From Candidatus Bathyarchaeota archaeon (GTDB lineage: Archaea; Thermoproteota; Bathyarchaeia; Bathyarchaeales; Bathycorpusculaceae): DNA of 64,000 nucleotides. Positions 1 through 64,000 of the stretch are shown piece by piece; positions within the stretch are counted from its first letter, which is position 1; every line of letters starts with the position of its first letter. The position numbers and the translations under genes are program-made. Location: NCBI GenBank assembly GCA_963806535.1, contig CAWDYC010000009.1, positions 1-64,000 of the forward strand, written 5' to 3'. Below the pieces are notes generated by a model. The model saw only the letters and a list, made by a program, of their open reading frames with translations. It made no database searches and was not told the DNA's origin.

Positions 1-1766
1 ATACCGTTAGCTTAATTGTAAATGCACAAAATCCCAGTACATCAGATGATAAGCTCAGGGTTGCAGTAACAGTTGATGACCTAGTTGTGGATACTTCGAC
101 AATTAAATTGGCGGCTGGAGCAACCCAAACCATTACGTTCAATGTTACGGCGCCAACTGAAGGAACACATAACGTAAAAGTAAACACGTTATCCGGCACT
201 TTCAAAGTGGTCAAAACTGGTTACCACACTATTGAAGTTACCAGGTCAGGCGGCGGAAGTACAGTATTGACTTTCACGTTTGACGGACAACCAAAAACCA
301 TGCCATATATAGACCTATTACCAGTCGGACAACATTCAATATCTGTACCTTCACCTGTTGATGTTGGAACTGGCGTGTTGGCATTTTCAAGTTGGGGCGA
401 CGGAGTTAATAGCGCTTCAAGAACAATCGATTTAGAAAAGTGGACGATATTGGTTGCAACTTACACGGTAATTAGTGGATATGCATCATGCCCGTCGCTT
501 TACACTTGGAATGGAACGGGTTACTCCTATGTCACTGATGTGGCAAACTCAGGATGGCTTGGTTACCTAGGAACGATAAGCAACAACGGCACAATCACCT
601 ATAGCGGAGGAAATCCGTGGGATTATGTAAAACTTGACAAAAGCCAACTAGCCACAAAAACCATTAATGGCAACAGCTACTTTGACATGGTTCTTTCGCA
701 GGAATGGAACGAACTCTTCTATTTAGACTCCGCCACTTTGGTGGCTGTTGACCACCCAGTAGGTACAGACGCTTACACAACTATGACCAATTATCTTAAC
801 AAAGGTTCAGCAGAACAGATTTACACTACAAACTCAAGCAATATCTTGTCACCCATCGCAGCAACAGATGGAAAAGGACAAAACGTTCTTCCCGACATCT
901 TGAAACAGGACGGAGTTTTCACTCCTGGCACCTATGGAGATCAAAGTCCAGCATGGAACAACATAACATTAAACCAGTTAACAGTTGATCTTGGTAATTT
1001 ATCTTCGGCTCAACAAATAAAACTTGTATTTACGGCAATTGTTGATTGGGGACCATACCAATCCTATTACAATTGGATAGACCAGTTCAAGACTGCCGCT
1101 GCACAAGGGCTCGTACCTAACGGCACAGTTCTTACACCCGATTCATACATGGAAATTAAAGCTGCAAATGGAACTTGGGTACGCGTTCCACAAGACAGGC
1201 AGATACCGATACCTTCAGATTCCAACCCTAGAACTTTTGCCGTAGACTTAACAGGACTATTCCCCAAAGGCATAAATGATTATCAAATACGAATAAACAA
1301 CTTCTGGAACGTAACCTATGATTACATCGGAATAGATACAAGCACTCAACAAAACATAACTGTTCAAAAAATCAGTCCAATTGCAACTCTCAGCCAATTC
1401 TGCAGTACTAATTCCACTTCTTCTGGAAACTTTACAAGATACGGTGATGTAACAGCGTTGGTTCAAAATGCAGATGACATGTTTGTGATCGGAAGACAAG
1501 GCGACAAAGTTGAGCTTGAATTCCCGACTGCCAACATTTCCGCACCCGCCCCGGGCATGGTAAGAGACTATTTCTTATTCGTATCCTGTTGGTTTAAAGA
1601 TCCACCAGGAGAATGGGGATACGGATTTAATTTCACCGTTGATCCAATGCCTTTCATGGCTATGAGCGGATACCCCTACCCAGCAACTGAAAGTTACCCC
1701 TATGACGCAGCACACTTGGCATACCTCAAACAATACAATACCAGAGTAATTCCGCCTTCAAACTAA
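1..1766 (+). CDS. Secreted/surface protein, 5'-partial: CARDB/Ig-like domain plus C-terminal 'SCP-LY-W-G' domain of the kind found in FG-GAP/ASPIC-UnbV proteins
   Basis: Frame is open from the window start (TVSLIVNAQNPST...). Thr/Asn-rich beta composition with many NxT sequons. Motifs ASCPSLYTWNG, FTRYGDV, DDMFVI, WFKD, PMPFMAMSGYPY, YNTR. Confidence 0.7.
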   Translation, partial: TVSLIVNAQNPSTSDDKLRVAVTVDDLVVDTSTIKLAAGATQTITFNVTAPTEGTHNVKVNTLSGTFKVVKTGYHTIEVTRSGGGSTVLTFTFDGQPKTMPYIDLLPVGQHSISVPSPVDVGTGVLAFSSWGDGVNSASRTIDLEKWTILVATYTVISGYASCPSLYTWNGTGYSYVTDVANSGWLGYLGTISNNGTITYSGGNPWDYVKLDKSQLATKTINGNSYFDMVLSQEWNELFYLDSATLVAVDHPVGTDAYTTMTNYLNKGSAEQIYTTNSSNILSPIAATDGKGQNVLPDILKQDGVFTPGTYGDQSPAWNNITLNQLTVDLGNLSSAQQIKLVFTAIVDWGPYQSYYNWIDQFKTAAAQGLVPNGTVLTPDSYMEIKAANGTWVRVPQDRQIPIPSDSNPRTFAVDLTGLFPKGINDYQIRINNFWNVTYDYIGIDTSTQQNITVQKISPIATLSQFCSTNSTSSGNFTRYGDVTALVQNADDMFVIGRQGDKVELEFPTANISAPAPGMVRDYFLFVSCWFKDPPGEWGYGFNFTVDPMPFMAMSGYPYPATESYPYDAAHLAYLKQYNTRVIPPSN

Positions 1767-1885
1767 GCATTTTTCGCACCAAAACAGCTCTTAAAATTCA
1801 AAATCAATAACAAGAGATCCATGTCTAAACCTTTAAATGGTTATTTTCTTATTTTGCTTAATAAAAACTTTGCAAGAGTACGGTT

Positions 1886-2585
1886 ATGTCATTAATACCC
1901 CAAATCTCTAATCCATATTTAGGAGCTTTAATTGGCGGTTTAGTATATGGATTAGCGGTTTGCACTGCAACTTGCCTCCCTTACGTGGCGAGCTATATTG
2001 CAGGAACTGGTGCTGATTTCCGCAAAGGTGTCATAATAACCGCATTTTTTAATTCTGGACGAATTGCAAGTTATGCAATAATCGGAGGATTAGTCGGTTT
2101 GTTTAGCGGTTTATTCCGATTATTTGTCTCCAGTTCAGCTATTTCGCCTTTTCAAATTTATTCTTCATTTGCATTTGGCATAGTAACCATTATAATCGGC
2201 AGTTATATTTTGCTCACTTTAAAATCACGACCGAATTGCAATTCTCAACATACTAAAAGACTCAGATATAAATAGAAAAACTGGCAGATTCGGATTTGAT
2301 TTTGGCGCTTTTTCCCTTGGCTTAAGCAGAGGATTAATCATTTGTCCACCGTTGATAGCACTTCTAATTTATTCATTGCCATTCTCAAGTCCAGTTGGCA
2401 GTGTAGGTTTAGCTGTTCTGTTTGGGTTAGGAACAACGATTTCGCCGATACTTTTATTGGGGGGACTCACAGGCTGGCTTCTCAACAAGGCACCATTGCT
2501 TAGAAAATGGATTTCAATTGCAGGTGCAGGAATACTCATAGTGCTTGGAATTGGCACATTAATCAATTCAGTAATCCAAATTTAA
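1886..2585 (+). CDS. DsbD_2/TauE-SafE-like multi-pass membrane protein (frameshift ~2260-2290)
   Basis: Two hydrophobic ORFs 1886-2275 and 2352-2585 form one protein. Motifs CxxxC-LP (CTATCLP), FNxGRI, GLxxCPP and FGLGT are typical of DsbD_2. Confidence 0.75.
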
Positions 2586-2610
2586 CAATAATTGAAATGA
2601 GGAAAAATAA

Positions 2611-3596
2611 TTGAACTGGGACATCATAGCCAACATGCTAATAATCATAGTGCTTGCAGGACTTGCAGTAGCTGGTGTGCTTGCCGTTCTGATTTGGAAA
2701 AAAAACTTGGCGACAAAAATAACCTTCATGCGGCTAGCTATTCAAGCAGTTTCTTTTGGAGCATTATTTTACGTATTTTCTCTTTCTATTCCACTTCTTT
2801 ACTTTATGATCTTTATTTTTGGCATCACTATTGTTTTAGGTCGGCTTTACTGCGGTTGGTTCTGTCCTTTAGGTTTAGTCATGGACCTCGTCATTATGTT
2901 TAGAAAAGCACTCAAAATTCCTTATCGAAACCTTTCTGAAAAACTGAACCTTGAAGCTGCATCAATTAAGATATGTAATATTACTTTTCTTTTTGTTAAT
3001 TCCCGTAGCATTGTGGTTGATTCAGCCGCCTCCAAATATCGATTTTGCTTTGCTTATGGTGAAACTTTTAGCAGGTCCTTTTAGACCATACAGCATTCTT
3101 ATTGATCCAATGATACCATTCGTAGTTCCTTGGACTAGCGCAACTGTGTCAGTTTTCCAAATTAACTTCACATTCCCCTATGCTCAAGAATTTGTAACTT
3201 ATGCAGGACAAAATATTGGACAAGCTAGTCGCCATTGTTTTTGTCGGTTTAACGCTGGTTGGTTCATTTTTTATTAGACGATTTTGGTGTCGCTTTTGTC
3301 CTACAGCTGCTTCATTGGCTGTTGTAAATAGGTTTAAGGGATTTAAGTGGGCACCTCTGCTACATCTTGAAAAAGATGAAGAAAAATGTACAAAATGCGG
3401 TGTTTGCAAGAGAGTTTGTCAATCGCAAGTAACAGAAGTTTATGAGCAACGCGGTGGAAAAATCAATACCTCCATGTGCATGTTGTGCTTGCGATGTACG
3501 GAAATGTGTCCGTATGAAGATACGCTAAAATTGAAGTTTGGTAATAAGACACTATTTAAATCAAGAAACTGGCTGGAGCCATCAAAAAGTGAGTGA
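2611..3596 (+). CDS. NapH/MauN-like membrane 4Fe-4S binding protein (two frameshifts)
   Basis: ORFs 2611-3084, 2951-3277 and 3201-3596 join. GRLYCGWFCPLG and RFWCRFCP motifs, TM helices, C-terminal CTKCGVCKRVC and CMLCLRCTEMCP. Confidence 0.85.
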
Positions 3597-3603
3597 AAGA
3601 AAC

Positions 3604-4935
3604 ATGAAGACAGAAAATGTTGAAAAAAAATACATGCCTGAAATCTCCAAAAAAGAAGCTGAAGAAATGAGAAATTCTATGAAAGCGGCTTCTGAGAAGA
3701 TAATGGCTGAAAATATTGAGCGCATGAAGAAAGCCGACCCAAAAAGACCTGAATCTATGAAGTATTTTGATGAAATGGCCAATTTATTCGGCCAACGCCC
3801 AAAAGAAATTATGGCTGAGAAGGAAAAAGGCAAGAAAGTTATTGGTTACACCTGTCTTTTTGCTCCAACTGAGATGATTTTAGCTGCAGACGCTATTCCA
3901 GTCGGAGTAAATTCTGGATGGTATGATACTGCTAAACTTGGCGATAGGGTTGTGCCCGTGGAGGTTTGCCCAGTTATCCGCTCAACCATAGGCGCAAAAA
4001 TGATTGAGTTGTCGCCTTTTCTTGAGTTAAGTGACGTTTTAATTAGTGTTTTAACATGTGACGGAATGACCAAACTAAGCGAGATTTTAAGTGACAGCAA
4101 GACAATTTGGGATATGAATATTCCAAGAGTTAAAGATGCACCACAATCACTTCATTTTTGGAACCAGGAAATTAGATACATAAAAACACAAATTGAAGAA
4201 TTAACCGGTAATAAAATTACTCGCAAAAATCTTAAAGCAGCTATTGAAGAGACGCAGAATGCAACACGAGCGTTTCGCAGACTGCAGGATCTACGTAAGG
4301 GGCCACCAGTGATTATGGGCAGAGATGCTATGCTTGTTAATCAAGCGTATTTATGGGATGATAAAAAGCGGTGGACCGAAAAAACTGAAGCTCTTTGCAA
4401 TGAACTTGAGCAGAGAGCACAAAGGAAAGAGTGGGTTTGCCCACTTGATACACCTCGCGTGTTAGTTACAGGTACTCCAATGTTTTGGCCTGATAACTGG
4501 AAACTACCGACACTTGTTGAAGAAGGCAACCCTAAGGGCATCATTGTTGCAGATGAACTTTGTTCAGGCGAAAGAATTCTCAACGACCCAGTTGGAGTAG
4601 ACGAATGGAACATGGATGACATGCTTAATGCGATAGGAGATCGATACTTGATGGCTTCGACATGTCCATGCTTTACCTCTAAGGATGGAAATGAAGACAG
4701 GATTAACTGGCTTGTAAACAAGGTTAAAGAATCAAATGTTCAAGGCGTCATTTATTATGTAGTGCGTGGCTGCATGCTCTATGCCATGGAGTACACCAGA
4801 ATCAAGAAAGCTCTTGACAAAATAAACATTCCAGTATACTACCTTGACACTGATTATACAAGAGAAGATGTTGGGCAAATGAAGACGCGTGTTGAAGCTT
4901 TCCTTGAAATGTTAACAGCAAGAGTTGAAATCTAA
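3604..4935 (+). CDS. 2-hydroxyacyl-CoA dehydratase/BCR-family Fe-S protein, double-cubane-cluster protein (DCCP) type
   Basis: Seven-Cys pattern GYTC, VCP, TCDG, ELCSG, TCPCF (two Cys), GC, plus NWKL and the C-terminal TDYTREDVGQMKTRVEAFLE. Confidence 0.8.
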   Translation: MKTENVEKKYMPEISKKEAEEMRNSMKAASEKIMAENIERMKKADPKRPESMKYFDEMANLFGQRPKEIMAEKEKGKKVIGYTCLFAPTEMILAADAIPVGVNSGWYDTAKLGDRVVPVEVCPVIRSTIGAKMIELSPFLELSDVLISVLTCDGMTKLSEILSDSKTIWDMNIPRVKDAPQSLHFWNQEIRYIKTQIEELTGNKITRKNLKAAIEETQNATRAFRRLQDLRKGPPVIMGRDAMLVNQAYLWDDKKRWTEKTEALCNELEQRAQRKEWVCPLDTPRVLVTGTPMFWPDNWKLPTLVEEGNPKGIIVADELCSGERILNDPVGVDEWNMDDMLNAIGDRYLMASTCPCFTSKDGNEDRINWLVNKVKESNVQGVIYYVVRGCMLYAMEYTRIKKALDKINIPVYYLDTDYTREDVGQMKTRVEAFLEMLTARVEI

Positions 4936-4948
4936 AAAAAGTGATTTA

Positions 4949-5735
4949 ATGATTACTGTCGGAATGGATTTAGGTACTCAAAGCGTGAAGATTGTAGTGC
5001 TTAAAGACGATGCTGTAGTTGTCAAGAAAGCAAGCGTTCTCAGGGTTCGACCCAACAAAAGCCGCCGAACAAGCAATAGATGAAGCACTTAAACAAGCAA
5101 ACATGCAAAAGTCTGATGTAGCCTATTTTGTCGCAACTGGCTCAGGTATGGATATGGCACCTTTCGCAAACAGCACTGTAAGCATGATGGGCGCGGACGC
5201 TAAAGCGGCAATTTACGTTTTCCCTAAAGCCAGAACAATTATTGATGTTGGCGCTGAAGAAGCAAGAGCAGTCAAATGTGATGAGAAAGGAATTATGGTT
5301 GATTTTGTTGTTAACGAACGCTGCGCAGCTGGTGCAGGAGCTTTCATTGAAGCAATGGCACGAGCTTTAGAAGTTAAATTCGAAGAGATGGGACCATTAT
5401 CTCTTCAAGCTGAACGGGCAAGTCCAATAAACGCTTCCTGCGTAATCTTTGGCGAATCTGACGTTGTTTCACTCATTCATCGCCAGGAATCAAAACCTGA
5501 AATTGCTAGGGCAGTTTTTGATGCAATGGCAGACCGAATTTCATCGATGATACATAGATTAGGAGTAAACCTTGAAGTAGTTCTTGTTGGCGGTGTAGCT
5601 AAGGATGTTGGCTTTGTCGCATCTTTAAATCGAAAATTAGGAATTAACGTGTTGATACCTGAATTTCCTGAATATGTTGGAGCACTTGGTGCTGCTCTTG
5701 TTGCTACCAATCGTGCAAAAGAGGGCCAAAAATGA
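4949..5735 (+). CDS. ATP-dependent activator (ASKHA archerase), BzdP-like (frameshift ~5020)
   Basis: ATG at 4949 gives MITVGMDLGTQSVK (ASKHA phosphate-1 loop), then shifts into ORF 5019-5735 with IDVGAEEAR, NERCAAGAG, SCVIFGESDVVSL, GGVAK, GALGAAL. Confidence 0.85.
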
Positions 5736-6643
5736 AGGAACCTAGCACAGTTAATGGTGACATTGAGTTTTGGCGCTGGGAGGAATACCAGCGTATAATG
5801 CCGGGAATAAAATGGACAAACAAGGACATAATAACTGCAGGCGTAGATGTTGGTTCTGTCGGTTCAAAAGCCGCCATAATGGTTAATGGTCAAGCTTACT
5901 CTTGGGGAATTACCAGGACAGGCTCTAACAGTCCTGAAAGCGCCAAGAAAGCATTAGACTGGGCGCTCATTGATACCGGACTCAAATCAACTGACATCAA
6001 ATACATTGTCGGCACAGGTTACGGTAGAGTCAACGTTCCAATGGCAAATAAAGCCATAACAGAAATTGCTTGCCACGCAAAAGGAGCAAATTACATTTGG
6101 GGACCAAGCGTCCGAACCGTACTCGACGTTGGAGGACAAGACATTAAAGCAATCCGAATCGACGAAAGTGGCAGAGTAGTCTCTTTCTTAATGAATGACA
6201 AATGTGCAGCTGGAACAGGTAGAGGAATGGAAGTTTTCGCCGATTTACTAAAAATTCCTATTGAAAAAATCGGAGAAATGTCTCTCCAAGTAAATGAGGA
6301 ACCGCCTCCAGTAAGTTGCACTTGTGTGGCTTTTGCAAAAACTGAAGCCGTGGGACTCCTCCGCAAAGGCTGGTCTAAAGAAAAGGTTTTAGCAGCATAC
6401 ACTCGTGCAATGGCAGTTCGCATGGCTAACTTGATTAATAGGGTAGGCTTAGAAAAAGAATTAGTTATTACTGGGGGACAATCAAAGAACATTGGAATTG
6501 TCAACAGAATAGAAGTTGTTTTAGGAGAGAAATGTCTGCCGATGCCTAAATGGCGAGAGAACGGCTTAGATCCTATGATTGCAGGCGCGTTAGGTGCGGC
6601 GCTTTTCGGGAAAGCACTCTACGAGAAAGCACAGAAAACTTAG
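5732..6643 (+). CDS. ATP-dependent activator, BzdQ-like
   Basis: N-terminal EFWRW extension, GVDVGS, RTGSNSPESA, GTGYGRVNVP, TEIACHAKG, DVGGQD, MNDKCAAGTGRGMEV, TCVAFAK. ATGA overlap with the upstream gene. Confidence 0.9.
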   Translation: MKEPSTVNGDIEFWRWEEYQRIMPGIKWTNKDIITAGVDVGSVGSKAAIMVNGQAYSWGITRTGSNSPESAKKALDWALIDTGLKSTDIKYIVGTGYGRVNVPMANKAITEIACHAKGANYIWGPSVRTVLDVGGQDIKAIRIDESGRVVSFLMNDKCAAGTGRGMEVFADLLKIPIEKIGEMSLQVNEEPPPVSCTCVAFAKTEAVGLLRKGWSKEKVLAAYTRAMAVRMANLINRVGLEKELVITGGQSKNIGIVNRIEVVLGEKCLPMPKWRENGLDPMIAGALGAALFGKALYEKAQKT

Positions 6644-6658
6644 AAGCGTTCTAAACTT

Positions 6659-6952
6659 ATGATTACACATTATGGTTACAGCGATGGATCAGGCGAGTAC
6701 TACATAACTATTGACACCGACAAGTGCAACGGTTGTGGCAAATGCGTTAGGGAATGCCCCGAATCAGCACTTCAGATGGAAATCATGTTAATAGACCTTG
6801 AAGACAAGACCGTGGCGTCAGTTACTGAGGAGCACCGGAAAAAAATAAAGTATACGTGTGCTTCCTGCAAACCCGAAATCAATGCTACCTTTTGCGTTCT
6901 AGCCTGTGAGTCCAAAGCGATTAAATGCACGTGGAACGCTCATTTATTTTGA
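6659..6952 (+). CDS. Ferredoxin, BzdM-like
   Basis: YGYSDGSGEYYITIDTDKCNGCGKCVRECP and a second CxxC...CxxxC cluster motif. Confidence 0.85.
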   Translation: MITHYGYSDGSGEYYITIDTDKCNGCGKCVRECPESALQMEIMLIDLEDKTVASVTEEHRKKIKYTCASCKPEINATFCVLACESKAIKCTWNAHLF

Positions 6953-7134
6953 TTGAGAAATTTTGAGTTAACTTCTACTATTCTCGATTCATTAAAAAGG
7001 TTGCTTAGAATCCAACCAACCAGTTGTCGTGAATCATAATATATTAGAAAGTATTATTAGAGATATTATTTGAGGATTCGCTAGCTTTATTTATGTTTTA
7101 ACACACTCAAAGGTGTTAGTGGGGTAAGAAAATA

Positions 7135-7686
7135 TTGGCAAGAAATCCTCAGTCGAAAGATGAAGCATTGGAAGCCATAGACTTCATCGTAAATGTTTTA
7201 AAAGAACATGAGAAAGATTTGGATAAACTGATTAATGAGTTAGCAACCGTCACTGAGCAACTTGGAGACACCGGTCAGATAAATGGTAAAGTAGAAAAGG
7301 TTGAAGAAAAAATAAATAACTTGCAAAAAGAAGTCACAAATCTAATTGCTTACTTATCGAGTAAACCACAAGAGACTCTTCCTGTAGCAGCAAAAGAACA
7401 GGAAGCTCAAGCGACATCTACCGCGGCGGTTCAAATCGGACCGTCTCTGATTTTTAGATGTAAGCAGTGGGAGGATTTTCAAACTTTAGCTTTTCAAGCT
7501 CAGAGATTGTCTTTCAGCTTCACAGAAGACGAGAAGAGTTTCCAAGCTGACGCGTTTAAGGGTAACCAGATCATTATTTATAATGGCCCTGTTCCAAAGT
7601 TGTCAGCCGTTTTGAAAGCATGGTTGTCTAGACAACTGGATATTCCAGAAGGAAGTATTCTGGAAGGCGTTTTAGCAATTAGCTAA
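7135..7686 (+). CDS. Hypothetical protein with N-terminal coiled coil
   Basis: 183-aa ORF with heptad-like N-terminal half and upstream GGGGT SD-like motif. Confidence 0.7.
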   Translation: MARNPQSKDEALEAIDFIVNVLKEHEKDLDKLINELATVTEQLGDTGQINGKVEKVEEKINNLQKEVTNLIAYLSSKPQETLPVAAKEQEAQATSTAAVQIGPSLIFRCKQWEDFQTLAFQAQRLSFSFTEDEKSFQADAFKGNQIIIYNGPVPKLSAVLKAWLSRQLDIPEGSILEGVLAIS

Positions 7687-8275
7687 AACTTATATTTTCA
7701 TTCTTTATTTTTGATTCATAAAGCTTATAACATGCTTTATAATATCTTAAGTCTTGTTAGTGCTTGGAGGATTAGTTGAGGTTGAAGGCAAAACCATTAA
7801 AGCCAATTAACTTTTTCCGTTTTCGAAGCCTTCTCCTTTCTCCTCGATGACGGATGGCAGTGGCAAGCCAACAAACAGCAACCAATCCTCCAGCACTGAC
7901 TCGCCAAAAACCCTTGAACACAACCAATTTACGCCAAATCTTAAATGCACTTAACAAACCATTATAATTTAGGTTGATTTGTTTGGCTATAGATGTAGAA
8001 AGAACCAAGAAGCCGAAACTTCCGACGAAAAAAAGATTACTGAAGAAAATAAAAAATAGAAGATAGAACCACCGAAACTACCTTGACTTTCGGATTACAG
8101 ATTTAATAGTGGGAGGAATGTTATTCAACTTTCCCATAATTTTGCAGAAGAATAAGTTAATTAATAGATTAACTCGTCTTCGTTTCTACTTGTCAAAATA
8201 TCCTCGAAAAAGTAAACCTTTAAGGAGAAAGAATAGACAAAAAAAATATTTGAAAAAGAATAGATGCTGCTAGCA

Positions 8276-8827
8276 TTAGTCCGTAAGAGTTGTTTGTTTT
8301 TCAAGAAGTATTTTACTTGGTGTTGTCAAATATTTAAGATGGAAGGGCTTTATTATAATTCCAGCTTTTAAATCTGCATGGAAAGTCTGGCTTTCAACTA
8401 CCCAGTCGGATAATTCAGAATCATGTGCTCGAATGAACTCTGCAAAATTTGCGAAGTTTTCATGAAGTGAAATGCAGGCTGCATCCCAACCCATTCCTCT
8501 TCCATCTAAAACCAGAATCACGTTGGGTTGCTTCATGTACCAATCTTTCATTTTCTGCAATGCTTTTGTTTTTTCTTCGCCTGCCGTAAATTTCAATTTA
8601 CTTTTAATAAATGTAAAAGCAGCTATTTCAAAGCCAATTTGCCCAAACTTCGGGATAACAGTATATCCTTCTATAAAGTTTTCTTCAAGCATCGCTCTTC
8701 TTCGGGTGACCGTAGGTTGAGAAACACCGAGGGATTTTGCCAGCTGCCTATCGCTTCTATGAGAATCCTTCATTAATTCAAAAAGTATCTTGTAATCGAT
8801 CGGTTTAAGTTCTTTCATAGTAATCAA
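8276..8827 (-). CDS. Lrp/AsnC family transcriptional regulator
   Basis: IDYKILFELMKDSHRSDRQLAKSLGVSQPTVTRR HTH; IEGYT..P.F..IG linker. Confidence 0.9.
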   Translation of the reverse strand: MITMKELKPIDYKILFELMKDSHRSDRQLAKSLGVSQPTVTRRRAMLEENFIEGYTVIPKFGQIGFEIAAFTFIKSKLKFTAGEEKTKALQKMKDWYMKQPNVILVLDGRGMGWDAACISLHENFANFAEFIRAHDSELSDWVVESQTFHADLKAGIIIKPFHLKYLTTPSKILLEKQTTLTD

Positions 8828-8881
8828 CTTTTACCATTCACTAGCTTTTTTGACATCATATATAAACATCATTGTTGAATA

Positions 8882-8895
8882 AACGAAAAATCGTT
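8882..8895. promoter_or_regulatory. Palindrome AACGA-AAAA-TCGTT between the divergent Lrp and M20 genes, possible operator
   Basis: Perfect 5-bp arms around an A-rich spacer; resembles archaeal Lrp-type sites. Function is inferred. Confidence 0.3.
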
Positions 8896-8978
8896 CCCGT
8901 AATACACGACAACACTAACATTTAATCGATACTTTTAAGAGAAAAAAACCCTTAACAAATGCTGGAGTCAAGAAAGTA

Positions 8979-10337
8979 TTGTCGCCTCGAATTCTTATGG
9001 ACGTAAATCAGGAAATAACCAATTTACTCAGCGATTTAATTCGTATAGACACAACTAACCCCCCAGGCAACGAAACACAAGCAGCTACATACATAGCAAT
9101 ATACCTCGGCAAAGAAGGGTTCAAAACCGAAATTATAGAGTCAGCTCCTGGAAGAGGGAGCGTAATCACAAGAATTAAAGGAACAGGCGAAAAACCTAAT
9201 CTACTTTTATTGTCACATTTGGACGTTGTTGCAGCCAACCCAAATGAATGGAGCGTTGATCCTTTCGCAGGTGCAGTAAAGGACGGCTTCGTTTATGGCA
9301 GAGGAGCTTATGACATGAAATGCATGACAGCAATCGAAATGCTTGTTATGAAATATTTAAAGAAAAATAATGTGGAACTTAAAGGCGACGTTGTTTTGGC
9401 GGCTACGGCTGATGAAGAAAGAGGCGGCGAAGAAGGAGCAGGCTACCTTCTCAGGAACTACCGAGAAAAAGTGTGGTGCCCTTATGTTATTAATGAAGGC
9501 GGCGGTTTGGCTTTTCCCTCAAAAAAAGGCTATGTATTTCCTGTTCAGACCGCGGAAAAAGGAATTTTGTGGCTTAGAATAAAGGCCAAGGGAACTCCGG
9601 GGCATGGTTCGACGCCGAATATGGCTGATAACGCTGTTATGCGTATGAATAAAGTTGTGGAAATATTGGGGAATTACAAGGCAGAAACTAGCTATGTTCC
9701 TACTCTTAGACAGTTTCTTTCTGAAATGGGAAAACATGACTTTGAAGTCAACGATGTATTTTCCCGTTTGCTTGCTAATCCTACTCAAAGCGAAAAAATA
9801 CTTGATGAGTTAGCTAAAATTGACAAGGCTTTGGCAGAAGAAATTAGACCAAGAACTAAAATGACCATTGCCCCAACCATGATTCATGGAGGAGTTAAAG
9901 AGAACATAATACCTTCAGATTGTGAAGCGGTGTTTGATTGCAGAATACTTCCAGGACAAGACGTGAATGTAACATTTAATTTGATAAAAGATTTGTTAAA
10001 AGATGTAGGCTTAGAAAAGTTAAGTTTTGAGTTTATTCAGAAGCATGATGGATCGGAGTCTTCTACGAAAACTCCGCTGTACGAGACAATCACGAATGTT
10101 CTTAGGGAGTTTGAGCCAAACTGTGGAATCACACCGACATTAACCACAGGAGGAACTGATTCACGTTTCTTTAGAGAAACTGGCAGCGTCTGCTATGGTT
10201 ATCAACCTATGATTCCAGATGAACCGAACGATCAATTGGAAAAACGAATGCACGGCATTGATGAGCGAATAACAATTGAAAACCTTGTTTACGGAACTAG
10301 TATACTCTATGAAACAGTTAAAAGATTCATGAGCTAA
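8979..10337 (+). CDS. M20/M25/M40 family metallopeptidase/deacylase (ArgE/DapE-like)
   Basis: SHLDVV, GRGAYDMK, ADEE, INEGG, GHGS, GGTD, MHGIDE motifs. Confidence 0.92.
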   Translation: MSPRILMDVNQEITNLLSDLIRIDTTNPPGNETQAATYIAIYLGKEGFKTEIIESAPGRGSVITRIKGTGEKPNLLLLSHLDVVAANPNEWSVDPFAGAVKDGFVYGRGAYDMKCMTAIEMLVMKYLKKNNVELKGDVVLAATADEERGGEEGAGYLLRNYREKVWCPYVINEGGGLAFPSKKGYVFPVQTAEKGILWLRIKAKGTPGHGSTPNMADNAVMRMNKVVEILGNYKAETSYVPTLRQFLSEMGKHDFEVNDVFSRLLANPTQSEKILDELAKIDKALAEEIRPRTKMTIAPTMIHGGVKENIIPSDCEAVFDCRILPGQDVNVTFNLIKDLLKDVGLEKLSFEFIQKHDGSESSTKTPLYETITNVLREFEPNCGITPTLTTGGTDSRFFRETGSVCYGYQPMIPDEPNDQLEKRMHGIDERITIENLVYGTSILYETVKRFMS

Positions 10338-10543
10338 GAAACACCAAGCTATCTCAACCTCTAATGGAGTCAAACCTCCTTTAGTTTTTGTGAATTACTT
10401 TGTGTCTGAATAAACCTTCTTGGCAAATATCAATTTGATCAACTTAAGAGACTCAAAACAGAAAATAACATCCAAGAAAAGTACTTTGTACGATTAACTT
10501 CGAACAAACGATAGTTTAGTAAAATTTTTGTGCTTCTTTTTTC

Positions 10544-10680
10544 TTTGTGTTTTGAGTTGCTTTTATGATTTAGGCTTTAATTTGTTTGCAGGTCACGTAC
10601 CAAAAAGTATGGAAAAGGCTAGAAAAGGTTTGAAACGTACCAAAAAGGTTAGGAACGTACAGAAAAGTACAAAAAAGGTT
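10544..10680 (+). repeat. Leader + 10-bp tandem array module, copy 1 (9 units, GTAC/GGTT cores)
   Basis: 10591-10680: ggtcacgtac caaaaagtat ggaaaaggct agaaaaggtt tgaaacgtac caaaaaggtt aggaacgtac agaaaagtac aaaaaaggtt, preceded by the conserved leader ending TTTGCAGG. Confidence 0.85.
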
Positions 10681-10746
10681 TGGTTAAAAGCAAAGTTTAA
10701 GAAATGATAGTTTTTAGTTGTTTTCTTAAAGGCCAAATTTTGAATC

Positions 10747-11995
10747 TTAAATTAGTGACTCGTAGATTTTGCTGGTTTGCTCAGCCACTTTTCGCCACGT
10801 AAAATACTCCAACACCCTTCGCCTGCCGTTCTCACCCCAGTTTTTAGCCTTCATTGGATCACGTAGCGTCTCATTTATGCCCCAAGCTATGTCGGCTGGG
10901 TCTTCGCCGTTAATGTGTATTCCAGTTTGGTCGGGACCGCTATTAATCACCTGCTCTTTAAAACCGACTACGCCTCTTGCTCCGACAACCACAGGTTTTT
11001 CCATAGCCATCGCTTCTAAACTTACAATTCCAAACGGCTCATAAATCGATGGAAAAACACACACGTCCGAAGCAGCATAATGGATAATTCGTTCTTTTTC
11101 AGAAACAAAGTCAAAGCGGTAAACAATTTTATCTTTGATGTTTAGATCGCTCCGCAGTTTCTTGTATGTCGCCTTGCTCTTCGCCTTTACCTAAAATGAC
11201 CAATTTAGTATTCGGGTTCTCTTTAAGAACAAGAGGCATCGCCTGCAACAAATTCCGCACACCCTTCACCCAAGCAAGTCTCCCAACAAAAAGCAGCATA
11301 TTCCAACCATCAGGTACGTCATATTTTTTTCTGATTGCAACAACATCTTCTTTTTCTACATTTTGCGGGTTATATGTTTCAGCGTCCACACCGTTCCAGA
11401 CAACGCTGATTTTCGACTGTTCCCATCCATGTTTTGTAAGGTCTTCCTGCATTGCGTAGCTTACTGTTATTATTTTGTCTGAGTTTTGAGCCATAGCCCT
11501 CTCGAGATGGGATACAACTTCGGAACCTGGTCCGCCGCTTCTACCCCACTCAGTGCTATGCACATGGAAAACTACTGGTATCTTAGTTTCATTCTTGATA
11601 ACTAAGCCTGCAATGCTGCTGAGCCAATCGTGGACGCAGACGACATCAAAATTGTATCTTTCTTTTGCTATCAGGCCGTTGATAAATTTTGTTGCGCTCA
11701 GGATGTTATAGATGAAGATGTCGTTGAAGAGTTTGATGTTTGTACCCCATTTTTTTAGGTCGTCTACCACGAAGAAGGGCCAGATGTTGCTTGCGTCAGC
11801 GATTTGCGGTCTGTGTACTTCAACACCCTGCAGAATTTCTCTTGTTCTTAACCCATTGTTGTTTAAAGTGAAAACTGAAACGTCATGGCCTATGTCAACG
11901 TATTCATGGGCTATGTATTCCGCATAGGTGCCTAAACCGCCTACCAGTTGAGGAGGATACTCATAAACGAAGAAACCTATTCTCAAATGAGTCAC
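10747..11995 (-). CDS. GT4 glycosyltransferase (glycogen synthase-like; frameshift ~11110-11140)
   Basis: EYPPQLVGGLG, HDWL, HSTEWGR, NGVD, FVGRL..KG, then PSIYEPFGIVSLEAMA in ORF 10747-11064. Confidence 0.9.
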
Positions 11996-12099
11996 CTAAA
12001 ACTTCAACCTAAATATGGCTTGAATGCTATTTATACTTTCAAACAGCACTGAAATACTGTTTCTGTTATCCCCAAAGGTTCCCAAGCGCAAATTTTTTG

Positions 12100-12210
12100 T
12101 TTGTGTTCTGCAATGCTTTTTTGAAATAGAATCTAAACCCTTTGCAGGTTGCGTCCCTAAATGTAATAAAATGTAATAGAATGTAAGAATCTGTAAAAAA
12201 ATGTAAGAAA
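12100..12210 (+). repeat. Leader + 10-bp tandem array module, copy 2 (5 units, TGTAA core)
   Basis: 12161-12210: atgtaataaa atgtaataga atgtaagaat ctgtaaaaaa atgtaagaaa; leader 12100-12148. Confidence 0.85.
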
Positions 12211-12290
12211 AAGACAATTAGTCATTAGTTTTCAAGGTAAAGTTTAGGCGTCTGTGATTGTGCATTATTTTTTTCGGGCAAATTTTGTTT

Positions 12291-12370
12291 TTTGTGTTTT
12301 GGATTGCTTTTTTGGTTCAAAGTTTGAGCTCTTTGCATGTAGGTTCATTTTTGGACATTAAGGTCTTGGT
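12291..12370 (+). repeat. Leader module, copy 3 (array degenerate)
   Basis: Leader TTTGTGTTTTGGATTGCTTTTTTGG...TTTGCATG with the same 14/27-nt internal spacing as copies 1 and 2. Confidence 0.65.
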
Positions 12371-12420
12371 TAATAAAGGAATGCTTGAATTTGTTATTGA
12401 GGGATTTTTACCAAGGGTTT

Positions 12421-12520
12421 TTTGTACTTTAAGTTGCTTTCTTGAAACAAAGCGTTAGCTTCTTTGCAGTTGAGTCACTAAAAGTCATAGGAAGTCATTA
12501 AAAGTCACTACAAGTCAAAG
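12421..12520 (+). repeat. Leader + 10-bp tandem array module, copy 4 (5 units, AGTCA core)
   Basis: 12471-12520: tgagtcacta aaagtcatag gaagtcatta aaagtcacta caagtcaaag; leader 12421-12470. Confidence 0.85.
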
Positions 12521-12688
12521 GTGAAAATACTTTGCCATTAACTCATAAAATTAAATCTACATGGCCCTTGCATATCCGAATTCTCTTTTCTGACAAGACT
12601 TATGATATCATAACTGAGCAATACTAACACCTAAGGCAACTTCAAAACCAAAATAGATGGGTTTAGTAACGACAAACTTAATAATTTT

Positions 12689-13117
12689 TCAGAATAGTTG
12701 TAACAAATGAATCAATGCTCCGCTTATGACTGCGATCATCCAGATGACGAATGTCGGCATCATATACTTTCTGAAACGTATGCATTGCATTGTTGAGGGC
12801 GAAAAAGCTAGCCACATTATGACGTAAACAAATCCTGCAACTTCAGCAACCACGCCTAAACTAACATGAATCCAATTATCCAAAGCAGGAAGTGGGGAAA
12901 GTAATAGGATATCGCCAAAGTTGTTTATGAACGATGGAATCATAACGATGAAGACTAAGATTGTTTCAATTACTAAAGCTATAATTGTTAGGTAGCCATG
13001 CCTTTTGAAATTTTCTGCGTTTTTTAAGTTCTGAACTAGCGGTATCCCTAAGATAAGCAAAAACAAACTTATCACTGAAAGTATCAGTGTAATATTGCCC
13101 GCCAAATCTAGAGCCAT
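12689..13117 (-). CDS. Four-TM membrane protein (DUF420-like)
   Basis: Four hydrophobic helices with conserved His (KRHGY, WIH). Confidence 0.6.
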   Translation of the reverse strand: MALDLAGNITLILSVISLFLLILGIPLVQNLKNAENFKRHGYLTIIALVIETILVFIVMIPSFINNFGDILLLSPLPALDNWIHVSLGVVAEVAGFVYVIMWLAFSPSTMQCIRFRKYMMPTFVIWMIAVISGALIHLLQLF

Positions 13118-13206
13118 AGTAACCGTAGGTAGGCAGTCTTACATCTTTTAAGTTTTAGCAAAAACCAAGGTTGCACAAAATATTTTATCTCCACTGAGAA
13201 CAGTAC

Positions 13207-13765
13207 TTGGCAGTGATAAGTTTGAAATCAGCATTAGTAATTTACTATTCAAATACAGGAAACACAGAAAAAGTCGCCAATGCAATTAAAGACGGCTTGG
13301 AAGATGTAGGCTTCAAAGTTGATTTAAAGAAGCCTCAAGAAGCCGCCGAAATTGACTTTTTCGGTTATGATTTGGTTTGTGTTGGTTCTCCATCGATTGA
13401 GTGGCAACCCGCAAAGCCGATGGCTGATTTGCTTAAGGCTAAACTGAATCTTTATCGAGACCAAGGAAAAATCAAGCCTTGTGCACCGAAAGTGAAGGGC
13501 AAAAACGCATTGATCTTCTGCACTTATTCAGGACCACATACAGGAATTGATGAAGCAACTCCAGCTGGAAAAACAATGAGGCAATACTTTGAGCATTTCG
13601 GCTTCAACGTGGTTGCCGAATGGTATATTCCAAGCGAGTTTCATGGAAGAGAAGACTTAAGCACACAAGGGCAAGCTTGGCGACATTAGAGGAAAGCCCA
13701 CAGCAGAAGAGTTATCTAAAATAAAAAAGAAAGCGCAGGAACTGGCAAAAGCCTGCAGTGATTAA
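13207..13765 (+). CDS. Flavodoxin-like protein (frameshift near C-terminus)
   Basis: YYSNTGNTEKVA FMN loop, VGSP; the shifted frame continues GKLGDIRGKP...ACSD* to 13765. Confidence 0.85.
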
Positions 13766-13766
13766 T

Positions 13767-14039
13767 ATGAAAAACCTTGAATTACCTGAAAAAATCAGCG
13801 ACGATTTAGCAAAAACCGCTGAAGAATTAACGTTTATGGCGAAGAAACCGATTTCGCAGTCAATGGCAATTAATTTACTCATCGAAGTTTACCGTGCGCA
13901 CCTAAATAATCCATGCGCTTTGGACGCTTTTAGCCAGCAACTAAAAAGCTTAGACATCATGGCTCCCGAAGAATTCGACAAATACTGGGATGAACCCACA
14001 AAACCTCAAAAAGAAAAGAGAAAAAGCAAAAAACAGTAA
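13767..14039 (+). CDS. Hypothetical protein, possibly ribbon-helix-helix-like
   Basis: Short ORF coupled to the flavodoxin stop, with a basic tail. Confidence 0.6.
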   Translation: MKNLELPEKISDDLAKTAEELTFMAKKPISQSMAINLLIEVYRAHLNNPCALDAFSQQLKSLDIMAPEEFDKYWDEPTKPQKEKRKSKKQ

Positions 14040-14118
14040 ATTTTGATTGTCAAAATGTTGCTCAAAACACCCAATATATAAAATTAAAACCTTATCTTGT
14101 GAAAGATTATGAAAAATA

Positions 14119-14472
14119 TTGTCTTTGAAAGCTAAATTTGGCTGGATAAAAGTTAATGGAAAAAAATACGAAAAAGACATCATAATCCATTCAGATGGCT
14201 CGATAACGAAAAGGGAAAAGAAAAAATCCAAAGACCTAAAAACAGAATATGGTCATACTCCTCTTTCTGAACGTGAACTTGATTTTTTGAGTAAGGAACA
14301 GTTTGATGCTCTCTATATCGGAATAGGGCATGACTCTGCTTTGCCTATAACTCCAGAAGCAGGTGAAATATTGAAAAAATACAATGCAATAATTGCTTCC
14401 ACTCCTGAAATAATCGATAAAATAGACAATGAAAAGAGAGAATTCGTTGCAATAATTCATGTTACTTGTTGA
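14119..14472 (+). CDS. Mth938/DUF498-like protein
   Basis: FGWIKVNGKKYEKDIII, IGIG, TPE, IHVTC terminus. Confidence 0.85.
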   Translation: MSLKAKFGWIKVNGKKYEKDIIIHSDGSITKREKKKSKDLKTEYGHTPLSERELDFLSKEQFDALYIGIGHDSALPITPEAGEILKKYNAIIASTPEIIDKIDNEKREFVAIIHVTC

Positions 14473-15009
14473 AGGTGGCAGTGGCTTGGTTTGTTAGCAA
14501 TTGTGGCAAGCCATCCCGATTTGAGGGAGTAATTGAAAAAATTTCGGCGTCTTCTCTTTCTTTTGCTTGGGTTATTACTGGGTCTTTGGCTTTTTCATGC
14601 ACCACGGCTAATACGAGATTTTTGCTCTCCAATGCCTTCGTTACGGCTTGCTTAAATTTTTGCGAGTAAAGCTCCATTGGACCAATTTCATCAATGGCGA
14701 CAACATCGCATTTTTCTATAGCGTCTAAGATGGCTTTTGCACCTATTTTTTCCAGGTCTTCAATGTTAACGTGGTACTTGCCGACTTGCGGACCATTCTT
14801 CTGGTTGACATGTCGATAGCCACCCATGCTTGCCGTTCGGTCAAATCTATTATTTCAAAGCCTACCCGCGCGTTGCCTTCTCTTGCTTCTCGGCTAACCA
14901 TACCTCCAACTTCGAAGCCCTTTGCCTTGAGAGCATCAACTGTTTTGATAAGCACAGTTGTTTTTCCAACACCCGGAGCACCCGTAAGCAACAAAACCCG
15001 CTTCAGCAA
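14462..15009 (-). CDS. THEP1-type NTPase (frameshift ~14830)
   Basis: LTGAPGVGKTT, RVGFEIIDL, VGKYHV, IDEIGPMEL. Confidence 0.9.
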
Positions 15010-15088
15010 CGATTCACACCAATTATACCAGAAGTCTAATATGCCGATAAAATTCTTTTCATAAACAAAACCGCTGGAGCACACATGC

Positions 15089-16302
15089 ATGGTCGATGAC
15101 GGGTATGAAGCTGATTTTCCAAGCGAAATAATCAGGGAAGGCAAAGTGCAAGTGTTAGTGCCAAAACTTGAAGCCTACGGCGTTATCCCATCTGATTATG
15201 CGCCTTCTCGGGCTCCAGTCTTCTACAATCCGGTCATGGAGTTCAACCGCGACATAACCGTTTTAGCATTCCAAGCTTACCAACGCATGGTTAACCATGA
15301 AATCTCGATTTGTGACCCATTAACTAGCCAAGGCATTCGAGGATTACGTTTTGCCGCTGAAATCGACGGGGTAAAAAAAGTTTTAATCAGCGACATTAAC
15401 GAGCGAGCATACAAACTTGCAAAGCATAACGTTGCGCTCAATGGGTTGGAAGACAAAATTGCGGTTAAGCATAAGGATGCAAACGCTGTTTTAAGCTGCA
15501 ACGCCTCGCCTAAAAAAAGGTTTGACATTGTTGATGTTGACCCTTTTGGTACTCCAGCCCCCTATTTAGATTCAGCATTCCGAGCAATCAAAAACAACGG
15601 CTTGTTGGCTTCAACAGCAACAGACCTTGCACCTCTTTGTGGAGTCCATGCGAAAGCCTGTGTTCGAAAGTACGGCGGCAGACCATTGCGAACTGAATAT
15701 TGCCATGAACTTGCCGTTCGACTTTTAGCAGGCTGCACAGCAACCGTCAGCCGCAAAACATGACATCGGCATAAAGGTTCTTTTCAGCCACAGCAGTGAA
15801 CATTACATTCGAGCTTTACACCCAAATCGCTTATGGCGCAAAAAAAGCAGATGAAAGCATCAAAACCCTCGGGTACATCCTGCACTGCTTCAACTGTTAC
15901 CACCGAGAAACCACACATCAACCCTTTCGCAGCCTGCAATGTCCTGAATGTGGCTCAAAAATGGATTGGGCAGGACCTCTCTGGCTTGGAAGCATCTTTG
16001 ACCAAAACTTCATTGAGGCAATGATGAAAGAAAACAGGTCAGTGGCTTTCAAAAACAGCGCTAGAATCACAAAGCTTCTTAGCCTAACAAGAGATGAAGC
16101 CTCAGCCCCGATTACTTACTTTGTGGTTGACAAGTTAAGTGGAAAACTTGGTTTGCCTTCACCATCCATAAAAGGCTTTATTGACACCATTCACAACAAC
16201 GGTTTCCAAGCTGTGCCAACGCATTTTAACACAAGAGGAATCAGAACAAATGCACCGGTCTTAATAATGCAGAAGCTTCTCAAGGATTTGGCATCCATCT
16301 AG
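15089..16302 (+). CDS. trm1: tRNA (guanine-26-N2)-dimethyltransferase (frameshift ~15750-15820)
   Basis: VFYNPVMEFNRD, GIRGLRF, DVDPFGTP, TATDLAPLCG, CxxC/CPEC Zn site, GPLWLG, THF..GIRTNA. Confidence 0.93.
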
Positions 16303-16377
16303 TAGACATAAACGTCAAAGCTGTGTCCGAGAAAAATTAAGTAGAAATCAAACGTACAGCTATATCAAGAGTGAGGA

Positions 16378-17007
16378 TTGAAGTACTTGCCTTACTGCCC
16401 CAATTGCGATTCACAGGTCAAGGAAGAAGATAAGTTCTGTGACAAATGTGGAACACAACTTAGCAATAAGCCAGTCGAAAAAGCATATTTTCACTTTCCA
16501 CCTAAACTTTCAACAAATCGTCTAAATGGCATAGTCATAGGGTCAGGCATAACTCTGCTTATCCTTGGATTACTAGGAGTTTTTGCACTCAACTCTTACT
16601 ATTGGGAACAAGCCCGCATCCTATCCGCCCAAGGATTGCCAACCAATACGTATAACCCTTCACTTAATCCAATAATTGAGTTTATTTCTCTCTCTTGGGC
16701 AAGCGTTTTTTTCGGCATATATTTTCTGGCTTTGTGCCTTCCATCCCAGTTTAGTCCTTTAGTGAGAGCTGTTTGGGCAAGAACCGATTATACCGCGCGG
16801 GCAGGCAACGGATCAATAACCGGCGGTTTTGTCTTTGCAACTCTTTCTGCCACTCAAGCAATTAGGGAATTTTATGTTCCCGACCACACTTGGTATCGGC
16901 AAGCTCTTCAAATTTTAATCGTAAGCGGTGTCTTAATAATTGTGATTGGCGCATCGTTGAGAACCCTTTCTTATTTAAGAAGACGTAAGTTGGCAACAAA
17001 AGTTTAA
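16378..17007 (+). CDS. Zinc-ribbon membrane protein
   Basis: YCPNC...FCDKCG followed by four TM segments. Confidence 0.75.
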   Translation: MKYLPYCPNCDSQVKEEDKFCDKCGTQLSNKPVEKAYFHFPPKLSTNRLNGIVIGSGITLLILGLLGVFALNSYYWEQARILSAQGLPTNTYNPSLNPIIEFISLSWASVFFGIYFLALCLPSQFSPLVRAVWARTDYTARAGNGSITGGFVFATLSATQAIREFYVPDHTWYRQALQILIVSGVLIIVIGASLRTLSYLRRRKLATKV

Positions 17008-17049
17008 AGAGCAAAAACAACAGTCCATAAAGTAACAAAGTGAAATCTT

Positions 17050-17857
17050 ATGAACGATAAAATCACGGTAATCGGCGCAGGCATGATGGGCGGCGCCATA
17101 ATCAAAAGCCTAATCAAAGGCGGCTATAAAGGCAAAATAACAGCAGTTGACATTCAAGTTGAAAAACTCAAGGAATTTGAAGCTCTTGGAGTAAAAACTT
17201 CTTCTGATAACAGAAAAGCCGCCGGCGACGCAGACATCGTTTTCATCATCGTTAAGCCGGGTGATGTAGAAAAGGTTCTAAAAGAAATCAGCAAAGAAAT
17301 TAAAGGCAAACTGTTGGTTTCTGTCGCCGCAACTGTTCCGTTGAGCTTTTTGAAGAAAAATGCTCCTGACGCAAAAATCGTTCGCATAATGCCTAACCTA
17401 GGCGCGCTTGTGCAAGCAGCCTACACAGCTTACGTCTGCGAATCAAACGTTACTGCCGAGGACAAAGAGAAGGTTAAAGACAATTTTGAATATGATGGGC
17501 ATCTGTGAAGAAATGGATGAAAAATACATGGATGCAATTACCGCAGTAAGCGGCAGTGGACCAGGGTACATGTCAATAATTATTGAAGCTTTGACGTATG
17601 CGGGGTTAAAAGTTGGGTTGCCACGTAACATTGCGTTAACTTGCGCAGCACAAACCGTGATGGGTACTGGAAAACTTGTTCTTGACCTGCATGAGGATCC
17701 AGCAAAAATAAGGGACATGACCACAACGCCGGGCGGAACAACAATCGAAGCCATTTACCAGATTGAACAAAGCCAAATTAGACCAGCAATGATACGGGCT
17801 ATCGAAGAAGCCACAAAGAAAAGCCAAGCGATAAGAGAAAAACTAAACCTGCAGTAA
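17050..17857 (+). CDS. proC: Pyrroline-5-carboxylate reductase (frameshift ~17470)
   Basis: IGAGMMG, VKP, RIMPN, SGSGPGY, TTPGGTT. Confidence 0.93.
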
Positions 17858-17866
17858 GACCGAACC

Positions 17867-18523
17867 ATGTTTGAAGCAGTTATTTTCGATTGGGATGGCA
17901 CATTAGCTGATACCAGGCAAGTAATTGTCATCTCATTTCAAAAAGCATTAAGCGAAATAAACTGTAAAGTAAGCGACGAATATATTGAACGGCGAATTGG
18001 AATTGGAGCAGCAGAGACTTTCCGAGAAATATTGCGGTCAGCTAAGAAACCGTTTGATGAAAAATTGATTCAACATTTAATTGAGCGAAAAAGCCAGCTT
18101 GAAATCGAATTAACAAATCAAGTGAAACTTTTCCCAGGCGCTAAAGAGCTACTTGAAGCGTTACATGGCAAAGTCAAAATGGGTTTAGCATCAATGAATA
18201 ACCGCTCAGTAATCATGCATCTGGTAGAGGCAAATGACTTAAAGAAATATTTTGAAGTCATATTAACTGCTGATTCTGTTTCTCATTCAAAACCTGACCC
18301 AGAAATTTTCTTAAAAACCGCTTCTGAACTGAAAACGAACCCTGAAAAATGTGTGGTTTTTGAGGATTCAATTTTCGGCGTCAAAGCCGCTAAATCTGCA
18401 GGCATGGGCTGCGTTGCTGTTACAACAGGCGTCTATTCTAAGCAAGAGCTTGAAAAAGAAAAGCCTGATTTAGTAGTTAAAACGTTAAAAGAAAGTCAAA
18501 TTCTACCGTTTATTTTGCAGTAA
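17867..18523 (+). CDS. HAD-IA phosphatase (beta-PGM-like)
   Basis: FDWDGTL, KPDPEIF, FEDS. Confidence 0.9.
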   Translation: MFEAVIFDWDGTLADTRQVIVISFQKALSEINCKVSDEYIERRIGIGAAETFREILRSAKKPFDEKLIQHLIERKSQLEIELTNQVKLFPGAKELLEALHGKVKMGLASMNNRSVIMHLVEANDLKKYFEVILTADSVSHSKPDPEIFLKTASELKTNPEKCVVFEDSIFGVKAAKSAGMGCVAVTTGVYSKQELEKEKPDLVVKTLKESQILPFILQ

Positions 18524-18600
18524 TATAACCTTGTGATTGTGTTTTGACAGTCACATAGCTTTAAGAATTTTTGAATTTAATATAAGATTATTCTCAAACT

Positions 18601-18879
18601 GTGGAAAGGATGTTCTTGATTTTGAACAAAAAAACAAAGACACCAGTATTCCAGGTTCTATTGCTAGACAATGATGCCAGCGAAGACGTGGAAGTTCAAG
18701 AAGCAACACAGGTGAATTTTCTCCAAGTTAAAGAGCACCTGAGAAACGGCGGATCAGTCTTCATTACAAGCAAAGACACACAAAAAATAGCCTACCCAAA
18801 AACCAAATTGCAGCAGAACTACAGCAAATCAAGAAGAAGTTATGGAGCACTTTTCCATCAGCACTTGAGAAGTTCATGA
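18601..18879 (+). CDS. Hypothetical protein
   Basis: 92-aa ORF preceded by a TATA-like TTTAATATA. Confidence 0.55.
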   Translation: MERMFLILNKKTKTPVFQVLLLDNDASEDVEVQEATQVNFLQVKEHLRNGGSVFITSKDTQKIAYPKTKLQQNYSKSRRSYGALFHQHLRSS

Positions 18880-18883
18880 ATGT

Positions 18884-18953
18884 GTGACGTGCACTCGATA
18901 AGATTCCTTTTACCCCCCTCTCTCTCTTCCGTATTTTTTTGGGTGCACGCCAC
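18884..18953. terminator. GC-rich inverted repeat enclosing a pyrimidine tract, between convergent genes
   Basis: GTGACGTGCACTC (18884-18896) / GGGTGCACGCCAC (18941-18953). Confidence 0.4.
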
Positions 18954-18991
18954 TCCCGATAACTCATTTTTTTCGGTCGGAATCCTAAGCG

Positions 18992-19504
18992 CTATTCTTT
19001 TCTCTTAGAAATTTGGGAATGCCAGCATATTGAGTCCAAGCCATATTTCATCTTAAGCGAATAAGACAAAGCGAATTGAGAATAAAAATAACCATTGAAA
19101 ACGAGTTTGTTGTGGTAGACAGTTTTTTGGCTTAGCCTTTCAAATAACCGAATTTTGTGGAAAACATAATTTGTCACGAACCCCAGAAACAAAGCAACTC
19201 CTAAAACAAGAAAGTATAGTCCGGCAACTATCGGAATGAAAAATTGTATGCCGAAAATACCTAGAATCAATGAAACAGCAACTGTACCGCCGTAGCTTGC
19301 CATAAAAAAGATTTCCAGTATCGCCAATATAATTATTGTTTTCTTAATTTCTAGGTATTCAAGGTATACGCCAACTAGGACGGCTTGTAGAATCCAGCCT
19401 GATAGCGGAATGTAAACAAACAAGAAGTCAACTGCCAAAACTGCCATGCTGACGGCTAATAGGCCATAAAAAACAGATTTAGGCAGCTCCCTTGAGGCAT
19501 CCAT
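18992..19504 (-). CDS. Hypothetical membrane protein
   Basis: Four to five hydrophobic segments. Confidence 0.6.
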   Translation of the reverse strand: MDASRELPKSVFYGLLAVSMAVLAVDFLFVYIPLSGWILQAVLVGVYLEYLEIKKTIIILAILEIFFMASYGGTVAVSLILGIFGIQFFIPIVAGLYFLVLGVALFLGFVTNYVFHKIRLFERLSQKTVYHNKLVFNGYFYSQFALSYSLKMKYGLDSICWHSQISKRKE

Positions 19505-19622
19505 ATTCTCTAATTTACAAAGAGCATAAACTTGTATTTAATTAAAGGGTATTCAACGAAAAGAAAGTTATCACAAACAAAATGCAGGAAAATAGCGTTT
19601 ATCTTGAAAAGATTTGAAGCAT

Positions 19623-20694
19623 TTACTCCTTGCTTCTCAAAACTTTCGGGATATAAGCGCATCGTGGATCTGAACCTAAAATGTCTCCCGTGTAAAATAG
19701 CGCTGATGATCGGCAGCCGCCACATAATTCTCGGTATTCGCAAACGCCACATTTGCCTTTAGATGTGGTTTTTATCTTTGACTTTTTTGAAGAACTCGCG
19801 AGCTTTGCATTTCCGTCCCATATTTGCTTAAGTGATTTGTCTTTGATGTTGCCGAGTCTGTAGGCGTCGTTGTAGCTGCAGGGTATGACATCGCCGTTTT
19901 CTGCAACACTCATGAATTTGCCAAAGAAACATCTGCCTAAGAAAAAGTTGTTGTACCAGTTGTCAAAGTCAGGCATTCCCCGTTGTTTGGCTACTCGGGC
20001 GTAAAAGGGAATGTAAATGTTGATTCCAGGAATTCCCTTGTATTCTTGGGTTAAATCGTAGAGTTTGTTGCATACCCACTCGTATTGTTGCGGCGTGGGG
20101 TCGGCTTTGAGGCTGCTTTTGTCTTTGCTGTATGGTATGAAACCGTGGAAGACCACCCAGCGGGCATCGTATTTCTTGGCTAAGTCTAAAACATGACGCA
20201 TGTCTTCTTCGTTTACGTTGGTGACTTCGCCGGCGTTAGCAAATGTGTAGACAAGGCAGTTTAGAAGTTTTTCTTTTGAAAACTTCTTTATTGCTGCAAC
20301 CGCAGCCGCATAAGCGCCTTTGCCTCGGATAGCATCGTTTGTTTTTTTTCCGCCGTCAATGCTTACGGAGATTTTGGTTTGGTTCTTAACAATTTTTTGG
20401 AACGCTTCTTCGTCGAGAAGACGCCCGTCAGTTATGATGCTTGTGCTCAAACCCTTTTTTGTGGCGTAATCGAGAACTTCGAAAAGATCCTTGCGCAGAA
20501 AAGGTTGTCCACCTGTGATTCCAAAAAAGCTTGCGCCAAAATCGTTTACTTGATCAACAATTTTTTTGGCGTCTGCAGTATCCTAGTTCATCTGCAACTG
20601 CAGGTTTACATGCTGAAATACAGTGGACGCAATTGCTTTCGCATTCGAATGTGCATCGCCAAGGAACAATGAACAAGGGACCTTTATTTTTCAA
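19623..20694 (-). CDS. Radical SAM/SPASM protein (AhbC/D-NirJ/PqqE-like; several frameshifts)
   Basis: Upstream frames read MKNKGPLFIVPWRCTFECESNCVHC (CxxxCxxC) and GITGGQPFLRKD; then SIDG; SPASM C..G...GDVIPC and CGVCEYRELCGGCR...DPRC. Confidence 0.88.
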
Positions 20695-20878
20695 GCCTTA
20701 TTTCTCCAAGGAGCCTTTATTTGTTAATCCAAAACAAGTATTTGGGTATTTAATGCTTCACATTTCATTTTAATTTTTGAAACTTAAACTGAAAGTAACA
20801 GATTTGATTCGATTAACTTTCACTTTTCCAAAAGAGTTATTACTTTATTTTTGTCTTCTAAAATTTGGAGAAAGGAGA

Positions 20879-21142
20879 ATGGATGAGGAGAGGCTAGTTG
20901 ACATTAGCCAACGTAATTGTGATCATGGTACAGACCGATTGTACACTCAACGATGCTTTGACATCCTAAACGGTTTCGAGTTAACTTTTACCCGCTGCAT
21001 TAACTGCCACAAAATTGTTAGCTTAGAAGCAAAAAAATTAGACAGTGGAATAGACTCCAGATTATTTTGCCTTATCTTTTTCATAAAGATAAAGTGGTCC
21101 CTCTTTCAGCAGATCCAGAGCACGCTGCGTTTGAGTTGTTGA
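20879..21142 (+). CDS. Small Cys/His-containing hypothetical protein
   Basis: ATG at 20879 after GGAG; CDH...RC...RCINCH. The 3' end is uncertain because it overlaps the convergent gene. Confidence 0.5.
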   Translation: MDEERLVDISQRNCDHGTDRLYTQRCFDILNGFELTFTRCINCHKIVSLEAKKLDSGIDSRLFCLIFFIKIKWSLFQQIQSTLRLSC

Positions 21143-21478
21143 TAGCTTGCATGTTTTCGCATCGTTTAGAAACGGGAGTTTTTCAGGGGCATTTTGTAGG
21201 ATGTGAAGGTCTTCCCATGTTACTTTGACGTCTTCATAGGGCATATTGTTTTCATCTACATCCATAACCCATGTGCCAGCGTCTAATTCGTCTCCTTCAC
21301 TTAAAGTTGTAAATGGTCCCAGCAAAGTTTTATTGTCTGTGTTGTAGAGGAAAACAACTGTTCCTGCTTTGATTTCTTCTAAATGGGGGGATTCCTTGGC
21401 TGCGCAAGTGTAGCGTTTTTTGCTTAAGCATTGTTGCTGGGAAGCGTTATTACAAAAAAGTACATAACCGTCATACAT
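21062..21478 (-). CDS. DCD (development and cell death)-like, PUA/EVE-related domain protein
   Basis: GYVLFCNN...C...IKAGTVVFLYN....LLGPF matches the recalled DCD signature G(Y/F)IFxCNN...IxPGxxLFLYN...LxGxF. Confidence 0.65.
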   Translation of the reverse strand: MYDGYVLFCNNASQQQCLSKKRYTCAAKESPHLEEIKAGTVVFLYNTDNKTLLGPFTTLSEGDELDAGTWVMDVDENNMPYEDVKVTWEDLHILQNAPEKLPFLNDAKTCKLSTTQTQRALDLLKEGPLYLYEKDKAK

Positions 21479-21656
21479 AATTCAACAAAACCTTACTATA
21501 ATTTTGAGTGTCTTGCCGCTTATTTTCTTTTTCTATAAAGTTCTCACTTTAACACGCTCGTGAAATCGCTCAGAAATACTTGGTTCTTAATTGATCTTTA
21601 CTCTAATAGAAAATTTTAATTGTTAAAGCATTATTATCTTTGCTAACTCGAATTAG

Positions 21657-23048
21657 GTGGAATGTGCTTTAAAGGCTCTTTCAATTGCAAAATTCGGCGG
21701 CAGCCTCTTAGATGTTGAAGGCAAAGGAATCCCAAAAATCATAAAAAGAATAAAAGAAATCAACCAAAAAGACGGCTTCGGCCCAATTGTTGTTTTTTCA
21801 GCCCCTGCAGGCTGCACTGACGCACTCATAAAGATAGGTGAGTCTTATGCACAAGCATGCTCGCTTCCTTTAGACCCAATTTTTGAAGTTTATGAGAGGC
21901 TAGCGAAGGCTTATGTCAAAGGCAAATGGCTCAAACCTGCTGAAGATGAGTTGGCTAATTACAAAGCTTTAACTTTGGCTACTCTTGAGTCAGTTAACAA
22001 GCGTTTTAGCGGCAACATTAAAGCAAGAATTCTTACTTTAGGCGGAGAACTCGCCATGTCCACTTTGGCAGATTACATTTTGAAGAGTAACGGTTTGGAT
22101 TCTTGCAGTGTCTCGCTTGAAGATTGGCCAATTGTTACTGATGACAATTTTGAAGATGCCATGCCCAATTACGAGTTAAGCAAAAAAAGAATCCATACAT
22201 TAATTGAGCCGCTTGAAGACGGCAAAATTGTTTGTTTAGCAGGCTTCTTAGGCGTCACAGCTGATGGGCTTGAAACCATATTAGGCAGAGGCGGTTCAGA
22301 TTTAACAGCGGTTTTCGTTTCCTGTCTCTTAAAAGATTTGTACAATACTGAAACTTTACTGTATAAAGATGTGCCAGTTCAAAGTGCTGACCCCAAAGTT
22401 GTGCGTGGCCAGAAAACTGAGCATGTTTTGGCGCTTACTTATAATGAGGCTCATAAGGCTTCAATGATGGGTATGAAAATTGTGCAGAGCCCAGCAATCG
22501 CCATGGCCAGGCGTTTCACGCAACCTTTGAGAATAGTGCCAATCGATGAGCCAAAAATGTATTCGGTAATTGAGGCAGAAACAAGCGGCGGAGAAATAGT
22601 GAAATGTTTAACAGGCAAATCTCGTTGCGCAATCTTATCAATGAATGACGAGAAAAGCCGTTCACTGGAAGATTCCCTTAGAATTTGGGAAAGAAGAAAT
22701 GATTTTATGGATTTAGGCGCCGAAACCATGGAGACAGGCGAGCAGATTCGCGATTTCCTCTTCTTAGACTCAGATTTCTTAAAGAAAAACGAGGAAAAAC
22801 TCAAGGGCTTTGACGAAAACATGAAAATAGAGTACGGTTTAGGAGTCGTTACCTTGATCGGCGACAGAATGAAAGATTCTCCAGGTGTTGCTTCATTGGC
22901 CATCAGCGCAATCTCAGGCATTAACATTAAACGCGGTATTTTTGCGCCTCACACTTCACAAATAATACTTGTCGTTGAAGAAAAAAACATTAACGCCACA
23001 GTAGCAGCAATTCATCTAAAGAAACAGGAAATAAACAGTAAACAATAA
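21657..23048 (+). CDS. Aspartate kinase family protein with ACT domain
   Basis: KFGGS, GE, LGRGGSDLTA, ADPKVV, GMKIV, C-terminal VTLIGDRMKDSPGVA. Confidence 0.85.
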   Translation: MECALKALSIAKFGGSLLDVEGKGIPKIIKRIKEINQKDGFGPIVVFSAPAGCTDALIKIGESYAQACSLPLDPIFEVYERLAKAYVKGKWLKPAEDELANYKALTLATLESVNKRFSGNIKARILTLGGELAMSTLADYILKSNGLDSCSVSLEDWPIVTDDNFEDAMPNYELSKKRIHTLIEPLEDGKIVCLAGFLGVTADGLETILGRGGSDLTAVFVSCLLKDLYNTETLLYKDVPVQSADPKVVRGQKTEHVLALTYNEAHKASMMGMKIVQSPAIAMARRFTQPLRIVPIDEPKMYSVIEAETSGGEIVKCLTGKSRCAILSMNDEKSRSLEDSLRIWERRNDFMDLGAETMETGEQIRDFLFLDSDFLKKNEEKLKGFDENMKIEYGLGVVTLIGDRMKDSPGVASLAISAISGINIKRGIFAPHTSQIILVVEEKNINATVAAIHLKKQEINSKQ

Positions 23049-23287
23049 AATCGATCCTGCAAACCCCTAAATAGAGAGTAATAATCCAATATTTTGTTTT
23101 TGGCGACTAGAACGCTATCTACAGAATCAGCCGCCTCTTGGATTCTGAACTAATCTTTGCTTTGGCAGAAAAAGAATATAATCCTAAAGGTTCATTGTAA
23201 GACTATCAAAGATTTTATTTAAATTAAGTGTGAATCAAATTTGTCGTTTGTGCAAGATATCTATCCCTAAAAAAGTCTTTTCTCTTT

Positions 23288-24374
23288 ATGATTGCAGGTT
23301 TGATAGTTTTCGCCATTTATCTGTACTTTTACATTGGAATATCTCAAATAACATTAGTTTTAAGCAAGATTAACTCATCACAATATGCATTTTATTATTC
23401 AATTGCACTCTTAGCAGTTTTGGCTTCGGTATTTTTTTGGGCAGTAGCCTGGAACACGATCCTTAGAACTCTTTCAATTCAGAGTTTCTTACAGACGTGC
23501 TTACCTGTATTATTGGGTCAGCTACTTTACAGATTTAGTTGTTCCATGCGCCACTGTATGCGGTGAATTAACAAGATTATATCTTGTTCAAAAAGAAACA
23601 AAAGAAAACTACGGCGCTCTTGCATCTGCAGCTGTAACCAACCGTATAGTTGCATATACAGTAGTAACCGTCGGGTTATACGTTGGAGCAATAGTTGTAT
23701 TTTTGAAGCCAAGTGTTTCACCAACCATAACAAATGTTTTCATATTTTTCTTGGTTGGAGTAACAATTTACATGGGAGTTCTTCTGTATTTAGCAACAGA
23801 AAAAAAAGCTGCAAAAAACATAACAGGACTTTATCTTATACTTCTAAAAACTTTTAGACCAAAACACGATCGCTTAAGCACAGTAGAAAAAACTAGAAAA
23901 TCACTTGAAGATTTTTATAGTGGCTTCCAAGCTTTCCGTGAAAAACCAAGATTACTTTTAAAACCTTTCTTCTTTCACTCAATATCATACATCCTTGGAT
24001 TATCAGTTTATATCCTGATTTTTTATGCACTAGGAATACCTTCTTCAAATCCAGAATTCTACATCGTTGTTTTCTTCATAGCCGTCGCAGTTCAAGATGC
24101 TACGGCAAGCTTCTCAGTTGGTTCACTTGAAATTCTTTTAGCCACAATCTTCTTGCTCTACGGAATTAACCCCGGAATAAGCGGAATCGCTGCTGTAGTT
24201 TTGAGAAGTGCAGGTTTCTGGTTTCCATTGTTTGTAGGTTTTATTTGTGTACAAATTGTTGGAGCTAAAAACTTGCTTGCTGCCAAACCTGAAGACATAG
24301 AAAGAAGTCTAAAGCGCAACAGCGATAAAGTACTAAAAACTGAGAGAAGAGAGAATGGAAAGAAGGACAGTTGA
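23288..24374 (+). CDS. Lysylphosphatidylglycerol synthase TM / flippase-like protein (UPF0104; frameshift)
   Basis: Multi-TM; intermediate frame reads ..LVVPCATVCGELTR; GSLE, LRSAGFWFPL. Confidence 0.8.
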
Positions 24375-24449
24375 AGAATAACGTTTTCTAATGGTGGAAA
24401 TTTCAAATGATCATTTTGACTATTTTGCTTAAGGATTTAAAGGCTGTTT

Positions 24450-24944
24450 TTAATCAGTAGACTGTTTTTTATATTTACGACGGGAGAAAAAGATGATCAG
24501 AATGCTTCCGAAAACTACTATAATAATGAATATAGGCAGATACATAAGGGGTATTCCTTCCGAGTTGCTACCACCTGAAATGTCTGGATTTGTCACATAA
24601 GAGAAGGTCACTTGAACTGAACTAGGCAAGTCATTCTCAAAATTTAACGTGTAGTTCCCAGTCTGCTGCGCAATAAAACTGAAAGAGGCAGTTTTATCGA
24701 CTAAACCCAAGTTGACAATTACAGTTCCATTCGGTGAGCTTGCAAAAAAGCGAACTGGCCCAGATGTTGAAATTGACCCATTAAATTGAGTTCCTGTAGG
24801 CAGCGAATAATGTAGTTGCGTTGAGGATTGCGAAAGAGTGAAAGTTGGAAAGGTGGCCGTTGAGGCGTGTACTGAAAGAATCATTAATGATGCTAAAATG
24901 AGAACTCCCAGTGCGAGAGACGTGAGCAATTTGGTTTTTTTCAT
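24450..24944 (-). CDS. Secreted, C-terminally anchored GOLD/emp24-like beta protein
   Basis: Signal peptide, FSF.AQQTGNYTLNFEN, C-terminal TM plus basic tail. Confidence 0.7.
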   Translation of the reverse strand: MKKTKLLTSLALGVLILASLMILSVHASTATFPTFTLSQSSTQLHYSLPTGTQFNGSISTSGPVRFFASSPNGTVIVNLGLVDKTASFSFIAQQTGNYTLNFENDLPSSVQVTFSYVTNPDISGGSNSEGIPLMYLPIFIIIVVFGSILIIFFSRRKYKKQSTD

Positions 24945-25024
24945 GTGCCTGACTCAACAGATGCTTAGAGAAGTCATAAGCGCTCTTAATAACAGTCACG
25001 TTGAAAAAGAGAAAAAAATTAAAT

Positions 25025-25537
25025 CTAGAATTGTGCAGCCGCTACCATGAATACTTCTGTCAACAATAAGAGCGTCACGGCTAAAGGAGGAATAATTGAC
25101 AAACGTTTCTGTAATAGTTTTAATTCTACTGGTGGAGGCTGTTGGGGGTTTTGCTGCATTTTCCTTATGACATGCTCTAATTTCCTAGCGGTTGGAGTGA
25201 GCAAAAGAAAAACAACTAGGAACGCGGTAATTCCAATCGCAGCTCCAATAACTATACATATCGACCAAGGCGAAACAAGATTAAACTGATTTGGCGGACC
25301 ATCATTCATTGTGAAAGCCAAAAGTGGCCCAAAAGTAAGGGTTAAAGCTGAAAGTATTTGAACCGACCTGGCAAACCTTGGAAGCACTTTTAGAAAGAAT
25401 TCTCCGCTTGCTTGAGGCGAAAATTTGGCTAGGGTAGGCTTGACTGTGATAAGGAATGTGAGCGCTGCCCCAGACCATCCGATTACGGAGAAAATATGAA
25501 ACCAAGTTAAGATACCCACAATTATTTGGTCAACCAT
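25025..25537 (-). CDS. CopD/DUF2269-like membrane protein
   Basis: WFHIFSVIGWSG and four TM helices. Confidence 0.6.
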   Translation of the reverse strand: MVDQIIVGILTWFHIFSVIGWSGAALTFLITVKPTLAKFSPQASGEFFLKVLPRFARSVQILSALTLTFGPLLAFTMNDGPPNQFNLVSPWSICIVIGAAIGITAFLVVFLLLTPTARKLEHVIRKMQQNPQQPPPVELKLLQKRLSIIPPLAVTLLLLTEVFMVAAAQF

Positions 25538-25736
25538 TTTCCAAAAAAACCTCGATTATATTTGATTTAAGGAGTGCTATATTTCTTTCTAATATCAAAC
25601 ATAGATAATAATTCAAGGATAATGCAGCGGTTAAAGCGCTTAAGTGGTGAATCAATTTAGATTTAGAACAGGATTAAAAAGAATAAACGCTTGTTAACCT
25701 GTGTAATAGTATTCAAAAAGAAAAAAAGGGTTTAGT

Positions 25737-26294
25737 TTATTGCTGTGGTGGCGAGGGCATCTGAGACTGCGGTGACGTTGGGTTTGTGGGTATTTGGAAG
25801 AATGCTACAAGTATTAGTATCCAAGCGATGAAGATCAAGAACAAACCAACTAAGATTATTGTAAGAACTGCACCGATGAGCAACAACAGTCCTCCAGTTC
25901 TGAACAGTCCGACTCCGGATTTGTTTGCTAGGGAATCAAATGCTTTTCGGATAAAGATAGCTTCAAGTATATAGAATATGAAAGCTACGATAAGAAATAT
26001 GATAAGCCCTGCAAAAAATCCCGCTATGCCTGTTCCTCCTCCAAAAGCTGCGCTAGCAAAAATCCCGCCGAAAAACAGCGACGCAAGAGCCAACCCCGAA
26101 CCGACTATTCCTATGATTCCAAATATTACTGCGTAGAGAGTGTTTTTCCAGATGCTTGGATCATTATAAGCCTTCGACAAATTATTCATGCCTATTAGGA
26201 CGAGTATTATGCCAACAATGCTCAAAAATGGAACCGGAATTACCAAAAATATTGAACCTATGCCGCCCAAATTTTTTCCTGACTCTACAGACAT
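25737..26294 (-). CDS. DUF996 family membrane protein
   Basis: LGGIGSI...IVGIILVLIG...LFRTGGLLLLIGAVLTIILVG...AWIL..VAFF. Confidence 0.85.
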   Translation of the reverse strand: MSVESGKNLGGIGSIFLVIPVPFLSIVGIILVLIGMNNLSKAYNDPSIWKNTLYAVIFGIIGIVGSGLALASLFFGGIFASAAFGGGTGIAGFFAGLIIFLIVAFIFYILEAIFIRKAFDSLANKSGVGLFRTGGLLLLIGAVLTIILVGLFLIFIAWILILVAFFQIPTNPTSPQSQMPSPPQQ

Positions 26295-26745
26295 TTCAAA
26301 ACCTCTACAATTTATTTTGTTTTGCACAGAATAAAAGCTTTACCACTGCGCAACATAGTGATCAAAAATATTGCACAATCTAAATGCGCTTTTTGAGTCA
26401 GACTAGTGTGTTAGTGTTTATCATGTAAAAATAACTCTTAAAATATGAGCGAAAAGGGAGAATTCATTAAAGTGTTGAAAGATCGTCCTCAAGTTGAACA
26501 CGAACACACTGCGTGAAAAGTTGGGACCAGCGGGGTCTAAACATTAATTGGTTAAAACCATAAGTTTTTTATCAAAAAAGCAGACCATTTGAAAAGTCAC
26601 TTTTTGCAATGTAGTGCAAGGGTGAGTTTACTTTTACAAATTTTTTTCTCACCATTAGTCAACTCTAATTCTTTAAAGATTACACAAAATTTTTGCTTAA
26701 GAATAATAATTTATATTATTATGAGATATTACCTTAGCGATAAGA

Positions 26746-27930
26746 ATGAATATCGATCAGAAAAAGATTGCAACCATACATGACTTCTATTTAGACTTTG
26801 ATTTCATGTCCGATCGACTCAGAAGTCTTAAAGAAAAGTTTCCTTCAGGCTTAATTATACCAATTCTTGGAAGTGATATTGAAAGTCCAGGCTTAAAGAA
26901 GATTGTTAATGAAATAAATCAATGCGATTATCTGAGTAAGGTTTTTGTTGCTCTTTCATCCACGGGACCCAGTGATTATGAAGAAGCTTTGAGGTTAAGT
27001 CGGTCTTTCAAGGTTCCGTGCGAAGTGGTTTGGTGCAACAAACCTGAAGTGATAACTGTTTTGGAAGAACTTAAAAGAAAAGGTCTTGATGTTACTCAGT
27101 TATCTGGGAAAGGCAAAGACGTGTGGATAGCAATGGGTATAGCCTCACTTGATCTTTTTGCTTTTGCTGTACACGATGCCGACATTGTATCCTACACCAA
27201 AATGCTGCCCACGAAGCTGCTATACCCCATTATTGAACCTAAGCTTGACTTTTTCTTTTCCAAAGGATATTATGCGCGTATTGATGAAACTAGAAAAAAG
27301 TTGTATGGTCGAATTCATAGGTTATTTATCAATCCTTTACTAGAGGTTCTCCAGGAGAAACTTCGTTATTCAAGATTTCTAATATATTTGCAGTCCTTTA
27401 GTTATCCGCTTGCAGGTGAAATGGCGCTCTACAGCGACTTAGCTACGCATCTTAGAGTGCCCAGTGATTGGGGGCTTGAACTGGGATTGCTGTCTGAGGT
27501 TTATAGGAATGCTTCTTACGGGCGCATCTGCCAAATTGACCTTGGATTCTATGATCATAGGCATAAGCAGATTGAAGCCAACGAATTAATGACAACCGCT
27601 GAAGATAGTTTCGTAACTTTATTGAGAACTTTAACTGAAACCGAAAACATAGATGTCTCTGAACCTTTTCTCACCAGTCTTTATGTGGCTTATAGGCGGT
27701 TGGCGCAGGATAAAATAAGGCAGTATCATGCCGATGCTACATGCAATAATCTTGATTTTGATAGGCATGAAGAAGAGGCTACTGTAGACGCATTGTCTTC
27801 AGTTATTATTTCAGGTGGAAAAAAATATTTGGCTAATCCAGTAAAAGCTCAATTGCCAGATTGGTTAAGAACTATGGCAGCTATGCCTGATATCCGAGAA
27901 AGACTCAGGGAAGAAGCCATTGAAACCTGA
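26746..27930 (+). CDS. gpgS: Glucosyl-3-phosphoglycerate synthase-like glycosyltransferase
   Basis: GKGKDVW, HDADI, KGYYAR, LYGR, YPLAGE, DWGLE, YDHRH. Confidence 0.78.
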   Translation: MNIDQKKIATIHDFYLDFDFMSDRLRSLKEKFPSGLIIPILGSDIESPGLKKIVNEINQCDYLSKVFVALSSTGPSDYEEALRLSRSFKVPCEVVWCNKPEVITVLEELKRKGLDVTQLSGKGKDVWIAMGIASLDLFAFAVHDADIVSYTKMLPTKLLYPIIEPKLDFFFSKGYYARIDETRKKLYGRIHRLFINPLLEVLQEKLRYSRFLIYLQSFSYPLAGEMALYSDLATHLRVPSDWGLELGLLSEVYRNASYGRICQIDLGFYDHRHKQIEANELMTTAEDSFVTLLRTLTETENIDVSEPFLTSLYVAYRRLAQDKIRQYHADATCNNLDFDRHEEEATVDALSSVIISGGKKYLANPVKAQLPDWLRTMAAMPDIRERLREEAIET

Positions 27931-28681
27931 AGGTACAAAGATTATTGTTTTCGCAGACCTTGATGGAAGTCTCTTAAACGATAAGTATGAATATGATCAA
28001 ATAGAACCAATTATTCATCAGCTTCTATCTTTAAATGTCTCCATTGTTTTTGCCAGCAGTAAAACAAGAAATGAAATTGATTTTTACAGAAACAAATGGC
28101 AGATAACTGATCCATTTATCATTGAAAATGGTTCAGCAATCCTGATACCTGAGAATTATTTTGGGATACATTATGAATTTACAAGGCGGGTGCAAGGCTA
28201 CAATATAATTGAACTTGGTACTCCTTACCGTATTATCCGTGAAAAACTAGATATTGTGAGAAATCGTACAGGCGCTAATATTGTAGGGTTTGGAGATATG
28301 ACTGCGGAAGAGATTGCAAAAGACAGCGGGTTGCCCCTTTATTTGGCGCAACTTGCTAAAAAAAGAGAATATAGTGAACCATTCAAAATTTTAGATGGAA
28401 ATGAGAAAGAGGTTTTAGACGCAATTAGCGATGAGGGTCTTTGCTATACCAGGGGTGGAAGATATCTGCATGCTCTGGGAAATTGTGATAAAGGAAAAGC
28501 AACGTCAATTTTAAAAAACCTGTATTTGCAGCAGTTTAAAAGAATCTTCAGTATCGGCGTTGGAGATAGCGCTAATGATTTAACTATGCTAAAAATTGTT
28601 GATAAGCCCTTTTTTGTAAATAAAACAGCTGATAAAAAAGCCATTTGGAAAGAAATCGAGTCGATTGCACGAGCTCAATAG
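27920..28681 (+). CDS. mpgP: Mannosyl/glucosyl-3-phosphoglycerate phosphatase (HAD-IIB)
   Basis: DLDGSLL, SSKT, ENGS, REYSEPF, GGRY, DKGKA, GDSAND. Confidence 0.88.
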   Translation: MKPEGTKIIVFADLDGSLLNDKYEYDQIEPIIHQLLSLNVSIVFASSKTRNEIDFYRNKWQITDPFIIENGSAILIPENYFGIHYEFTRRVQGYNIIELGTPYRIIREKLDIVRNRTGANIVGFGDMTAEEIAKDSGLPLYLAQLAKKREYSEPFKILDGNEKEVLDAISDEGLCYTRGGRYLHALGNCDKGKATSILKNLYLQQFKRIFSIGVGDSANDLTMLKIVDKPFFVNKTADKKAIWKEIESIARAQ

Positions 28682-28696
28682 AAGACCTTGAAATCA

Positions 28697-29934
28697 TTAG
28701 TATTTGTCAATCAAGTAGTGCTTGAGTTTTTCAAAGGTTTTTGCTTCTTCAACTACTCTTGCTTCAGACTCTTCCTCAGACTCTGTCCAAGTTTCTTTTA
28801 GGAAAGCAGCAATCCTACCAATCCAAAGCACCCTTAAAGCATCTATTAATTTCTCTCTGCCATAAACAGGGTTTTTATGGAATTCTGCGATGAATGAATA
28901 GACCGTTTTTGCCCAGATTTCCGAAGGAAAATCAATGTTTGATGTTTCTATTTGTCTGAAGTTGTTCAAATTTATTTAGGATTTCAGGTTCTAGAAATGA
29001 TTTGTAAATGTCGTATGTAGCTGTCATAGTTGTTTTTGAATGCTTCAATCGTGGCGGGTAGGGAAACTTGAATTTGTTCAGGTGTACTGTTGCTTTTTAC
29101 ATCGCCGAATAATTCTGTGTTGGAAACGCCATCTATTGCTTTCCAAACTGACTCATAGCATTCTATGGAAGTAAACATGATGTTGATGACTTGACGAAAC
29201 ATAGAAGCCAGTTGACTGGAAGGGTCTTTGGCATCATGATTTTTTACTCCCAAAAGAGCTTGCTTTACTTTGTATCCTTTTGCAAGTGCGGTATAGGTTT
29301 CAAAGATGTCGATGCCGAAACGGCAAACGTCTGGAAGCTCCCACATGGAGGAATCCAAAAGGTCTTCTACCAATTCGATAGAAAGACCAAAATCTCCTCC
29401 TATGGGTTGTCTGATGTCTTTGCCGAAAAGGCTTTTTGTTACTGGATAACATAAAAAGTTGGTTATTGTTCCGTCATATTTGCGTCGGTTGTAGTAGGGT
29501 GCTACAAAACCTGTTCCTGCCATTGTCGGGGCAATTAATAGTTGCATCCATTCTGGAGTTATGCTGCGTAAATCTGAATCTACTAGGGCAACACTTTTCA
29601 CTTTCAACTGGGTTGCTGCCTCAAAAATAGCCCTAACAGCCCTTCCTTTCCCCGATATTCCCATGTAAATGGCTGGAATTAGCTTCACCTCGGAAGGCAA
29701 ATATAGTTTCTTGACTGAGGTCAAAGTTTCATCCTTTGAGTTTCCATCTGACACAAAGATTACAGACTTAAAATTGGGAAAATAAGTGTCTAAACCCTTG
29801 GTAACTTGAGAAATAACATAACTTGCTGTCAGCACATTATTGAAAGACGGAATTCCTACCAAGATATCTGCTTTTTCTATGTCGTGTAGATACACTTTGG
29901 CATCCAACGATAATGCGGAATCTTCTTTATTCAT
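28697..29934 (-). CDS. Glucosylglycerate synthase (Ggs)-type GT2 (frameshift ~28970-29010)
   Basis: VGIPSFNN, GKG.A, VDSDLRSITPEW, RRKYDGTITN, RQPIGGDFG, FGIDI, HDAKDP; C-terminus in ORF 28697-28969. Confidence 0.8.
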
Positions 29935-30072
29935 ACTTGTTCCACCTGCATTATGCATGCATTCTAAAATAGCATTCGCTTACAATTCCTATCTTAATAC
30001 TTTAGATTCTTCAAAAAATAATAGAAATTTCCAAAAAAAACGTTTAAAGTAACCGACGTTCTAGAGTTAAAT

Positions 30073-31452
30073 TTAATCTTTCAAAGCAATAATCACACAT
30101 ACATCGTTAACATTGGTCCCTGTCGCTCCTGTGTAGATAAGGTCGCCAAGTTTTGAGAAAAAACTGTAGGAATCATTATTAGCAATATATTTTTCCGGAT
30201 CCAACCCTAATTGCCTTGCTCGTTTCAGCGTGAACCCATCAATGATTGCTCCTGCAGCATCTGTTGGTCCATCAACTCCGTCAGTGCTAAAAGAAGCAAT
30301 TACGCATTCCTCGGATTCTTTAAGGTTCAAAGCGGCGGACAATGCCAGTTCTTGATTTCTGCCGCCCACCCCTTTTCCCCTAACGGTTACAGTTGTTTCT
30401 CCGCCAGCGACAACACCCAGTGATCTAGAAGTATCAATGCAAACAAAGCCTTCACTAGCAAGTTTTGCTAATGCTTTCCCAACTTCTTTAGCCTCTCCCG
30501 TCAACATATCAGCCAATAATAATGTGTTAAGTCCTTTAGAAGCTAAGAAGTCAATGGCGGCCAGGCTAGCGGTTCGGTTGTTACCAATCACTAAATTGTG
30601 AACTTTTTCAAAAACAAGATCATTTGGTTTAGGTGTTTCCTGAAGCAGACCTCTTTCGCCTTCTGAGAGGATCTTGCGAATGGAAACTGGTACCTTCAAC
30701 CATAAATCATATTTTTCAAGGATTTTTTTGGCATCACTAAATGTTGATGTGTCAGGAACTGTTGGACCAGAGGCGATTGAATCAAGTGGGTCTCCCATGA
30801 CATCTGAGAGCACAAGGTTTAGGAGCGTTGCTGGATAAGCTTTTTTTGCTAGCCATCCGCCTTTGAAGGCTGAAAGATGTTTTCGGACAGCGTTGATTTC
30901 GGTTATTTCGGCACCGCTTTTGAGAAGTGCATTTGTAAGTGCTTGCTTATCCTTAAGTGATATGCCTTCGCGAGGGAGCGGCATGAGACTTGACCCGCCG
31001 CCTGAAATCAGGCAAATAACTAAATCATCTTCTTTTGCTTGTTCGGCTATGGCCATAATGCGGAAAGTGCCAGCTACTCCTGCTTCGTCAGGAACTGGGT
31101 GGCTGGCTTCATTGAGTTCTATAACTTTGGTTTTTTGGCTTGTACCGTAAGGAATGTTTACGACTCCAGCGGTTATATGGTTGCCCAGTATCTCTTCTAT
31201 GGCTTGCGCCATTTTACCGCCTGCTTTGCCTCCACCTACAACGTAAACATGTTTGAACTTCCTTAAGTCAAACGTGCAGCCTTCAACCTGAAGCTGATCG
31301 TTTTCAACTTTCATTTTTGCCTTAATCAGCCGCTTAGGTTCTGCAGCGTTAACAGCTTGCTCAAGGCACTGAAGAGCTAGGTCACGACCTCTGCGAATAT
31401 TTGAGGTTTCTCCGTTTTCGATTAACTTTTCTCGATTTATAATCTTTATCAT
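30073..31452 (-). CDS. Glycerate 2-kinase (MOFRL/TtuD family)
   Basis: GGKA, HPVPD, LISGGGSSL, RKHLS..KGG, SDVMGD..IASGP, GGETTV, GGRNQE, TDGVDG, TGTNVND. Confidence 0.93.
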   Translation of the reverse strand: MIKIINREKLIENGETSNIRRGRDLALQCLEQAVNAAEPKRLIKAKMKVENDQLQVEGCTFDLRKFKHVYVVGGGKAGGKMAQAIEEILGNHITAGVVNIPYGTSQKTKVIELNEASHPVPDEAGVAGTFRIMAIAEQAKEDDLVICLISGGGSSLMPLPREGISLKDKQALTNALLKSGAEITEINAVRKHLSAFKGGWLAKKAYPATLLNLVLSDVMGDPLDSIASGPTVPDTSTFSDAKKILEKYDLWLKVPVSIRKILSEGERGLLQETPKPNDLVFEKVHNLVIGNNRTASLAAIDFLASKGLNTLLLADMLTGEAKEVGKALAKLASEGFVCIDTSRSLGVVAGGETTVTVRGKGVGGRNQELALSAALNLKESEECVIASFSTDGVDGPTDAAGAIIDGFTLKRARQLGLDPEKYIANNDSYSFFSKLGDLIYTGATGTNVNDVCVIIALKD

Positions 31453-31560
31453 TCGCTTTACCGTGAATTTTTTCTATCAAGTCATATGGATATGCCTAAA
31501 TAAACAATCTTGTAGCGGCTATTTGAAAAAAAGATGTTGATTTTGATTCAAAACTGATTA

Positions 31561-31635
31561 TGGACCGGGCGGGATTTGAACCCGCGGCTTCCGCGTTGCG
31601 AACGCGGCGATCATACCGAGCTGATCTACCGGCCC
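31561..31635 (-). tRNA. tRNA-Ala(CGC)
   Basis: GGGCCGGTAGATCAGCTCGGTATGATCGCCGCGTTCGCAACGCGGAAGCCGCGGGTTCAAATCCCGCCCGGTCCA: cloverleaf, anticodon CGC, G3:U70 Ala determinant, no intron, CCA not encoded. Confidence 0.96.
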
Positions 31636-31725
31636 ACTAAGATAATGCAGTGAAAAAAATACCTTGTTGAGTACATTTAGAGCTTTCGGTTAAACAATTT
31701 CCGCTAAAGAACGAGAATAAGTAGT

Positions 31726-31902
31726 TTATTCTTCGCCGTATCCGTGCTCGATTCTGCCATGAGTTCTTTGGTAATTGGATGCATGGGCTTCTTTTTGGCT
31801 GCCAAAACAATTCATGTGTTTTTGTAGGTCTGCTTGGGTTAAAAATATGCAAGCGCAGTGTGGGCATTTGTAGCATTTGTTATTGTTTTTTTCCTCAGTC
31901 AT
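31726..31902 (-). CDS. Small C2H2/C2HC zinc-finger protein (58 aa, absent from the ORF track)
   Basis: MTEEKNNNKCYKCPHCACIFLTQADLQKHMNCFGSQKEAHASNYQRTHGRIEHGYGEE*; Y-x-CxxC-x3-F-x5-L-x2-H spacing; GAGG upstream. Confidence 0.75.
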   Translation of the reverse strand: MTEEKNNNKCYKCPHCACIFLTQADLQKHMNCFGSQKEAHASNYQRTHGRIEHGYGEE

Positions 31903-32248
31903 TGGGCTTCCTCATGTTTCAATATTTCAAGATTGATTACGCAGGTCTTCGGCTGCAAGATGCAGAAGACAAAGGAACTTGCTCAAAGTCCCGGGATATC
32001 TTATAGCGTGATATGAAACAGTCGCTTATACGTTTTCATTCCTTAAATGGAGAGTTCTTCAACTCCTTCCCTTGAAGTTTTCTTTTCAATTAATAGTCAG
32101 TTGAGCAGTGAATTTGATTTTTGACTGAATTTTACTTGATTGAGTCTTTGGGGTTTTGGCTTTTCAGAAATTTATGAACCATGACTAAAGAACGTTTATT
32201 AAGTCTTACTACAAGATTTTGGTTTGACGTCAAGACGTGAAATAAACA

Positions 32249-32713
32249 TTGAAATTCAAAAAAGCACATTCAATTGCAGTAATCGCATTAGTTTTCATCG
32301 CAACCGCATTTACATTAGTAACCTCAGCGGTACTCCTAAACCAACAGAAAGTTCCAGCACAAGACGAAGTTGGCAGCAACGTATCAAGCTCAAAAAACAT
32401 TGGTGTCTACGTAAATGAAGCAGCTACTACCGGTTGCTCAAACGTTGATTGGGGAAACTTATGCCCAGGCGGCTCAACAAGTCAAATTTTATATATCAAA
32501 AATACTGGAAACATTAAAGAAACACTCAACATGACAACCTCGGACTGGAATCCAATTTCTGCCAATTCAGTTTTGATTTTAACATGGGACAAAGAAAACA
32601 CCACATTATCCCCAGGAACAGTAATTCCTGCAACACTTGAGCTTACAGCGGCTTCAGAGACTGGAAGCCTAACAGCTTTCAACTTTGCCATTCAGATATC
32701 AGGAAACCCCTAA
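32249..32713 (+). CDS. Secreted Ig-like protein
   Basis: Signal-like N-terminus; VDWG.L.PG...YIKNTGN beta-sandwich pattern. Confidence 0.7.
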   Translation: MKFKKAHSIAVIALVFIATAFTLVTSAVLLNQQKVPAQDEVGSNVSSSKNIGVYVNEAATTGCSNVDWGNLCPGGSTSQILYIKNTGNIKETLNMTTSDWNPISANSVLILTWDKENTTLSPGTVIPATLELTAASETGSLTAFNFAIQISGNP

Positions 32714-32892
32714 GAAAACAAAGAATGACTGCTTTATTATCTGCAATTTACCTGCCATAAACTAGATTTTGGTTTTAGTTTGAATTAAATTGCTGAGAAT
32801 AATTAGTTGGTGATATCGCATTACAAAGTTCTATAACAAATAGAAGTGAAGCTTGAAAAGGAAAAATTGAAAAAAATTTAAGAAAATCGCGT

Positions 32893-33180
32893 CTATTGTT
32901 TGTTGGTCATTTCGTTAATTTGCTGTTCCATTGCATGTCCACGGCAGAAAACGGTTGCTTTTGTGACACCTGGAACAGTTTTGGCAGCAGCTTTTATGTC
33001 GGCGGCAAGTTTGAATGCGATAGGGCAGAATGGGCTTGTGGGTACGAATTCTACTGTGACTTCTCCTGGAGCTGTTTCTTTGACGCTTTGAATCATTTGC
33101 ATTTCAGCGAATGATTGTCCAGTTTCTGGGTCTTCTACTTTACCTACTTCTATGCGTACCTTATTTTCTAATTCGCTCAT
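32893..33180 (-). CDS. SufT/DUF59 (PaaD-like) Fe-S assembly protein
   Basis: VEDPETG, PTSPFCP; ATG at 33180 after GAGGT. Confidence 0.88.
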   Translation of the reverse strand: MSELENKVRIEVGKVEDPETGQSFAEMQMIQSVKETAPGEVTVEFVPTSPFCPIAFKLAADIKAAAKTVPGVTKATVFCRGHAMEQQINEMTNKQ

Positions 33181-33387
33181 TTTATTAACCTCTAACTTGA
33201 GTGAAAGAAATATGAAATGACAATGATATAAACCGAACGCATCAATTCTGTTGCCGCATATGACCCCAACAAAAGGTAAGAAAAACCGGCTAAACAAAGG
33301 CTAAAGCGTTTCTAAATTAGTTCTCGTTTAGCGGGCTTAATGTTTAAGTTTTGCTTCAAATATAATCAAATGTGAAGGCTATGTCGA

Positions 33388-33807
33388 ATGGCGTTTGACG
33401 AAGCATGCATATTTTGCAAAATAGTAAGAAAACAAGCGGCATCCAGCACCATATACGAAGACAAGACAGTAATGGCTTTCCTTGACATAAGACCATTAAA
33501 CATTGGACATACGCTTGTTGTGCCCAAAGTCCATTACATTGACATTTTTGATATTCCAGAAAACGAATTATGCAATATTCATAAAGCGTCCAAATTAATT
33601 TCCCCAGCAATCAAAAAAGCAACTAAAGCAGACGGCATCAGTATTATTCAGCAAAACGGTAAATCGGCAGGCCAGGACATATTCCATTTTCATGTACATG
33701 TAGTTCCAAGATTTGAAGACCAAAAAATGCCCAGTTTTAGTGAGCTTAAACCTGTTGAGCGAGCCAAGCTTGATGAGATGGCGAAGAAAATTATGCAGCA
33801 TCTCTAA
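33388..33807 (+). CDS. HIT family hydrolase
   Basis: CIFCKI, FLDIRP...GHTLVVPK, GQDIFHFHVHVVPR. Confidence 0.95.
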   Translation: MAFDEACIFCKIVRKQAASSTIYEDKTVMAFLDIRPLNIGHTLVVPKVHYIDIFDIPENELCNIHKASKLISPAIKKATKADGISIIQQNGKSAGQDIFHFHVHVVPRFEDQKMPSFSELKPVERAKLDEMAKKIMQHL

Positions 33808-33901
33808 CATAAGTTTTGGATAGCGATGTAAAATATTGGATATTCTTATTAGATTGGAAATCCTAGAATAATATAGCGAGATTTTAGGCAGGTGTTATTT
33901 T

Positions 33902-34072
33902 TTGGCAAATAAAAAAGATGACAAATATCAATGCGAAGACTGCGGGCTTGTTATTTTGGTTGAAGAACCTTGCGGTTGCGAATCGACTGAGATTGTCTGT
34001 TGTGGCGAACCAATGAAACCAGTCAAAACATCTCAAAAAGCAGCACCGAAACCAAGCTCTAAAAGCAAATAA
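33902..34072 (+). CDS. Desulforedoxin-like small metalloprotein (56 aa, absent from the ORF track)
   Basis: TTG start after GGTG: MANKKDDKYQCEDCGLVILVEEPCGCESTEIVCCGEPMKPVK...; CxxC...CCGxPM. Confidence 0.8.
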   Translation: MANKKDDKYQCEDCGLVILVEEPCGCESTEIVCCGEPMKPVKTSQKAAPKPSSKSK

Positions 34073-34173
34073 ATTCATAAATAATAATCCTATTTTTTTA
34101 TTTTTTCAAGCAAATATATAAAAGATATTTTAAAAAAAATGAGGCCCCTGCACAATTGCAGGTCTACTTTTTT

Positions 34174-34611
34174 TTACATCATCTTGTTAGCAGCATCCAT
34201 TTTTGGCATTAACACTTTATCAATAGCATGGCAAACTCCATTGTCCACAACGAGGTCTGGTTTGATGATGTTTGCACCGTTAACTTTCATGTTTTTATGC
34301 AAATGCCAAGTTTTAGCGTCTATCCTTAATTCTCCTCCTGAAAGCGCTTGCAAATACTCGTGCTTAGCCAAATCGGCCGCCATCATTTTTCCTTCACACA
34401 CATGGAAAGTTAAAACTTCCTTCAACTTGGCAGTGTCTTTCATGAGCATGTCCCAGTCAGCTTTGGGAATTTTATTGAATGCTTCGTCTGTTGGCGCAAA
34501 GACGGTGAATGGACCTGGACCTTTAAGTGTATCAACTAATCCTGCTGTTTTTACTGCTTCTACAAGCTTTGTCATTCCTGATGCCATTGCAGCATCAACA
34601 ATATCCGGCAA
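34174..34611 (-). CDS. Fasciclin (FAS1) domain protein without signal peptide
   Basis: AGLVDTLKGPGPFTVFAPTDEAF...NGVCHAIDKVLMP; TTG at 34611 after GGAGGTGA. Confidence 0.9.
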   Translation of the reverse strand: MPDIVDAAMASGMTKLVEAVKTAGLVDTLKGPGPFTVFAPTDEAFNKIPKADWDMLMKDTAKLKEVLTFHVCEGKMMAADLAKHEYLQALSGGELRIDAKTWHLHKNMKVNGANIIKPDLVVDNGVCHAIDKVLMPKMDAANKMM

Positions 34612-34690
34612 AATTTCACCTCCACTTACAATTAAACCTTGAAAATCCACTGAAGTATAATTGATAAAATATGTTTTAAACTTTGCTAGT

Positions 34691-35200
34691 CTATGGATGC
34701 TGGTGTTTGTATCTCCAGAAACCCATGTAAGGCGCTTCCAAACCCATTTGCCAAAGAACTGCTGACAATTCACCATAATGAATCATGTCTTCTATAACCA
34801 TGTGCGTTAGCACGGTTTCAACGCTAACTTCTAGAGAAGGTTTCTCACCCCAAGGGACTGCGATTTGGCGGCCTAATTCTTCAACTGACAGCTTGCCAAG
34901 ATAGTTTTGCGTGTTTTCCTTCACTTGTAACATATACTTCTTCAATGAATCCATATTCTTGAAGGCATCAAAGTCAGGGTCAACCCAATCCTTGAAGCGG
35001 CCAGGAATAACATAGCTAATCCATCTGTCTTCTACTAGCGTCAAATGCAGAAAGACGTTTCGCATAGAACCAAAACTCAAACCTTTAAGAGCAACAACTT
35101 CAGCCCAAGACAATTTTGCGATAGCATCAAAATATAGCCCTCGAACGGTGTGGTTGTAACAGATTAAATCGGTAACTTGCATGAAACTTGCTTGCGCCAA
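34691..35200 (-). CDS. DinB/YfiT family protein
   Basis: SMRNVFLH...EDRW, H...E..HYGE. Confidence 0.85.
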   Translation of the reverse strand: MAQASFMQVTDLICYNHTVRGLYFDAIAKLSWAEVVALKGLSFGSMRNVFLHLTLVEDRWISYVIPGRFKDWVDPDFDAFKNMDSLKKYMLQVKENTQNYLGKLSVEELGRQIAVPWGEKPSLEVSVETVLTHMVIEDMIHYGELSAVLWQMGLEAPYMGFWRYKHQHP

Positions 35201-35242
35201 ATAGATATTTAAAACTTGAGTGATTTCTTATTTGAATGAGCT

Positions 35243-35650
35243 TTAGGTTGGGGGTCTTTTTTGCGCATATTGGTATCTGCGAGGTTTGCCGATTCGTGTT
35301 AAAATGTTGTCTTTAACTAGATCGACAAGGGCATGAGCTACGGCTGTACGATCATAGTGAAATCCTTTGCGTGCAAGCTCGGTGTGGACATCATCTAAGC
35401 CTCTTGGCTCCGTGAACCATTTTTCTTCCCATAGTTTTTGGATCACGCCTTTGCAAGTTTCTGCTCGTGGTGGCGGTGCTTGACGTTCGGCGACTTGGGC
35501 GAGGTTGGTGTTTTTTAGGCGTTCGGTGACGGTGGCGAGTATTCTGTCTACGGCGGTCTGTATTTGGTCTGGTTGGGCTTCGATTTCGAATTCTATGTCG
35601 CCGACTTTCATCTTTACGCGTATTGGAGGATTTTGCTGTTTTTCTGTCAA
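35243..35650 (-). CDS. Conserved hypothetical protein with C-terminal winged helix
   Basis: N-terminal beta hairpin; LWEEKWF..PRGL.DV..EL..KG...LVK..ILTR.G..RRY.Y wHTH-like. Confidence 0.65.
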   Translation of the reverse strand: MTEKQQNPPIRVKMKVGDIEFEIEAQPDQIQTAVDRILATVTERLKNTNLAQVAERQAPPPRAETCKGVIQKLWEEKWFTEPRGLDDVHTELARKGFHYDRTAVAHALVDLVKDNILTRIGKPRRYQYAQKRPPT

Positions 35651-35740
35651 GTTCTCACTTATTGTCTATTGTATTGTGCAAGATGCACATGCACAATACT
35701 TAAATATTTCACCAATAAAGATATTGAATATTGGTGAATC

Positions 35741-36820
35741 ATGGTGATTGAACAATATACAATTACTAACAAATATAACTTTCCACAACCAACCATCGAC
35801 ACAATCCTCCCCCAACGCTTCTTAGAACAAAGCCTCTATTCCCTCAAAAAAGTCCAACATCAACCACTCCAACTAAACCCCAAAAACATCCAACAATTCA
35901 CTACAACAGAGCAATATCCATCAAACCTACAGCTCAAACCAAACTCAATCCCCATAAAACCAGATCACCAAGAAACCCTGATCGCCGCCGTCGACACCTC
36001 AACAATAAAAATCGGTGACACAAGCACCGGTATGATAGTTGCTATTCGAGGAGCAACTACATGGAAACAAAACCGAACCTACAAATACACGCGTCTTGGC
36101 CCCTTCATATTTCACATAACCGAGGATAACAAAAACCAACTCTACAACACGCTGGAACACGCTTATTTCAGCACAACTTACGGTAGCATGCATCAAGCAG
36201 CGCCGAACATCATGCAAATGCCAACTCGACTCGCAAGTCTCTTAGAACGGTGGCTGCAAACGATGGTGGCCAAAACCGTGGACAAAGGTGTATTGCTTTT
36301 CGACGGTTCATTAACATCAGGAACCTTTGATACCCCTGTTCAACGTCTCAGGGAAATTCTTAGTTACGCAAGAAGAAACAATAGCACTGTTTTAGCTTTT
36401 TCAAAAGCAACTACGCTGAGGGCTAACGGCCTCTTGATAACTGAGCAGCTTCCAAACCATGATCCTCCATACCTAATCGAAACCACAGGGTTGCATTCTA
36501 GGCCTCCAATCATTTTGCTTGGCGATGTTTATGTAGCGCGGTTAAACAAGGCAAACTTTGCCTTCCGCCTAGACATCGACAAAGAAACACCCTCTGAACA
36601 AAGAATTGACGCCCTTCAGAAACTGCTGGGCAACGACCTCTACACACAAAGCTATCCAGAAACCCTATGCCTCTCACATATACTTTGCACATTCACCGCC
36701 AACGAAGTCTTGGCTATGAAACACTTCATCACACGCAAACACGGTATACAAATAATCAATCGACCAGACATACATCGGCTGCTTTTCGGATCATTCGGCA
36801 ATGGGGAATTTTACTCATGA
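35741..36820 (+). CDS. NurA-family nuclease
   Basis: AAVDTS, LLFDGSL, AFSK, YPETL.LSH motifs. Confidence 0.8.
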   Translation: MVIEQYTITNKYNFPQPTIDTILPQRFLEQSLYSLKKVQHQPLQLNPKNIQQFTTTEQYPSNLQLKPNSIPIKPDHQETLIAAVDTSTIKIGDTSTGMIVAIRGATTWKQNRTYKYTRLGPFIFHITEDNKNQLYNTLEHAYFSTTYGSMHQAAPNIMQMPTRLASLLERWLQTMVAKTVDKGVLLFDGSLTSGTFDTPVQRLREILSYARRNNSTVLAFSKATTLRANGLLITEQLPNHDPPYLIETTGLHSRPPIILLGDVYVARLNKANFAFRLDIDKETPSEQRIDALQKLLGNDLYTQSYPETLCLSHILCTFTANEVLAMKHFITRKHGIQIINRPDIHRLLFGSFGNGEFYS

Positions 36821-38277
36821 AACTCTATAAAAAAGAAGGAAACATTCTGCAAATAATTAGTTTCCCAATGGAGAGCGCTGAAAAAGGCGATTACCTCCTT
36901 ATTGAAGACCAAGATGCAGCGAAAGCTCTAATTGCCCAAGTTATTGACGTGCAGTTTGCCGCTGTTCCCGGCGTTCTTGAAGAGCTTCTACGAACTTTGC
37001 CTGATGGAGGAGAACAGTTGCAGGGCGAAGATATTGACCCCATGGAAATCGCACCTCATATCACTTACATTCAAGATGCTAGCCTTTTGATTTGCAAGAT
37101 AAGGGCAACCTTGGAAAATGAAATGTTAAGTCCAAGTAGCAGCTGGTTACCCAGCCGTTCCCAATCCACCATCAAGAAATTGTCCATTCCCATGCTTTTG
37201 AAACTGGCAAAAACAGATGGGAAACTTCCGATTATGTTGGGTGGAACTAAGGACTCATCACTTTTAACCATCGATGCTACTGACTTGGACGGCACATTAA
37301 ACATTATAACAGGTAAGAAGGGCTGTGGTAAGTCACATCTCTCCAAACTCCTCATGGTTAACCTTGTCGGCTACAAAGCAACCGTTGTCATCTTCGACTT
37401 AAATGGGGAATACTCAAGCTTAGGAATGACAAACGATGGCAGAAAAAACGTATATTATGATAAAATTCACACTTTGACCCCCTCGCAGAACTTCAAAGTG
37501 GCACTTGAACAACTGCCCCTAAACACGGTAATGGGCATACTCGTAAACGCTCTGCATCTACCCGGCACCTCCGCACGGGAATTTAGGCGACTATGGAAAA
37601 TGCTCAAAGAACAGGGAAAACTCAACATGAAACAGTTGGGCGAGGCGATCAGGGACTTAAATTGCAACCAGCATGTACGAGATGCGTTAGCTTCAAGATT
37701 CCACTCTTTTGCAAACTCTGGCTTTTTTACCGACACCCTAGTTGAAGCAACATTTCTTGATGAAAGCATCTTGAAATCCAAAGACCTTGGCGGCGCCATA
37801 GTAATAAATCTCAAAAACACATCCAATATTGATCGACAAATCGTTGTCGAATATGTCTTGGGTAAACTGGTTGATTCACTTTCAAATTGGAAACTCAAAG
37901 CCGTATTCTTATTTGCGGAAGAAGCACATCTCTACCTAAGAGAAACCTACTGGGACGACATCGTCACCCGCATGCGACACTATGGCATATTTACCACATT
38001 CATCACAAATCAACCAGACACCATCCAGGAAACCATCTACCGCCAAGCCGACAACATCTTTCTATTCAACTTCACCAACGAACACGACCTAGATGTTGTC
38101 AGCCGCGCAGCCCGAGTCGATGCCGAAACTGTGCGTTCAATCGCCCGAGACCTTCCACCTCACCACTGTCTCACATTAGGCAGAGTTGTCAGTGACTTTC
38201 CCATAGTGGCCAGAGTCCGAGCTTTAGATATCAAAACACTTGGTGAAACAAGGTTGTTCTTTAAAGATAAGAATTAG
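36817..38277 (+). CDS. HerA/FtsK-family ATPase (DUF87)
   Basis: ATGA overlap with nurA; GKKGCGKS, FDLNGEY, FAEEAH, RMRHYG, TNQP. Confidence 0.88.
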   Translation: MKLYKKEGNILQIISFPMESAEKGDYLLIEDQDAAKALIAQVIDVQFAAVPGVLEELLRTLPDGGEQLQGEDIDPMEIAPHITYIQDASLLICKIRATLENEMLSPSSSWLPSRSQSTIKKLSIPMLLKLAKTDGKLPIMLGGTKDSSLLTIDATDLDGTLNIITGKKGCGKSHLSKLLMVNLVGYKATVVIFDLNGEYSSLGMTNDGRKNVYYDKIHTLTPSQNFKVALEQLPLNTVMGILVNALHLPGTSAREFRRLWKMLKEQGKLNMKQLGEAIRDLNCNQHVRDALASRFHSFANSGFFTDTLVEATFLDESILKSKDLGGAIVINLKNTSNIDRQIVVEYVLGKLVDSLSNWKLKAVFLFAEEAHLYLRETYWDDIVTRMRHYGIFTTFITNQPDTIQETIYRQADNIFLFNFTNEHDLDVVSRAARVDAETVRSIARDLPPHHCLTLGRVVSDFPIVARVRALDIKTLGETRLFFKDKN

Positions 38278-38411
38278 CAGCAAATTTTTTTTGATTTTAA
38301 CAAAAACAATCCATAAATGAAGGGATTGATTGCTAAATAGAAAATTGTTGTTGCTCGATGTAATCACAAGTTTTCATATAGTTCAGACGCGAATATTAAC
38401 AAGTGACTTTG

Positions 38412-38559
38412 TTGATTTCGAGTTATAAACATAAATGTCCAAAATGCGGAAAAGAGTTGTCTAAACCTGCCTAGGGAATTAGAGAACTCAGTTTTTTGTG
38501 TAGCAGTTTTCAGATGTGACGCATGCGGTACTTCATCCAAGTATTCTCGGGAATATTAG
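38412..38559 (+). CDS. Small zinc-ribbon protein (one frameshift ~38470; absent from the ORF track)
   Basis: MISSYKHKCPKCGKELSKP / RELENSVFCVAVFRCDACGTSSKYSREY*. Confidence 0.5.
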
Positions 38560-38628
38560 AAACAAATAAAAATCAATTTTTTAAGGGCTTTTTATAGTAA
38601 GTTTGCATCTCTTAGTTTTAAAAAATGT

Positions 38629-39072
38629 TCAATAGGAATTAGCTTTTTCCAATTCTTCCTTGTTATTTCTGAAGAAAAGCCGAAAGGAAGCTGTTAAATC
38701 GTAGCTTTCCACATCTTCAAATGAAACCCAGCGTAGTTCCATTGCATCGCTTGCAGCCTGAGCGGTTCCTTTTTTCACGTGAATAAGATATTCGATTATT
38801 ATATAATGGTATTTGACTTTGTTCTTCTCATCCAAATCAACGTTGCTTACTACGTCGATTAATGCTGGATTGCCAACCTCTAAGCCAGTTTCCTCTCGGG
38901 CTTCTCGTATAACTGCTTGCTCTGGGCTTTCAGCAAGCTCGACTAAGCCACCTGGAATTGTCCATTTGCCTTTGCTTGGCTCGTTTCCTCGTTTAATCAG
39001 GGCGATTTTGCCTTCTTTGATTATTACGGCGCCGACGCCTACGACTGGCTGGTCGGGGTATAAACGCTTCAC
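38629..39072 (-). CDS. NUDIX hydrolase
   Basis: PGGLVELAESPEQAVIREAREETGL Nudix box. Confidence 0.93.
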   Translation of the reverse strand: MKRLYPDQPVVGVGAVIIKEGKIALIKRGNEPSKGKWTIPGGLVELAESPEQAVIREAREETGLEVGNPALIDVVSNVDLDEKNKVKYHYIIIEYLIHVKKGTAQAASDAMELRWVSFEDVESYDLTASFRLFFRNNKEELEKANSY

Positions 39073-39097
39073 AGTTTATGCCTCTTCTGGCCCTATG

Positions 39098-40435
39098 TTA
39101 CTCGTATCTTAAAGCTTCAACTGGTTTCAATTTAGATGCGCGCCAAGCAGGGTACAATGCGAAGATTACGCTTATTCCTACGCCGAAAACTAATGCACCA
39201 ACCAATACCTCTGGAGTTAGCAGCGGTGTTATTTTGAATGCGCCGCCTCCACCGAATACTCCTGAACCTAATACCCTAGCTGTTACGTTTGCCAGAATCC
39301 AGCCAAGAATTATGCCAACGACCGCGCCGATTAACCCGATTATGACTGATTCGCCGAGGAAAATTGTTAAGACTGTTCGGCTTTTCATGCCTAATGCTTT
39401 GAGTATGCCAATTTCGCGTGTGCGTTCAATTAACGATACTATCATGATGTTCATTATGCCGATTCCTGCAACTAGTAGTGAAATTGCTGCGATGCCGCCT
39501 AGGAAAAGCTGTATTGTGCTAAATACGGTCGTTAGCAAACTCAGGACTGCTGTTGACGATATGACGGAAACTTGACCGTCAAAATGATCAGTAATTGCTT
39601 TAGAGACAGTTGTTATTGTAGCGTTATCGCTGCTTTTTAGTTGAACGATAATAGAGTCACATTGGGTTGTTCCAAAAAAGCTTTCTGCTTGCGTTATTGG
39701 TATGTATACACCGTCGTCTGATGGTCCTCCGGCACCGAAGCCTCCGACTTTTTGGAGGACGCCTGAGACTTGTGCATTGTAAGTTTCGTTTATGACTGGG
39801 AGTATTGTTGCGTTAGTCCATATTATGCCAACGCTGTCACCTGCATTAAAAAACAATGTGCCGGTTTGTCCAGGATCATTTACGCGTGAACCAACAACTA
39901 TCTGGTTGTCATTGGGGTTTAATGGTATGGTTCCTGATGCTGCTATGAAAGTTTTGCTAAATTGCTGGGCATATTTGCTGAAATCTACACCGTAAATCGT
40001 AACTGTACCGTTATAGCCGCTTGTTTCAACATAGCCTGTCCTTTGAATTACAGCAAAAGAAGAGACAATATCTGGCGATAAAACATCAATTTGATCAGTA
40101 TAATTCACGTATAAGTTGAAGCCTGAGCCGCTTGAACCGCCTCCCCCTCCTAAACCCAAGCCTCCTCCGCCACCACCGCCACGTGCACCAAGACCGCCGC
40201 CTCCTCCACTTGTGGCTGAGGCTAACGCGCTGGTCCCTGAAGTAACAATTAACGTGTTGGTTGATAGTCCTTGTTGGAGAGAATTAGTTATGGTGGCTTG
40301 TAATCCCTGGGTGATTGAGAGTAGAGCCACTATGGCAGCAATTCCTATAATTACGCCTAAGGTTGTTAATGCAGCACGTAGCTTGCGAAGTCTAATTGCG
40401 CTGAATGAATAACCGAAAATATCTATTGTCTTCAT
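39098..40435 (-). CDS. MacB/FtsX-type ABC permease
   Basis: RAALTTLGVIIG, ERTREIGILKALG, YPAWRASKLKPVEALRYE. Confidence 0.93.
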   Translation of the reverse strand: MKTIDIFGYSFSAIRLRKLRAALTTLGVIIGIAAIVALLSITQGLQATITNSLQQGLSTNTLIVTSGTSALASATSGGGGGLGARGGGGGGGLGLGGGGGSSGSGFNLYVNYTDQIDVLSPDIVSSFAVIQRTGYVETSGYNGTVTIYGVDFSKYAQQFSKTFIAASGTIPLNPNDNQIVVGSRVNDPGQTGTLFFNAGDSVGIIWTNATILPVINETYNAQVSGVLQKVGGFGAGGPSDDGVYIPITQAESFFGTTQCDSIIVQLKSSDNATITTVSKAITDHFDGQVSVISSTAVLSLLTTVFSTIQLFLGGIAAISLLVAGIGIMNIMIVSLIERTREIGILKALGMKSRTVLTIFLGESVIIGLIGAVVGIILGWILANVTARVLGSGVFGGGGAFKITPLLTPEVLVGALVFGVGISVIFALYPAWRASKLKPVEALRYE

Positions 40436-41133
40436 TCTTGATTCACCGTTTCTGATATAATTTGGCCATCAAACATCTGCAGAGTTCTATTTGCTTCTCT
40501 AGCCAAATGTTGGTCATGAGTAACCATGATAATGCTAACTTTGTTTTCAACGTTAAGCTTTTTGATCAAAGCAATAACTTCATTTGCAGTTTTAGAATCA
40601 ATATTTCCAGTTGGCTCATCGAGCAGCAAAAATTTGGGGTTATTTGCTAATGCTCTTGCTACTGCGACCCTTTGCTGCTGTCCTCCACTTAGTTCAGCTG
40701 GCTTGTGGTTGATTCGATCTTTTAAGCCGACGGTTTCAAGAAGCTCTATAGCTCTTTTTGTTCTTTCTGCTTTCCCTAATTCCGCAATAGACATCGACAA
40801 TTCAACATTATCTTTCGCGGTTAATCTTGGAATTAAATTAAAAAATTGGAAAACGAACCCGATTCGCCTACGCAAATCGGCTAATTGATTGTCATTAAGT
40901 TTTAAGATGTCTACACCGTCAATCAGCATTGTTCCTGATGTTGGCTTATCGAGTGCGCCAATCAGGTTGAGCATTGTGGATTTTCCGCTTCCTGAAGGTC
41001 CAAGTATCGAGACAAAGTCTCCTGTATCAACTTTGAGGTTTACTCCTCGAAGTGCTTCAACTGGGACTTTTCCAAGCATGTAGGTTTTTTTGACGTCTAT
41101 AGCTTCTACGACAGGTAATGGCTTTGTTGACAT
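40432..41133 (-). CDS. LolD/MacB-type ABC ATPase
   Basis: GPSGSGKST, FQFFNL, LSGGQQQRVA, DEPTGN, VTHD. Confidence 0.95.
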   Translation of the reverse strand: MSTKPLPVVEAIDVKKTYMLGKVPVEALRGVNLKVDTGDFVSILGPSGSGKSTMLNLIGALDKPTSGTMLIDGVDILKLNDNQLADLRRRIGFVFQFFNLIPRLTAKDNVELSMSIAELGKAERTKRAIELLETVGLKDRINHKPAELSGGQQQRVAVARALANNPKFLLLDEPTGNIDSKTANEVIALIKKLNVENKVSIIMVTHDQHLAREANRTLQMFDGQIISETVNQE

Positions 41134-41235
41134 TTTTTTCGCACTCTATCTTCTTTTAATTTATTGGGCATATTACTCTGATATAAAGACTAGTTATGTC
41201 TGAAATGGAACCATAAAAAAGGGCGGTTCTTGCCC

Positions 41236-42082
41236 TTACTTGTTTAGGTATCTCCATGAGAGAACCACGCAAACGATTGTTACAATTATTGCGAAGGTAC
41301 CGACGTACGCAAAGTCAAGTGGGAGAGGTCCAAATCCATCGCTGAACACCATTAATCGTCTTACCGCATCGATTGTGTATGATATTGGGTTAACGCTTGC
41401 GACTGCTTGAAGCCAATTTGGCATTTGGGCAATTGGGAAGTATGCGCTGCTTGCAAACATTAGAGGTAGCGTAACTAGTTGGAAGATTGCTTGTGGCATT
41501 TCCATTCTTGTGGCTCTAAGTGTTAGCGCAGTGAAGAACGATGCTAAGCCAACACTAATCAAGAATACTATGGCGAATATTCCAAGTATGCTGTACCATG
41601 CGAAGTTGGTTCCAGTGCTGAGTCCTAAGGCGAAAGCGACTGCGGCTACAATGGCTGATTGGAAGATGGCTCGTACGCTTGCAGCTAGCACTTTTGATAG
41701 GATTATAGATGATCTTGATACTGGTGTGCTTAAGACTTTGTTCATGAAGCCTAATCGTTTGTCCCATACTACCGACATGCCTACGAATGCCGTTGTGAAT
41801 ACTACTGTGAATGCTACCATGCTCATTGACATAAATGAGAAGTAATCCGTGTGTTCCAAATGTGTGCATCATAACCTGTGTTGGGTTTATACCTGGAATG
41901 CCGCTTACGATATTGCCAAGGTTCATTGCTTTGCCAAGCAGAGCTAACCATAAAATCGGCTGGATTATTCCCATTGCTAGAACAAACGGTTGCTGATACC
42001 ATTTCTTGAGTTCTCGATTAGTTAATGCCCAGAGACCATGCATGCGACTCTTTGAAACCTGGTTTTCATCTGTTTTGCTCAT
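41236..42082 (-). CDS. ABC-2 (DrrB-like) permease (frameshift ~41855)
   Basis: ORFs 41555-42082 and 41236-41859 join; DKRLGF, LSTPVSR, P.WLQ.VA.VNP. Confidence 0.88.
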
Positions 42083-43086
42083 GCACGTGACCTCCTCATG
42101 GTCATTCTTTGCGCCATCATCGATTCTCGAGATTCTTCGGCGTCACGCATGGATTTTCCTGTATACTGCAGGTAAACTTCGTTTAAGGTTGGTTTTGTCA
42201 ATGAAAGTTTAGTTACAACATGCCCGCTTTTTCTCAATGCTTCAATAATCAATGGTGCAGTTAATTCTCCATTAGAGGACTTTATCATGTAAGAGCCGTT
42301 TTCTTTTTTGACTTCTTTAACATGCTCAATTTTGCTGATTAATTCGGTGATGTCTTCGCTTTTTTGAATACTGAGTGTTATGATGTCGCCACCCAAGCTG
42401 TCTTTCAGTTCCGTTGGACTGCCAACGACAACGATTTTTCCATGATCGATTATTGCTATGCGGTCGCAGAGCGCATCTGCTTCTTCCAAGTAGTGGGTTG
42501 TTAGAAACAAAGTCATGCCGAATTCTTTTTTGAGCATTCTAACATAGTTCCATGTTGCAGCTCGCGTTTGCACATCTAAGCCCAACGTAGGTTCATCCAA
42601 GAATAGGACTTTTGGACGGTTGATTAAGCCACATGCCAGTTCTAATCTTCTGCGCATGCCACCCGAGTAAGTTTGGACTCGTTTGTCCTTGAATGTTTGT
42701 AACTCAACTAAATTAAGAAGATCTGAAGCCCGTTTTTTTGATATTGAACGTGGAATTCCATAGAGGTCTGCGCATAAGAGAATGTTTTCAATTCCGGTTA
42801 GGTCTTCGTCTGCTGTGTACTCTTGCGGGACAACTCCGATTGCGGCTCGTACGTCCATGCTTTGTTTTGCAATGTCCCCTCCGAGAATGGTGGCTTTTCC
42901 GTCAGTTGGTTTTGTGACTGTTATCAGCATGCTTATGGTTGTGGTTTTTCCAGCTCCGTTAGGCCCAAGGAAACCAAAGATTTCTCCTCGGTTGACGCTG
43001 AAGTTAATATGATCGACGGCAGTTAGGCTGTGGTTGTAAACTTTAGTTAATCCTTCAACTTTTATGACTTCTTCATTTTTACTCAT
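42079..43086 (-). CDS. DrrA-like ABC ATPase
   Basis: GPNGAGKTT, YSGGMRRRLE, DEPTLGLD, TTHY. Confidence 0.95.
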   Translation of the reverse strand: MSKNEEVIKVEGLTKVYNHSLTAVDHINFSVNRGEIFGFLGPNGAGKTTTISMLITVTKPTDGKATILGGDIAKQSMDVRAAIGVVPQEYTADEDLTGIENILLCADLYGIPRSISKKRASDLLNLVELQTFKDKRVQTYSGGMRRRLELACGLINRPKVLFLDEPTLGLDVQTRAATWNYVRMLKKEFGMTLFLTTHYLEEADALCDRIAIIDHGKIVVVGSPTELKDSLGGDIITLSIQKSEDITELISKIEHVKEVKKENGSYMIKSSNGELTAPLIIEALRKSGHVVTKLSLTKPTLNEVYLQYTGKSMRDAEESRESMMAQRMTMRRSRA

Positions 43087-43696
43087 TCACATTTTCACCA
43101 GACATTTTGCTCCTAATTTCTTCAAGTTTCGCTGAGGCTTCATCAAGCACCTTTAGGGCTTCATCTAATTGCTTTTCGGAGTAGTTTTGTTTCAAGGCTT
43201 TTGACAATTTAATTGATGAGATAAAGAGGCGTTTCATTGAACCTCGAATTTGTTTTGTTTTTTCCTCAGGGATATTTCCAAAGAACGTATCAAAGAAAGG
43301 ACTTGCCAGAAAGCCTGAGTCTTGTGTGAATTTTTCTCTGATTTTTGTCTGTTCTTCAAAAAAGTCTTTTCCGGTTTGGGTTAATTCATAGCGTTTAAAT
43401 CCATTTTCGGTAGGAAGTTCTTTTACGTAGGTGTTATCTTGGAGCCACGCAAGAAGGGGGTAGATTGATCCTGGGCTGGGTTTCCACGTTCCGCCTGTGT
43501 GTTCTTGGATTTCATCCATGAGTTCTGAGCCAGACATCGCTTTTTCGTTTAGCGCTTCAAGAACGTGGTAACGTAGGAATCCTTTTGGGACCATGGCGTT
43601 GTGGCGTAGCCAGTTTCGCCTGTGGAACATCATGTGTTTTTCTTCACGAAGTTGATGTTTAATTTCTTTCTTTTCTTCTCTTTCTTCTTTATCCAT
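43079..43696 (-). CDS. PadR family transcriptional regulator
   Basis: LR..VL..L...MSGSELM...WKPSPGSIYPLL, YELT..G. Confidence 0.92.
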   Translation of the reverse strand: MDKEEREEKKEIKHQLREEKHMMFHRRNWLRHNAMVPKGFLRYHVLEALNEKAMSGSELMDEIQEHTGGTWKPSPGSIYPLLAWLQDNTYVKELPTENGFKRYELTQTGKDFFEEQTKIREKFTQDSGFLASPFFDTFFGNIPEEKTKQIRGSMKRLFISSIKLSKALKQNYSEKQLDEALKVLDEASAKLEEIRSKMSGENVNE

Positions 43697-43698
43697 AC

Positions 43699-43756
43699 CA
43701 TATCACTATTGATATCGTTATTGATGTCAAATGCGATATCGAATGTGATATTTAAA
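43699..43756 (-). promoter_or_regulatory. padR promoter: five GATATC-like boxes at 12-bp spacing, overlapping a TATA box (TTTAAATA)
   Basis: catatc 43699, gatatc 43711, gatgtc 43723, gatatc 43735, gatatt 43747; TATA on the minus strand at 43749-43756. Confidence 0.7.
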
Positions 43757-43825
43757 TTTATTGCTGTTATTAATCACAAATACTCGAAGAGAAAGATTTC
43801 TTTTAAAAAAAATTGATAAAGATGA

Positions 43826-46800
43826 TTATGAGGTGTCTTTTTGTTTACTTAAAACTGGAAATTTGAGGGTGAATTTTGTGCCATCCCCTTTTTTGCTTTC
43901 AAAAGTTACAGTTCCACCCATCACTTCAGTTAATTTCTTAACCACCGCTAAACCGAAGCCTTGCCCTTTCGACTTCGTAGTGAATAATGGAGTGAAAATT
44001 TTGGGTTTAATCTCTTCGGGGATTCCAACTCCAGAATCTGCAACGCTGATTAACGCTATATCCTCTTGGCAAGAAACACTAACGGCTAATTTTCCTCCGT
44101 TAGGCATTGCTTGAACAGCATTTGTAATCAAATTTGTTAGAATCCTCTTTAAATAAAAATCGTCCAATGTGAGAATAGGGCATTCTTTATCAAGAGAATA
44201 GGCGATTTCTATGTTATCAGGAATGTGAGTCACTTTTAGTATTTCTTTAATCATTTTATTTGCGTCAATTTTTACCATATGAGGTAATGTGGTTCGTGCG
44301 TAGTCTTGTAGGTCAGATACAATTTTGTTGATGTATTCAACATTTCGTCCTATCTCGTCCAAACTCTCAAAGGTATTCTTTTTTTCTTGGCTATCAGGAT
44401 AAGAAGCCATGTCTGCCTTTGCCAAATAGATATCGCTAGTTATAGCTTGCAAAGGGTTGCGTATGTCGTGTCCAACCATTCCTGCAGTTTTACCAATAGT
44501 GGCTAAGGTTTCAGATTGGGCTAGCTTTTCCGCTTGCTCCTTTACTTGATGTGCTAAAGTCTTTATTTCACTGATATCTACAAATGACAAGATTGCCCCG
44601 CCAATTTTTTTTTCTTCAGTCATGAACGGGCGTAGACGCATTTGGTACCATCGGTCTTTTCCAGCATTGATTTCTGCCCTTACAACCTCATTCTTGTTAA
44701 TTACATTTAAAAGTGGCTTTTCCAAGTCTTCCGCCGGAATCCCCAAACGAATTCCTACAATTGAATGCCCGACATCTTCAGATGTAATTCTCAAAAGTTC
44801 TTGAGCTGAAGCCGTGAAACGTTTAATCTTAAAATCTTTGCCTACAATAACCACTGCAGTATCAACATTGCTCATCAAGTTAGCTAAGTCTTCGTTCAAT
44901 TCTTTGAGCATCTGATTTCGTTGTTTAAGTTCATCATTTAGGGTTGTCATCTCTTCGTTCGCTGACTGCAGTTCTTCCTTAGAAGTCTCTAATTCTTCAT
45001 TTGTGCTCATTAATTCTTCGTTGCTTGACTGTGCTTCTTCATTGGCTGAACGTAGCTCTTCATTTATCGCTTCTTGCTGTTCAATAACGCTTCGCAATGT
45101 TTGCTTAGTCGATTCTAAATCATCACTTAGCTCTTTTATTTGTTGATCTTTAACTGCCATTACTTTGTTGCTTGGAGATGCTGCCTTGGCAGTTTGCCCA
45201 TCAACTGGATATTTTTCTCTTTCCTCGAATAGAATTAAGAAGAAGGGCTCTTCATAATTTAATAACTTCAAAGGTTTAACTTCAAGGATAATTGTTTTAG
45301 CGCGTCCTTCAAATTCAATCTGGAAGATTTCCTTCACGTCTTTTCCTGCTTTTTTTGCTCTATATAATGCGGTTTGAACAGCCGGCCGAATTTCTTTTCG
45401 CACTAGTTTAGATATGCTGAAACTTGGAGTTCCTTCCTCTATTGAAACATAAGGATTAACTTGTCCACGAATGGCAAGGATATCCGAATTATTATTAACT
45501 AATAATGATGCAGGAGCAAACTGCGTTAAAAGTAATTGATCAACTTCATCTTTCAATAAAGTTTGAGAATCATCCTTTTTAGGCAGTTTTTGAGCTATAA
45601 ATTCTCTAAAAAGGAAATTAGGTGCTTGCGCAGGAAATTCGACTTTGGGTTGACCTATTTTTTTCCTAAAGATTACGCCTCTCTTAGTTACTTGCTCAAA
45701 CGAGCTCACGAATTTGCCTACACTTTCCGATTCGCCTAGAACGAGATATCCATTTGGTTTTAAGGCGTAATTAATGGTGGCCATTATTCTTTCCTGGGGA
45801 GAAGGCTCAAGGTAAATAAGTAAATTGCGACAGACAATTAAGTCCATGTTAGAGAAAGGGGGGTCTTGGGTGATGTCGTGTTTTGCAAAAACACATTTGT
45901 CTCGAATTCTCTTGATTACTTGATAGTTTCCATTTGAACTGGTGAAAAACCGTTTCAACCGCTCTTCGGAGACGCTGTTTGCAATGGTTTTAAGATAGAT
46001 ACCTCGACGGACCTTCTCGATGTTTTTTGAATTAACGTCTGTTCCGAAAATCAATATTTGAAGATCCAAGCTTTTTCGCTCTATGAATTCTGTTAGAGCC
46101 ATAGCTATTGAATAGACTTCTTCACCTGTTGAGCAGCCGGGAATCCACACCCTTATCGCTTGGTTGGAATCCTTTTTCTCAGCTAGTTCTGGAAAGACTT
46201 TTTCATTTAAAGCTGAGAAAGCGTTTGGTTCCCTGAAGAAGTCCGTTACATTTATCAGCATATCATCAAAAAGTGCTTGTTGCTCCACAGGGTGCTTCCG
46301 TAAAAATGCTACATATTTGACTTAATGTTTCAATGTTATTTAAGATCATTCGACGGCTAATCCGTCGGTTGATCGTTGTTTTTTTGTAGTTTGCAAAATT
46401 GACGCCAAACGAACCCTTAAGTAAAGAGAATATTGTTTGTAGATCATTTTCGCTTTCTTGAGGTTTGGATTCTTCTACCCCAATTTTTTGACGAGCGATC
46501 TCTGGGTGCTTTGCAATGCTGCATAGTTCTTCGGCAATCTTCTCCGGAGAAAGCACGAAGTCTACAGCATCTGCGTTCATTGCACTTTTGGGCATGTCAG
46601 AGTATTGGGCTGAACTGGGTTCTTGAGCGAATGTGATTCCTCCTTCAGCTTTAATTGCCTTCAACCCTTCGGTTCCATCATTCCCAGTTCCCGAAAGTAC
46701 TATTCCCATGGCATGTGTTTTCCGTTCTAATGATAAAGAACACAAAAACGCATCAATGGGTTTAAGATAAAGTCCCTTTGGCTGAAGCTTGATACGACCG

Positions 46801-47111
46801 TTATCGATTGTGATAATTTTTCCAGCGGGAATTACGTAAACTTGGTTTGGTTCAATTTGCATTCCACCTTCGATTTTATTAACGGGCATATGGGTGAAAC
46901 GAGAAAGAATTTCTGGCAGCATACTTTCCTGGTTTGTTGCAAGATGTTGAATGATTACAAATCCTAAGCCAGTATCTTGACGTAAGTTTTCAAGCAGCTT
47001 TCTAATAGCCTCTAAGCCACCAGCAGAAGCACCTATACCAGCAATTGGAAAGACGCGTTCAGTCGGGTTAGTAAGAACTTTTTTTTCTTGCATTTCTTTG
47101 GGTTCTTTCAA
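43826..47111 (-). CDS. CheB-CheR-PAS-histidine kinase fusion (frameshift ~46270-46320)
   Basis: CheB GASAGG/IQH/GTGNDG; CheR INVTDFFRE, PGCSTGEE, CRNLLIY; EELxSxNEE coiled coil; PAS; HDIRNPL, N box, DSGVG, FTTK..G.GFGL. Confidence 0.9.
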
Positions 47112-47247
47112 AAAAATTCCTTGTTAAGCTATCAAATAAGTTGTACGCACACTTAGAAGATAGGTGCGAGCGCTAAGGATATATCACTTTTGGCAAACAT
47201 TTAAGTTTTGGCTTGCAGCACATATCGCAAAAATTAAGATAAAAAAA

Positions 47248-47922
47248 TTAACTAATTGTGGTACCTACATTCTTGCCTTCGATCGCAGCCAAAATGTTTT
47301 GAGGCTTAAATCCATTAACAACGATCAACTTTAACTTTTTGCGCTTCAGAACCTTAATAGCTTCTGGATCAATAATTTGATGTATCCCTGCTTTGTGCAC
47401 GCTTTCTTCAAAAACTTTGGGTAAATCATCAAAACCTAAATAATCCAGCTTAACTGCGTCTGAATGTTTTCTTGGATCTTTGTTGTAAACGCCATCTTGA
47501 TCGGTGCCTTTAACCAGCAAATCAGCATTAACCCGTTCAGCAACTAACGCTGCAACTGCATCCGTGGTGATTCCGGGTTTTAAGCCTCCCATAACGACAA
47601 TTTTGCCTTCAGATAGGCAAGCTTCGGCATCATCGAGAGTTATGGCAACTTTGCTGCATCCTACATCGCCAATTTTTTTAAGGAAAAGCTGAGCAAACAG
47701 TCTTGAACAGGAAATGGCTATCTCATCTTGAGCTTGCATCTCAAGATCCAAGTCTTTGGCAATTTTGATAAATTCCCTTGCTAACGCGCCGCCTCCTACC
47801 ACCACGGCAACTTCATGACCTTGAGCTTTCACAATTTTTATTAAGTCAGCATATTCGCTCATCAACTTAGTATTAATTGGTGATGCTACTACTGAGCCGC
47901 CTATCCGAACGACTAAACGCAT
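47248..47922 (-). CDS. pyrH: Uridylate kinase (archaeal type)
   Basis: IGGSV, VVGGG..AR, GG.KPG.TTDAVAA, DGVY.KDP, IDP.A. Confidence 0.93.
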   Translation of the reverse strand: MRLVVRIGGSVVASPINTKLMSEYADLIKIVKAQGHEVAVVVGGGALAREFIKIAKDLDLEMQAQDEIAISCSRLFAQLFLKKIGDVGCSKVAITLDDAEACLSEGKIVVMGGLKPGITTDAVAALVAERVNADLLVKGTDQDGVYNKDPRKHSDAVKLDYLGFDDLPKVFEESVHKAGIHQIIDPEAIKVLKRKKLKLIVVNGFKPQNILAAIEGKNVGTTIS

Positions 47923-48015
47923 AATTTAACCATCCAACACTCGAACAATACAGCTTTAAAGTTAAAAATCTTTAACACCCAAGGGAACAATAAAACGGCT
48001 AAATGACAAAACAAG

Positions 48016-48937
48016 TTGACATTTACCGAAAGTTTTCAAGTTGAAGCATTGACACCTTTCAACTTGACTTAACCGCTCACATATTTAGCAGCGACCACAC
48101 ACAAATCCGGAGCTACGCAAATGGCAAATTCAGCCAAGTCCTAAAAATTAATGGCCAACTTGAACTGATCCAATTAACCCCCGCGGGAATAGTTGACCAA
48201 CCCAAAATAAGCGTCAAAATCAAATCAAACAGACCTATAACATCGCAAAACAAGCAAAAAACTAAGGAAACAATCAAATTCATTTTCAACTTAGATCTTA
48301 ACCTCAACTCCTTTTACAATGAAATCAAAAATGATCACATAATGCATAAAATAGCTCAGCAACTTTATGGGCTAAAGAATCCGACAACTCCCACTGTTTT
48401 TGAAGCTTTGATGGATTCCATTGTTGAGCAACAAATTTCCCTCAAAGTAGCACAATCCATAGAGGTCAGGTTAATCAAAGAATTTGGCGAAACGCTGACT
48501 TTAGACGCCGAAATCTACTATATTTATCCAACACCCCAAACCATAGCCAAAGTTAAAGTTAGCGAATTAAAAATCTGTGGATTAAGTGAGCAGAAAGCCC
48601 AATATCTTCAAGGAGCAGCTCAATTAATTGTTCAAGGTAAATTAGACCTTGAAAAACTAAAAACAAAACAAAGCACTGCGGAAATTCTCTTCGACCTCGA
48701 TGCAATCAGGGCATTGGGGTTTGGACAGCTGAATTAACTATGCTGAGAGGTATGCAGAAGCTGGATGCCTTGCCAGCGGATGATTTAGGCCTCAGACGGG
48801 TAATTTCAAACTACTATTGTGGAGGAAAATCAATAAGCGCCGGAGAGGCGAATGAAATTGCTCAAGCATGGGGACGATGGAAGGGGCTGGCTGCTTTTTA
48901 CCTAATAATTGCGGAGATTAAAGGAATTAAGGTTTAA
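48016..48937 (+). CDS. alkA: AlkA-type DNA-3-methyladenine glycosylase (two or more frameshifts)
   Basis: PFN.DL N-terminus, FEAL..SIVEQQIS, GLS..KA, HhH G.G.WTAE, P.DDLGL, W..W.G.AA.YL. Confidence 0.85.
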
Positions 48938-48942
48938 CCAGA

Positions 48943-49776
48943 TTATCCTGTTAACCGTTTTTTCATTAGGTTAATGCTTAGAATAAAGAAGAATAATGTT
49001 ACTAGTATTATCCACACTAAACTCACAAGTATTAACATTGCAGGGTTTAACCCGAGAATTGGCTCAAGTTTCCCCGAAATAAGTCCTCGAGTAATGTTCA
49101 CTACATGCGTTAGTGGCAGAACAGCCATGGCGATACCCTGAGCTGCAGAAGGCAAAGATGTCAAAGGGAAGAATGTGCCGGATAAGAAGAACATTGGCGT
49201 CAAAAACAAAAATGAAGGAAAATTGAAGAAGTCAATGTTTGGTGCAATTGACGTGAAGCACATGGCGATGGATGCAAACATTAATCCGCCGAAAAACGCA
49301 AATGGGATAACGAGTAGGAATAGCGGGGTTGAAATTAATCCGAACGCTGCAACCACTGCCAACACGATTGTTGTGTTGATAGTTGCTCTTGTTGCTCCCC
49401 AAAGAAGTTCACCCGCAACGACTTCTTCAACACTCACGGGTGTGGCAACGATGGCGTCGAAGGTTTTTTGGAAGTACATACGTACGAATGATGCAAAGGT
49501 GCATTCGAAAAATGAGCCGTTCATGACAGAAATCGCTACCAATGCGGGTGCGATGAAGCTTATGTATGATTGGCCTCTGATGCTTGGGATGAATCCGCCG
49601 AGGCCAAAGCCGAATGCCACCAGGTAGAGTATGGGTTCGAGAAGTGAAGGTATGAAGTTGACAACTATGGTTTTTGTGAAGACATCAAAGTTTCGTCTCC
49701 ATACCGTCCAGACTCTGTAAGTTAATTTTGGTATTGCGAAACGTGCAGGCGACTTGCGAAGGTTGAGGGTGGTCAT
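48943..49776 (-). CDS. NodJ-like ABC-2 permease
   Basis: VWRRN, EPILYL.AFG.GLG, RMYFQKTFDAI.ATP, GELLW, SGTFFP. Confidence 0.9.
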   Translation of the reverse strand: MTTLNLRKSPARFAIPKLTYRVWTVWRRNFDVFTKTIVVNFIPSLLEPILYLVAFGFGLGGFIPSIRGQSYISFIAPALVAISVMNGSFFECTFASFVRMYFQKTFDAIVATPVSVEEVVAGELLWGATRATINTTIVLAVVAAFGLISTPLFLLVIPFAFFGGLMFASIAMCFTSIAPNIDFFNFPSFLFLTPMFFLSGTFFPLTSLPSAAQGIAMAVLPLTHVVNITRGLISGKLEPILGLNPAMLILVSLVWIILVTLFFFILSINLMKKRLTG

Positions 49777-50699
49777 TCTTCTCTGAGGCCTCTTCCTGTC
49801 AATTTAAGGAAAACATCTTCAAGATTTGTCGTGCGTATGGTCACATTTTGCATGGGATGTTCTTTTAGATAGCCTTCAAAAACGCCATGCGGTTCATCAG
49901 TGAAGATTTGTAGCCGTTCGCCTAGATGCTCAAAATCTGCGCCTGGAAAAGCCTCTTTCAAACTGGGAAGCAGTTTCTCGTCATAATCAACTTCTAAAAC
50001 CTCTTCGCCAACATGTTTCTTTACCAGTTCAGATGGCTTGCCTTCCTCTATGATTTTTCCTTTATCAACAATTAATATACGGTCGCACAGAACAGCGGCT
50101 TCATCCATGTAATGAGTGGTTAAAATTATCGTGACTTGCTTTTTCTTTAAGTTGCGTACTTCGTCCCATGCTAAGTGCCGGGCTTGAGGATCTAATCCGG
50201 TGGTGGGTTCATCTAAAAGAAGGATTTGAGGTTGATTTATTAGAGCTCGCGCAAAAATTAGGCGCCGCTTCATGCCTCCTGACAGGGCAGCGATGGGTAC
50301 ATCTTTTTTTTCTTCAAGTTGGAAAAACTTTAGCTGCTCATTTGCCCTTTTGATTGCTTCGTCTTTTGGAATGTCAAAGTAGCGGCAATAAACCGTTAGG
50401 TTTTTTATAACTGTGAAATCTGGGTCTAAATTGTCCTCTTGAGGCGCTACGCCAACAATGCTTTTTATTTCTCGGCATTGTTTGTTAACGCTAAATCCAG
50501 CTACTTTAAGTTCGCCTGATGTTGGAGGCAGAAAGCAGTAAATCATGCGTACAGTGGTCGTTTTGCCGGCGCCGTTGGGACCCAAAAAACCTACGCATTC
50601 ACCTTTGTAAACTTTGAAATCTATTTGGTCTACTGCTGTAACGTCATCAAATTTCTTGGTTAGCCCCTGGGCTTCAATTAGAACTTCTGGAGAAGTCAT
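49773..50699 (-). CDS. NodI-like ABC ATPase
   Basis: GPNGAGKTT, PQEDNLDPDF, LSGGMKRRL, DEPTTGLDPQARH. Confidence 0.93.
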   Translation of the reverse strand: MTSPEVLIEAQGLTKKFDDVTAVDQIDFKVYKGECVGFLGPNGAGKTTTVRMIYCFLPPTSGELKVAGFSVNKQCREIKSIVGVAPQEDNLDPDFTVIKNLTVYCRYFDIPKDEAIKRANEQLKFFQLEEKKDVPIAALSGGMKRRLIFARALINQPQILLLDEPTTGLDPQARHLAWDEVRNLKKKQVTIILTTHYMDEAAVLCDRILIVDKGKIIEEGKPSELVKKHVGEEVLEVDYDEKLLPSLKEAFPGADFEHLGERLQIFTDEPHGVFEGYLKEHPMQNVTIRTTNLEDVFLKLTGRGLREE

Positions 50700-50806
50700 G
50701 AAATAACCAAAATAAAGGTTGCATCGTGAAACTTAAAATTAACTGCTCTGATATTTTAACCGTTTAAAAACTATATTTATAGAAACGATAGTCGGCAAAT
50801 CCGAAC

Positions 50807-50950
50807 AAGCAGAAGAAGAAGTGTGCCCCTGCAGGTTTTCTTCTTCTTTTAAAAGCAGAGAAGAAGTAGGACGCGGTGCTATTTCCAGCCGTCCTTCTTC
50901 TTCTATCAGAGAAAAACAACACCCAGTGCTACACCAACCGTTGTTGTTCT
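50807..50950. repeat. Three tandem ~50-bp units, each an inverted repeat with a GTGC-containing loop
   Basis: AGAAGAAGAA/TTCTTCTTCT (50811-50847); AGAAGAAGTAGGACG/CGTCCTTCTTCTTCT (50859-50904); AGAAAAACAAC/GTTGTTGTTCT (50910-50950). Confidence 0.75.
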
Positions 50951-51110
50951 ACTTGAATAATCTTAACCTACTATTCAAAAGACAAGAAAGTCTTTGATAA
51001 AAATCTTTCAGGGTAATCTCTTGTCCCATTTTTCTATTGCAATTGCAGGTATAATCACAGAAAATCAATAAGTCTTAAATGTGCATGGGCTGTAATCAAA
51101 GGAGGCGTGA

Positions 51111-51836
51111 ATGATTATGAAGATGGATTATGTAGTGTTTGAACCAACCAATGAGCGCCTTGCGCAGATTATCGTAAGATTTCTTCAGGAAAGAGGTTAT
51201 AATGCTGGTTATCAACTCGGTTACCCTAAAAATAAAATCTTCATGAGAGCTGATACCAAAGAAGAAGCAAACAGAATTTCAGGGATAATTAGAAAGTTCA
51301 TGGAAGAATTCAGCCTAACTGGAAGCGAAATAACATTTGATGAATTAAAGAATTCAATAAACATACCCGAGAGAGTGGTGACAGAGGCAGAAAATGCAGC
51401 AAATTTGGCGACAAAACCTGAATTTGAATCAGAAAAACCTGAACCCGAAGAAACAGAGCCAATGCCAGAACTAGAAATAGAACCCGAAGAACCCGAACCA
51501 AAGTCAATGCTCGAACTTGAGCCAGAACTAGAACCAGAAGAAACAGAAAAAGAACCAGCACCCGAATGGGAGCTAGAATTAGAAGAACCCGAACCAGAAA
51601 CAACACATGAATTGGAGCCAGAGCCGGAACCAGAAGAACCAGAGCCAATCCCAGAATTAGAGCCAGAACCCGAAGAAACAGAAATAGAACCAATACTTGA
51701 AATAGAACCAGAACCCGAAAAGCCTGAGCCAGAGCCAATCCCAGAATTAGAGCCAGAACCCGAAGAAACAGAAAAATTTGAACCAAAACAAAAACCGGAC
51801 ACGAAGAACAAATCCCAATCTCAGTTCGTCTTATAA
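51111..51836 (+). CDS. Protein with small N-terminal domain and long acidic Pro-Glu repeat region
   Basis: GGAGG SD; repeats such as PEPEETE and [13 protein letters not shown]; near-identical DNA duplication ~51640-51684 vs ~51730-51775. Confidence 0.75.
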
Positions 51837-52245
51837 TTGGCGCGGATCTTCAAATATTGGGGGTCTTTCTATAATACTCTAATTGTTCTAGTGCCGTCTA
51901 GAAAAAAGTCGACTAAGAATTGGTGACATCTTCGAGCATTTTAGGTTTGCTGGGGCTCTGGAAAACTTAAGGAAGAAAAACGCAAATGAAAACACTAGCT
52001 TTCCGCGTAATTTCAACCAGAGCCCACTCAGCCCCAAATCTTACACGAATAAATGTTGACTAAGCGTTTATAAAACTTTACAATACCGCGAAAAATACTA
52101 AATGAAATAGCCAGTTTACCGATAAATATGGCAATAATGTTTGAAAATACCACACAGAATAGGAAAAACAAAACGTGGCAATTGAAAAAACACCAAGCGT
52201 TTTCAGCTGTCAGCACTATTTGCTAATTAAAAGTTTAAAGGCAAA

Positions 52246-54648
52246 TTGGTTCTAGTTATTATTGGCGAATTGACTGTGAAAGTGTCTTTTTGGCTTCTCG
52301 ACATCAACCCCAAAATCGATGGCGCATCCGTTGAGCTGTGGCTTTGGGGAATTGACAAAAGCGGTGGCCAAGTGTTAGTTATTGAAAGAAATTTTAATGC
52401 TTACTTTTACGCTGTGATCAAAGACGATTGCGATCCATTTCAGACTTCAGCAAAAATCATGAATGCCTATCCATCTTCAATTGTAAATGCAGAAGCGGTT
52501 GAGCGCAGGTTCTTCGGCAAACCCGTGAATGCAATAAAAATCTGCTGCAAGGTTGCAACTGAAACAGTTAAACTTGCAAAAGATCTTCGAAGCTTCGAAG
52601 GAGTAAAAGAGTGCCTCGAAGACGACATTCGCGTTACCATGCGGTACCTCATTGATAATGATGTTGCTCCATGTGCTTGGCATGAAGTAGAGGCTGAAGA
52701 AGAAGAAAAGAAATCAGGAGTAAGAGTTGACAAAGTTTATGCTGCAAAATCCATTCCAAAACAGCTTGATTGCGTCGATAAACCCCCGCTTAAAGTGCTT
52801 AGTTTCTCAATGATAAGTTACAGTAAGGAGGGCTCGCCTAAACCAGACAGAAACCCCGTGGTTATAATTTCTACGGTTAACAGCGACGGCAAAGAAAAGC
52901 AGTTTACAGCCGGCGATGACAAAAACGACAAGCCTGTTCTACAACAGTTTATTGATTATATTTGCATGTTTGATCCAGACGTCATTGTAAGTTTTGGAGC
53001 TAACGCTAAAGATTGGGATTACCTGATAAAACGAAGCCATAGGCTTCAGAGAACGTTTGACGTTGACCGAGGCAAAAAAGAACCTCATACCAGCATTTAC
53101 GGTCACGTATCATTCACGGGCATCGCCAACGTTGACCTTGCCGATTTCATGGATGTTTTTCCCGAAGTGAAGGTAAAGACCCTAGCAAACTTGGCTTATT
53201 ATTTGGGTGCAACGAAAGATACCTCGAAAATAGAGGATGTAGATTTTCCCGATTATTGGGACCAACCGCAAAAAAGAGAAACCCTCAAAGAATTCAGTTT
53301 AAACAAAGCTCGAAAAATCCAAAGCTCTGCAGTTTTGCTGCTTGATTTCGGAATGCAACTTTCAAACCTTGTTAGTCTGCCCTTGGATCATGTGATGACA
53401 GCTGCTGTTGGATTTAGAGTTGAATGGTTTTTGATTAAACAAATCAGCAAAATCGGCGAGCTTATTCCCAGGCGTATAGAGCAGCCGTATCGCCCTTACG
53501 CTGGCGGGTTAGTTCTTAGTCCAAAACCAGGTTTGCACGATAACATTGCTGTTTTAGATTTTAAATCAATGTACCCAAACATCATGATAAGATACAACCT
53601 TTCACCAGACACATACATTGCCCCAGAAGATCCTGAACCGCCAGCAGGATTCTACGAAGCTCCAGAAGTAAAATATCGATTCCGAAAAGTACCGCCAGGA
53701 TTCTACAAAGAAGCTTTAACCTATCTGATTGGAGTTAGAAGCAAAATACGAGCGCTAATGAAGCAGTTAAATCCCAGCACGGTTGAATACAACATCTTAG
53801 ATGCAAGGCAAAAAGCAGTAAAAATAATTACAAACGCCGCGTACGGCTACGCTGGCTGGATTGGAGCAAGATGGTACATTAAACCCGTCGCTGAAGCAGC
53901 ATCTGCCTGGGGCAGACACTCAATTTTAAGCGCTACACATTTAGCTGAAAATAAAGGTTTAAAAATTATTTACGGTGACACAGACAGCCTGTTTCTAACA
54001 AACGACGAAAAAAAACTTCTTGAACTCAAAGAGAAAATCGGCGAAGATTTGGGTTTGGAAGTAGAAGTAGGTGAAGTGTACAAACGTATTTTCTTTACAG
54101 AAGCCAAAAAACGTTATGCGGGCTTACGGCTGGACGACAGCTTGGATATCGTGGGGTTAGAAGTTATCCGCGGCGACTGGGCTGAAGTAGCAAAAAAAGT
54201 GCAAGAACATGTCCTTGAAATAATCTTGAAAGAGCAGTCGCCAAAAAACGCAATAGTCTACGTGCATAAGGTAATCTCTCAGTTAAGGCTAAGAGAAATT
54301 CCTTTTCATGACTTAATAATTTGGAAAACACTGACCAAAGCGCCTGAACAATACGCCATTAGAGCTCCCCACGTTGAAGCTGCAAAGATGCTCAAAGAAA
54401 AAGGCTGGCGTCTAACAGCAGGCGATAAAGTAGGCTTTGTTATACTAACGGGTCAGGGGCGTTTTTACAGTCGCGTGAAACCCTACGTTTTTGCAAAGTA
54501 TGAAGAGGTAGACGTTGATTACTACATAACTAACCAGATAGTTCCGGCTGCAGTTAGAATACTTGGATTCTTCAACGTAACCGAAAAAGAACTGATTAAA
54601 GAAGCAAAAGAAACTGAAGAAACTAAAAGTTTAATGGATTATATTTAA
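52246..54648 (+). CDS. polB: Family B DNA polymerase (PolB3-like) with degenerate 3'-5' exonuclease motifs
   Basis: DFKSMYP, RQKAVKIITNAAYGY, YGDTDS, KKRYAG, GLEVIRGDW intact; the true start may be GTG at 52276. Confidence 0.93.
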   Translation: MVLVIIGELTVKVSFWLLDINPKIDGASVELWLWGIDKSGGQVLVIERNFNAYFYAVIKDDCDPFQTSAKIMNAYPSSIVNAEAVERRFFGKPVNAIKICCKVATETVKLAKDLRSFEGVKECLEDDIRVTMRYLIDNDVAPCAWHEVEAEEEEKKSGVRVDKVYAAKSIPKQLDCVDKPPLKVLSFSMISYSKEGSPKPDRNPVVIISTVNSDGKEKQFTAGDDKNDKPVLQQFIDYICMFDPDVIVSFGANAKDWDYLIKRSHRLQRTFDVDRGKKEPHTSIYGHVSFTGIANVDLADFMDVFPEVKVKTLANLAYYLGATKDTSKIEDVDFPDYWDQPQKRETLKEFSLNKARKIQSSAVLLLDFGMQLSNLVSLPLDHVMTAAVGFRVEWFLIKQISKIGELIPRRIEQPYRPYAGGLVLSPKPGLHDNIAVLDFKSMYPNIMIRYNLSPDTYIAPEDPEPPAGFYEAPEVKYRFRKVPPGFYKEALTYLIGVRSKIRALMKQLNPSTVEYNILDARQKAVKIITNAAYGYAGWIGARWYIKPVAEAASAWGRHSILSATHLAENKGLKIIYGDTDSLFLTNDEKKLLELKEKIGEDLGLEVEVGEVYKRIFFTEAKKRYAGLRLDDSLDIVGLEVIRGDWAEVAKKVQEHVLEIILKEQSPKNAIVYVHKVISQLRLREIPFHDLIIWKTLTKAPEQYAIRAPHVEAAKMLKEKGWRLTAGDKVGFVILTGQGRFYSRVKPYVFAKYEEVDVDYYITNQIVPAAVRILGFFNVTEKELIKEAKETEETKSLMDYI

Positions 54649-55820
54649 GCTTGGACAATGGCATCTTGGAAAGTTACCAATTCAACATTTAATGCTGGCT
54701 TTACTGCTTCTGAAATGCGTGACGCAACTATTCGCCTAATGTTTTTGTCAGCTGCAATGTCAACAATTCTCTGGGTAATAATCCCGTCGAAAACCACTGT
54801 GTCAACGCCAGTCACTTGCTGAAGTTTCTCGGCTAATTGGCTTACAGGTAATCGCTCGACGAATTCAAATTTCTCGTTAAGCAAGACTGCTTCAAGTGTG
54901 CCCTGTAATGCTTTTGCTGCTTGACCTACGGGCTCTGGAACTTCAACTTTGATGCGGTGAGGTACTGGCGGTTCAGGTTTTTTAGTGGCTTTAGGAGGTG
55001 CTACGGCTTCAGCAATTGGAAGCTTATTTTCTATGGCTTCAGCGATTTCTTTACAGTTACATTCTTCGATTTCTTTGCCTCGAGGAGCTCGGCCGACAAA
55101 TTTGACACTTGTAACTTGGATTAGCTCTTTAAGTATCAAGTCTCCGCCTCGGTCACCATCTAGCAAGGCAGTTGCTGGTTTTTCTTTGGTTAACTTCTTT
55201 ATTGACTCTGGAACTTTGGCGCCTTCAAGGGCAACAGTGTTGAAAATTCCGCATCGCATTAAGTTGATTATGTCTGCGCGTCCCTCGACAACAAAAATTT
55301 CTTTTGCAGCATCTAGTCCTGGACCTGCAGGCAAGTCTTCTGGGCCGTACTTTTCTACTTTTCCAACTTTCATGGTTTCAGAAATTTCTTTGTAAACGTC
55401 ATCGACACTGGGCATTGACTCGATAGTCCATTTGTGGAGAATTTCTTTTGCACGGTCAATAATGATTTTTCTTCGCGCTTCACGGATATCTTCGATTCTG
55501 TCTATGCCGACTTTTGCTGAGCATGGACCAACGCGGTTAATGCTTTCAATGCTTGCTGCAATAAGAGCTGTTGAAACCCGGTCTAAACTGGTTGGAATAG
55601 TTATTAAGCCCGTGGTTTTGTCGTTTTTTGAGTGTAAATCAATTTCGATTCTTCCGATTCGACCTGTTTTCTGAAGTTCTCGTAGATCAAGTTCAGGTCC
55701 AAAAAGTCCTTCTGTTTGACCGAAAACTGCGCCTATAACATCGGGTTTTTCTACTACGCCTTCAATTTCAAATCTCGCGTGAATAACGTACTTAATCGTA
55801 AATGTTTGGGATGTTCCCGT
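54645..55820 (-). CDS. dnaG: Archaeal DnaG (TOPRIM primase-like/exosome subunit); apparent ACG start
   Basis: Frame is open 135 codons upstream of the track ORF: GTSQTFTIKYVIHARFEIEGVVEKPDVIGAVFGQTEGLFG.ELDLRELQKTGRIGRI; VVEGRAD, DGDRGG, FDGIITQR. Confidence 0.92.
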   Translation of the reverse strand, partial: TGTSQTFTIKYVIHARFEIEGVVEKPDVIGAVFGQTEGLFGPELDLRELQKTGRIGRIEIDLHSKNDKTTGLITIPTSLDRVSTALIAASIESINRVGPCSAKVGIDRIEDIREARRKIIIDRAKEILHKWTIESMPSVDDVYKEISETMKVGKVEKYGPEDLPAGPGLDAAKEIFVVEGRADIINLMRCGIFNTVALEGAKVPESIKKLTKEKPATALLDGDRGGDLILKELIQVTSVKFVGRAPRGKEIEECNCKEIAEAIENKLPIAEAVAPPKATKKPEPPVPHRIKVEVPEPVGQAAKALQGTLEAVLLNEKFEFVERLPVSQLAEKLQQVTGVDTVVFDGIITQRIVDIAADKNIRRIVASRISEAVKPALNVELVTFQDAIVQA

Positions 55821-56371
55821 AAATATGCACTTCCTATTTGTAAATTATTTAATTATGTTAAATCGCATAAGGCGAGTGTATCTCGCATTAATGAGATTTT
55901 TAATTATTTTATTAGTTTGATAAAATTTAGGTGCAAGCTATTTAATATAACTTGTGTAGCCCAGCTATTTATCCTAAGTACTTTTCTCATTTTTAGTTCA
56001 TTTCAAATAGGTGACTAAATTGGCGTGTTAATGGAGTCAATAGAAAACACGTTGGAAAGTTTTTATCGCCCAATGGACAATATTATATTGCATTTAGCGG
56101 GCAATTCTTTTTCGACAACAATGCAAGAAGGTTTCAAGATAGACAAAAAAAATTGCCGAATAGACTTGACAACCTTCTTAGAGAGGGCTGCTTAGACAAA
56201 GAAACTTATATGTTAAGGATTCTTGAAACATTATCAGAAAAACTCAATTCTATGGAAAACAAAGAAGGCAATTCAACCATCCAGAAATAGAAGAAGAGAG
56301 AAAAAAGAATAGAATATATCAAAAATGGGAAAGATCCTTTTAGCCAAGAAATACAAGCTGATTGTCAGAAA

Positions 56372-56638
56372 TTACCAGTTCCAGGGAAGTGCGCCAGGGT
56401 AATAAATCTGAAGAACAACAAAAACGAGTAAAATTATCACAATGCCAGTGATTATGGCTTTTAATGCAGTGAAAGAGATCCTGAGTTTGGGAGAATGCTC
56501 TCTAACGGAATTCTGATTTGCTTCATGTCCACGTTGAATTTCAGGCATCGGTGAATTTTTCTGAGACATTGCTTTTCCACAGAATTCGCAAAATAAAACA
56601 TCGTCTTTGTTTTGTCTTCCGCAAAAGTTGCAAAACAT
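56372..56638 (-). CDS. Zinc-ribbon protein with C-terminal TM helix
   Basis: FCNFCG...FCEFCG plus a hydrophobic tail. Confidence 0.75.
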   Translation of the reverse strand: MFCNFCGRQNKDDVLFCEFCGKAMSQKNSPMPEIQRGHEANQNSVREHSPKLRISFTALKAIITGIVIILLVFVVLQIYYPGALPWNW

Positions 56639-57089
56639 CTATGTGGCTCCTTTATTTTGTTTGTAAGCGATGGCAATAAAGTTTACTTAGTTTACAAAAG
56701 TACGGTTTGGCGAACCAATTGTGTTAACCATGCGACATCTGAAAAATTTCGGAAGAGAAGAGAGCACGTGTCGCATTTTTTGATTAATTATTGATTCGCC
56801 AAACTATCCACGCGGGTTGTCATTACGCATTTATATGATTGTCGAGAAAAAATAAAAGAATATGTTGTTGCATCATAGAGCCAACATTATAGGCTCTTAG
56901 CTTTAACTTACTTGTTTCCTGAGCGCTTATCTCCCAATTCCGCTACCATATTACACTCTAGATTGTTCCCTTGCCTACTCGTTAAACATAATTTTACTAG
57001 CCAAAATGAGTCCGCGACCAATTGCGGGCTTTACCCTTTAGCTTAAATAATAAATCAGCCAAAAGGTAAATCCGTAAACGGCGACTGCC

Positions 57090-57905
57090 ATGAGCTTAAG
57101 CTTAAACCCTGAATACGAAAAATTGCTTCCTAAAATGTCTGAAGAAGAATTCGCCGAGCTCAAAGCATCCATTCAAGCTGAAGGGCAACATTACGCTATA
57201 ATAGTGAACGAGGACTTGGAAGTTTTGGATGGGCATCATAGGTATCGTGCCTGTTCTGAATTGGGTATTGAGCCAGATTTTGAGGTTCGGAAGTTTGATG
57301 ATAAGCTTTTGGAGAAAAAATTTGTTATAGAATCTAATCTTAGGCGTCGGCATCTAAATAATTTTCAGCTTGTGGAGTTGGCTGCACCGCTTCTTGAGAT
57401 TGAGCAGGCGCTGGCAAAACAACGGCAGGCTAAAGGAGGAAAAAACGGGCGAAACTTGCAGTTAGGCATAGCGCCAATAGACATTGAGCCGGAGTTTAAG
57501 GCAAAAGCAGCTGAAGCAGTCGCCAAAAAAGCTGGCGTTTCAACGCGTACTTTTGAGCGAGGCAAAGTAATACTTCAAGAAGCAAGCGAAGATGATAAGC
57601 AAAAACTTCGCGAAGGCAAAACTAGCATAACTCACGTTTACAACGAAATTGTTTCGGGCGAGCAGCCTAAAGAAGATTCGACTGAAGCATCTATAGTAAA
57701 GCAGGAGACAGCTCGGGATTTGAAGAATAAGGCGGATTTACTGGAGATTCTGGAGCGTCTTCAGAAAGGGGAGTTGTTCTGTCCCGCATGTGGAAATCCC
57801 ATGTTGCAATGTAGCAAATGCCATAAAACTTTGGAAACTCTGCTGGAATTGAGGGGTCCAAAAGCAAAGTACATCAACAAGGATCAAAATGAAAATCCTA
57901 CCTAA
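57090..57905 (+). CDS. ParB/Srx-like N-terminal domain protein with HTH and C-terminal Zn ribbon
   Basis: L..SI..EG...IIV....VLDGHHRYRAC, ESNLRRRHL, VAKKAGVSTRTFER, CPAC...CSKC. Confidence 0.82.
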   Translation: MSLSLNPEYEKLLPKMSEEEFAELKASIQAEGQHYAIIVNEDLEVLDGHHRYRACSELGIEPDFEVRKFDDKLLEKKFVIESNLRRRHLNNFQLVELAAPLLEIEQALAKQRQAKGGKNGRNLQLGIAPIDIEPEFKAKAAEAVAKKAGVSTRTFERGKVILQEASEDDKQKLREGKTSITHVYNEIVSGEQPKEDSTEASIVKQETARDLKNKADLLEILERLQKGELFCPACGNPMLQCSKCHKTLETLLELRGPKAKYINKDQNENPT

Positions 57906-58081
57906 CTATTTATGATAATCTTCATCTAACTCGCTTCTTAGAAAACTTCAGCGACACAGTCTTAAAAATGTATCAGCCACTCGAAGCGAGAGAATGTGTT
58001 TTGGCCGTTGAATAACTAACTTTTCCGAAGCGTAAATAATAATAGCCCTGCGAGAACAACATTACTGCGTAAAGTGATAAC

Positions 58082-59306
58082 ATGCAGAAGTCTTATTCAC
58101 GTTTACTTGGCGTAGTTGGAAAGCCAAATACGGGTAAATCCACATTCTTTAGTGCAGTAACCCTCGTAGCAGCTGAAATAGCAAATTATCCTTTTACCAC
58201 CATTAAACCCAATCGCGGTGTCGGTTACGTCCGAACACCATGCGTCCACGAAGAATTTAAGGTTAAAGACTACCCGAAAAACTCGCTTTGCCTCGACGGA
58301 GTAAGGCTTGTTCCTGTAGAATTAATAGATATTGCCGGTATCGTTCCTGGCGCTTGGGAAGGACGCGGCTTAGGCAACCAATTCCTAGATGAAATACGCA
58401 GAGCCGACGCGCTTATACATGTAGTTGACGCTTCAGGTGGAACCGACTGTGAAGGAAAAAGCTGCAAGCCCGGCGAACGTGACCCGCTGGAAGATGTAAA
58501 GTTTCTTGAACGAGAAATAACAATGTGGATGATAACAATTCTCAAGAAGGATTGGCCAAAAATCGCTCGGACAGCAGAAGCCGACAAAAAAGGCATTGCG
58601 CTCCCGCTTGAAGATCGCCTAACAGGTTTAGGCATTAGACGTCAATTAGTCGGGGAAGCCATCCGAAAAGCAAATTTAAACATAGATAAACCAACAACAT
58701 GGTCTGACAACGACTTCTACCGGTTTGTTGACACTTTAAGACGAATGTCAAAACCTATGCTGATAGTTGCAAACAAGATTGATTTGCCGACCGCTGAAGC
58801 AAATTTAAAGCGCATGAAAGAGCTTGACTATATGGTTATACCGTGTTCTGCGGAAGCCGAACTTGGGCTTAGAAGAGCTGCCGAAAAACAATTAATCGAT
58901 TACAAACCAGGTGACGGCGACTTCAAAATAACGCATCCAGAAAAACTATCCCCGGGACAAATTAAAGCTTCTAGAATCTATACGTGAAAAAGTGCTCGCT
59001 AAAAACGGGTCAACAGGTATCCAAAACGCTATGAACATTGCATACTTTAAACTCCTAAACATGATAACAGTTTATCCAGTAGAAGATTTAGAACATCTGT
59101 CAGACCACAACGGAAGAGTGTTACCAGATACTTACCTCGTGCCGCAAGGAACAACTGCAAGACAATTCGCCTACGTAATTCACAGCGAACTTGGCGATAA
59201 CTTCATTTATGCCGTAGATGCAAGAGACAAAAGAAGAATTGGTGAGGACGCCATCTTAAAGGACCGAGATGTCATTTCGATAGTTAGCGCCAAAAAACGT
59301 GCTTGA
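58082..59306 (+). CDS. ychF: YchF/OLA1-family ATPase/GTPase (frameshift ~58975)
   Basis: GKPNTGKST, NYPFTTI.PN, DIAG.VPGA..GRGLGNQFL, NKID; TGS domain in 58992-59306. Confidence 0.92.
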
Positions 59307-59450
59307 GATAATTTAGTTTTACATTTATACCGTTGAATTACGCGATAAATAACGCTTTCAATTAATTTCTGTTTTCCTATTATTTGAAAGGATAATATGC
59401 ATATTAATATTGACGGATAATATGCAATGAGAACGATTTACTTTTGGTTT

Positions 59451-59714
59451 TTAAGGGACACTCGTAATAAGCATAACGGCTACTCGGACAGAGACCGTAA
59501 TTAGAAATAGTATCCCAGCAACTACCGCAACCGTACGAATTTTCTTCTTGCTAATTGTTAGATTTGTTAAACCGCAATAGGGTGAAGTCAGAGAAGCACT
59601 AATTAGAAGCACGATTGAACCAATGGCGAGTAACAAACTTAAATCATTAAAGTTCAAAAGTGGAATCTGCACGGAGTATTCCTCATTAAGTGATATTTTG
59701 CTGGTTATGGTCAA
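59451..59714 (-). CDS. Small two-TM membrane protein
   Basis: Two hydrophobic helices (SLLLAIGSIVLLIS, VVAGILFLITV). Confidence 0.6.
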   Translation of the reverse strand: MTITSKISLNEEYSVQIPLLNFNDLSLLLAIGSIVLLISASLTSPYCGLTNLTISKKKIRTVAVVAGILFLITVSVRVAVMLITSVP

Positions 59715-60130
59715 TCAATTATATCTGGTTTCTTCCAACCCGCCATTTTTTCTGGGCGGATTCAAGTCCGCTGATATGTAGTTTAACTATTTTTTCCGTC
59801 TACCCCCGACTTTCGAATATTAGTCACATTTATGAATTTTTAACTTTCGAAATGGCAGGCATTTATGTTTTGTATATGAGTTCTGACATTTGTGTAGCTA
59901 GAGTTGCCAATAATATTGTCAATAGTATTTATAACTAAATAACGTTTATTAATACTCAATAAAACTGATATTTACTGGTGTTCTTAGAGATTGGTCAAGC
60001 AAAATTACTCCAACAAAGAAAAATACAGTGAAGTTTTTGCGTCTTTGCCAATTATTGAAAACAAAATCATCCACAAAAAAGTTGCAACGAATTTCATTCA
60101 AAAGTCCTATATGAAACAAGAGGTAAATGC

Positions 60131-61390
60131 TTGACAAAGGTCAAAGTGTATGCTTTGACAGGCATTTGTTTTCTTTTGTTAATCTGCACTTTTTTTCCCA
60201 TTGAGGTTTCAGGGCAAACAGAGGCAAATCGAAATAGCGTTCGATTGTTCGCAAGTGGAAATATTCAGCAAACAGATAAGACCACATTAGAATCTCATGT
60301 TAAAGAAAGTTTCAGTTCTCTTAATAAAACATCTACTTATTGTATCGAAAAATTTGAGGGCTATACCTGCTGGGGCGATGGATTAACAAGCAAACTTATT
60401 GACTATAGCAACAATGATACGTATATAGCTTCAAATGCGTTTGGTAATTGTTCAAGTGGCAATATACTTTTCAAAAACGGAGAATATGTTTTTGACCAAA
60501 CGTTGTTTTTGCACAGCGACTTGAGGATAGAAGGCGAAGGTCCGACAACAATATTGCGATGGAATGTTGCAGTTCACGGATTACTAGCAGTTGGCCATAT
60601 TGGCGATGAGATAACAAACGTAACTGTTGAAAATCTTACAATTACTGCACCTAGATTTAGCCACATAGATCAAAACTCAGCAAACGGTATCTATTTTTAC
60701 GCCGTAAATGATAGCTACATAAATAATGTAGATGTAATTGGAACATCATGCAGCAATATAAGGCTAAACAATTGTTTCAGAGTCAATATTGCAAGATGCC
60801 AAATTCAAAACGGAAATATAGGTATTCTAAATGTTGAAAGTCTCAATTCAACTATAGAGAATAACACAATAAGTTCACAAATTGGTCACGGGATAGACAA
60901 TAATAAAGCTGTCAATGCGGATATAAAAGGAAATTATGTGATTAGTGGAAGGGGTGGTATTAGTTTCGATGATAGCTGTAACATAACAATTGAGAACAAT
61001 ACTGTTTCAAATTGTGACGAAGTGGGTATAACTGGAACTAAGTATGATAACACTCGTTTTGGCTCCAAATTCTTCACAATAGTTGGAAATCAAATATCAA
61101 ACATTGGTTTCTATAATGGAACCGACGGGCACGGGATAAGAATAGTCAATTCAAGCTATGGCTTAATTGAGAATAATACAGTTGAATTTTGTGCTGCTTC
61201 CGGAATGAGCTTAGAAAACCACAGCACAAAAAATGTTTTGAGAACTAATACTTGTAAAAATAATACTGACTTTGGCATATATATAGCAAGTCAAGATGTT
61301 ACTTTTTCTTTAGTTTTGCACAATCAATTGACAAATAATTACAAAGAAAATTTTCTTGACAACGGTTTACATACAATGTTCGTTAAATAG
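60131..61390 (+). CDS. Secreted right-handed parallel beta-helix protein (pectate lyase/NosD-like)
   Basis: Signal peptide; G.G..TIL; repeated IENNT and GI motifs. Confidence 0.85.
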   Translation: MTKVKVYALTGICFLLLICTFFPIEVSGQTEANRNSVRLFASGNIQQTDKTTLESHVKESFSSLNKTSTYCIEKFEGYTCWGDGLTSKLIDYSNNDTYIASNAFGNCSSGNILFKNGEYVFDQTLFLHSDLRIEGEGPTTILRWNVAVHGLLAVGHIGDEITNVTVENLTITAPRFSHIDQNSANGIYFYAVNDSYINNVDVIGTSCSNIRLNNCFRVNIARCQIQNGNIGILNVESLNSTIENNTISSQIGHGIDNNKAVNADIKGNYVISGRGGISFDDSCNITIENNTVSNCDEVGITGTKYDNTRFGSKFFTIVGNQISNIGFYNGTDGHGIRIVNSSYGLIENNTVEFCAASGMSLENHSTKNVLRTNTCKNNTDFGIYIASQDVTFSLVLHNQLTNNYKENFLDNGLHTMFVK

Positions 61391-61414
61391 AGAAAGTTTA
61401 TTGAAGATCTAGGT

Positions 61415-63565
61415 TTAAGGAGAAAAGTATTTCGCAGAATCGTATATTTGAGCATTGCCATCATCGAATATTTTGTCGCTTGATTGTAATACTATGTTTA
61501 ATGTTAAATTTTGAATAGGGGCGTTTGTAGTCATAATTCGGCTAGCTGGAGCAAAGTCAGGATTCATTAATCTAACAGTTCCATTTTTAATATTTTCTTG
61601 GCCTAAGAAAATGTAGCAATTTGAGAGATCGTTAATTATTTGATTTTTTCCCTCAAAAGCAAGGAAGCTTCCTGTCATCATCATCAATAAGTGTGCACCA
61701 TTTAGATCTGCATACGTAGGCAAATATGCGTTACCATAAGTGCCAATCCAAATACTTGCCTGAACTTCGGTCTCAGTGAAATGTGGTTGCCAGGCATCAG
61801 TAAAAGAAATTGGAACATTAATTGGTTGATGCGCAATTTCATAAATAAGACCAGAATTAATTAAGAGAAAAACTAAAAGAAAGATGGCTAGAATCTTTGG
61901 CGATAGATCATGTGAATCGATCTTTGCTCCTCTGAAAAGCCTGTGAGTAAAATTAAGTATCTTATTTATTAATAGAAGACCACCTGTGGAAAAGTATAAT
62001 GATAGAAAAATTAGATTAAGATCATATAGCCGATCGGTGTTTATTGTTGAGGAAAAATAAGGAACCAACAAACCAGTTAAACTAATCGCGAAACTCCCAA
62101 GTGAAATGGCAAGAAACTCGCCGTTAATCTTGTTCTCACGTTTTTTCTGCCAGATTAAAACATAAACAATTCCAACTGAAATAAACACTACCGAAAGCAA
62201 GTTGATGAATTTTGTAAGCTCATGCAAAGGCACTGTCGTTGGTTTCGATAATAATAGCAAGCCTTGTGAGTATCCAGTGCATGAAAAGATTTGGAAAATA
62301 CTACTCGCCGTCGTCTTCCCGATAGTAACTAGATTCTGCAAAATTGAACCGCTTGAAAACGAATAAGCCCAAACTAGTGTAATGATAGCAAACAGCATTA
62401 CAAAAATCTCGTTGATTACTTTGCCACTAGTGTGTCTCACTTTGTTTTTTAGGAACAATGAGCTTACAAGTGAACCTACCGCTATGAGGAGAAAAATAGA
62501 CGAAAGCGCATAATGCGAAATAATTAAACCGACAGAAAAAACAATGGATAATGCAAGGCTAGTTCGGTCAAACTTGTTTCTAACGACTATTAAAAGAAGT
62601 AAAACAAGAAACATAGCCGCAATCTGGAAACGTGCCAAACCCAATGTTATTGTGTAAAATGTGGAGATGGCCATAAAGAGGAAAACGGAAAAAACAGCAT
62701 TTCTTGATCCAATCTGTCTTTTAACAACTTCGTACAATCCTAAAGGAACTAACGAAAATAGTGCTGTATAGAAAATTTTGAAAACCCAAGTTAAATCTAA
62801 TTTGCTTGCCTCTGCAAACAATGGGGCAAGTATCACTATTCCAGGCATTGCGTTGTAATTAATTGGTATAGCCGAATTCCAAAATGAGTTTTTCAACACC
62901 AGACTTGCAAAGTAGTATTCCCAAGAACTATCCCCCCACTCGACCAAATAGTTTGAAATTAAAGAATTATGAAACAATAGAGCAAGCGCAATTGTAACTA
63001 TCGCCAGTGGATACAAATTTTTGGGAATTTTTTTGAATCCGACAAGGACTGGAACAATCGAGATAAGAACAATCAACAGCATGAGAACAAAGTTGCTTTT
63101 GTAAACATTCATTATTAAAGCGCCAATGATACTTATCACGGGGAGAGATAACAAGAAAGAAATCATTTTCCAGTCAAATTTTGGAATTTTCAGGGATAGA
63201 AAGCTTTTTGAGGCTTTTTTCGCTTTCTCTCTGAAATAGACAAGGATACAAGAACCGAAAACAACAAATGTTAATACGCCAATAAAAGGAATTAAAGTCA
63301 GTGGTTTGGATATAATTGGGTATAATGAGTTTAAAATAATGCCAGTGAATAGCGCCGTAGCAATGCTCAAACCCACTGAAAATAGTATGATCTCAGTTTT
63401 GGTTAATTCCGAAAATTTTAAGGCTCTAAGAATTGACCGCCCAGGAATAAACGAAATGTAAACGAAAACTATAACTGGTCGGAGGATCGGAATGTCAAAG
63501 AAAATAGCTATCAAAGCAGCTATTTGAATGGCACTTATAGCTATTAAGAATTCTTTGGTTTCCAA
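61415..63565 (-). CDS. DUF2206 multi-pass membrane protein (GT-C-like, glycosylation loci)
   Basis: ~18 TM; FSVGLS, L..SL.S.YL..GD...EYY, HYA, DRLY, KIFDDG. Confidence 0.8.
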   Translation of the reverse strand: METKEFLIAISAIQIAALIAIFFDIPILRPVIVFVYISFIPGRSILRALKFSELTKTEIILFSVGLSIATALFTGIILNSLYPIISKPLTLIPFIGVLTFVVFGSCILVYFREKAKKASKSFLSLKIPKFDWKMISFLLSLPVISIIGALIMNVYKSNFVLMLLIVLISIVPVLVGFKKIPKNLYPLAIVTIALALLFHNSLISNYLVEWGDSSWEYYFASLVLKNSFWNSAIPINYNAMPGIVILAPLFAEASKLDLTWVFKIFYTALFSLVPLGLYEVVKRQIGSRNAVFSVFLFMAISTFYTITLGLARFQIAAMFLVLLLLIVVRNKFDRTSLALSIVFSVGLIISHYALSSIFLLIAVGSLVSSLFLKNKVRHTSGKVINEIFVMLFAIITLVWAYSFSSGSILQNLVTIGKTTASSIFQIFSCTGYSQGLLLLSKPTTVPLHELTKFINLLSVVFISVGIVYVLIWQKKRENKINGEFLAISLGSFAISLTGLLVPYFSSTINTDRLYDLNLIFLSLYFSTGGLLLINKILNFTHRLFRGAKIDSHDLSPKILAIFLLVFLLINSGLIYEIAHQPINVPISFTDAWQPHFTETEVQASIWIGTYGNAYLPTYADLNGAHLLMMMTGSFLAFEGKNQIINDLSNCYIFLGQENIKNGTVRLMNPDFAPASRIMTTNAPIQNLTLNIVLQSSDKIFDDGNAQIYDSAKYFSP

Positions 63566-63603
63566 GTCATCACTTACAATTTTGGTTTTTGTTCTTCAAA
63601 GTT

Positions 63604-64000
63604 TCAGGAAGAAAATAGAAAAACATAAGCCAGAAGTTTTGCGGCCAGAAAGTTTATGAGTGAAACTTTTACGCGTCTTGTTTTATGTGATACACTGTTA
63701 GATCCTTTCAGGACCGGTTCTTTTTGCAGAATAAGCACTCCACGCAAGTATTTAATTGCAACGTCAATCATTAGTTTAAGGTCATACAGGGTTAAACTCT
63801 TTAGAAGTTGTAAACCATAAAAATGTCTTGCAACGAATTTCACGCGACTCTTTTGTGCGAGGTAACTATGTTTCAAAGAGTTTTTTCCGAAGGATACCGA
63901 CCCGAAATGATACACAATAGCCCTTGGTGCAATTATGATTTTGTAGCCTGCTTCTTTCACTCTGAAACAAAGGTCAGTATCCTCGTAGTAAGTGTAGGCG
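63604..64000 (-). CDS. GT2 glycosyltransferase, C-terminal part (5'-partial)
   Basis: YYEDTDLCFR.KEAGYKI...P.A.VYH.GS. Confidence 0.85.
   Translation of the reverse strand, partial: AYTYYEDTDLCFRVKEAGYKIIIAPRAIVYHFGSVSFGKNSLKHSYLAQKSRVKFVARHFYGLQLLKSLTLYDLKLMIDVAIKYLRGVLILQKEPVLKGSNSVSHKTRRVKVSLINFLAAKLLAYVFLFSS

Follow-up and report, generated by a model that had tools for sequence, protein, structure and literature searches.

The Bathyarchaeia are abundant archaea of sediment and peat, and we report that near the start of one Bathyarchaeial contig (the window, i.e. the whole stretch of 64,000 nucleotides analysed here) a gene for a protein resembling the double-cubane-cluster protein (DCCP) is followed by genes for two archerase ATPases and a ferredoxin (Table 1). 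Specifically, these four genes are tightly coupled, as stated in a first-pass annotation of this DNA, with intergenic gaps of 13, -4 (an ATGA overlap) and 15 nt, and the motifs listed in that annotation were all found in the translations of the four proteins. The unit had been delimited as 3604..6952; the four genes belong to it, but the conserved unit reaches upstream to about 1886. Pfam profile matches were PF06050 for the DCCP-like protein (E = 1.3e-94) and PF01869 for the ATPases (E = 1e-42 and 1.9e-50). Among 80 related loci, where denominators refer to loci with sequence room for the gene tested, ATPase 1 adjoins the DCCP gene in 80/80, ATPase 2 directly follows ATPase 1 in 79/80 and the ferredoxin gene lies behind ATPase 2 in 72/72.

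Table 1. Genes of the conserved unit and its upstream neighbour, with window positions
Feature	Position	Strand	Basis or remark
C-terminal part of ~778-aa protein, N-terminal membrane anchor and CARDB domain	3..1766	+	contig start cuts gene; unit membership uncertain
DsbD_2-family membrane protein (232 aa in relatives; CTATC, CPP motifs)	1886..2585	+	PF13386
NapH/NosR-like membrane polyferredoxin (327 aa in relatives)	2611..3596	+	Fer4_5 (PF12801), TIGR02163
DCCP-like, putative double-cubane-cluster protein (P0001), 443 aa	3604..4935	+	NF040772, PF06050, 6ENO fold
Archerase ATPase 1, BzdP-position type (261 aa in relatives)	4949..5735	+	TIGR00241, archerase tree
Archerase ATPase 2, BzdQ type, 303 aa, N-terminal extension	5732..6643	+	TIGR03192, archerase tree
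Ferredoxin, 97 aa	6659..6952	+	eight Cys, HYGYxDGSG start

Several reading frames are interrupted in the window. The reading frame of ATPase 1 opens with ATG 4949 and shifts near 5021, ORF 5019-5735 of the list being the remainder only; single extra bases lie near 2263 in the DsbD_2 gene and near 2953 and 3225 in the NapH-like gene. In relatives' contigs, drawn from three runs in three studies, one letter is missing at 5020/5021 and also at 2263, 2953 and 3225. Because ATPase 1 is intact, as one ORF of 245-285 aa, in 75/79 related loci with room, the break near 5021 is probably an assembly error. That the single-base insertions in the DsbD_2, NapH-like (two) and ATPase 1 genes instead are real mutations in a decaying pseudogene cluster is in our judgement improbable; if the breaks were real, the window's own copy of the operon could be inactive (four broken genes). 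Four breaks do occur inside 3.2 kb (~2263 to 5021), and no sequencing run holding the window's strain was found, the breaks being compared with relatives' contigs and not with reads. However, each break is a single extra letter relative to these contigs, the broken genes are otherwise open with no internal stops, and protein identity to the closest relative, L009, is 91-94% for the broken genes and 98% for DCCP. Moreover, the assembly is inconsistent with itself in the repeat of C9 by contig C12, which shows 7 gap openings in 5.2 kb, and the second copy of ATPase 2 in this repeat carries TAA. Beyond the window, ATPase 1 is broken in just L051, L079, L087 and L088, and many genes are broken in L079 and L087.

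The protein encoded at 3604-4935 had been grouped with DCCP and not with BzdN, BzdO or HgdB, and this placement held in NCBIfam searches, in PDB sequence and fold searches and in a maximum-likelihood tree. It scored 341.4 bits against NF040772, i.e. 8.6 bits under the curated cut-off of 350, compared with 109.6 for HadC (cut-off 700), 82.0 for BzdN (cut-off 453.8), 70.5 for BcrC and 18.3 for BzdO. The PDB sequence search gave 6ENO/7YYL with E values of 4-6e-80 (residues 45-437) vs 2.6e-20 for BzdN, and 6ENO was also the top fold match of the AlphaFold model (pLDDT 92.9), with 428 columns that take in the N-terminal helices and a TMq of 0.88, vs 0.76 for BzdN and HadC. NF040772 was the best match for 92/92 full-length nearest representatives. 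In the tree (103 rows) the window protein is nested among proteins all best-matching NF040772, and its clade (9/9 rows) forms a single branch (SH-aLRT 100) within the NF040772 radiation. The fold is shared over the whole length with the Carboxydothermus hydrogenoformans DCCP (6ENO, 7YYL, 7YZM; NF040772) at 34% identity, including the N-terminal helical extension, vs just 27% identity to Bathyarchaeial BzdN.

The DCCP-like protein carries the motifs GYTC (C84), VCP (C122), TCDG (C152), ELC (C320), CPCF (C354 and C356) and GC (C390), as well as NWKL and a DTDYTREDVGQMKTRVEAFLEM tail. Among these Cys residues, C84, C122, C152, C320, C354 and C390 would be the double-cubane ligands: all six match the [8Fe-9S] ligand positions of DCCP, and they are invariant in 76 sequences of the window clade and in a 45-row alignment that includes 21 distant DCCP-family proteins. 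The seven-Cys pattern of the first-pass annotation thus stands for the six ligand positions but not for the seventh, for which both CPCF cysteines had been counted. The seventh position of the published motif is Cys94 of DCCP, a non-ligand according to the account in PMC7317905, and corresponds to Asn103 in the window protein (70 of the 76 clade members have Asn at this position, the other 6 Ser). Because Cys94 is replaced by Asn/Ser in the clade, the cluster chemistry may not be the same as in the characterised DCCP. BzdN, which according to PMC11971306 binds its [8Fe-9S] cluster through the six positions also used by DCCP, likewise lacks the seventh Cys, with Leu at the Cys94 position in the alignment.

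The cluster Cys residues of the ATPases are located in ERCAAG and SCVIF (ATPase 1) and in DKCAAG and TCVAF (ATPase 2). An intact relative of ATPase 1 matched TIGR00241 with 205 bits and BcrD with 156 bits; ATPase 2 matched TIGR03192 (bzdQ) over profile positions 9-292 of 293 with 351.3 bits, 29 bits below the cut-off of 380.2, and its top PDB match was MbdQ (E = 7.8e-57). In an archerase tree (29 rows, unrooted, several long branches) ATPase 1 falls in a clade with Bathyarchaeial BzdP-position subunits and ATPase 2 in one with Bathyarchaeial BzdQ subunits (support 100/99 in both cases), while DCCP-fused archerases and Escherichia coli YjiL fall elsewhere. Identities to the Bathyarchaeial Bzd-like subunits are 48-50% (ATPase 1/BzdP) and 62% (ATPase 2/BzdQ). 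Eight Cys are conserved in the ferredoxin (CX2CX2CX3CP and CX2CX8CX3C). Over 94 aa it shows 56% and 60% identity to the post-BzdQ ferredoxin of two Bathyarchaeial BzdNOPQ-like clusters, with which it shares the HYGYxDGSG start (HYGYSDGSG in the window). The ATPase-ATPase-ferredoxin module is thus akin to that of BzdNOPQ-like clusters, and the BzdPQ/BzdM label given to it earlier holds relative to these references, which are Bathyarchaeial clusters named from their NCBIfam scores (BzdO 545 and 548 bits, over cut-off; BzdQ 384 and 377, around cut-off; BzdN 445 and 442, just below cut-off) and not the characterised Azoarcus/Thauera enzymes.

The order P-like ATPase, Q-like ATPase and then ferredoxin is common to the window operon and BzdNOPQ (8S02 BzdNO; 9GAI MbdONPQ; TIGR03190-03192). 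In contrast to BzdNOPQ, the window operon lacks BzdO (catalytic, aqua-[4Fe-4S]) and a BzdN orthologue and has in their place one N-terminally extended subunit of DCCP type. Moreover, the Bathyarchaeial Bzd-like clusters have a large NADPH-oxidoreductase-like gene after the ferredoxin gene, whereas the window operon has none and instead has membrane protein genes upstream. It had been pointed out that BzdNO might be encoded elsewhere; no BzdN or BzdO was found in the window genome (91.75% complete), which has one archerase gene pair plus a duplicated contig end, and two PF06050 genes, both DCCP-type. The second of these is a canonical DCCP paralogue on contig C11 with no archerase gene beside it.

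On the basis of gene content and family placement we consider it likely that the operon encodes an ATP-driven reductase system of DCCP kind with a putatively very low potential, composed of a single DCCP-like subunit, a BzdP/BzdQ-type ATPase pair and a ferredoxin. Since a BzdO-type catalytic subunit is absent from operon and genome, the system is probably no benzoyl-CoA reductase, despite this being its usual label; the automated mislabelling foreseen in the first-pass annotation is found in the JGI product names, benzoyl-CoA reductase/2-hydroxyglutaryl-CoA dehydratase subunit (see also PMC10477458). We infer an electron flow in which the operon's ferredoxin would reduce a [4Fe-4S] cluster held between the BzdP- and BzdQ-type ATPases, with two cysteines from each of the unlike subunits holding the shared cluster. 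ATP binding and hydrolysis would then push the electron to the [8Fe-9S] double-cubane cluster of the 443-aa DCCP-like subunit, which probably is a homodimer. From there the electron could either reduce a substrate at the double cubane or move on into the two membrane proteins whose genes lie immediately upstream, the NapH-like polyferredoxin and the DsbD_2 protein.

As in the C. hydrogenoformans system, the DCCP-type gene adjoins one for an ATP-dependent reductase of the ASKHA class that has two cluster Cys in each chain. DCCP-R, which was the fourth of five PDB matches for each ATPase, is however one homodimer, while the window operon has two unlike subunits whose gene pairing and kinship suggest a heterodimer. 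Slightly less probable than the pseudogene cluster discussed above is that no such heterodimer forms and each ATPase is homodimeric like DCCP-R, HgdC and HadI, serving separate acceptors, e.g. the window DCCP-like protein and the C11 paralogue. The genome indeed has two DCCP-family and two archerase genes, with none of the latter adjoining the C11 paralogue; the characterised DCCP and dehydratase activators described in PMC7317905 and PMC9351452 are all homodimers, and the homodimeric HadI outscores MbdP for both ATPases (HadI 165 and 183 bits). On the other hand, relatives with a single PF06050 (DCCP-like) gene have exactly two archerase genes, both adjoining it, in 5/5 cases, and the pair is not only adjacent in all but one of the 80 loci but overlaps by 4 nt in the window. 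Furthermore, each ATPase groups with one member of the P/Q pair of BzdNOPQ-like clusters, a kind of pair that is heterodimeric in the solved MbdONPQ entry 9GAI, and we therefore favour a BzdP/BzdQ-type heterodimer serving the DCCP-like subunit.

The usual annotations "BcrC/BadD/HgdB" or "incomplete BcrACD" imply a CoA-ester enzyme. Such an enzyme with a single homodimeric subunit (an aryl-/enoyl-CoA reductase or a 2-hydroxyacyl-CoA dehydratase) would agree with the source annotation, with an activator module and ferredoxin as in BzdNOPQ-like clusters, and with CoA esters being possible substrates of short DCCP-family members lacking the N-terminal extension, e.g. YjiM, as considered in PMC7317905; it is nevertheless the least probable of the alternatives, given that operon and genome are without a BzdO/BcrB/HadB-type catalytic subunit, that the BzdN and HadC scores stay below their cut-offs, that helices H16-44, H52-58 and H64-74 at the N-terminus of the DCCP-like protein model align with 6ENO, in which DCCP helices are reported to close the CoA funnel (PMC7317905), and that growth of the cultivated Bathyarchaeum tardum, with "BcrACD without BcrB", is inhibited by benzoate, matching ligases and reductases not being found according to PMC10477458.

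Returning to the DCCP-kind reductase system, it differs from DCCP of C. hydrogenoformans in that the operon adds its own ferredoxin as well as the NapH-like and DsbD_2 membrane proteins, apart from the Asn/Ser at the Cys94 position and the NF040772 score just below cut-off. E. coli YjiM/YjiL likewise consists of a DCCP-family protein encoded beside an archerase gene (PMC7317905); YjiM is 30% identical, shorter and without the N-terminal extension, and its sole archerase, YjiL, lies outside the P and Q clades.

With respect to the membrane proteins, PF13386 aligns with the DsbD_2 relative L009:4287-4985 along nearly the full profile (positions 2-198 of 199; E = 2.1e-23), while window ORF 1886-2275 spans just positions 2-93. 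The gene is found on the same strand no more than 1.9 kb upstream in 64/74 loci with room, and in 16 it immediately precedes the DCCP gene. The NapH-like relative L009:5010-5993 matches Fer4_5 (PF12801; E = 4.9e-14) and TIGR02163 (napH; 72 bits, cut-off 213), and the pieces of the gene in the window correspond to N- and C-terminal portions of NapH models. With the NapH/NosR/CcoG-type polyferredoxins the protein shares, besides these profile matches, predicted membrane helices, two CX3CP motifs and two four-Cys [4Fe-4S] motifs, but it scores far below the family cut-offs, and no NapG, NapC, NosZ or oxidase genes were found near the NapH-like gene. In the window 7 nt lie between the NapH-like and DCCP genes; the former is directly upstream of the latter in 62/76 loci with room, and not so in 14/76. 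Library protein P0206 is a natural fusion of a NapH-like protein and a DCCP-like domain. A model of the NapH-like and DCCP-like complex gave an ipSAE of 0.63 (runs 0.60, 0.63 and 0.65; best of three controls 0.00), a value that is the model's own confidence and no measurement, with a partner pLDDT of at least 66 and at least 95% of contacts shared between runs. The ipSAE mark is reached by 116/157 solved complexes and 2/215 mismatched pairs, counts that apply only roughly here, the alignments being self-made. In the modelled interface the NapH-like [4Fe-4S] motifs (256-268, 294-300) lie against DCCP residues 328-353, just before ligand C354. The partner of the NapH-like protein appears to be the cytoplasmic ATP-driven reductase.

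Finally, 47/68 loci with room have a CARDB-domain gene on the same strand no more than 4.5 kb upstream. A full-length relative (L009:1835-4171) gave no match in an NCBIfam search and matches PF07705 (E = 4.7e-9), and in L009 116 nt separate this gene from the following one.

Our data support that the four-gene operon of the window encodes a DCCP-family reductase (DCCP, double-cubane cluster protein), which uses a Bzd-type P/Q/ferredoxin module and appears to be linked with Fe-S and thiol proteins of the membrane. The first-pass annotation, made from the sequence alone, described a DCCP-type subunit combined with a BzdPQ activator and a BzdM ferredoxin; it was partly confirmed as an observation, and its interpretation is supported and extended by the present analysis. 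Contig C9, whose first 64 kb form the window, belongs to a genome of 2.95 Mb (G000; 12 contigs, 91.75% complete). The DCCP, ATPase 1, ATPase 2 and ferredoxin genes are separated by 13, -4 and 15 nt, respectively, and all the motifs that had been named for the four genes were found in the translations.

Positions and family matches of the operon genes and of their neighbours in the window
Feature	Positions	Strand	Match
CARDB protein gene (membrane-anchored protein)	3-1766		
DsbD_2 membrane protein gene, frame-broken	1886-2585		
NapH-like membrane polyferredoxin gene, frame-broken	2611-3596		
DCCP-like protein P0001, 443 aa	3604-4935	+	PF06050 HGD-D, E 1.3e-94
ATPase 1, archerase-type ASKHA	4949-5735 (ATG start 4949)	+	BcrAD_BadFG, E 1e-42
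ATPase 2, P0003	5732-6643	+	BcrAD_BadFG, E 1.9e-50
Ferredoxin P0004, 97 aa	6659-6952	+	Pfam Fer4 families
Protein of 183 aa	7135-7686		Weak coiled-coil-type matches only

The reading frame of ATPase 1 that begins at 4949 translates as MITVGMDLGTQSVK... and reaches a stop after 44 codons, with the remainder in the next frame from about 5019, while the closest related locus (L009, 98% identical) has a single 261-aa ORF at this position and an ORF of 245-285 aa is present in 75 of the 79 related loci with room. One letter at position 5020/5021 is absent in the contigs of relatives (90-95% alike; three runs from three studies), as are the letters at positions 2263, 2953 and 3225 (one or two runs), and these four positions are the exact sites of frame change in the ATPase 1 gene, the DsbD_2 gene and, twice, the NapH-like gene. 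Moreover, positions 1-5254 of contig C12 duplicate positions 5430-10681 of C9 with 99.58% identity, 14 mismatches and 7 gap openings, and the ATPase 2 copy on C12 carries a TAA. The duplication stems either from redundancy in the assembly or from a second strain, and gives a measure of how often the assembly has indel errors. Since the relatives' contigs lack the extra letters and the assembly is inconsistent with its own copy, the frame breaks are very probably assembly errors; that they are real and the unit a pseudogene is kept as a rival explanation. The search of sequencing runs returned 10 DNA runs, each with a fraction of 0.05-0.08 of the window's words and the window's own strain not among them, and no RNA runs containing these words. 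A single letter at position 4934, in the A run at the DCCP stop codon, is also absent in relatives' contigs.

Among the NCBIfam models P0001 scored 341.4 bits with NF040772 (double-cubane-cluster-containing anaerobic reductase), 8.6 bits under the cut-off of 350 and approximately three times the score of the next family (HadC 109.6, BzdN 82.0, BcrC 70.5 and BzdO 18.3 bits); the cut-off for HadC is 700, and HadB gave 25.7 bits against a cut-off of 750. In the PDB, the protein matched the DCCP of Carboxydothermus hydrogenoformans by sequence (7YYL and 6ENO, E 4-6e-80, residues 45-437), with E values of 2.6e-20 for BzdN and 2.4e-18 for HadC. The AlphaFold model (pLDDT 92.9, pTM 0.92; 45-row alignment) had 6ENO as its top Foldseek match (TMq 0.88, TMt 0.92, 428 columns, 34% identity; BzdN and HadC 0.76), and this match takes in the N-terminal helices H16-44, H52-58 and H64-74. 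A HMMER search of 1.84 billion representative proteins with P0001 gave 2948 proteins at E ≤ 0.001, and among the best 150 of these the best full-length representatives, fragments set aside, were 42-45% identical to P0001. Ninety-two of the best 150 are 370-500 aa long and every one of the 92 has NF040772 as its top match (171-524 bits), many of them also below 350 bits. These 92 were combined with nine window-clade members, the second paralogue of G000 and one dehydratase-family outgroup in a quick ML tree (103 rows), where the window clade forms one branch (SH-aLRT 100) inside the NF040772-type radiation with P0130, P0126 and P0127/P0128 as neighbours (P0126-P0130 being its closest proteins from outside Bathyarchaeia), and the second paralogue falls in another clade. 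P0001 is 35% identical to this canonical DCCP paralogue and 30% to E. coli YjiM. The family score, the sequence and fold matches in the PDB and the tree agree that the protein is of DCCP type rather than of BzdN/BzdO/HgdB type, as had been proposed. The alpha/beta heterodimer of 2-hydroxyacyl-CoA dehydratases (HgdAB/HadBC) was not encountered in the operon, which has a single subunit gene only.

The published DCCP motif is CX19CX18-19CX29CX166-170CX32-34CX32C, with six Cys as ligands of the [8Fe-9S] cluster and a seventh, Cys94, that sits beside the cluster as a non-ligand (PMC7317905). In the printed alignment the ligand positions of 6ENO correspond to C84, C122, C152, C320, C354 and C390 of P0001, which has the spacing C-X18-(N)-X18-C-X29-C-X167-C-X33-C-X35-C. 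The six are invariant in 76 clade sequences (the window and 75 orthologues, with five of the best 80 loci left out for want of a single ORF) as well as in the 45-row alignment, which includes 21 distant family members. The seven-Cys pattern of the first-pass annotation therefore stands for the six ligands and fails for the seventh, which had been counted as C356, the second Cys of CPCF, and is not Cys94; C356 is kept within the window clade and varies across the family. At the Cys94 position the 76 clade members have Asn (70) or Ser (6) and never Cys, and the paralogue on contig C11 retains Cys. Across the 103 tree rows the position (residue 103 of the window protein) is Cys in 68 and Asp in 13, and as the Asp rows are spread over several separate clades, loss of the seventh Cys is not peculiar to Bathyarchaeia. 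BzdN has Leu at this position (printed alignment), and its double cubane is described as an electron store and not as a catalytic site (PMC11971306).

For comparison of the activators, two other Bathyarchaeia genomes (G108 and G071) with Bzd-like regions were picked by the adjacent PF06050 gene pairs that occur in other families among 121 sampled genomes of the class. Their clusters have the order BzdN (445 and 442 bits in G108 and G071, respectively; cut-off 453.8), BzdO (545 and 548 bits; cut-off 448.6), a 264-aa archerase, BzdQ (384 and 377 bits; cut-off 380.2) and a 94-aa ferredoxin, followed in G108 only by a 799-aa NADPH-oxidoreductase-like gene. A PF06050 search found no window-type DCCP gene in these two genomes. 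ATPase 2 scored 351.3 bits with TIGR03192 (BzdQ; cut-off 380.2) over profile positions 9-292 of 293, which takes in its N-terminal extension, and 142.8 bits with BcrA. The intact ATPase 1 of L009 gave 205 bits with the general archerase model, 156 with BcrD and 139 with BzdQ; no BzdP model was returned among its NCBIfam matches, and the score profile of ATPase 1 is the same as that of the P-position subunits of G108 and G071. Cross-matches between the two ATPases have 31-35% identity, and DCCP-R (7YYL_E) is the fourth of five PDB matches for each. We computed an unrooted ML tree with 29 rows and Bathyarchaeial references (eight ATPase 1, nine ATPase 2, two P and two Q subunits, a Rhizobium pair, E. 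coli YjiL, an Azoarcus plasmid archerase and four DCCP-fused archerase domains). ATPase 1 groups with the P subunits and ATPase 2 with the Q subunits (support 100/99 for each), with YjiL and the DCCP-fused archerases outside both groups. Identities are 48-50% between ATPase 1 and the BzdP-position subunits and 62% between ATPase 2 and BzdQ, so that by tree and identity ATPase 2 appears to be kin of BzdQ, though under the curated score. The window ferredoxin has 56% and 60% identity over 94 aa with its counterparts right behind BzdQ in G108 and G071, respectively, and the MxxHYGYxDGSG start in common with them; against a YfhL-type ferredoxin of an Azoarcus plasmid the first cluster motif alone aligns (10/23). 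In the ESM Atlas the window ferredoxin matched generic 4Fe-4S ferredoxin clusters only, mostly from Bathyarchaeota. The label of a BzdPQ/BzdM-type module is thus borne out against the Bathyarchaeial clusters, and the tree grouping together with the identities suggests that the electron-activating module is common to the window operon and the Bzd-like clusters and that the acceptor differs.

The Bzd-like clusters, in the same order of Bathyarchaeia, lie at L090:2515-9651 (G108) and L092:3551-8034 (G071), and both genomes also have a second dehydratase-like alpha/beta pair without an archerase of its own (L090:15347-17703 and L091:3056-5388). A search of the plasmid collection turned up no bzd cluster and yielded as outgroups E. 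coli YjiL/YjiM, a dehydratase-like cluster of Azoarcus KH32C and a four-gene cluster of Rhizobium.

The operon differs from both known systems that it resembles. DCCP:DCCP-R has one homodimeric reductase, whereas the window operon has two unlike archerases in the BzdP and BzdQ clades. In Bzd-type BzdNOPQ a BzdN is present, in contrast to the window protein with 82.0 bits against the TIGR03190 cut-off of 453.8 and 27% identity to Bathyarchaeial BzdN, and the catalytic subunit BzdO with its substrate site has no counterpart in the operon; a ferredoxin of its own at the BzdM position, next after the ATPase genes, is a feature that the operon has in common with BzdNOPQ. In DCCP the N-terminal extension shuts the CoA funnel of the dehydratases (PMC7317905). 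With this extension present in P0001 and a BzdO/HadB-type subunit absent, a CoA ester is an unlikely substrate judging from the gene content.

G000 (91.75% complete) has two PF06050 genes, both of DCCP type: that of the window and C11:130217-131260, which scores 500.3 bits with NF040772 and has all seven motif Cys. Apart from the pair in the window and the duplicate of that pair on C12, G000 has no archerase genes, near the C11 paralogue or elsewhere. One activator for each DCCP paralogue would be an alternative assignment, and hidden BzdNO partners elsewhere in the genome another. PF06050 matches occur in 29 of the 121 genomes sampled from the class; many relatives carry a single one, which scores like that of the window. 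Of these relatives we chose five, one of them a single-contig genome, and in each of the five exactly two archerase genes are present, both adjoining the PF06050 gene. That a lone DCCP gene is still paired with two archerases argues against one activator per paralogue, and the same five genomes argue against hidden BzdNO, in line with the earlier view that the operon operates without them. The C11 paralogue adjoins selD (NF010705, 344 bits; cut-off 291) and a DsrE-like gene (C11:128717-132760; locus L007:6000-10200), which fits the genome-wide co-occurrence of DCCP and SelD noted in a preprint (bioRxiv 10.1101/2022.07.06.499078).

A scan of contigs found a relative encoded at 175 loci, from which we kept the best 80 (66-98% identity); their labels are mostly Bathyarchaeia/Bathyarchaeota/Bathycorpusculum, with some broader archaeal ones and one Sulfotelmatobacter. 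Among the best 80 of 175, ATPase 1 follows the DCCP gene in 80/80 and then ATPase 2 in 79/80, and the ferredoxin follows ATPase 2 in 74/80, and in 72/72 of the loci where the contig leaves 2050 nt or more of room. Upstream of the DCCP gene, intact relatives encode a 232-aa DsbD_2 membrane protein (PF13386, E 2.1e-23; CTATC and CPP motifs) and a NapH/NosR-like membrane polyferredoxin (327 aa; two CX3CP and two 4-Cys motifs); L009 has gaps of 25 and 7 nt in the order DsbD_2/NapH-like/DCCP. The NapH-like gene lies directly upstream of the DCCP gene in 62 of the 76 loci with room and the DsbD_2 gene in 16 more, and a membrane-anchored CARDB protein of about 778 aa precedes the DsbD_2/NapH-like genes in 47 of 68 loci. 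In L009 a CDF-family cation efflux gene (437-1819; TIGR01297, 232 bits) is found upstream of the CARDB gene, and the window contig begins past that point. The gene for the 183-aa protein after the ferredoxin is directly downstream in 20 of the 66 loci with room and more distant in others.

A highly conserved clade (at least 66% identity in the best 80) with ferredoxin, P/Q-type activator, NapH-like and DsbD_2 as fixed partners represents a defined multi-protein system, and the fixed membrane partners hint at electrons going to the membrane. One of the best 150 representatives, P0206 (677 aa), is a fusion of a NapH-like N-terminal half and a DCCP-like domain that keeps all seven Cys; the NapH-like half, 29-32% identical to the Bathyarchaeial NapH-like protein, combines membrane helices with CX3CP-type motifs and a pair of [4Fe-4S] motifs. 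A model of the DCCP-like:NapH-like complex had an ipSAE of 0.63 (0.60, 0.63 and 0.65 in separate runs), with 0.00 for the best of three controls, a partner pLDDT of at least 66 and at least 95% of contacts shared between runs. The ipSAE mark was reached by 116 of 157 solved complexes and by 2 of 215 mismatched pairs, counts that hold in rough terms only, as custom alignments were used. The modelled interface places the NapH-like [4Fe-4S] motifs (256-268 and 294-300) against residues 328-353 of the DCCP-like protein, just ahead of ligand C354. We know of no solved complex of the DCCP:NapH-like type, and it is therefore unlikely that the score reflects a structure learned in training. Adjacency, the P0206 fusion and the complex model are three lines that agree on the NapH-like protein as a candidate partner.

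The electron path up to the double cubane is established for DCCP:DCCP-R (PMC9351452) and class I benzoyl-CoA reductase (PMC11971306), and from kinship with these systems the most likely path would run from reduced ferredoxin to a [4Fe-4S] cluster bridging the P/Q-type heterodimer, which would then inject electrons into the double cubane at the expense of ATP. From there, either substrate reduction at the cluster or transfer into the NapH-like and DsbD_2 membrane proteins would follow. A tentative reading, which we consider rather doubtful as a whole, is that the double cubane hands ATP-energised electrons of sub-ferredoxin potential to the NapH-like Fe-S domain, and that these pass via the CX3CP sites and the cysteine-lined DsbD_2 protein to a reduction within the membrane or on its far side; the CARDB surface protein encoded upstream might be the site of the acceptor. 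Loss of Cys94, common with BzdN, where the double cubane stores electrons, would fit such a relay role. If true, this would be the first membrane-coupled archerase system, in which ATP pays for the export of extreme-potential electrons from the cytoplasm.

No paper that pairs a DCCP with a P/Q-type activator or with a NapH-like partner turned up in literature searches, supplements aside, and double-cubane together with Bathyarchaeia led only to one unrelated paper. For the cultivated Bathyarchaeum tardum, PMC10477458 reports 'three adjacent genes, encoding BcrACD', without BcrB, and growth that is inhibited by benzoate; the window-type cluster has thus been seen before but read otherwise, and Supplementary Table 2 of the paper may list the genes. 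Such genes indeed carry names like BcrC/BadD/HgdB or 'BcrACD' (PMC10477458), the kind of mislabelling that the first-pass annotation had predicted. Since bzdN/O/Q-type genes serve as markers of aromatic degradation in Bathyarchaeia (PMC12869995, PMC12694404), this is a practical warning on annotation: the inference of aromatic degradation fails for the window operon. The natural function of double-cubane cluster proteins is described as an open question (PMC7317905, PMC9351452, PMC11971306), and DCCPs have been proposed as the archetype of the BCR/HAD/DCCP family (PMC11971306). That the activating module of class I benzoyl-CoA reductase serves two different acceptor modules within one archaeal class bears on the evolution of this family.

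Finally, a search among longer proteins found no fused forms of more than 776 aa at E ≤ 1e-30, which is weak evidence, and DCCP-family fusions of 677-837 aa turned up among the representatives. Fused DCCP-family proteins are P0129, P0144, P0238, P0254, P0155 and P0212; the partners are a single archerase, placed at the N- or the C-terminal end, an FHA domain in P0155 and a PucR-type HTH domain in P0212.
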